DNA of 43,502 nucleotides, taken from assembly GCF_001194135.2 (NCBI RefSeq), contig NC_069001.1:964448-1007949 (forward strand). The letters run 5' to 3'. Source of the DNA: Octopus bimaculoides. Lineage: Eukaryota. A program made the position numbers and the translations under genes. The notes beneath the pieces are model-generated. The model saw only the letters and a list, made by a program, of their open reading frames with translations. It ran no database searches and was not told the DNA's origin. Positions within the stretch are counted from its first letter, which is position 1; the number at the start of each line of letters is the position of its first letter. Below are positions 1 through 43,502 of the stretch, piece by piece.

Positions 1-333
1 AAATGTGCTGTGCGTGAGAAGACCCGGCAAGCCAAGTAAGATCGTTGCCAGTGCCCCTGGACTGGCTCTTGTGCGGGTGGCACATAAGGTGCACCATTTT
101 GAGCGTGGCCGTTGCCAGTATCGCCTGACTGGCCTTCGTGCAGGTGACACGTAAAAGCACCCACTACGCTCTCTGAGTGGTTGGCGTTAGGAAGGGCATC
201 CAGCTGTAGAAACTCTGCCAAATTTAGATTGGAGCCTGGTGTTGCCATCCGGTTTCACCAGTCCTCAGTCAAATCGTCCAACCCATGCTAGCATGGAAAG
301 CGGACGTTAAACGATGATGATGATGATGATGAT
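1..333 (+). mobile_element. Abundant retroposon 3' end with (GAT)n tail (RTE-associated SINE/LINE family)
   Basis: gagtggttggcgttaggaagggcatccagctgtagaaac..ccaacccatgctagcatggaaagcggacgttaaacgatgatgat. Diverged copies at 4325-4600, 9655-9850 and 34145-34310 (+), and at 26745-27010, 33330-33490 and 35490-35700 (-). Confidence 0.75.
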
Positions 334-455
334 ACGCTGTATAGAACATCGGCGAGTGTATAGGAAAATACACTAGCTGCTATTTCTAGCAAGTCAAGTT
401 CGTTGTTTCTGCAAGAGAAGGGAGAAGGGTGAGTTAATGAAGGGAGATAACTGAC

Positions 456-646
456 CTTTAATAACCGTTTCAATATACAAATTCTTTTCATTCTGTCTAT
501 TTGTTCATCAGAGACGGTCATTTTCATGTCGGCCGACTGGATGTGACTCCTCCGCCGCTGGTTGCGATCCGTTCCAACAATAGTGAGATTCCGTCTTTCA
601 AGTTGTTTGTACAGTTCCTTTAGGTCGTCATTACTGCTGTCGTAAT
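456..646 (-). CDS. cnk: cnk exon (DYDSSNDDLKELYKQLERRNLTIVGTDRNQRRRSHIQSADMKMTVSDEQIDRMKRICILKRLLK; phase 1 to 0)
   Basis: Core of ORF 288-833. Acceptor ggtttgtgttgtag|AT; donor AAG|gtcagt. DLKELYKQLE resembles the helical LxxLYxxLE segment of CNK2/IPCEF1 C-terminal regions. The gene continues beyond the window. Confidence 0.85.
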
Positions 647-1325
647 CTACAACACAAACCATCATTATCAGCATAATAATGATAATCGTCTTCAATGTTT
701 TAATTAATGCACAAATCAACAGCACGTTAACAACACCTCCCCGCCCGCCCACCATCCACTGTGCATGCGTGCACACATGCATGTTTGTGCATTTATGTAT
801 ATGTGGGTGTGATTTCCCATTAGAGCAGATCAAAGATGACCAACACCAAATATATGAAGTTGTGGCATTCCTTCATCAGACACTTTACACACACACACAG
901 AGTTTCCTAACTGGAATAAAGAAAAGGTTGTTTGTAAATCCCACTCTCTCGCCTTTCTGATGAACAGGAAAAACTCAAGTCCAGTGTTTCAACACATGTA
1001 CCTGTCCAGATCTCCAGGTGAGTCAAAGACTGATGCACTCGTGTGGCACCTTTGGTGTCACATTAAGCAGTTGCCTGAGAGGATATCCTATCAGCATTGT
1101 TCAAAGGACCTTAAACATCACACACAGGTACAAATTCCACAAGTTGCTTAAATCAATGAAGTCCACCCCAGGAGAGCAGAGACAGATGAAAGGCAAGGCT
1201 GACCTCGGTGAGATTCGAAATTAGAACATATCGAGACGTGAACGTCACATTTCGTATGATGCTCTACTGATTCTGCCAATATCTCACACTGAAGACAGTG
1301 ATTAATAATGAGAAATGGTGATTAC

Positions 1326-1409
1326 CTTTTCCTTCGGAATGTTCTGAAAGTTCTTGATGGGAGCTTGCATCATCATTGTCATCTTCACTTTCACTGTAGT
1401 AGACATCAG
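1326..1409 (-). CDS. cnk: cnk acidic exon (DVYYSESEDDNDDASSHQELSEHSEGK; phase 1 to 1)
   Basis: Acceptor ttactctgtttcag|CT; donor AAA G|gtaatc. YSESE resembles the (Y/W)SES(E/D) motif after the CNK PH domain. Confidence 0.88.
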
Positions 1410-2437
1410 CTGAAACAGAGTAAAAACAAGGTTTTACAAGAAAAGTTTAGCAAATAAATTTCCTTTAAGCAAAAATTTATTCAAAATGTTTGTTTTAACC
1501 CATAAAAAACAGGAAAAGGGTGCAGAGATGTGTGTACCAAACAAGCTAAAAAAAAAATTCTTTCTTTTTCTTAAGGGCAATTTTTAAACTTATTTTCACT
1601 TTAATATTCAAAGTACAAAAACTAGAGTAATTGCACAACAAAATTTTCAATCTCATTATTGAAAAATGCTGTAAAATATTCACTTTCCTTTGATGATGGC
1701 CTTGTCCATGTAAAAATTTAAAAACTTCAATCGATAATATCCACTATTTAAGAATTAAAAGTGTGAGAGAGAAACACTGGCAAACATGAATGAGGTCTCT
1801 TAATAAAACAGGCAGGAAAGAAACTATTCACTCGTTATCTCCCTTGACAAGCTGACTTTCCAACAAACAAAATATTGCCAGAGAAAATCCAATTGCTATA
1901 TGGATGACATATTAACCATTCAAAAAGAACACAAAGACTTCACATCAGTATTGTTTGGTGACAGTCTTTGTGTGTTTTCAAATGGCCAATGTGTGTGTGT
2001 GTCTTCTGTGATACAATCGTTTTATCTTCAACAAAACCAGATCTGGCAAACACACCTCCAAAAAACTATTATATTTCATTCCACACATCATCTTTTGGTG
2101 AATGTATATCAACGATACAGTTTCTATTTACTTGCTTGACCTATTAAAAACAGCAGCTAAATTTCCCTTAATTTACTTGTTACCAATTTAGAAACAAATG
2201 AACAGACTGGAAAAAAACTAGTGCTAGATACACTAAGTCTGAAAAACAGCAGCCAACCATAGAAACTATATGCCAAGGGAAGGACGCCATCTATGTGGGC
2301 TGTAGCAGGGAGGCCCCAACACTGAATAAGAGCTGACTTGGACAATGAAATCCATTTGATCCATTGCAGGGTGGAAAATCGACAGGGAATGAAGGTGAAA
2401 TCAGTGACTCTAAAAGAAGACGTAAAGTGATACTTAC

Positions 2438-2550
2438 TTTGTACAGCATGAGGGGTGTTGACTGGTTTGTCGGGTTTTATAAAACCTCCTGTTGTGCTAA
2501 CATTCGACATATCATAGTTAATAGCAGCTAATCCCATCTTGTTCATCCAC
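2438..2550 (-). CDS. cnk: cnk exon with the PH C-terminal helix (WMNKMGLAAINYDMSNVSTTGGFIKPDKPVNTPHAVQ; phase 2 to 1)
   Basis: Acceptor (tc)n-aatcctag|G TGG supplies the invariant PH tryptophan; donor CAA A|gtaagt. Confidence 0.9.
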
Positions 2551-2555
2551 CTAGG

Positions 2556-2611
<56 letters not shown>

Positions 2612-2800
2612 TAATTAAAAATCTATAACAATGATATAACTAGGAGTGTGTTATTTAGAATCTACTTGGAATATTGCAGTGAGATATGCACAATAAACAT
2701 GCACACACATTATATATAACACAACAGACATGAATACACACACACACAAAGAAACAAACAGCAGAGGACAGAAGAGGAAAAACGAAATGGAGTTGCTTAC

Positions 2801-2869
2801 TTGCTCATGTCATCTTGACGTTCAGAGGCAAAGTAGAATGTGGTGCCAGCATTGTGTACCTTGAAGGCA
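2801..2869 (-). CDS. cnk: cnk PH domain exon 3 (AFKVHNAGTTFYFASERQDDMSK; phase 2 to 2)
   Basis: Acceptor tctactttcag|T GCC; donor AA|gtaagc. Contains the FYFAxE PH motif. Confidence 0.93.
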
Positions 2870-2981
2870 CTGAAAGTAGAAACAGAAAAGGCATGAAAGG
2901 TCAGACATAAAGGGCTCAGAAAAGGGATAGAAAAGGAAGAAGGAACAAGGGGAACATAAAGATCCTTTCCTGGTAACAGTT

Positions 2982-3015
<34 letters not shown>

Positions 3016-3019
3016 TAGT

Positions 3020-3230
3020 AATTTATAGGCACAAGGCCTGAAATTTTGTGGGAGGGGACTAGTCGATAACATCGACCCCAGTATTTCACTGGTACTTAAT
3101 TTATCAACCTTGAAAGAATGAAAGAAAGTCAACCTCAGCAGAATTTGAACTCAGAACGCAAACACGGATGAAATGTTGCTAAGAATTTTGTCCACCACGC
3201 CAACGATTTTGTCAGCTCACTGCCTTGAGT
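3020..3230 (-). mobile_element. Family A SINE copy
   Basis: aggcctgaaattttg..atcgaccccagt..ctggtacttaatt..gaatttgaactcagaac..cactgcct. Confidence 0.75.
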
Positions 3231-3319
3231 AATAATAATAATAATAATAATAATAACTTATGAGAACAATACAAGAAAATTAACCAGATTCATGTAAAAC
3301 ATTACTTGAAATGTAACAT

Positions 3320-3356
<37 letters not shown>

Positions 3357-4981
3357 AGATAGACAGATAGATAGATAACATGTTTATTCAAAAATATAGT
3401 GAGAGGGTCTGAAACAGTAGAAAGTCATCTAAAAAGACGACGACGACGACAACAACAACAACAACAGCAAAGGGACTTACCATCAGAAAAAGGGAACAAG
3501 AACATAGGACAATTATTACAACAGAAAGAAGTACAACATAAAGTACAACATGGAGTACAGCATAAGGAAACTGAAAAGACATTGTACATGCTACAGAAGG
3601 AAGCAGACAATATTTAGGTTATTAAAAAAAAAACAGTTGTTCATTTTATATAGAGTATATATCAGATAATCGAACTGGGTGTCGGACGTTGTTATACATC
3701 GCTAACCACAATGCGCTTTGCATTGTTTTTGCTTTTGAATGGCACCACCCCACTGGCGAGACAAGAATGGTCAAGTACATATATATATTTATATACCACA
3801 TGGTATCAACCAGACATTTGAAGGATGCCTACCCACAGGTTAGGCAGGGAAGTGAACATTTTCCCTGAAAAGAAAGCCAGTCTGTGGCAGAGTCAGCCAT
3901 TTACAGCTGATTGGACTGGAACAAGGTGAAATGAAGTGTTTTGCTCAAGAACACAACACATCACCCAGTCTGGGAATTGAAACTACAATCTCATATTTGC
4001 AATTGCAATACCCTAACAACTGGACCACAAACCATCACATAGAAGTGTGTGTGTGTTAATAAAACAATGGTTTTGCTGATGGTGTTAATTGCTTGCAGCC
4101 CATCATTAAAGTACATCCAGGCTTCTGGATTATGCTTTGACATGTTTTGTGTGATCTTTGTGGCCAAAAGCCTCATTCGTAAAATGCTGTTCGCTTCCAG
4201 TGCTCCATGTAAACATGTCCAGGATGTTTGTTGTTTGACACACTGGAAGATTATTAGACACCACTTGGAAAGAAATGGCAGCAGGAAGAGAACCCAGTTG
4301 TCTGAGACACTCAAATAATACAAGTCTGACCAATGCTGACATGGGAAAATGGACATTAACAGACAGACATACACACATACATATACACACAACAGAATTG
4401 TGGTAGTGTCACATAAAAAGCACTTGGGTTGGTGCCACGTTAAAAGCCTCCAGTACACTCTGTGAAGTGGTTGGCATCCACTTGTAGAAACCATGCAAGA
4501 ACAGACAATGGAGCCTGTGTGGCTCTTGACCATATCAGTCCTGATCAAACCATCCAACTCATGCCAGTATGGAAAACGGACACATCTTGAGGAGGTAGAC
4601 GATTGGTTGTATCTGAAGAGGGTCATTATTAATAGTGAAGATGGTGTGAGTGGTGGTGGTGGTGGTGGATGCTGACCACAACTGTAGCAGTGATGTTGGT
4701 TGTGATAGCGGATGGAATGGCAGAAGAAAAAAAACTGTCCCGAGACACAATGAAATATATTTCAACACACGAGTTTACATCAAGAATCTTGCAAACCAAA
4801 TACAACACACACACACGAATGGTGTAACAGAAATTAAGAATTACCATTTTGTTCCTCATACATTCAGCTATTTTATGAATGTATAAGCAAAGTCTCTGTG
4901 TAGCTATGTGTACACACACACAGAAACACATAAATACACACACATACACAAATACATAAATACACACACATACACAGATAG

Positions 4982-5034
<53 letters not shown>

Positions 5035-5399
5035 TATGTATGTATACACACACACACAAAATAAGCAATGTTTTATTATCCATGTGCAAACAAACAATTT
5101 GAGGTCAAACAAGAAATCTAGAAAACAAGTGAAATTTAAGCGACGATTGTCTCCCCTTGGTTTGGAAAGAAGGGGTGAGAGGGAGCACAAAGTAGTGTGG
5201 TGGTGGTGGTGGGGGCAGTGAAGACACCAGATCTCTGAGTACTGTAAATGGTAGCATGCTTGTCTGACAAGCAACAGATTCAGGTTTCAATCTGGTTCAT
5301 TTGCACTCAGAACATATCCAAGAACGTAACTAAATACTGAAAGGTATTTCAGTCAGACACACCAGTAATTCTGCCACTTCACCACCATAATCAATATAA

Positions 5400-5917
5400 A
5401 TAATAATAATCCTTTATACTATAGGTGCAAGGCCTGAAATTTTCGGGTAGTTGATTACATTGATCTCTGTGCATAACTGGTACTTAGTTTATTGATCCTG
5501 AAAGCAGAGTCTACCCCAGCGGAATTTGAACTCAGAACATAAAAATGGATGAAATGCCACGAAGCATTTTGTCCAGCGTGCTAATGATTCTGCCAACTGA
5601 CTGTCTTCATAATGATGATAATATTAATTTCAAATTTTTCCCACAAGGGCAGCTTGGGGAAGGTGGGGATGAGTCGAATACATCGACCCCAGTCTTCAGT
5701 TGGCACTTAATTTACAAACCCCGCAAAGGCTTGAAATTTGAGGGGAGGGGAATAGTCAGTTATGTCAATGCTTCATTGGTACTTAATTTATTGACCCCTA
5801 AATGATGAAAAGCGAAATCGACCTCAGCAGAATTTGAACTCAAAACGTAGTGACTTGCAAAATACCGCTAAGCATTTCATCCAGCATGCTAACAATTCTG
5901 CCAGCATCACTGCCTTC

Positions 5918-5980
<63 letters not shown>

Positions 5981-7145
5981 GTTTCAAATTTTAAAGATTT
6001 TAAATATTACCAACCCCAGTACATGACTGGTACTTTATTGTATTAACCCTGAAGCATGAAAGGTCAAGTTGACCTCAGGAGGATTTGAACTCAGAATATA
6101 AAGAGCAAAAACAAATAATGCAAGGCATTTTTTCCTGATGCTCCAAACAATTCTGCCAACCACCACCCAAAATAATAATAACAATAATAATGATAATAAT
6201 AATTATAATAATAATAATAATAACAATAATAATGATAATAATAATTATAATAATAAAAATGATAATAATGCTGATGATAATAATAATAATAATAATAATA
6301 ATACCATTATTATTATTATTGTTAATAATGATTTCTTTTGTTCTTTATTTATTCATGAAGCCTGGAATATTTCCGATGTGGGTGGGTGGGCATACAAAGT
6401 TTATATAACATAACAATGATGGGGAGCGGGAGGGGAGGGCGGAATTATCAGAATTTGTGTTGTTGTTATGGTGATACAATCAGAAAAGAAAACATGTTTG
6501 TATTTTAACAAAGTGAGTCATTGGAAAGACACTCCCTTTTGGGTTGATGACAACAACAACAACAATAACTGTTTTGAATTTTGGCTCAAGGCCAGCAATT
6601 TTAAGGGGAGAGAGAGAGAGAGAGATAGTGGATTACATCGACCCAGGGCTGGATTAAAACCCATCAACGACCGAAGCACTTAAAAGGCTTCAGTGCTCCT
6701 CTGTGCTTACGTAATCTAAAACGGAAACAATAATAAGCCACAAATTAGTGGGATTTGAACTCAGAAGACAAACAGCCGGAACAAATACTGCAAAGCATTT
6801 TGTTCTGTCAACCTCAATAATAATAATAATAAAACTTCTGAACAATAATAATAATAATAATTAGTCCTTTCCATTTTTATCAACCCCAAAAGGACGAAAA
6901 ACAGAAGTGACCTTGGCAGAATTTGAACTCAGAACATAAAGGGCAAGGGGATATTTGCACTAAGCATTTTGTCCACCGTGCTAACAATTTGACTGCCTCA
7001 CACAATAAAGATAATAATAATAATGATTTCAAATTTTGGCCAATAGGCCAACAGTTATGGGAAGGGGGTAAATTGATTCTATTTACCCCAGTGCTTAACC
7101 GGTATTTTGCCTGGTGTGCTAACGATTCTGCCAGCTCAACGCCTT
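5400..7145 (-). mobile_element. Cluster of about seven co-oriented family A SINE copies or fragments separated by (AAT)n tracts
   Basis: Recurrent gaatttgaactcag / gcattttgtcc / ttctgcca blocks near 5400-5610, 5620-5915, 5980-6170, 6560-6810, 6860-7010 and 7025-7145. Confidence 0.8.
5919..5980. repeat. (AAT)n microsatellite, representative of very many (TA)n, (CA)n, (GA)n, (AAT)n and (GGT)n tracts across the window
   Basis: Direct reading. Other long tracts at 2558-2610 (GA), 4985-5032 (TA), 22884-22945 (ATT) and 41250-41296 (GA). Confidence 0.95.
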
Positions 7146-8017
7146 GATGACGACAATGCCACCGCTGACAACAACAATAATAATAATAATAATACAGCAT
7201 TCCAACACGACTATATAACACTTTGAAATATCTTTCAATAAAAAAAGAAATGTAAAAATGAAAAGATATTGAAATAAAACAAAAACCATTTACAAACAGC
7301 AAAAATGACAATAGCAAGAGGTACCAGGTAAGGCATCAAAACTAATTAAAGCGTGTGTGTGTGCGTGTGTATCCATAATTAAAATTATACCATTATGTAA
7401 ATGAGTTATGCCCTCATTCTTGATTAAGCTTTAATAATTAGTTCTTTGCCACAAACATTTAAGTACCTTAATAAGGAAAGATTAACGAATCTTGAATTGT
7501 TACATAACAGAAAAGGCAAGTTCAATCCACCCTCAAGGCTGTCGAAATCAAGCCTTGTTTTTATAAAGAGATAAAATATTCTTGGCTATAAACTCGTATG
7601 TTTATTGCCTTAGCATTTTTACCATGTGGAATTGGAATTACAGCTGGATCCAATCATAATCTAACTAGACTTCCTTTCAAGGGTTAAATACTCAAATATA
7701 AGACTAGAAACATGGGTTTTGGACATTCAAGTAATCTGAGGCATGCAGAGTTATGTCCCTTCCTCAAGAACCAGATTCATTGGTGTTATAATCATTTTTG
7801 CATAGACATGTAGCCAAATACTATGGACCAGCCCTGGAAACTCAGAACATGTGGCAGTGGAACAGAAAAACATAGAATCAGCCCAACACGATGAAAGGAA
7901 AAGAAAAACACTAAAAACAACAACAATATGTAACATTAATAAAGATTATATGACATTGTCATCTAAGAAATAAAATATATATACACCATTTAGATACCTG
8001 ACAGTGCTCATACTCAC

Positions 8018-8026
8018 CCGTGTTCA
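8018..8026 (-). CDS. cnk: Candidate 9-nt microexon TGAACACGG (phase 2 to 2; would insert EHG into the PH domain)
   Basis: tttttctttacttttctaaattttggcactcatttag|TGAACACGG|gtgagta. Perfect donor, frame preserved, and no AG for about 238 nt upstream. Confidence 0.4.
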
Positions 8027-8170
8027 CTAAATGAGTGCCAAAAATTTAGAAAAGTAAAGAAAAAAATACAATAAAGTAATAAAAAAATTCGAGTGAAAAT
8101 GTGACAATATTGCAGAGTGAAACAAAATTTGTGAGAAAGAGTCCACACACACACACACATATATATATTC

Positions 8171-8203
<33 letters not shown>

Positions 8204-8978
8204 TATATATTCATAATATATATGTGTGTATATATGTGTGTATATGTTGAAAAAAAGAGTTCATAACTCCAACTAAAAACATTTGTCTCCCCTTACACAC
8301 ACTTCCTGTTTTGACACCACACTTCCTGCTTAACACAAACTTTTAACCCTATTTTTAAACCTAACACAACTCTCAACTCTCATGCATCCTTATTTTTCCA
8401 ACCATTATCTACATGGATTACCATTGAACTTTAAAAGCTCAAAGACAATATAATGTATTGGTATAGTTATTTTTTTATATATTATTTTCTTCATTTTGTA
8501 CTTCTTTGTAAAAAACATTTTCATTCTCCCTCTTCTTGAAAATTTGCTTTCGCAATGAAAGCCGGTTAGAGAAATCTTTATTAAAATATGCTTGAAGTTT
8601 AGCATTCTGCCGTATTATTATTTTTCATTTTCCTATATATATATATATATATCTCATACAAACATAATTTACACCTTAGAAGAAAAATTAGCTAATTCTG
8701 TCATATATACATAATTGTTGCTATTATGTTAAAGTGTCATATGTCCTAATTTGGCCAAATCCATTTTTTTCAATATTTATTTTTGCTTGCAATAGCCAGT
8801 TCTTTTTGGTCAAACTATCGTATCTCCAGCTGCTTCAGATGCCAAGATATCAAAAACTGTCAAAGGTGTAGTACAACAGTTTTACTATGGAATGGTGAAA
8901 CTATTTTTTCGTTTTCTGAAAAAGTATCTATACATACACACACACACAAAGACCTCCTTGACGAAAAAACCAACTTAC

Positions 8979-9055
8979 AATTTCTTGGATTTCATTTCAG
9001 GAGCAGGTGAGACTTTAAATGCAGGTAAATGGATCACACCCTCAGCTTTCAAATC
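8979..9055 (-). CDS. cnk: cnk PH domain exon 2 (DLKAEGVIHLPAFKVSPAPEMKSKKF; phase 0 to 2)
   Basis: Not in the ORF track; read manually. Acceptor ttgtcttgttttccag|GAT; donor TT|gtaagt. Matches the CNK PH pattern KAEGFIxLPxFK. Confidence 0.93.
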
Positions 9056-9319
9056 CTGGAAAACAAGACAATACCTCAGATAGGTTAATTAGGGTCCCCA
9101 CATCACAAATACACATCATATATGCAGCAGGAGAAGGAATCACTCAACAGGTCTGGACCTTCCTTGCCAGCACGATCTCTATTCTAGTCCCTATTCTCTC
9201 TTATACTCAAGTTCTTGTACATTGAAACCAGGTCCTCACACCTCTCTCTTCATCTCTCTTTCCAGTTGTTCCATCCCATTCTTATATAATGCAGGGAGCA
9301 ACCATGTATCTCTCCACAT

Positions 9320-9537
9320 CCGTGGTTCCCAACCATCTTTGCCTGCCTATGGACACCTTTATCTCCTGTCATTCAAGGATTAACAAATCCATTTATATTT
9401 TTTATGTTATCAGGAATTGTATTAATAAAAATTATTTTGTGTATTGTAAGAGGATAACTAATTTATTGCAGATAAATTTTAACAAAATCTTATATGGACT
9501 CCTGAAGGGCCATTTGGATCCCGGTTGAGAATTCCTG
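9320..9537. mobile_element. Degenerate hAT (Charlie-like) MITE, 218 bp
   Basis: Ends ccgtggttcccaacc / ggttgagaattcctg; flanks ctccacat / ctccacag (7 of 8 TSD match). Confidence 0.75.
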
Positions 9538-9928
9538 CTCCACAGAAAGACACTTGTTCCTGTCCTGGCACAAAGCCAGCTTCCTCTCTTTTACAATCCG
9601 ATTCAGTTGAGAGCTTTTATGATGTTTATTTTATCTTTCCTTTTGCAAGTTACACGGCAACCTTACTTGTGCTGGTGACACAGAAAATAAGGCACCCACT
9701 AAACACTGTAAAGTGGTTGGCATTAGGAAGGGCATGTTGCCATGGAAACCCTGCCAAAGCAGACACTGGAGCTTGACACCATCCTCCAACTCATCAGATC
9801 CTGTCAAACCTATATCAGCATGGAAGACAGGTGTTAAATGATGATGATCAAGACAATCATGCTGATACAGGTACATACAAATGCCAATTAGCTAATAGTG
9901 AATCTATTTTAATAACTGTTTGTAATTA

Positions 9929-10204
<276 letters not shown>

Positions 10205-10689
10205 TTACAACACAAAAAAAGACGACGACAACAAATGACAATTTCATTTACCAAAATATAATACATCAGATTGGGACAGGGGCTTTAGACATTTTGGCAC
10301 AACAGTTCTGGCCCTTGCTTACTTGTTTAGCTTTCTTCATCACGTTGTGTGTGTGTGTGGTGGCTGATGAAACGCTAACAAAATGTGGAAAAGCAAAGTT
10401 TTCTCACAAAGGATTTCAGTACATCTTTGACAAAGTAGAAACTAACTAAAAGTCAAGGAGAGAGAGAGAGATTAAGAAACACATATGTATGTCCTTCTCT
10501 AGAGCCAAAAAGTACAGTTAGTAAAACAGATTCAATGGCCAGTCAGTCATGGAAAATTACCAGTGTCCAAACAGCCCTTGACCAAACATCTGATTCTGTT
10601 GAGAAAAGGGGTTTTGGCCCTGTGGCAAGTTGAACAATCACCCTTCAACCCATCATAACTAAGTTATGGTGGGTGCTGTGATAACCAGT

Positions 10690-11365
10690 GATATATAACA
10701 AGTTGCCATGGCAATGAGCCATACAAAGCAGGTTTGCTCTAGTAATTGGACAAACATGGAAGTTTGCCCTGGCAATCATATATACATAAGAAATGGCCCC
10801 TAGTAACACGTTTGTACATGGAAGGCTGCCTTGGCAATCAGTTTGTACAGGGAAGGCTTCCAATGGCAATCAGATATACATGGCAAGTTGTCCGAGTAAC
10901 TATCTACAGGTAGCAGGTTGCCCTAGCAATTAGCTGATACATGAAAGGTTGTCACAAAATACCAGTTATACGTTGTGGATTACACAAGCAATTCAATTAT
11001 ATAAGTCAGGGTTGCTATAGCAATCAAAATATATGTGAAATACTGCCATAAAAACCAGCTATACATCAGTTAAGTTGCCCTGGCAATCAGTTATGTATGG
11101 CAGGTTGCCCTGGCAATCAGTTATGTATGGCAGGTTGCCCTGGCAATCAGTTATGTATGGCAGGTTGCCCTGGCAATCAGCTGTGTATGGCAGGTTGCCC
11201 TGGCAATCAGCTGTGTATGGTAGGTTGCCCTGGCAATCAGCTGTGTATGATAGGTTGCCCTGGCAATCATCTGTGTATGGCAGGTTGCCCTGGCAACCTG
11301 CTATAATTAGCAAGTCACCTTGACAACCAGATATAAACTAACAGCAGGTTACCTTGACAACTATC
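10690..11365. repeat. 30-bp minisatellite (caggttgccctggcaatcagYtRtgtatgg)n; homogeneous core 11071-11300, degenerate flanks
   Basis: About 7.7 near-identical 30-bp units, plus diverged units at roughly 30-31 bp spacing from about 10690 to 11365. Confidence 0.95.
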
Positions 11366-11893
11366 TATAAATGACCCAGCTGCCTATAATTAGCCTGTAT
11401 ATAATTAGGTTGCTTATAATTAGTCATTATCCAACTGTGCTACAAGCTGTGAGCTGCAAATAACATACGAATCTCTCTCTTTCTCTTTCTGCACTGGAAT
11501 GTGCACTGTTAGATGCATTGAAATGCAGCAGCTGCATATGACAATATTTAATTACAAAAGGAAGAGAAATAATATAGGTGCAACAAATGTTTGCAGCAAA
11601 TGTGTGCAGTGTGCAGTGTTACAGGTAATAGTGCATACTAATAAGATGCAATAACTTGTTAATAGGTTGTTGGTGTTGTTATGGTTAAAGGAGTCATTGG
11701 GATTAGGTGCTGAGTGTGTGTGTGCACATGTGTATATGTGTGTGTGTTTACATTATTTCGTTGTGCATGTGCGGTTGTGTAACTGAGCACATGCGTATAA
11801 TTGTGCACGTGTGTATGTGTGCATAGATGTATAGGTGTGTGTGTGTATGTGATTATGAGTGTTAGAATATGTGAGGGAGAGTAAGAGGCAAAC

Positions 11894-11924
<31 letters not shown>

Positions 11925-12091
11925 GCAATTAGAAGAGAGAATGAGAAAAAAGACAAGGGGAAGGGGACAGAGAAGAGGGGAGAATAGAAAAGGAACAACA
12001 GGGTAATGTGAGATGGGAGGAGGGGGAAGAGGAGAGGGGAACAAAGAGGTGGGAAAGAACATGTGGTTAACCACAGAATGAATATGAAAGG

Positions 12092-12125
<34 letters not shown>

Positions 12126-12145
12126 AGAGAGGAAACACAATTAGA

Positions 12146-12310
12146 TATGGCTGTGTAGTTAAGACGTTCACTCCCCAATCATGTGTATTTGGGGTTCAGT
12201 TCCACTGTGTGGCACTTTGGGCAAGTGCTTTCTACTATAGCCCCAGGAAGACCAAAGCTTTGAGAGTGGATTTGGTAGACGGAAACTGAAAGAAGCCTGT
12301 CACATATATG
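12146..12310 (+). mobile_element. tRNA-derived SINE family B (CORE-like cttgggcaagtg motif)
   Basis: atggctgtgtagttaag..ggttcagttccactgtgtggcactttgggcaagtgctttctactatagcc..gagtggatttggtagacggaaactgaaagaagcc. Relatives at 21560-21700 (+), 29690-29850 (+), 20590-20720 (-) and 35730-35860 (-). Confidence 0.75.
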
Positions 12311-12349
12311 TTTTCCTTCCTATCTATTAAAAGGAGGCACAAGCACTTT

Positions 12350-12500
12350 CACATGCATGTATACGCACGACAGGAACTTCTGCCAACCAAATTCAATCTC
12401 AAAGCTAAAGCAGAAGACATTTGCTCAAGATACCACACAGCGGGACTGAACCTGAAACCATATCATTGAGAAGCAAGTTTCCTAACTACACAGCCATTGT
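12350..12500 (-). mobile_element. Family B SINE copy, inverted relative to 12146-12310
   Basis: Reverse complement reads atggctgtgtagttaggaaacttgcttc..ggttcagtcccgctgtgtggtatcttgagcaaatgtcttctg. Confidence 0.7.
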
Positions 12501-12627
12501 ACAAGTGCATGTGTGTGTGTGTGTGTGTGTGTACAGGGAGAGGAGAAAGGTCCAATGGTGAGTAACTGTATTTCAAGAACAAGTGTTGCTCGGAGTTTGG
12601 TGACAGACAATCGAAAGGAATACTCAC

Positions 12628-12670
12628 CAACTCGTTTTGATGTCTTGGCACGGCGCCTCACAACCTGAGA
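12628..12670 (-). CDS. cnk: cnk exon SQVVRRRAKTSKRV (43 nt, phase 0 to 1), basic segment preceding the PH domain
   Basis: Acceptor ttttgttttcctctttag|TCT CAG; donor GTT G|gtgagt. The basic stretch parallels the Lys/Arg-rich segment before RRISCKDLG in vertebrate CNKSR2/IPCEF1. Confidence 0.85.
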
Positions 12671-14439
12671 CTAAAGAGGAAAACAAAAAACAGAATTAGA
12701 ATTCAGTATCATTTAAAATCTACATCATATTCACTCCCACATACACACAGCATTTCACGGGCTTAGATTGTTTGATGTGATCATACTGGAGCAATATTTC
12801 AAGAGTACCCCCCCCATACAAACTGCAACAACACATCTACAAAAACACACACAATTACCATGATTCTGCATGGCATTTAACCAAGAGGAGACATTTGTGT
12901 GATGCCTACAGTAAAAGTTACAAATCCTTGACTGGGTTAATGAAAGCTCGTCTTTCTTTTGCAGCTCATTAACAAGTAATGGTCACCGATTCATTAATGA
13001 GCCTGCTTCCGTCTGTACATATGTACACAATTTTTGTTATGTAATTAATACAATATAATTATGAGTTGGGGTATTGTCTAAGTGTAAAATAACGAGTGTA
13101 GATAATGTGTAAATATATTTATTCCAGTAATATTTCTGATTAAATATATATCATATACACACATTCAGACATGTTCACACACACACATGCATATATACAT
13201 ACATTAATACACACACACGCACACATGCATGTACCAATTTTTCACACGTGCACACACGCATATATCCATTTGTTCACACAAATACACACACACATGCCTA
13301 CACCCATTTCTTCACGTGCTATACATATATATATATACACACACACACGTTCATATATACATACACACACACGACATATCTTGCATGCACATTTATACAC
13401 ACACACACACTGACATGATTATACGCATGCATATACCCACGCAACACACATTCTCCCTCAAAAAGGCATTCAACAGTTTCTTTAATGGTTTCCCTTCCCC
13501 CTACAACCTCCCCCACCCCATTTTATTCCATCCCACCACCACCACCACCTTTTACTGCTGTCTTAAGTAAATGCAGCATGAACAACAACAACAAGAAAAA
13601 CATTACCAAAACAAAAAGAAAACATTTGCTGTTTAAATTAGCACCATTTTAGATCTTGTTTCTAGGTTTAAGTGGAGTGGTGGAGGTGGCGGTTGTGGTG
13701 GCAGTGGGGGTGGTAATGATGATGATGATGATGATGATTATCAGTAATGATTATAATAATGATGATGATGATGTTGCTGGTGGCGGAGGGGGTGTTCATA
13801 ATGAGGATGGTGGTAATGGTGGTGGTTTGTGATGGTAGTGACAATGATGATGATTATGAGCGTTTTGATGATGATGGGGGGAGTGGTGGTGGTGGTGGAG
13901 ACGATAATGAAGATTGTGATAATTTTGATGATAATGATGGTAACGAGGATAGTGATGGTAACGACTACAAAGTGGCAGAGTGGTGAGTTAAACATGAGAA
14001 TTGTAAACAAAAGCACTGGGAGTAGGTGGGGGGGGGGGGTGTAAAGAGGGGTTTGGTGTTGAGGGTGGTGGGGAAGGAGGAGGGTGTTGTTGTTCTCATT
14101 TTAGAGTAAAAACGAGCCAAAAACAAACAAAACAAATGAAATAATTATGACAGCTGGTGGAAGTCAGTAGTGAAGGTCTCTTCTGGGTAGAGGAGTGACG
14201 GGAGGAGGAGAAGATGGAATGAGGGGTTAGCTACAAGCCATCCCCCACCCACCTCACATTTATTTACTCTCTCTTTCACTCTCACTGCATTCGAAATATA
14301 TGTTTTTTGTTTAGCCCCAGGTCAACCTTGATTAAGCAGTCCTGTCAGTGGCATAGCTTGGGTGAGTGAATCACAAAGGCTAGCCACATTTTATATATAT
14401 GTGCGTTTGCTGTAATTAAAGGTATGTTATGTTTAAGGT

Positions 14440-14910
14440 ATGGAGAAGCAAAGGTTGTAGGTGGCTGAAGCTGTTCAAGACATTGGTCTGACCAGTTTCC
14501 CTCTACAGATGGCAAAACTGGAAAGTGACAAAAATGGAAGCAAAAAAGCAATGGACAGTTTCCAGTTTGGATGCTTAAGGAGAATACTTGACATCAAGTG
14601 GCTGCAAAAGGGTCTGAAATGACATAAGACGACAATGGGCATCAACTGGGGATAAGGATGAAATAAGATGCAGGCGCTGGAACCAGAGACATCCCCAGAC
14701 AAGATAGAGAAAGTGATTGTTTGGTAGAACTAAAGTGGAAGCCTGAGGAGAAAAGAGAAGCAGGACACTGTAGAACGAGATGGCGAAGGACTATGGACAA
14801 GGAAAGGAGGGAGGAGAAGGTGGAGTGAGACCAGAGCAGCAGCAGAAAAGAGAGCTGGTTGGAGAGACTGCGTTGAGGTCTGATGTACCTCATGGTAGGA
14901 AGGGAACAAA
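14440..14910 (+). mobile_element. Degenerate RTE-clade LINE 3' fragment (RT C-terminal region), with stops and frameshifts
   Basis: Manual translation: LKLFKTLV*PVSLY..WKVTKMEAKK / DSFQFGCLRRILDIKW / EIRCRRW / LKWKPEEKREAGHCRTRWRRT / WSETRAAAEKRAGWRDCVEV. This matches the RTE post-RT pattern. Confidence 0.8.
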
Positions 14911-15475
14911 CTATGTTTCAGGAAGAGAGAGGGTAGTCACTTTGGCTACTGCACAGGGTGACCAAAACCCATGCTTCTGCCACAGGGCCTAGAAATCAAG
15001 GGTTGCAAGAAATACTTCTCAGCCTTTTGTGTCTGATGGATTAAGAATTCTGCCATCTTTGCTGTATTTCTGTCTTTAATCCATTACCATTCTTCTCAGT
15101 GAGATGCAAGGTTTATCTATTCACATTGTTCTGAAAGAGTCATGAATTATCTCGTAACTTTGATGATGGGATTGTTTATATTGAGAATGACATTGCAGGG
15201 CAGTGGTGAGAGGCCAGACCTGGCCAGTTTGAACAGAAAATACCCTTGCAAAACACACACACACACACACACAAACTCTACCATCATCACTACTAACCAC
15301 AAACTAACAGATTAAGATTATCCAACCATTAATCCCATCCGAACACAATGGACAGTAAACAAAAATAAACAACACAGCCTAAAGGGATGACATGTGACTG
15401 CAAAGACGAGTGGTGGTGGTGGCATGTGACTGTAGTGGGGGGTGGAGGTGATGGTACTGTGCTGTTGGTGGTGGT

Positions 15476-15962
15476 NNNNNNNNNNNNNNNNNNNNNNNNN
15501 NNNNNNNNNNNNNNNNNNNNNNNNNNNNNNNNNNNNNNNNNNNNNNNNNNNNNNNNNNNNNNNNNNNNNNNNNNNNNNNNNNNNNNNNNNNNNNNNNNNN
15601 NNNNNNNNNNNNNNNNNNNNNNNNNNNNNNNNNNNNNNNNNNNNNNNNNNNNNNNNNNNNNNNNNNNNNNNNNNNNNNNNNNNNNNNNNNNNNNNNNNNN
15701 NNNNNNNNNNNNNNNNNNNNNNNNNNNNNNNNNNNNNNNNNNNNNNNNNNNNNNNNNNNNNNNNNNNNNNNNNNNNNNNNNNNNNNNNNNNNNNNNNNNN
15801 NNNNNNNNNNNNNNNNNNNNNNNNNNNNNNNNNNNNNNNNNNNNNNNNNNNNNNNNNNNNNNNNNNNNNNNNNNNNNNNNNNNNNNNNNNNNNNNNNNNN
15901 NNNNNNNNNNNNNNNNNNNNNNNNNNNNNNNNNNNNNNNNNNNNNNNNNNNNNNNNNNNNNN
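15476..15962. other. Assembly gap; other gaps at 16614-16882, 25316-25561, 32686-32695, 33704-33900 and 42227-42849
   Basis: Runs of N, mostly bordered by simple repeats. Small exons could be hidden in them. Confidence 1.
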
Positions 15963-17806
15963 AGTGTGCTGTTGGTGGTGGTGGTGGTGGTGGTGGTGGT
16001 GTGCTGTTGGTGGTGGTGGTGGTGGTGTGCATGACATGTGACTGAAACCAGCACTGCTGCCACTACTACCTTAAAAACTAGTAGTGTTGTGGTTGCAGTT
16101 ATGTGGTGGTGGTGGTGGTGGTGGTGGTAGTGTTGTTGTTCTTGTTGGCAGAGATGACGGTGTTGAAGATGGTTGAGATATTGGTGGTGGTGATAGTAAG
16201 GGCAATGGTAGTGGTTGATAGTGACAGCAGTAGTAGTTGTAGCAGTGGTAGCAGTAATGCCTTAATCTGTCAAGGCATCCAGCCACTTCATCATCATCAT
16301 CACCATCACCACTTCTAGAGACCTACATGAAATTTGAGTCAGTGTCCTTCATATGAAACTAGTGAAGTACGATGGCTGACCACTCACAGCCACTAATGAT
16401 GCAAACCCTTTCTGATGCACAACTTTCTAAACCCCACCACCACCACCACCACCACACATTCCCTGCTACCCCAACCCTTCTCTCTCTCTCTCTCATGACT
16501 GGCAAAATTGCGCAAGAAACAAAGGCCAGTCTGTATATTTTCAGGAAATACTTGAGAGTCGAGTGGAACTTGGTAAGGCTACGCTTTCAGACTGACCACG
16601 AAATAATCTATGGNNNNNNNNNNNNNNNNNNNNNNNNNNNNNNNNNNNNNNNNNNNNNNNNNNNNNNNNNNNNNNNNNNNNNNNNNNNNNNNNNNNNNNN
16701 NNNNNNNNNNNNNNNNNNNNNNNNNNNNNNNNNNNNNNNNNNNNNNNNNNNNNNNNNNNNNNNNNNNNNNNNNNNNNNNNNNNNNNNNNNNNNNNNNNNN
16801 NNNNNNNNNNNNNNNNNNNNNNNNNNNNNNNNNNNNNNNNNNNNNNNNNNNNNNNNNNNNNNNNNNNNNNNNNNNNNNNNNNAACACTAAATGAAAGACT
16901 GACAAATACATCCGGTCTTTAAGGAGCTCACCTAACCCTATGCACCACTTCAGATGATGAATTAACGGCTGTCACATTTCTCTGCTGGCCACAACATGTA
17001 AAACTGTGGTTAAGGAGTTCACTTGGGAACCACATTGCTGCAGGTTCAATCCTGCAGTGGAGGAGCAAGCATTTTCTACCACAGCCTTGGCTGGCTGGAT
17101 CAATGGCCTTGGTTGACCCCCAAGCCCTTATTACTGACACCTTGGGAGAGGGGGGGAGGTATTGGTTGATCTGGGGCTATAGATGAAGACACTTGCCCAA
17201 GGTGCTGTACAGTGGGATTGAACCCAAAAACACAGTTACAAAAAAAAAAAAAAAAAGCTAAACCACAAAGCCAAGCCTCAATAGAAAATTCCAATATCAG
17301 AAAAGAATCTTTAACAGAATGTCAAAACTATTTTTAGACATTCCATCCGTTCTTTCTCATTAATTAGATAAATTATGCAGCTGACCTGGCACTGCACTAT
17401 CTGCATTGTCAATGTGCAAGCGTTATCGACATTTCCATTATGTTACATACTGCAACATCTAATGCAGCTTATTGCACTTGTAATATACATGGTTGCTGCA
17501 CTAAAGGCCTGATGCACTGCCATGTGTAATAGAGGCATTGTGCACATACTCAGTGATGCACCTGTTATTGCCCACTGCACTATGAATGTTGAACGACACA
17601 TCTGCAGTATGATGCACCTGTGGAACTACAATGCATGACTGCTGCATCACACCTGCTACAATGTGCATCAAGTTACTACCTGTTGCACTATTTGCATTAT
17701 GGCTGGTGAACCGCATGTCTATAGCATGTTCTACTGAAGAACACATCAAATAATGTAGTCCTAGATACACTTAGCAAAAATATCTACTGGATTAGACCAG
17801 CTTAAG

Positions 17807-18270
17807 TTAATCCTTCTAACACCAACCTGCCTTGGTTCTCTGATACAAATTCGTTCCTTTAAAGATGATCTCAATTCAAACCTTTTCCTAAATGTTTAAT
17901 TGATGTTTTAAACATCAGCTCAATCATGGTGACAATCTTTTACTACATTCTGTTGTATTGTTATTTATTTATTTTGAAAATTAATTAAAGAACAGAGAGT
18001 TTCAACAGAAAAATGTTGATCTGAATTAAAACCTGCCATCAAAATTCCTCCAAAACACCAATAATGACCAAATTATTTTACTAAATTCTTTATTTTCAAA
18101 ATATGATAACAGACTTCCTGTTTTAAAGTGATCAAAGCTAAAACATTTCATTTATATTCCAAACACCAACTTAATTATAACCAAATTATTTTACTAAATT
18201 TTTTTCTAATTTTTAAAATTATACACAAAAGCTGCGTTTTTCAACAGAACAATGACAACAAAAGAGTTAA
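17807..18270. mobile_element. piggyBac-like MITE with about three internal tandem subrepeats
   Basis: TTAA-tcctt ... aaagag-TTAA ends. The internal block (aaacacca...aaattattttactaaattc...ttttcaaaat) is repeated. Confidence 0.5.
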
Positions 18271-18354
18271 AAAACACATCATAGCAATAAAAACCAACAA
18301 TAATAATAATACAAAAAGGCAAAAGAAAAGTTTAAAAAAAGGGTCAATACTCAC

Positions 18355-18418
18355 TTCTGATGTATTTTTACCCATTGGTATCATTTGGGCAACACCGCCC
18401 ACTACAGTACAAGTGTAA
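18355..18418 (-). CDS. cnk: cnk exon (S)YTCTVVGGVAQMIPMGKNTSE (64 nt, phase 2 to 0)
   Basis: Strong acceptor tcttctgtttttctctccccag|T TAC; donor GAA|gtgagt. Bridges the phase 2 donor at 25887 to the phase 0 acceptor at 12670. Confidence 0.8.
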
Positions 18419-19095
18419 CTGGGGAGAGAAAAACAGAAGACAAAAGATGAAGAAATGGTTGAACGGTGGAGATGAGAGAGAAGGAACAAATAATGGAAAG
18501 ACATTGATATTTTTTTGGAAGAAAACAGAGTTGAGATTAGGGACACACTGAGCAAACAGGACCCCATCTCCATAACGTATTATGGTCATTGCTCCTATTC
18601 TTCTTTACTATGTCCGACTGCCCAGAGGACAGAAGGCAAACATGAACCATGATGGGTGAAAGAGAGGGGGAGATGACAGTGGAGGAATAATAATAGTTTG
18701 GCATCAATGGTTTCTGAAGAAAATATATAAAGAGAAAAACAGGGAGGAGATCAGGGACCCAGCAAACTAACCCCTTAATTCCTTTGTAACTTATTTAGAC
18801 CTGATGTCACAATAACACATCAAACACAAACACACGCAAAATGTTAATGTGTTACACATATATATATATGGTCGTCATCACCATTGTTTTGCATCCACTT
18901 TCCATATCAGTATGGATTGGAAGGTTCAACAGGATCCAACAAGGGACCACAAAACAATAAAAACTCTATACTTTCTATCTTTTGCTTGTTTCATTCACTA
19001 GATGCTGCCACGCTGGGGGAACCGCCTTCAAAATATCACAATCTCATGAGATGTGTGTGTGTGTGCATAATGTACACAACCATATTAAGCTCTCA

Positions 19096-19138
<43 letters not shown>

Positions 19139-19404
19139 AACACATTTTAATATACACAAACATGTCATTATCTCCTTATATTCTTGTACCTAAATATTAG
19201 CAACAGTGCAGTAATTCTCAAGTCAGGCAAAAAGCCAAGAAAGATATGAAAACACCATCATCATCATCAACACCTGTTGCATTTGAGCTTGTTATCAGGA
19301 ACGGCCTTATCTCGGCTCTTTCAAGGATTCAATGAATGCACACGTATCTACACACACACACACATATATACAGTGTGATTAGGGTTATATAACAGGTGTG
19401 CGCA

Positions 19405-19456
<52 letters not shown>

Positions 19457-20009
19457 ACCAAAAAATGTGATTATGTTATACAACAGGTGTGTGTGTATAC
19501 ATACATATTTATATACACACACACACACACACACATATACAACCAAAAATGTGATTACATGTTATACAACAGGTTGTGTGTGTATATATACTATGTTGAG
19601 AAATAAATCTCATTTGGTCAGATTCCATGAGAGTCTCTTGGTCAGCCTATGAACATTTTAGCTAAACCTGGTACTTAATTATTCATTGAATCTTAGTCAA
19701 AAATGCTTGCACAGGTGCATGTTGTACAAACATACTACTATACATATATACACATTCAACAAGCATAAGCGGATAAGGAGCACACACACACACACAGCCC
19801 ATACACAAGATCATAACTAACCCCTCCCCACACACATACATTCAGTTCAACAACTGCAAAGAGATAAGGAGCACACACACCTCCCTGCCACCTGCCACAC
19901 ACACACACAACAGATATACATTGGAGATATGCACACACATACATACACACACACTAGATATACATATACACTGCAGATATACACACACACTACAAATACA
20001 TACACAAAC

Positions 20010-20059
<50 letters not shown>

Positions 20060-21828
20060 CATATACGCATACAATACACACAGAGATACTACACATACAG
20101 AGGAATACATAGAGATAATACACACACACAAACTACACAGATATATACATATATACAGGTATGTACACACACTCTACCCTACCACAGACAACATTCGTTT
20201 TTCCAAAGCTGTCATGTTTTCTGATGACTCAAAAAATGGGAAACACTTGGTTGTAAGAGGAATGTGACTGCACAGCAAGGCAGGCAGGCAGGCAGGTACC
20301 ATGGTGATGACATGACACAAGGGTTGATGTGTGACAAGGTCATGCCAAAATGACGCCTTCAGTATCGTTACAAAGACTTCCTTCTGGGGAAAGCAACAAA
20401 GCCACAACTTCTGATCTGTTTCTAAAACAATTCACATTTTACGTCAAAAGGCTTAAAGAATCGTCTCCAATCTTTTTGTTTTTGTTTTTAAAGCCTTACA
20501 CTATCTTAATCTGTTGGTCTCTTTTGCCAAGGACATAAACAGACCGACACCAGTGATCGAGCAGTGGTGGGAACAAACATGGGCACAAAAATACGCACAC
20601 ACACACACACCAGCTTCTTTCATTTTCTGTCTACCAAATCCACTCAGAAAGCTTTGGTTGGCTCATGGCTACAGCAGAAGACACTTGTCCAAGGTTCCAC
20701 GCAGGGGGACTGAACCCAGAAGGTATTAATTCCAGTTCTTTTATATTCAGTGTTCAAATTCTGCTGCGATCAACTTCACCTTTCATCCCCTTGGAATCAA
20801 TGAAACAGTAACTAATCCAAGATGGTGGCTTAACACATTGAACTGGATACCTTGTAGTATTAATTCCAGCTCCCTGAGTTCAAATCCTGCCTTGGCCTAT
20901 TCGGTGGTAGATTTCATCTGTTACCCAAGTTTAGCCCACCTATCTATCTGTCTGTATGTGTGCGTGCATATAAATGTATAGTTGTATGTGAGAGTGCACG
21001 TTTGTGCCCCCTTTGTCTTGACATTGTGTGAATATTGTGAATAAATGTCATCATGCGGAAAGATGTCTGGCCAGAATGATGACAAACTTTACCAGGCATG
21101 ACAAACAGACATACACCGCCCCCAATCCCCTCACCAGAGAAACATCCTCCACACACGAACCACCACCACCACCACCATCATGACCACATGCATGCACACA
21201 CACACACGCTCATAGACTACCTACCTTGCCACCCACTGCTCCACTCCTTACACATGCTGCTGGTAACAGACTAAACATCATCCTACCGATCGACCCACTG
21301 AAACTCTCAAAATCTCATGGGGGGGGGGGCACTAGCCCTTCACATTCTTCACATATCCAACACAGTATCACAAGGGATGGGTTTCCTCTCTGAGAAGGTG
21401 GTCGTTGCAGATCCAAAAACACACTCCACCCCCATCCTGCCCCCCTTTTGCAGCCCTTCAACTCCATCCCATACACTGGTCTACATCCTCACTGCTTTAC
21501 ATATATGGCTGGGATGGGTCACCTTTACTCTGACAGTGTCTAGACATAAATGTGACTGTGTGGTTAGGTGAGAAGTGTGCTTTGCAACCATGTGGTTTCA
21601 GGTTCAGTCCCACTGTGTGGTACCTTCAACAAGTTTCTTTCAGTTTAACCCAAGGTGAACCAATTCATTGCTAATGAATTAAGTAAATTGTAACTGTGTG
21701 AAAATTGTGAGTGTCTCTCTCTACTTTACAACACTCAGGGAGTATCGTAAGGAGGATCGATTTCTGAAGGGCTGCTTAAATGGGGCCCCAGAATTTTTAC
21801 TGCATTTACCTCACTCCTACGCTTATTG

Positions 21829-22151
21829 CAGGCATGTGCTATCAGTAATTATTCAGGGTAAATAGTTGGTGACATTTATGTAATCAAACACACAAAAAAT
21901 AAGCAAAACACAGGTGCACGACTGAGTTGGAGGCAGTTTTACTTCTGCCTTTAAAGTACGTAAAGAACACGTTGTTGTAGGAATGTACGCAGCACATGTA
22001 CTATAGCAGTTCTATGCATAGTAATCAGACTAAATTCATAATTTTATTGAATTAGGTGCATATTTTGCCCTAAAAGAAAAAGTGTTGCTATCAATCAATT
22101 TTATTCAAGATAGGCAGTGCCTACCTTGTCTACCTAGGTGGCATGTCCTTG
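21829..22151. mobile_element. Old hAT-like MITE, about 323 bp
   Basis: Degenerate CAGG/CAAG-type termini (caggcatgtgc / gcatgtccttg); flanks gcttattg / gcgtattg (7 of 8). Confidence 0.55.
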
Positions 22152-22882
22152 GCGTATTGTGCTTAGCACATTTGCAGAAATAAGTTTGGCCATTCTAAAT
22201 ACTTTCACCTACATTCAAATTGAGATAAATAGTTATAACAGGTACGTTTCAGGTGTGGATATTTATATTTTGTAATTTATGAAACTTATGTCTCGTAAAA
22301 CTAATTTCGTAAGTTTTTAAACATTTTTATTGCTGTTTAACAAGTTATCCTACTGACCAAGTAGACAATAGCAGACACACTGACCTGAAAAATAGTGATC
22401 TGGCATAAAAGATTTTTCCATTTATTTTTTTTAAAGTCAGTAAATAAGGATAAGATAGAGATATGGCTGCTATTTCTAGCATATGGAGTAACCCTATAAA
22501 AGCAACCTCATTGGACAAGAGGTAAAGCTACTGTATGTTGAAATATATATATATATATATATGCGCGTATACATAAATAATACATTTATACATAAACGCA
22601 CACATATATACACATAAAAACGCACACACAGATAACTATAAATAAATACACACACAGTTCTCATCTACCAACTTCGATTCACAATAATGAAGATACTTGC
22701 CCAAGGCGTCGAGCTGTTCGTGTGTGATGGTGGTGGTGGGGGAGCGGGTTACAGAAGCGTGCAAGTGTGGTTGCAAAGCGCGATATATCGTTTTTAACGG
22801 TGGGACTCGGAGTGGATAAAGCTATAAACGATAGCCTGTAAATATTTGGTTTAAAAAATTTAGAAAAGGTCGAAGACTGCCA

Positions 22883-22943
<61 letters not shown>

Positions 22944-22956
22944 GTTGTTGTTGTTA

Positions 22957-23170
22957 TGGCGGCGAGCTGGCAGAAACGTTAGCAGGCTGGGTAAAATGCT
23001 TAACGGCATTTAGTCCGTCCTTACGGTCGGAGTTCGAATTCTGCCGAGGTCAACGTTGCTTTTCATCCTTTCGGAGTCGATAAATGAAGTACCAGTGAAA
23101 CACTGGAGTCGATGTAATCGACTAGTCCCCTCACCCAAAATTGCAGGCCTTGTGCCCAGAGTGGAAAGGA
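22957..23170 (+). mobile_element. tRNA-derived SINE family A, near full-length copy
   Basis: ggcgagctggcagaaacgttagc A-box-like head, ggagttcgaattctgcc B-box, central cttttcatcctttcggagtcgataaatgaagtaccag domain and simple-repeat tail. Many relatives in the window. Confidence 0.8.
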
Positions 23171-23359
23171 TTACTACTATTATATCATATATTGTATAAA
23201 CATAATAGACAAAAACACATGCAAAGCACGCCATTCAACCGGTTCACGCTTCGTCACGAAGCACGTGCTTGTTATCTCATTCAACACGCACACGCAAGCT
23301 GACATAATAATCCAACATGTAGCACTTACAAACACACACAGACACATCTGTTAATATGA

Positions 23360-23390
<31 letters not shown>

Positions 23391-23866
23391 CTCACTCTCA
23401 CGCCTGCGACAACTGTGCTTACCACACCCGCCAATACCAGAGATTCTCTATGTGGTCGCTCAAGCCGCTAGAAATAGTAGCCAAGTCTCTAGCTCTACCA
23501 ATTGCGCTGTATCGTTTCAAATAAGGATTTTACAAAAAAAAAAGAAAAGAAAAAAAAGAATGTTAAATGATTCGGTAGTACTTAACATATCCAAGAAAAG
23601 GCAAGGTGGTCACTGTTGGAATTAACCCTTGGTCAGAATTCTACTCGAGTGGAGTTTTACTGGATCGAGGTAAAACACCCACTCTTCTGCTTGAAATGAA
23701 CAACTGAGCACACAAAACATGTCCGACATATATACACAAATTCTCATATACATATTTTTATGGTCACTTCCACTAATCTGTGTGTGTGTGTGTGTGTGTA
23801 CGGACACATGTACAATATACGTACAACTACTGCATGTATGCATACAAATACACAAATATGTACCGA

Positions 23867-23945
<79 letters not shown>

Positions 23946-24095
23946 ATATATGTGCATAATATATATGTATATGTTATACACCCACACGTATTATAATGCA
24001 CAAGAAAAAAATCGTCTCTCTTTTCGCAATTTTTCCATTGTATATACACAATCCACAAGCGCACACGTGTGTGTATATATATGTGTATATATACA

Positions 24096-24143
<48 letters not shown>

Positions 24144-25040
24144 TCACGATACATAGAAACCCGGTTGACAACATGTGACAGATTTTTCGTTTTTGCTCCA
24201 GACACAAAAAAGCGCAGTTCTTACCGAAATATATGAGTCTTCCTTTCTTCAATGAATGAACAGACCGTCTGGGTGTATCTGGGTGGGGGTGCGTGACCGC
24301 AGATGAATAAAGAGAAGAGGGGAGGGGTAGCAGGAAGACAGGCGAGAAGGGTGAGGAGAGAATGAGTGAAGTTTTGACGGGATATCAGCGCTGATGGTTG
24401 GTTGTAGGGGACTAAGGGCTCACATGAATGGTTAGTTTGTAGGGTAGCAGTGAGGCGGTGGAGGGTTCCGTTTCCTCGACAGACTGAAGTGTTGACAGAT
24501 GAGGGTTTAGGGTGTGACAGGAGAAAAAGAGGACACAGTAGCGTGGAAGGGTAATCACAGGGAAAGGGAGAAGGATGAGTGAATGAATGGATGGATAATA
24601 GATATTATACACACAGGCGCGCGAGCTGGGGTGGGAACAGGGTGTAGAAATGTAGACAGAAGGAGAAAATGGGACAGTTTAAATGTGTATATGTCTTTAA
24701 ACGAAAGAGCAGTCAATACATTCATATACACGCGAATATGTTTGAATAATTCTGTTCAATACTGCATCAGATTCAAAACCTAACGCGCGCGTGCGTGCGT
24801 GCGCGTGTGTTAATTGATTGTATGCAAAATTCTGATTCAATTTGAATCATTTGTTTAGAAAGACCAGACAACACGTCAAGAGGTCCATCAGGATGCTGGA
24901 CATGCTTCCGTGGTGGACTATAAACAGGTCGCAGCTTATGTATTGTGTGTACGGCCACGAGACTTTGGTCTACAATCAGCAAACACAAGAAAACAAGCGA
25001 AAATGCAAATACACACACACATACAAATGTCACTAAATGT

Positions 25041-25266
25041 GACTAGGGTGTTAGAAAACAACTACATTGCTAGAAATAAGAGCTAAAACATTCCAATGCT
25101 GTAGTTAATGAACAGGGATCATAATCATCTGAAAAAGTACCGACTGAGAATGCTAACCATTCGGTCTCTGTTAGTGTATAGGTTTGCATTCATGTGCATT
25201 AACTACAGCATTAGAGTGTTTTAGCTCTTATTTCTAGCAATGTAGGTGTTTTCTAACAGCCTGGTC
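25041..25266. mobile_element. Fold-back MITE with about 74-bp inverted arms
   Basis: The left arm gactagggtgttagaaaacaactacattgctagaaataagagctaaaacattccaatgctgtagttaatgaaca pairs with the right arm with few mismatches. Flanked by the 4-bp direct repeat atgt. Confidence 0.85.
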
Positions 25267-25561
25267 ATGTTTATCTTTTATTGGTTTCAGCTCAAAGCTG
25301 CAGCCATGCATATATNNNNNNNNNNNNNNNNNNNNNNNNNNNNNNNNNNNNNNNNNNNNNNNNNNNNNNNNNNNNNNNNNNNNNNNNNNNNNNNNNNNNN
25401 NNNNNNNNNNNNNNNNNNNNNNNNNNNNNNNNNNNNNNNNNNNNNNNNNNNNNNNNNNNNNNNNNNNNNNNNNNNNNNNNNNNNNNNNNNNNNNNNNNNN
25501 NNNNNNNNNNNNNNNNNNNNNNNNNNNNNNNNNNNNNNNNNNNNNNNNNNNNNNNNNNNNN

Positions 25562-25609
<48 letters not shown>

Positions 25610-25690
25610 TATATACATACATACATACACATGTGCTCACTGATATAAAATAATGACTGAGCAAAATTGAAGAGTGTGTGTGTGTATACA

Positions 25691-25741
<51 letters not shown>

Positions 25742-25886
25742 TCATATACCTGTGTGTGTATACATATATATTTATAATGTATACATGTGTATGTATCTAC
25801 ATGATGTATGCGAGTATATGCCATTTTCTATCATTAATAAAACTGTCGTCAAAAATGGGTCTGCTGGTTCTGATATAATTAATTAC

Positions 25887-25975
25887 CTTGTTGGCTCTTC
25901 AGCTTTCTCTTTTGCAGTGACATCAAAATCAACTTTCTTCACAGCTGGTCTGACAGCTCTGTCTTCATGTTCCTG
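25887..25975 (-). CDS. cnk: cnk exon QEHEDRAVRPAVKKVDFDVTAKEKAEEPT (89 nt, phase 0 to 2)
   Basis: Acceptor ttatcttccag|CAG GAA (NAGNAG); donor AAG|gtaatt. Phases match both neighbours. Confidence 0.75.
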
Positions 25976-26376
25976 CTGGAAGATAACAATCAAAGATGAA
26001 ATATTATTTAAACAGTCTTTAAAATAAATAATCTCTCTCTCTCTCTCACACACAAGAATCACAATTACACCATTGTACACTAAATCCAATAAAACACAAT
26101 TTCTTTAGTCTGTACTCAACATTGGGCATGGCATGTAGCTATACACACATATAGATGGAGAGATAAAGAGACAGATATATGGATAAATATACAAATCCAC
26201 TTTGTATATATGTGTAAAAATATTTATATATATGCTCACATATACATCATATCTTTATACATATGTACAAAATGCACAGAATGGATGTATATTTATATAC
26301 ATACATGCAAATACATGCATGTGTTATGTGTGTGTATGTATATATACACATACACACACTGAATGTATAAATTTCT

Positions 26377-26416
<40 letters not shown>

Positions 26417-27164
26417 TCACAGACCACAGATACATTTATAGATATATAAACATGAATATGAAAATAAAATAAAGACAAACTGATCCCAATGAAAATTGAA
26501 CCCTCATTTCTCAACCACTCAACTGCAAAATACTTTCTTTTAAATCAACCTAGATGTAAACAGAAGAACTCCATGACTATAAGAAATTTTGTTGAGATTT
26601 GAAAACCTAGCTTCATGGATATATATATGCGGAAAGTAAAAACTCTTCCATTCTCTTCCAGTAATCAAGATATCTTTTATAACACTGCACCAGAAATTTC
26701 TGTTCCCCATGATCTTCCATAGATCTTCAATTATCTTGTGTTTGTCTGCCAAGAACACTGACTTCAGTTGAGTGGTCTTTGCCTGGTATTAGGGATACGA
26801 AAATGAACATCTTCAGCATTTTAATGTCAGCTTTGCCAAGCTTGCATGGATCAGACAGAATTCCTTGAAATGTGTCCTGTGTAGCCAGATACCATTCCTG
26901 TCACCAGCAGTTTCCAAGCAAGGTGATATTTCCTTCCACGGCCAGACACGTTTCCATGAAAGATTGCTTGAAACACAGTGACACTCATCTACAAATATCA
27001 TGCAATATCAAGACAAATGAGCACTGGGCTTCTTTCAGTTTCTGTCAACCAAATTCACAACAATTTGGTTGGCCTGAGATTGCAGTAGTTTAAGTAGAAT
27101 ACACTTGAACGAGGTGCCACACAGTGAAATTGAACCCAGAACCATGTGGTTGAAACGCAAACTT

Positions 27165-27480
27165 CATAACCACACCCTCACACTATTCTGGAGGGTCTCC
27201 AAAATACAATGACTGATGCATGGCCTGTTGCTTAGTACAAAAGCAGTAGCCAGACAAGACCATCCCTGATGAGCAATAATAGAAAGGATGGGTGGAACGT
27301 GTCTGTAAGTCTGCCTCTTTGGTCTTGGGCTCATGCCATGGGTTGAGCTTTCATGGGAAGCGTCTGTACCAGCATCAGAACATTCTTGCAGGTTCTTCTT
27401 CATGGCCCAGATTTCAGATCTCAAGAGAAAGCCTACTGACTTGGTCCAATAATTATAGCTTGGCACCGGCATCATCACAG
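27165..27480 (-). mobile_element. Degenerate LINE (RTE-like) RT C-terminal fragment
   Basis: LLRSEIWAMKKNLQE ... PPILSIIAH ... SGYCFCTK resembles LLYGSETWT..K.L.. PPI...I..RR..LAGHC across frameshifts. Confidence 0.55.
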
Positions 27481-27539
27481 ATGCTGTGGTTAAAATGCAA
27501 AGAAACAGAACAGGCACCACAAATAATAATGGTTTAAAA

Positions 27540-27945
27540 CCAGCAATTCTAAGGGAGGTGATAGTCGACCAGATCGCCCCCAGTATGTAACTGGTACTTA
27601 TTTTATCAACCCTGGAGAAATGAAATGCAAAGTTGAACTTGGTAACATTTGAACTCAGAAAGTAAAAAAGCAGAAAGAATTGCTGCTAAGCATTTTGTCC
27701 GACATCATCATAATTTTTTCTCTCAAAGGAACAAAGCCTGAAAATTTGAGAGAATGGGGACAGTCGATTACATCAACCCCCAGTATGCAGCTGGTATTTA
27801 TTTCATTGACCCTGAAAGGATAAAAGGCAAAGTCGGTGTCGGAGGAACTTGAACACAGAATGTATGGATTCAGAAGAAAAGCTGCTCTGCATTTTGTCTG
27901 ATGCTCTACCAATTCTGCCAGCTCACCACCTTCTGAAACCATCAG
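27540..27945 (-). mobile_element. Two tandem family A SINE copies
   Basis: The same motif series occurs twice (27540-27710 and 27730-27945). Confidence 0.7.
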
Positions 27946-28099
27946 TAATAATAATAATTGGTTCTCACACAGGGTACCAAACAAAAAATAAAGGAAAAGA
28001 AAAACAAAAGTCTTCTGTCAACAATTCAATGACAAAACAATAACAAAACAAAATATAAGAACAACAAAAATAACAACAATGAACCCAGCAGCGGCCTCA

Positions 28100-28475
28100 A
28101 TCATTAGAGGCCTTTAAGTGGTCGTTCGACATGCTAGAAATAACAGCCAAATTTCTTCCCATGGTGGTCGAGTGGTGTTAGTACAATGGGAGTGGGTGAT
28201 GTTGTGTAAGCGTAATGTTAGTGCAGTGGTGCTGCTGGGATAGTAGCGGTGCTGGTATAGTGGTGTGGTGCTTAGGCTAGGTGTAGTGACGATGGTGGTA
28301 CACTACCCACCTTTAAAAAAAACGGTGGGGATACACTGGATAAGATAACCAGATGACTAGATAGATAGTGTGACATAAAAAAACCTTGTGGTCACGGCTG
28401 GAAATACCTTTGATCCTGTAGGTCTATTAATCCAGAACTCGCCTGGGGCTAAGTAACAACAACAGTAACAACAAC
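28100..28475 (+). mobile_element. Dispersed repeat family C (cgacNtgctagaaataNcagccaaat ... ggggctaaNNaacaac)
   Basis: The same motifs recur at 30260-30500 (reverse), 22380-22520, 23450-23620, 370-410 and 41880-41960. Confidence 0.6.
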
Positions 28476-28526
28476 ATTAGTAGCATCAAACGGACTTCAA
28501 ACACAAGTCTTGTTTTGCTCTCCCAG

Positions 28527-28559
<33 letters not shown>

Positions 28560-28935
28560 TACTGCGTACAAACAAACTACAACATACACACACACATACG
28601 CAACACAATTTACATAACACACACACACACACACACATCCAAAGTAAATAAAGATAGGAATAATTACAACATTTATGTACGATGACGAAAAGGGAAAGAA
28701 AACAGAGTCCATATATTTATAATTAACAAGTTAATGATTCATTAATACATCCACATGTACATGTAAAGTTATGTCTGGGAGGTTGGAACATGGATGATGC
28801 AGAGGGGGAGAGGAGGAGGTGAGTGTGTGTGTGTGTGTATACAAATGCGCGCGTGCGTGTGTGTGAGGATAGGAGAGAATTAAGAACGTAGGTAGGAGAC
28901 GATGAAACTGAGAGAGAGGGGGGGGAGAGGTGTGA

Positions 28936-28984
<49 letters not shown>

Positions 28985-30580
28985 TGTGTATATAGAGAGA
29001 GAGTGAGTGAAGTTAGAATGTGTATGATGACGGAATAAAGAAAACAATAAAAAAAATATAGATATATTGATAGAGGAGTAAGATGTACGATGCCTGTATA
29101 TAAGATGTAGGAAAGGATGAGATGAGAGAAAGAGAGACAGAAAAAACGATGAAAGAAATGAACGACCATGAAAAGTACAAAAGACTGAAAACTTGATACA
29201 ACAATTGAACATTATTATTATTATGAATGGTGGTATGCATGGTGATGGTGGTGGTGGTGGTGTAATAGTGTAGATGCTGTTGTTATGTTCATGGTGTATT
29301 ACAGTAAGGGTGGCAGTGTTGGCGGTGAAGAACCGCAGAGAGATGTTAGCGGTGAACTGTTGCTGTTATGGTTTGCCCTCATCGAGCAAAACCTAAGATC
29401 GCAGGCAATACAGCCATGACCATCTCACCTATTTCTTAGAACTTCATCCACAAACCTTGTCTTTTTTTAGTAGTGCGGCCTGATGAACATGTGTGTGTCT
29501 CATGTGGCCCGCTTGTCGAAAAAGGCTGCCTGTCCAAACAAGTTTATAAAAGTAAACGAAACCTGATGGCAGTTGGTTCTAACATGTCAGATGACCACGT
29601 AAAGGCCACCACTACCCCCTCAGCTACACACACACACACACACACACTTGTGTGCTGTGATTTTGAAATTTCTCAAATTCTGTTCATAAGCGCATAGCTG
29701 TGTGGTTAAGCAGTTCGCTTCCCAACCAAGCGATCTTGTTTTCAGTCCTACTGCATGGCCCCTTGGGCAAGTATCTTCTATAACCACAGACCGACCGATG
29801 CCTTGTAAGTGGATTTGGTAGATGGAAACTGAAAGAAGCCTGTCGCGTGTTTGTTCCCCCACCACCGCTTGACAACTAATATTGGTTTGTTTACGCAGCG
29901 GTTCGGCAAAATACACCGATAGAATAAGTAACGAGCTTTAAAAAAAATAAATCCTGGAGTAGATTCGTTCAACTAATACCATTCAAGACGGAACCCCAGC
30001 ATGGCCGCAGTCCAAGGCTAAAATCTCCAAGGAATCGTTCCGTCTTCCTCCAGTATTTGACTGGCATCAAATAGTTACCAAGCTCAGAAGGGCGAAAGGC
30101 AAGAACTAACCCCGGCGAGGTTCGAACATAGAACATGAAAAATGGTTCTGACTTAATGCGATACTGGTCACCCATGTTTGTTGCACTGGTGGTGGTGGTA
30201 TGACAGTAGTTTGTTAGTGGTATGTATGGTATAGGTAGTGACGGTGGCATCAATGTTGGTATTTAGACCCAGGAAAAACCCTGAATAAGAAAGACTTGTT
30301 GATCAAAAGCCATTCTAGCCGTGACCATTCCGTATGAAACTACGTTTTGCAACGTATCCTTTTTCTTAAGCCAGCAATGTGATTTGAGGGAAATTTGGCT
30401 GTTATTTCTAGCAGGGTTGAGCGACTGTAGATTAGAAAATCATTATTCTTTAACAAGAATACAATTGACAGTGACTTCGAAGTTCCGGCCAGGTAAGCCG
30501 TCATCGGACTGTAACTCATCTTGGCTTTATACAGCCTCCGTGTCTATAAACATACATATTTTGTCTTGTTTGATTTGTCC

Positions 30581-30619
<39 letters not shown>

Positions 30620-31911
30620 CAAATGAAGCGAAGCAGAAAAATAAATATATACACATATACACACAAGCAAATCAACCGAGATACAGGATAGTCATACACA
30701 CAATGGCAAGGAAGAGTGTTTAGCAAGTTCAAATTACAATAACTCCAAGAATATTATTATTATTATTATTATTACTAACCGTGTCCGTGGCCAGAATTGA
30801 TGTTGTATGTAACAACAATGTAGAGAAAAAACACAATGTAGGTAAGATCCAACAAAGAAAGCGGACTCCGAGTGAGTGTGTGTGTGTGTGTGTGAGAGAA
30901 AGAGAAACTGTGTGTGTTGGTGATGTGTATTTGTTAGAGAATGTAATGGAGAGAGGGAATGTATGTTTGAGTGATAGAGACAAATAGAATGTGTGAAACA
31001 GAAAGGGACTAAGTGTGTGTTAGAAAGCGAGAGAGGGAAAGTGACTTTGGTGTAAGGGTGAGACAGATAGACTAAACGAATATGTGCGTGTGTGTGTGTG
31101 TCAGAGAAAGAATGAATGAGTGTGTGTGTGAGGAGGAAAGAGGTTCTGTATGTATGTGTATTAATGAATGACAGAATGTGTACGAGAGGGAGAGAGAGAG
31201 AGAATGTGTGTGTGTTAGTGTTATGTGCTTTTGGCGAAGTTAGTTTCAAAAGCAGGAACTAGCATCGCTCCATCATCATCATGGTAATACAACCCAATAT
31301 ACGGCGGTGGTGTTATTCTAGTCTAGTTAATGGTGATGATGTGGTATTCATCCCAGATCGCACCTTAATAAAATTCATAAATATCTATTGTCGTCCAACA
31401 ACAGCGAAACAACAGTTGCTGTTGCTTCCAACTCTCCTTCTGACGTCTGCTGTCTGCTCGAGGATTTGTGCAGGGTTTGTTTTTTTGTTATTCTTTTTGT
31501 AATAACAGCTCACCACCACCACCACCACCACCACCACCACCACACACTCGTTATATACACACACTCATCCTATACATACAGCAGCAGCAGCCTAGACACA
31601 CACACACACACACATTCAATGTTCTCTCAACGCGCGCGCGCGCAGACTGCTTCTTTTTCTAGTTTCTGCTTTCTTTGACTAAACCGGATTGCTTAACAGG
31701 TTTGTGTGTGTGTGTGTGTGTGTTCGTTCAGTGTAGACGTTTCTGAAGATGTGTGTGCGTGTATACACGTACATATTAGAATATGTATGTGTAGTGTGTG
31801 TGTGTCAGAACACTATGTGTACGTGTGTGCGTATATATTTACACACAAAATGACTAGAAAACACTTAGGGACTCTTATGCATATTTTTTAATGTGGTTAG
31901 TACTTATGTGT

Positions 31912-31945
<34 letters not shown>

Positions 31946-32284
31946 CCATACATAAACACACACAGCCATACAAACACAGGTACGTGTGTGTGTGTGTGTG
32001 TGTGTGTTTGCCTGTGTAAATCTGTATTGCCAACACGAAGTGGGTTCGCACCACTCACCTTATTCCACTTACATCACCTTCATTATGCTGACGATGATGA
32101 TGATGATCATCATCATCATCCACACCGCTATCATTAAGTACTAAAAGTGCTGCTGCTGCTGTTGTACAGCTGCCGTTAATTGATGCCAGAGCTGCATCTC
32201 CAGCTGCTATGATTACCACCACCACCACCACCACCACCACCATTATTCTACTGATGACGACGACGCTCCCCACCCCATCACCAT

Positions 32285-32322
<38 letters not shown>

Positions 32323-33117
32323 ATAGTACATTATGCCTACTACTACTACGACTGTTATACCATTTTACTATTTCCACCACCGCCGCCGCCGTAATTAACA
32401 CAACCGATGCCAACACCACCATGACAACTTTCTTCTACTACAGCATCTAATACTGTTACCACCGCTACTACCGCCACAACTACTACTACCAAAACTTTCA
32501 CCACCACTGCAACTACAACCAAGACCATCACAATAACAACAGCCACTGCCACCACCGTCAGCAACACCGTTAAAACAGGTGATGCAAAAAAAACTTAGCA
32601 GGTAACCTTCATCCACCTTATTACATTACTTGCTGCCCCCCCCCATTCCCCACACTTCTACCACACCCACCACAACACCGCCACCNNNNNNNNNNCAAGA
32701 CCATCACAATAACAACAACAGCCACTGCCACCACCGTCAGCAACACCGTTAAAACAGGTGATGCAAAAAAAACTTAGCAGGTAACCTTCATCCACCTTAT
32801 TACATTACTTGCTGCCCCCCCCCATTCCCCACACTTCTACCACACCCACCACAACACCGCCACCCATCCCCCTCTAACCTCATCCAAACAGGCAGCCAGC
32901 TACCCATCCTTAGTATCAAAGGCATCACGAAGCAACCCCCACCCCACCAATAAAGGACTAATAACAGACTTACACATCAAACACATATAAACAGCAACAA
33001 CAATGAAACACTATGTGGTCGTCAGCCCTGCTTGAAACAGCAGCCAAAAGAAATGTGTCCCTCAAATCACGCCCCTCATTGTCATAGCTGTTTTAATGTT
33101 CATTTTTCCTTGCTTAC

Positions 33118-33284
33118 CAGAGCCGGCCCTAGGGTTGCTGGTGCCCCGAGCAAGCTGAACTTTGCCATGTACAAGCTGACGGTCGTGGAAATTTCCTTGT
33201 TTTTGTTACGCCAGCCTCCTCCCTTGGTGCACCCCTACCACCCCGGGCAACTATCCGAGTTGCCAGTACCTTGAGCCGGCCCTG
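33118..33284. mobile_element. hAT MITE, 167 bp
   Basis: Imperfect TIRs cagagccggcc / gagccggccctg. Perfect 8-bp TSD ttgcttac at 33110-33117 and 33285-33292. Confidence 0.88.
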
Positions 33285-33527
33285 TTGCTTACTTGGGTCA
33301 GATGGAGTAAAGTGAAGCAGATTTTTTTGGTAAAGCCAGATTCTCTTCTAATCACCAACTCCAACCTGTTTCCAAGACTTCCCCATGGCCAGACATGTTT
33401 TAGTGGAAGATTGGGAATGATTGACACTGCTTGTATGACAGTGACACTTGTTTACAACTGCCACATGTTGACATTATGTCAAGACACATAAACCCACATA
33501 TACACACAGATGCGTGTGTATATATAT

Positions 33528-33563
<36 letters not shown>

Positions 33564-33662
33564 ACATCTTTTATCTTTTACTTGTTTCAGTCATTAGACT
33601 GCGGCCATGAGAAAATCTGCAACTGCTGAGCAGGTCAACCAGTGTAAGTTCATAGACGTGTG

Positions 33663-33703
<41 letters not shown>

Positions 33704-33900
33704 NNNNNNNNNNNNNNNNNNNNNNNNNNNNNNNNNNNNNNNNNNNNNNNNNNNNNNNNNNNNNNNNNNNNNNNNNNNNNNNNNNNNNNNNNNNNNNNNN
33801 NNNNNNNNNNNNNNNNNNNNNNNNNNNNNNNNNNNNNNNNNNNNNNNNNNNNNNNNNNNNNNNNNNNNNNNNNNNNNNNNNNNNNNNNNNNNNNNNNNNN

Positions 33901-34010
33901 CCACAACAGCATAGAAACATATATATATACCATGAGCACACATTCCCACAACAGCATAGAAACATATATATATACCATGAGCACACATTCCCACAACAGC
34001 ATAGAAACAT
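33901..34010. repeat. 45-bp minisatellite (ccacaacagcatagaaacatatatatataccatgagcacacattc)n abutting a gap
   Basis: About 2.4 exact copies visible; it probably continues into the gap at 33704-33900. Confidence 0.85.
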
Positions 34011-35172
34011 GAGCTATGTACATATATACAAACACACACACACTATACATACACCTACGACAGCATAAAAAAATGAGCATTGGTCATCATTTGATATCTG
34101 TTTTCTACGCTGGTATTATATACATGTGTATGTATGTGTGTGTGCTGGTACCACATAAAAAGCACCCAGCAGACACTCTGTAAGGCATCCAGCCATAGAA
34201 ACCATGCCAAAACAGACAATTGGAGCCTGGTGCAGCTCTCCAGCCTTGCCAACTCCTGTCAAACTGTCCAACCCATGCCAGCATAGAAACAGACGTTAAA
34301 TTATGATGATTCATATATATATACACACATACATACAAACAGAACTACTTGACACTGGCCATGATATAAAAAAAAAAGATGGAATTTCATTCCAAACTTG
34401 ATCTATTTCTACAATATTTATTGTGATTAGTGATTCTAACATTACTAACAATGTGAGATCAACAACAATAGACTAAAACAGGAAATACATCCAAAGGAAA
34501 TACATCCAAAGGAAATAATAAGACTTCTTTATACACAACGTAATGGGTTTTTCCCAATGGAGTATAAATGAAAAGATTTGTTTGAACTTTGACCGTGTGA
34601 GCATCCAACATACAATTGTCCATGAGAGAAGCAAGACTTCTAATTGCAAATCACTTCCTGGTAATGTCTGTCCCTAAGATTTGGTCTAATTAGAAATTGT
34701 ACTGATAATGAAATTCAACAGGTTCTGGCTTTTATACTTTTTCAAGCCGATACAGCTTAGCACCAGGGACATCACAACTCATCTCTACAGATGGTTGAAC
34801 TGAAGCAACATGAAATAAAGTGTCTTGCTCAAGAACACACAACATGGCCTGGTCAGGGAATTGAACTCACTACCTCACGATTATGAGTTCGATGTTCTTA
34901 CCATTGAGCCATGTATGTATATATGTATGTATGTAGCTAACATGGAAGACAGATATTAAGTGATAATATATTCATAAATTAGCCAATTTACCACATATAT
35001 ACACACACACGCACACACACATTTTACATAGATGTGGAAAACAGCATTTAATACAAATAAGAACCTAATTACTATCAATCTACTGATAAGTTCTTTTACA
35101 TGCTCTATTTATTAAATTACTACATTATAGAAAAAAAGAAAATGAGACACAACATTATTTTAGACCTCTATG

Positions 35173-35219
<47 letters not shown>

Positions 35220-35871
35220 AGATTAGGCTTAAGTTTATTATGATCTTAAAGATTCCTAACATAAGGGATTAACTCGGATTACCAGTCCATTGCAGATCAA
35301 CTTCCCAGCTATTCTGGAACTCTTTTCACAGCAGACAAACACATCTTTCATTTTTTTCTTGTTTCAGTCATTAGACTGTGGCCATACTGGGGCACCACTA
35401 AGAAGAATTTTTAGATGAATAAATCAACCCCAGTACTTTTTTTTTCTTTAATGCTAAGTACTCATGCTGTCAGTCTCTTTTGCCGAACTGCTAAGTGCTT
35501 GCATGGGTTGAACAATTTATTGAGGCAGATTTTCTATGGCTGGATGCTCTTCCTGTTGCCAACCCTCACCTATTTCCAAGTAAAGTAATATTTCCCCATG
35601 GCCTGACATGTTTTTCATGAATGATTGAAAATAAACAGCACCACTTGTATAACAGTGATGCTTGTTTACAACCAACACAAGATGTCAAAACAAGAGCAGA
35701 CACACACACACACACAAACTGTGGACTTCTTTCACTTTCCACTCATTAAAGGCTTTGGTCAGCCTGGGACTATAATAGAAGATACTAGTCCAAGGTTCCA
35801 CATAGGACTGAACCTGAGATCACATTGTTAGGAAGCAAGTTTCTCAACCACACAGCCACATCAGTGCTTAT

Positions 35872-35902
<31 letters not shown>

Positions 35903-36783
35903 CTGCATTTGTCCTCCACCACCACTTGACAACCAAGGTTAGTGTGTTTACCTCTCTGTAACTTAGTGGTTCAGCAAAGTGATACCTGTAGAGTAGACCA
36001 GGCTTAAAAAAGTTTAAAAAAAAAAAAAAGTACAGGGGATTAATTTGCTTGACTAAAAATTCTTCAAGGCAGTGCCCCAGCATGGCCACAGTGAAAACCA
36101 AGTAAAAGATAAAAGACCTGTGTGTGTGGGTGTGTGTGTGTTTTATAAAAATGATTTTCAAGAAAGCCTTCGTTATTATGAATTGGGTAGAATCTACCCC
36201 AAGCTGCTATTAAATTACAATCTTGATAAAATCTGTCTCACAGAAACATAAGGTCTGTTGTCATCTCGTGAAACACCGAATACTTTGGAACATGTGAAAA
36301 ACATTAAATTATAGAATCAACTTAAAACCCACCCACTTTACCAATTTCATGGGGGGGGGGGCTTTTTTATATTTTCTAAAGGATTAAGTAAGGGATTTTG
36401 TATGTATCAGGGCATTATCGTGGGAGTGTATGTGTGTGTGAATATGTGTGTATATGAGTGAGTTTGTGTACATGCAAGTGTGAATGTGTGTGTGTGTGTG
36501 TGTGTGTAAGAAACATGGGGGACTGGGATGGGTAGGGGGAAGATGGGAGAATAATTCTTTTCTTTAAAAAAAAAAGGAATTCAACACTCAGAGAACTTTT
36601 TTGATAACAAGAAAAAATAACAAGAAACCAAAGCAACCAATGTGACCACAAGTTCAATCCCACTTCACAGCACCTCAGGCAAGTGTCTTATACTAAGTAA
36701 TGTCATGGTGCATTAGTGGGATACTTTATAAGTGCAGTGATGCATCATTGCAATAATCCCAGTGCACTGGTGTTCATTCAGTT

Positions 36784-36860
36784 GTCCATTGGCTCGACTG
36801 TCTCATTGTCTGTCCATTGGCTGGACTGTCTCATTGTCTGTCCATTGGCTCGACTGTCTC
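36784..36860. repeat. 28-bp tandem repeat (gtccattggctcgactgtctcattgtct) x about 2.7
   Basis: Units start at 36784, 36812 and 36840. Confidence 0.9.
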
Positions 36861-37649
36861 TCTCTCTCTCTCTCTCTCGCAGGCCAGTGAGGATATCTTT
36901 AACATCCCATCTCACTTCCATAAGGGAGAGTTCAAGAGTTCAAGAGCTGCAGTACACAAATAAATTGCAGCAAAGAAACAGCAGAGCTTAAATTGGTGAC
37001 GTGCGATAAGGTGTAACACCTGTGCAATGTATGCACAGGCGTACAATACTGCAGGAAACAATTGCAACATAAATAAAAATAACAATTTGTGGAAGCATAA
37101 TTAGAAAGCGATGGGCAGGTTATGCATCATGCTGTTACAAAGTAGGGCAGAGAAACATGCAGTAGATGCACCACTGTACAAACAACATGCAAATAGGGTA
37201 CACGGCAGCAGCAGCTGAGTTGCAGGGAGCAATTCACCCAGGGTAATGTTTTCTTCTTTGGTGGTGGTGGTGGTGGGGAAGTTTCACATTTTTGTTTGCT
37301 GTATAAGGTTCTATAGGCTTGATGGGACCTTGACAAATGCAGGGGCTACTCCGGGTGTACACATGGTAGCTAAACCACTGGTTCTGCCTGCCATAAAATG
37401 TGACAGGTGCAAATGAAAGGCATGCACCACGCAGTTACAGCAAACATGCAACAACAACAACAACAACAACAACAAGTATGCAACAACAAATGCTGCACAC
37501 TTGTCTTTATTGTGACAAGCTTTGCATCTCGACCACAAACATTTCCACCCTGATCCCACCCACAAACATTTCTCACCATCATCAGACCAAACCAAGAGAG
37601 TTCTCATGGTCACTCGACCTGTTAGAAATAGAAGCTAATAATAATAATA

Positions 37650-37810
37650 ATCTTTTCTACTATAGGCACAAGGTCTGAAATTTTGGGGATGGGGGTCCAG
37701 TTGATTACATTGACCCCCCCCCCCCTTCCCCAGTGCATAACTGGTACTTATTTTATTAACCCTGAAAGGAGAAAAGGTAAAGTTGACCTCAGCAGAATCT
37801 GAGCTCAGAT
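37650..37810 (-). mobile_element. Family A SINE copy
   Basis: ctataggcacaaggtctgaaattttgg..ctggtacttattttatt..gttgacctcagcagaatctgagctcag. Confidence 0.7.
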
Positions 37811-38339
37811 AGTAGTTACAGAAAGATTGTGGGGGTGAGCATAGAGAGAGAGTCCAGCAAAGCTGTTCTGGATGACCTCAGTTACAGACGATTGTGACAC
37901 AATAGAGACATCAGGTCTTTGTTTCTGTCTTCCTCAGCAGCTGCACTTGGGAACTTGCTTGGAAATGGTTTTCAGTTGTCATAGTGATGGTGGTGGTGGC
38001 AGCAGTGACAAAGGGGCATTGTAAGTCAAAATGGGGACAGTGGTGGTGGTGGTGGTGATGGCAGGTGTCAATGGTGACAGTGGCCATGGGGGTAGTGACA
38101 GTAGTAGGGGTGGTAGTGATGACTGGTGAGGTGGTATTTATTTATTTATTTATATAATTATTATTATTATTATTATATTGAATGAGAAAAGAACAGGAAT
38201 TAAAGAAGTCTGTTACATAATTCCTAGTCTTTTGTGATTCAGTAATTAATATGAAACACTGTACTTGCCTAATGCTTTACTCTAAAGTACTCTTTCAGTT
38301 TAATGTTAAATCGTTTTTATTGTAAATTGAAAAAGAAAA

Positions 38340-38570
38340 AGGCAGCAAGCTAGCAGAATTGTTAAAAGGCATTGGACAAAACGTTTAACAGTATTTTGTC
38401 CATCTTTACATTCTGAGTTCAAATGCTGCCAAGGTTGACTTTGCCTTTCATCCTTTCAGGGTCAATGAAATAAGTAGCAGTTGAGGATTGGGGTTGAAGG
38501 AATCAATTCAATTAGACCCCCTTCCATCAAAATTTCAAGCCTTGTGTCTATAGTAAAAAGGATTATGACA
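38340..38570 (+). mobile_element. Family A SINE copy
   Basis: ggcagcaagctagcagaattgtt..ctgagttcaaatgctgccaaggttgactttgcctttcatcctttcaggggtcaat. Confidence 0.75.
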
Positions 38571-38704
38571 TAAAAACAAAGAATAATATAAAAAGTGCCT
38601 TTTGCAGTGGAAAATGGAAGCAAAAAACAAGAGAATAGGATCACAGACTCACAGGGATGATAGACCAGGAATCCCAGATGAAAATGAACAATGATAGTTT
38701 ATAC

Positions 38705-39096
38705 TAGTGGTTCTCAACCAGGGTCCCTATGACCCATGAGGGTCCACATTAGATTTTAGGGGGTTCATGCAAGCAAAATAGAAATTTGGTGATTCTCAGT
38801 GGTATTGAAAGAGTCCCTGAATAAATTTTGCTTTTACATGTATTTCTTGCAAGGAACAACTAGGTTTCTTTCTATAATGTTTTACGTAGTACAACATGTT
38901 TGCAGCCACTGAAACATGTTCTCTCAGAGAGTTCTGTTGCAAACCTACACAAGGGAATGTGTGTGAAAAACCAAATAGGAATTTTGAAAGAAGTCTCTAT
39001 AAAACTAGTTTTTAAACATGGAATGGCTCTGGGAATCCACCAGAATAAAATAATAATGAAACAGGTGCATAGGAAGAAAATGGTTGAGAACCACTG
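38705..39096. mobile_element. hAT (Charlie-like) non-autonomous element, 392 bp
   Basis: TIRs tagtggttctcaacca / tggttgagaaccactg. Perfect 8-bp TSD gtttatac at 38697-38704 and 39097-39104. Confidence 0.92.
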
Positions 39097-39277
39097 GTTT
39101 ATACAAAATAAGCAAACCTTTATTCTCCTTATTCAACCCCAATCTCCATTCCCTCCATGACCTTCATGTCAGACACTCAACTAATGATAAGGATCATTAC
39201 CTGAGTGATGAAAGAGCATTAACGTTTGTTATGTTTTTCTTTTTCTACACACTATAGAAAGAAAGACAGGCACAAAC

Positions 39278-40269
39278 CTCTTTGGAAGTGTCTATTTTGC
39301 TGCCGATAGAATTCAGCCGAGTTATTTTGGTAAGGGTAGGAGTATTTTTGGCATCGCATGCAACTTCGGAATTAGTTCGAGATTTTGCTCTTACCACCAG
39401 CTCCCTATTCGGAGATTGCGGGATCTCCGACGTGCTCCAGCTGCGGTGCTCCACGGGTGTCCACTTGTGATGCGTTGTTGTGTCGAAGCTGGCGACAGAA
39501 TTGTCGCCGAAACCCTTGCTGTGCGCTATGTCGAAGTCAGCCGAATGGGAAACTAGTTGTCGAGCGGCGGTCGTTATTGTCGTCGTTGTTGTCGTGTGGG
39601 GAAGATTTCTTTTGCAGAGACTGTCAGTAGCAGAGGATAGACCAGTCTGAGGAACGGCCGGCTGACTGGCAGGAAAGCTTGCGATGCGTTTGTGGCGAGT
39701 GTGGTTGGCACTTCTTAAAATTAACTCCTTCGCTTCAGAGTCGAGCTGAAATTCATCGTGGACAGTAGTGTCGACCGGACAGCTGAACTTGCGTTGCACT
39801 GCATAGTCATACGCGGATGAATAAGTGGTCTCCGAAGTGTGGTGGGACTTTGTCTGCCGGAGCGGCTTGTGATATGCTCGATCGGCTACCGACGACTGTG
39901 CAGGGGTGGCATCCACGGAAACAGCGTAGGCACTAGTACTATTGGTGCTTGTGGTGCTACAAGATCTGGCTGTTACTTGAGAAGAATCTGGGACTTTGTT
40001 TGGACTCTCCGGGGTGACACTGCTGTTGCTGGTGTTGCTGGTGTTGCTGCTGCTGCTGATGCTGTTGTCGCTGCTGCTGCTGCTGGGAACTTTCTTGCTT
40101 TCAACTGTCACAGTGGTCACGGGATTCTTGTCGGCAGTGGGTGTGGTGGAGATGAAGCAAGAGTCCTCAGATGGTATTTCGGCTCTGAATTCTTTCGGCT
40201 TTGAGCAGAGGGTACTGGGTGGCAAATCTGACGTAGAATGGCGGTAGTTTATTCTGTCAGCTTTCACTT
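39278..40269 (-). CDS. cnk: CNK-family scaffold, large Ser/Thr-rich internal exon (992 nt, phase 1 to 0)
   Basis: Open frame of about 330 codons (ORF 39245-40267) with coding-like composition. Acceptor ttttttctctttgtattgcag|AA GTG at 40269; donor GAG|gtttgt at 39278. Phase 0 matches the next exon. Confidence 0.85.
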
Positions 40270-41235
40270 CTGCAATACAAAGAGAAAAAAAGTGTTAGAG
40301 GGGAAACAGATACACACACACACACACATAATATGAAAGAGAGAGAGTGGGGTGGGGAGAGACAGTAGGAAGGGGTAAACAATAACAAGTCAGTACCACA
40401 ACAGTAACTACCACTATGAGAGTAACCACCATCACCATCACCACCACTACCACTATGACCAACTACCATCCCGCCCGCCACTACCACAACACCACCATCA
40501 TCACAACTATCACAATAGAAACCACTGTCATTACTACCACCAATACTACCACCATTACTACCACCAATACTACCACCATTACTACCACCAATACTACCAA
40601 CAACAACCACAACAGTTTCTACTCTGCAAAAAAGTTTATCAATAGAGGAAGGAAAGCAAAAGCAAAGGGGAAGTCTATTGAACTGATGTCAGTGATTATT
40701 GATCAATGAAATCAATCAAATATGGCAGCCAGTCTTGTTTTTTATTGATCTGGTTTGACTTTATTCTTATATTTATGTTTTTTTTTAATACTTTTTGTAT
40801 ATTTATATCTCTACATCCAGCAATTTGTTAGGATGTGTTTGGGTTGAATGGGTTTATAAATTTAGATATCTGCAAAGGGAATTTTAGTGTAGTTATTTTG
40901 TAAGTGGAGAAGTAGTGGGTGATGGGCATGGTGAGAGGGGAGGAGAGAGAGAGAAAGAGAGAGAGAGAGTGAGGCGGGAAAGACAGAAGAGAGAAAGAGT
41001 GAAGGGTGAGAGAGAGGAAGAAGTGAGAAGGAAAGACAAGAAGAAAGGAGGGGAGGCAGATAGAGAGAGAAAAAGTAGGGCAGAGAGAGAGAGAGAGAGA
41101 GCGAGAGTGGAAGAGGAGAGAGAGGATAAGAAGAGAGAGTAAGAAGGAAAGAAAAACAGGAAGAGAAAAATGCTAAGTCAGGGAGAGAGAGAGAGAGGGA
41201 AATAGGAGAGAATGGAAGAACACAAAGAGAAAGAG

Positions 41236-41298
<63 letters not shown>

Positions 41299-43364
41299 AA
41301 TGGCAAAGATGGTAGAATCAGAAAGTTGAGAGTTGAAGAAAATACCAATCTGTTGATCAATTATTGATGTCTAAATTATGCAGGAGGACATGAATTTGTG
41401 GAGGAGGGATGAGGAGGGGGTATTAGGGTGGATTATCTACCAATAGGCACAATGACGTAAATTTGCTGAGGAGGGAAGGCATTAGGGTGGATTATTTCAT
41501 CAAGAAGGCAGTGAGCTGGAAGAATTGTGAACAAACTAGACAAAATGGCATTGAGTCTGCCGAGGGGAAGCCTGCTTCCCATCCTTTCAGGGTCGATGGT
41601 ATAAGTACCAGTTGAGTACTGGGGTCCATGTCATCAGCTAACCCCTCTCCTTTGTGCCAAAATTAGAAAGAATTTACCAAATATTCGCCTAGTTCTTCAT
41701 TTAATTGGCCTCCAGAAGTACAAACGGCATGGCCAAACTTGGCAAGATTGGAACAAGTTCGAAATATAAACATGTTGTGGTATCCTGGTAGAATTACATG
41801 AAAGTGTTATGGTATATTGGTAGAAATATGTGAATGCATTGGGGCTCCGTCAACAAACCTAAGCATTACTGAGCAAGATATTGATTGGAATGGCCACAGC
41901 CGGAATGTCTTTGATGTTAGGCTTCCTGAATCAGAAACGACCAGGGGCTAAACAGCCAATATCCATCACTATTCAAATTTAACCATCCACCCCACTTATG
42001 TACACACATATGCTACTGTCTGCACCCAACCCATTCATATGCTATTGCTACAGGCAGTACCCCTCCACCCTCTCATCATGACCCCCCCCCCCCTTCAGAC
42101 CAGAGTAGGAGAAGAGGGTGGGGAGGACTGAGTGTCCACCCACCTCTCACCTACCCTCACTAGTCTGACATTTTAGTTCAGGTTTTCTAAATGCCAACTG
42201 TTATTCTGGTGGGGGTGGGGAGGTGANNNNNNNNNNNNNNNNNNNNNNNNNNNNNNNNNNNNNNNNNNNNNNNNNNNNNNNNNNNNNNNNNNNNNNNNNN
42301 NNNNNNNNNNNNNNNNNNNNNNNNNNNNNNNNNNNNNNNNNNNNNNNNNNNNNNNNNNNNNNNNNNNNNNNNNNNNNNNNNNNNNNNNNNNNNNNNNNNN
42401 NNNNNNNNNNNNNNNNNNNNNNNNNNNNNNNNNNNNNNNNNNNNNNNNNNNNNNNNNNNNNNNNNNNNNNNNNNNNNNNNNNNNNNNNNNNNNNNNNNNN
42501 NNNNNNNNNNNNNNNNNNNNNNNNNNNNNNNNNNNNNNNNNNNNNNNNNNNNNNNNNNNNNNNNNNNNNNNNNNNNNNNNNNNNNNNNNNNNNNNNNNNN
42601 NNNNNNNNNNNNNNNNNNNNNNNNNNNNNNNNNNNNNNNNNNNNNNNNNNNNNNNNNNNNNNNNNNNNNNNNNNNNNNNNNNNNNNNNNNNNNNNNNNNN
42701 NNNNNNNNNNNNNNNNNNNNNNNNNNNNNNNNNNNNNNNNNNNNNNNNNNNNNNNNNNNNNNNNNNNNNNNNNNNNNNNNNNNNNNNNNNNNNNNNNNNN
42801 NNNNNNNNNNNNNNNNNNNNNNNNNNNNNNNNNNNNNNNNNNNNNNNNNAGGAGGGAGGGAAGGGTGGGTGGGTGTAGGTGGTGATGGTGATGATAAATA
42901 ATGAGGGTAGTGAGGAAGACAATAGTAATTATCATGAGGGCAGTGGTGGTGGTGACGGAGATGGTGGTGGTGGTGATAAGAACCATTTATATATTGACTG
43001 TGGTGGAGGTCATGTTTGGATAGTTGAACATACCAACAAATATAATAGACACATACATGTATACAAACATGTTTACATATATGCACATATATACACACAC
43101 ACACAAATCGCACACAAGCGCACACACACACACACACACATATATATAACCTAAAAATTTATGCACTACACACACACAAACACAAACATATATAATGTGA
43201 TGAGTTATTTAACTCCAAGCCAACCATAAGCCAACAGATCTTATGATCAAAGATATTCCATGCATGAACATCCCATTGTTTCCTGTCAGCCACAGTATAA
43301 CTGAGACTTCCCCTTATATTTAAAATGGCAGACTCAGTGATCACCCAACAGCTACCCTTGCCAG

Positions 43365-43502
43365 CACATTCATTCATGTACCATGTGGTAGACTTAGGCA
43401 ACAAGAGGCTGCATTCACATTTGTCTTGCCTGACTGAAGCTAGTGCCACATGGTACATGAATGAATGTGAATGCAGCCTCTTGTTGCCTAAGTCTACCAC
43501 AT
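43365..43502. repeat. 51-bp unit followed by a circularly permuted inverted copy, truncated by the window end
   Basis: 43446-43502 is the exact reverse complement of a permutation of 43365-43421. Confidence 0.9.

Follow-up and report, generated by a model that had tools for sequence, protein, structure and literature searches.

The locus described here raises the question of whether a tandem repeat in an intron of an Octopus bimaculoides gene, with units that resemble the X-box recognised by RFX factors, is a regulatory array or an ordinary minisatellite. A preliminary description of the sequence had favoured a regulatory array and proposed that minisatellite expansion had built a series of phased X-boxes acting as an enhancer or internal promoter. 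The window, by which we mean the whole stretch of 43,502 nucleotides that was analysed, is draft O. bimaculoides sequence with N gaps and 38% GC. Judged from this sequence, the array is probably (roughly two chances in three) an ordinary, old and neutral intronic minisatellite of the VNTR type with a recently homogenised centre, and its likeness to the X-box would be incidental.

Structure of the array

TRF detected a 30-bp tandem repeat at 11074–11296 (7.4 copies, 96% matches, score 376). The core GTTGCCCTGGCAAT occurs in seven exact copies from 11074 to 11254, one per 30 bp, and the next in line, at 11284, is the palindromic GTTGCCCTGGCAAC. The preliminary description had given these same positions, and the six cores that it listed for the flanks, at 10702, 10763, 10825, 10917, 11011 and 11348, also matched exactly. 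When up to 3 mismatches were allowed, the 30-mer was found 7 times in the window, with 0.00 occurrences expected from shuffles. The repeat that had been placed at 10690–11365 is therefore real, but it is larger than this. Wrap-around alignment of 10640–11470 against the concatenated consensus showed that the whole array contains approximately 24 units and extends from 10672 to 11413 (742 bp). By both TRF and wrap-around alignment, the units are arranged head-to-tail and have a length within the range of approximately 10–100 bp that characterises minisatellites. The array belongs among the non-coding minisatellites, and its structure supports the earlier proposal that it grew by tandem expansion. 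Its parts, to which no strand is assigned, are as follows.

10672–11073: old diverged left part, 13 units of 30–32 bp (mean 31) that are identical to the central consensus at 15–24 of 30 positions (wrap-around alignment, periods, unit identities)
11074–11296: young homogenised block, 7.4 units of exactly 30 bp with the core GTTGCCCTGGCAAT in each (TRF, exact-match counts, unit rows)
11284–11297: strict X-box site GTTGCCCTGGCAAC, the sole fit to the strict consensus in the window (regular-expression scan of both strands)
11298–11413: diverged right part, the spacer of the 11284 unit followed by three-and-a-fraction decayed units (wrap-around alignment, TRF)

The plan of the array is that of a diverged, old periphery with a period of approximately 31 bp around a young, homogenised centre. 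The period of the old left units varies between 30 and 32 bp (mean 31.0), that of the central units is exactly 30 bp, and the divergence of the units grows toward both edges of the array. There was no higher-order (dimeric) period in the old part, where identity was flat at 0.56–0.60 at lags 1–5. The decayed units of the right part include GTCACCTTGACAAC at 11314 and GTTACCTTGACAAC at 11348, and the right edge merges into a 15-bp AT-rich repeat at 11380–11423.

Within the young block, sub-variants are found in runs: three units with CAGTTATGTATGGCAG are followed by four units with CAGCTGTGTATGGCAG plus private changes, and units 5 and 6 have the additional common change C28T. Such runs of identical neighbouring sub-variants indicate recent stepwise local duplication. 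The majority consensus of the 17 diverged units is GTTGCCCTAGCAATCAGCTATACATGGCAG. Compared with the central units, it differs by G9>A in the core and has the spacer TATACAT where the centre has TGTGTAT. The spacer of the central units is thus derived by A>G changes from the ancestral TATACAT. The recently amplified 30-bp variant is a derivative that is 1 bp shorter than the old unit of approximately 31 bp.

A CAGCTG E-box is found 1 bp past the core in the young b-type units 4–6 (11178–11183, 11208–11213 and 11238–11243), and unit 7 has CATCTG at 11268–11273. The ancestral consensus at this place is CAGCTA, and the E-box arose via the derived A>G changes in the spacer. The E-box-like site is a derived feature confined to three or four young units.

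Location in the host gene

The array sits in a 2,456-bp intron (10172–12627), of which it fills 30%, of a minus-strand gene annotated as CNK or "IPCEF1-fusion-like". It lies 501–1,242 bp upstream (5′) of the first PH exon. This agrees with the intronic location upstream of this exon, at 0.5–1.1 kb, that had been claimed for it. The two exons that flank the intron are listed here, with a slash at each splice junction.

10013–10171, minus strand: first PH-domain exon (translation ending in ...HYKRND), acceptor ...ttgacag/CC, donor G/gtaagg (tblastn 100% identity, Pfam PH E = 7e-8)
12628–12670, minus strand: small upstream exon of 14 residues, SQVVRRRAKTSKRV, donor G/GTGAGT (translation match; exact edges set by splice consensus)

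The PH domain is contained in an ORF at 9926–10198 (Pfam E = 7e-8); among solved structures, it is closest to the PH domains found in IPCEF1 and myosin X. Exons of the host gene were located by tblastn at 40285–39278, 26011–25889, 18420–18346, 10171–10013, 9055–8978 and 2868–2800, with more downstream. The search matched the old models XP_014767612.1 and A0A0L8I2N8 and, in newer annotations, LOC106878660 of O. bimaculoides, LOC115222874 of O. sinensis and "IPCEF1 fusion 3-like" of O. vulgaris, all of them SAM-CRIC-PDZ-PH proteins, that is, CNK (connector enhancer of KSR). The host CNK gene spans approximately 107 kb, with the array in an internal intron, and the longest-isoform gene ranges in O. 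bimaculoides, O. sinensis and O. vulgaris are 107–214 kb. The vertebrate CNK relative CNKSR2 is a synaptic scaffold. None of the annotated isoforms uses the array; all skip it.

Likeness of the units to the RFX X-box

We judged X-box likeness by published consensus strings rather than by RFX weight matrices. The strict X-box consensus GTNRCC N0-3 RGYAAC and the monomer site GTTRCY are from PMC10530576, and the looser RTNRCC-N1-3-RGYAAC is the most restricted consensus string of Laurencon et al. 2007 (PMC2375033). A regular-expression scan of both strands yielded one strict match in the entire window, at 11284–11297, which is one of the approximately 24 units. The seven central cores end in T and fail the strict consensus; on the minus strand they read ATTGCCAGGGCAAC and fit the looser string. 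The earlier view of the repeat as an array of X-boxes thus holds in the strict sense for the core at 11284, but the other seven young cores qualify only under RTNRCC-N1-3-RGYAAC.

With this looser string there were 10 matches at 9 sites in the window, all inside the array, as compared with 0.29 expected, and the sites in the array have the canonical 2-bp spacer (RTNRCC-N2-RGYAAC). The young core is an imperfect palindrome that matches 13 of 14 X-box positions. Of the two monomer sites in every young unit, one is perfect (GTTGCC, which fits GTTRCY) and the other imperfect. Over the window, GTTRCY monomer sites were not enriched, with 79 found and 89 expected. The X-box likeness is real and good, yet it is that of one sequence copied eight times and not of eight independent occurrences.

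The preliminary description had also given the unit a length of about three helical turns, such that the sites would be in phase. At 10.5 bp per turn, 30 bp of B-DNA corresponds to 2.86 turns, with a rotation of approximately 50 degrees between successive sites, so the sites are not strictly in phase and this part of the proposal fails.

The X-box-like sites could mean that RFX dimers bind eight or nine near-consensus X-boxes and that the array serves the CNK isoforms with a PH domain as an alternative promoter, or as an enhancer or silencer within the intron, with copy number tuning its output. We consider this unlikely. The nine sites in excess of expectation, the one perfect palindromic X-box among them and the perfect monomer site in every young unit speak for it, and the 30-bp spacing should leave space for neighbouring dimers. 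The likeness extends to X-boxes of ciliary genes in C. elegans, Drosophila and vertebrates, with which the array, having one perfect and eight one-off sites, shares inverted half-sites and a 2-bp spacer. In C. elegans, the possession of several X-boxes can modulate the expression of a gene (Chu et al. 2011, PMC3245922), and a full X-box variant repeated three times in tandem suffices for weak reporter expression (bioRxiv 10.1101/2021.02.03.429678). These cases share with the array the presence of more than one X-box per gene, but theirs are two or three sites and were experimentally tested. Because three tandem X-boxes suffice in C. elegans, eight accessible ones in an array could show activity with or without selection, and by this analogy incidental RFX activity of the array is plausible if the chromatin is open.

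Several points count against a regulatory array bound by RFX. Seven of the eight young sites do not have the terminal C found in all validated fly X-boxes of PMC2375033 Table 2, in a search that required this C. Functional fly and worm X-boxes are typically single and promoter-proximal; most validated sites are single, lie 60–320 bp from the ATG, are conserved between species and belong to ciliary genes (PMC2375033). By contrast, the array has 8–9 copies that are not promoter-proximal but lie deep in a gene of more than 100 kb, which encodes a signalling scaffold and is not ciliary. Having an X-box is by itself no predictor of RFX dependence, and conservation of the motif is the criterion that separates functional from chance X-boxes (PMC2375033); in the array such conservation is not demonstrable, as described below. 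In addition, the look-elsewhere effect is large, in that 43 kb was scanned for likeness to any known motif. Our literature searches yielded neither a natural minisatellite made of X-boxes nor cephalopod repeats with an RFX motif, and no octopus ATAC-seq or reporter work that mentions RFX in cephalopods.

It is quite unlikely that lineage-specific minisatellite expansion alone gave the neuronal scaffold gene CNK a natural series of eight to nine sites for RFX dimers, and that this series serves PH-containing isoforms as an enhancer or alternative promoter tunable by copy number. If this were so, it would be a regulatory novelty born of tandem-repeat expansion in the cephalopod nervous system, and the array, if bound by RFX and variable in copy number, would be a clean example from nature of repeat expansion producing a homotypic enhancer in a single step. 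As the evidence stands, the array is one among the very many minisatellites of a repeat-rich cephalopod genome.

Conservation of core and spacer

The sole sequence argument for function is that the core is better conserved than the spacer; the preliminary description had held that the spacers of the flanking units had decayed while the core persisted. For this we used the 17 units outside the young block, taken as independent decayed copies, and compared them with their own majority consensus. Identity to this consensus was 74.0% in the core (174/235) and 68.4% in the spacer (186/272), which is not a significant difference (Fisher p = 0.17). Column-wise mean pairwise identity was 0.617 in the core and 0.534 in the spacer (one-sided Mann–Whitney p = 0.125), and the core window ranked second among the 30 circular windows of 14 columns. 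Per position across the aligned units, the check that had been suggested for the enhancer proposal, the excess of the core is small and non-significant, which is essentially the outcome that the preliminary description had itself set against a regulatory role. With no significant excess, the inference of an enhancer is unsupported.

When the diverged units were compared with the central consensus instead, identity was 0.73 in the core and 0.59 in the spacer. The old spacers seem decayed because they are compared with a centre that carries the derived spacer (0.59 against the central and 0.68 against the ancestral spacer). The six flank cores that had been cited as persisting are the best 6 of the 17 diverged units, and the remaining 11 have 2–5 mismatches to the strict X-box pattern. 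A left half-site that fits GTTRCY is present in 6 of the 17 old cores and a right half-site that fits RGYAAC in 2 of them.

Conservation depended on the type of the ancestral base. A/T columns were conserved at 0.69 and G/C columns at 0.45 (p = 0.0002), and A/T columns scored the same whether they lay in the core (0.697) or in the spacer (0.693). When the two factors were fitted together, membership of the core contributed +0.085 (t = 1.6) and A/T +0.243 (t = 4.6). The commonest substitutions in the array are G>A and C>T. This dominance, together with the dependence on base type, is as expected of neutral GC-to-AT decay when the genome is AT-rich and counts against constraint by RFX. Mirror positions of the palindrome are also unequally conserved (C5 0.88 and G10 0.51; C6 0.45 and G9 0.47). 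Constraint by an RFX dimer would predict symmetry, so the asymmetry argues against such constraint.

There is a weak, consistent trend toward core conservation, which is a point in favour of RFX binding. Among G/C columns, conservation was 0.54 in the core and 0.37 in the spacer, and indels are more frequent in the spacer than in the core. By our own reading of the alignment, the young block has had approximately 5 substitution events, none of them in the core, which has a probability of approximately 0.04 if events are uniform. These leftover signals are weak, were picked out after the fact and can also be explained by mutation: the TA/TG-rich tract of the spacer is prone to slippage, and the amplification process can favour a palindrome. 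With 17 units the test has low power, and its result is best read as giving no support for selection on the core rather than as refuting it. A caution that follows from this case is that setting decayed units against a recently homogenised centre makes any common segment appear conserved; comparison with the ancestral consensus and control for base composition abolish the signal of core conservation.

Dispersed elements, other binders and coding potential

Repeats of this kind can also be carried by mobile elements. Transposons built largely of minisatellites are well documented, bivalves included (PMC12001565), and the array could be a fragment of a dispersed element, such as the minisatellite inside a Helitron-like or MITE-like transposon, or one local representative of a satellite spread through the genome, with a palindromic core that comes from the element's own sequence. 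Like Helitron-N, DINE, HINE and the bivalve elements (PMC12001565), it is an array of short units with diverged edges in a repeat-rich intron. The genome is extremely repeat-rich, the array's own intron contains an inverted pair of a dispersed repeat at 12147–12497, and the palindromy of the unit reaches past the 14-bp core in places, for example as 14-nt arms at 11276–11305 that are 93% complementary. Unlike in transposon-borne minisatellites, however, no element termini accompany the array. Neither terminal inverted repeats nor a target-site duplication bracket it, and the inverted-repeat matches are due to the palindromy of the unit itself. A second copy of the unit, the array or its flanks is absent from the 43.5-kb window, where the neighbouring dispersed repeat has at least 6 copies, and no related sequence was found in the collections searched. 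On these grounds we regard an origin from a dispersed element as very unlikely, and a genome-wide family for the unit is unlikely on present evidence.

The database searches were as follows. The pattern GTTGCCCTGGCAAT-N15-17-GTTGCCCTGGCAAT had 0 matches each in viral, prokaryotic-genome and metagenome contigs, which hold no searchable cephalopod genomic DNA. A 21-mer over the unit junction had one metagenome match (L002), a chance match on a contig without a tandem repeat. Searches of 5.8 billion protein clusters and of 1.84 billion representatives returned no true relative for the ORFs of the array in any open frame, a weak test in that no cephalopod DNA is covered. In particular, no protein relative was found for an 84-aa ORF of the array, and all open frames of 10560–11470 concatenated with the PH-exon ORF gave matches via the PH part only. 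A HMMER search of the 94-aa frame against the 1.84 billion representatives returned 317 matches, all of them to unrelated 10-residue repeats (e.g. YHGLPWFTMV, SSRLPWPCVA). We rejected a coding exon: five of the six frames are open merely because the period is divisible by 3, and the isoforms do not use them. At 11039–11323, on both strands, the open frames through the young block give ORFs of 49–94 residues with 10-residue repeats such as LPWQSVMYGR and CQGNLPYTAD.

It is also conceivable that something other than RFX uses the array, for example an NFI protein at the half-site TGGCA, a bHLH protein or an octopus C2H2 zinc finger on the palindrome or the adjacent E-box, or that it works at the RNA level as an intronic splicing element in the minus-strand pre-mRNA. 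The core does contain TGGCA, a perfect CAGCTG stands 1 bp past the core in units 4–6 (CATCTG in unit 7), and a splice acceptor is located 0.5 kb downstream of the array. We nevertheless regard such a role as highly improbable. The E-box is derived and limited to three or four young units, there is no conservation signal specific to the E-box or TGGCA sub-motifs, and folding of the single strand gave unremarkable z-scores of –1.7 (one unit) and –2.9 (four units) and no hairpin that was both stable and conserved. A structured RNA or DNA was rejected as well, given these z-scores and that no Rfam family matched over the array.

Probable origin of the minisatellite

We return to the reading of the array as an ordinary minisatellite. 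A homogenised centre (96% matches) between progressively diverged units is the classic minisatellite structure. An ancestral unit of approximately 31 bp with the consensus given above would have been amplified long ago to approximately 24 units, and the outer units would then have decayed, chiefly by G>A and C>T. The seven to eight central units would lately have been re-amplified or homogenised via replication slippage or unequal exchange, a step that would have fixed the 30-bp variant with its derived spacer. We infer both this mechanism of amplification and the absence of a selected regulatory role. Judging from the units themselves, the X-box likeness is most probably a by-product of the unit sequence rather than something kept by selection.

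As a comparison, other VNTR minisatellites with factor sites include SLC6A4 STin2, the INS VNTR and the HRAS1 minisatellite. MNS16A at human TERT is a VNTR minisatellite with GATA1 sites (PMC5438627). Like VNTRs of the MNS16A type, the array is head-to-tail and non-coding, has units of tens of bp, lies within or beside a gene and has a factor motif in each unit, which means that the number of sites could follow the copy number. VNTRs of the MNS16A type differ in that they have measured polymorphism and allele-dependent reporter activity, whereas the array is known from sequence alone and its motif is an RFX-like palindrome.

Other features of the window

A single-copy palindromic X-box-like site, GTTGCCATGGAAAC, is found at 9736–9749, approximately 260 bp into the intron past the first PH exon. 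The site conforms to the worm-style consensus GTHNYYATRRNAAC, but at chance level: equally many matches arose in 13 of 100 shuffled versions of the window.

The inverted pair of repeats in the array's intron forms a nested inverted repeat at 12147–12497, with arms at 12147–12185/12459–12497, 12188–12241/12404–12457 and 12256–12284/12378–12406, and consists of two inverted copies of a dispersed repeat of approximately 160 bp. More copies are found at 29694–29855, 20613–20717, 35738–35896, 21553–21696, 17171–17234 and 27027–27137. This distribution suggests a SINE- or MITE-like family; ARAGORN found no tRNA-like part in the repeat. In the same intron, a TG/CA-rich low-complexity tract at 11791–11861 gave a sub-threshold Rfam match to mir-297 (27.7 bits compared with a gathering score of 90, E = 0.06), which is almost certainly compositional.

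The old models XP_014767612.1 (554 aa) and A0A0L8I2N8 (636 aa), which correspond to 456–40285 of the window on the minus strand, are C-terminal fragments of LOC106878660 (1,084–1,123 aa in the newer annotation), and the N-terminus of A0A0L8I2N8 is translated repeat or intron sequence. The window spans just the 3′ half of this CNK gene. The Logan cluster of P0015 consists of decapodiform transcripts. A Logan contig of 1,496 bp (L001, SRR11869384) is genomic sequence of another octopus and contains the orthologue of the large S/T-rich exon (39245–40267 of the window), with 84% protein identity to that of O. bimaculoides and the same intron read-through, KEVCACLSFYSV.
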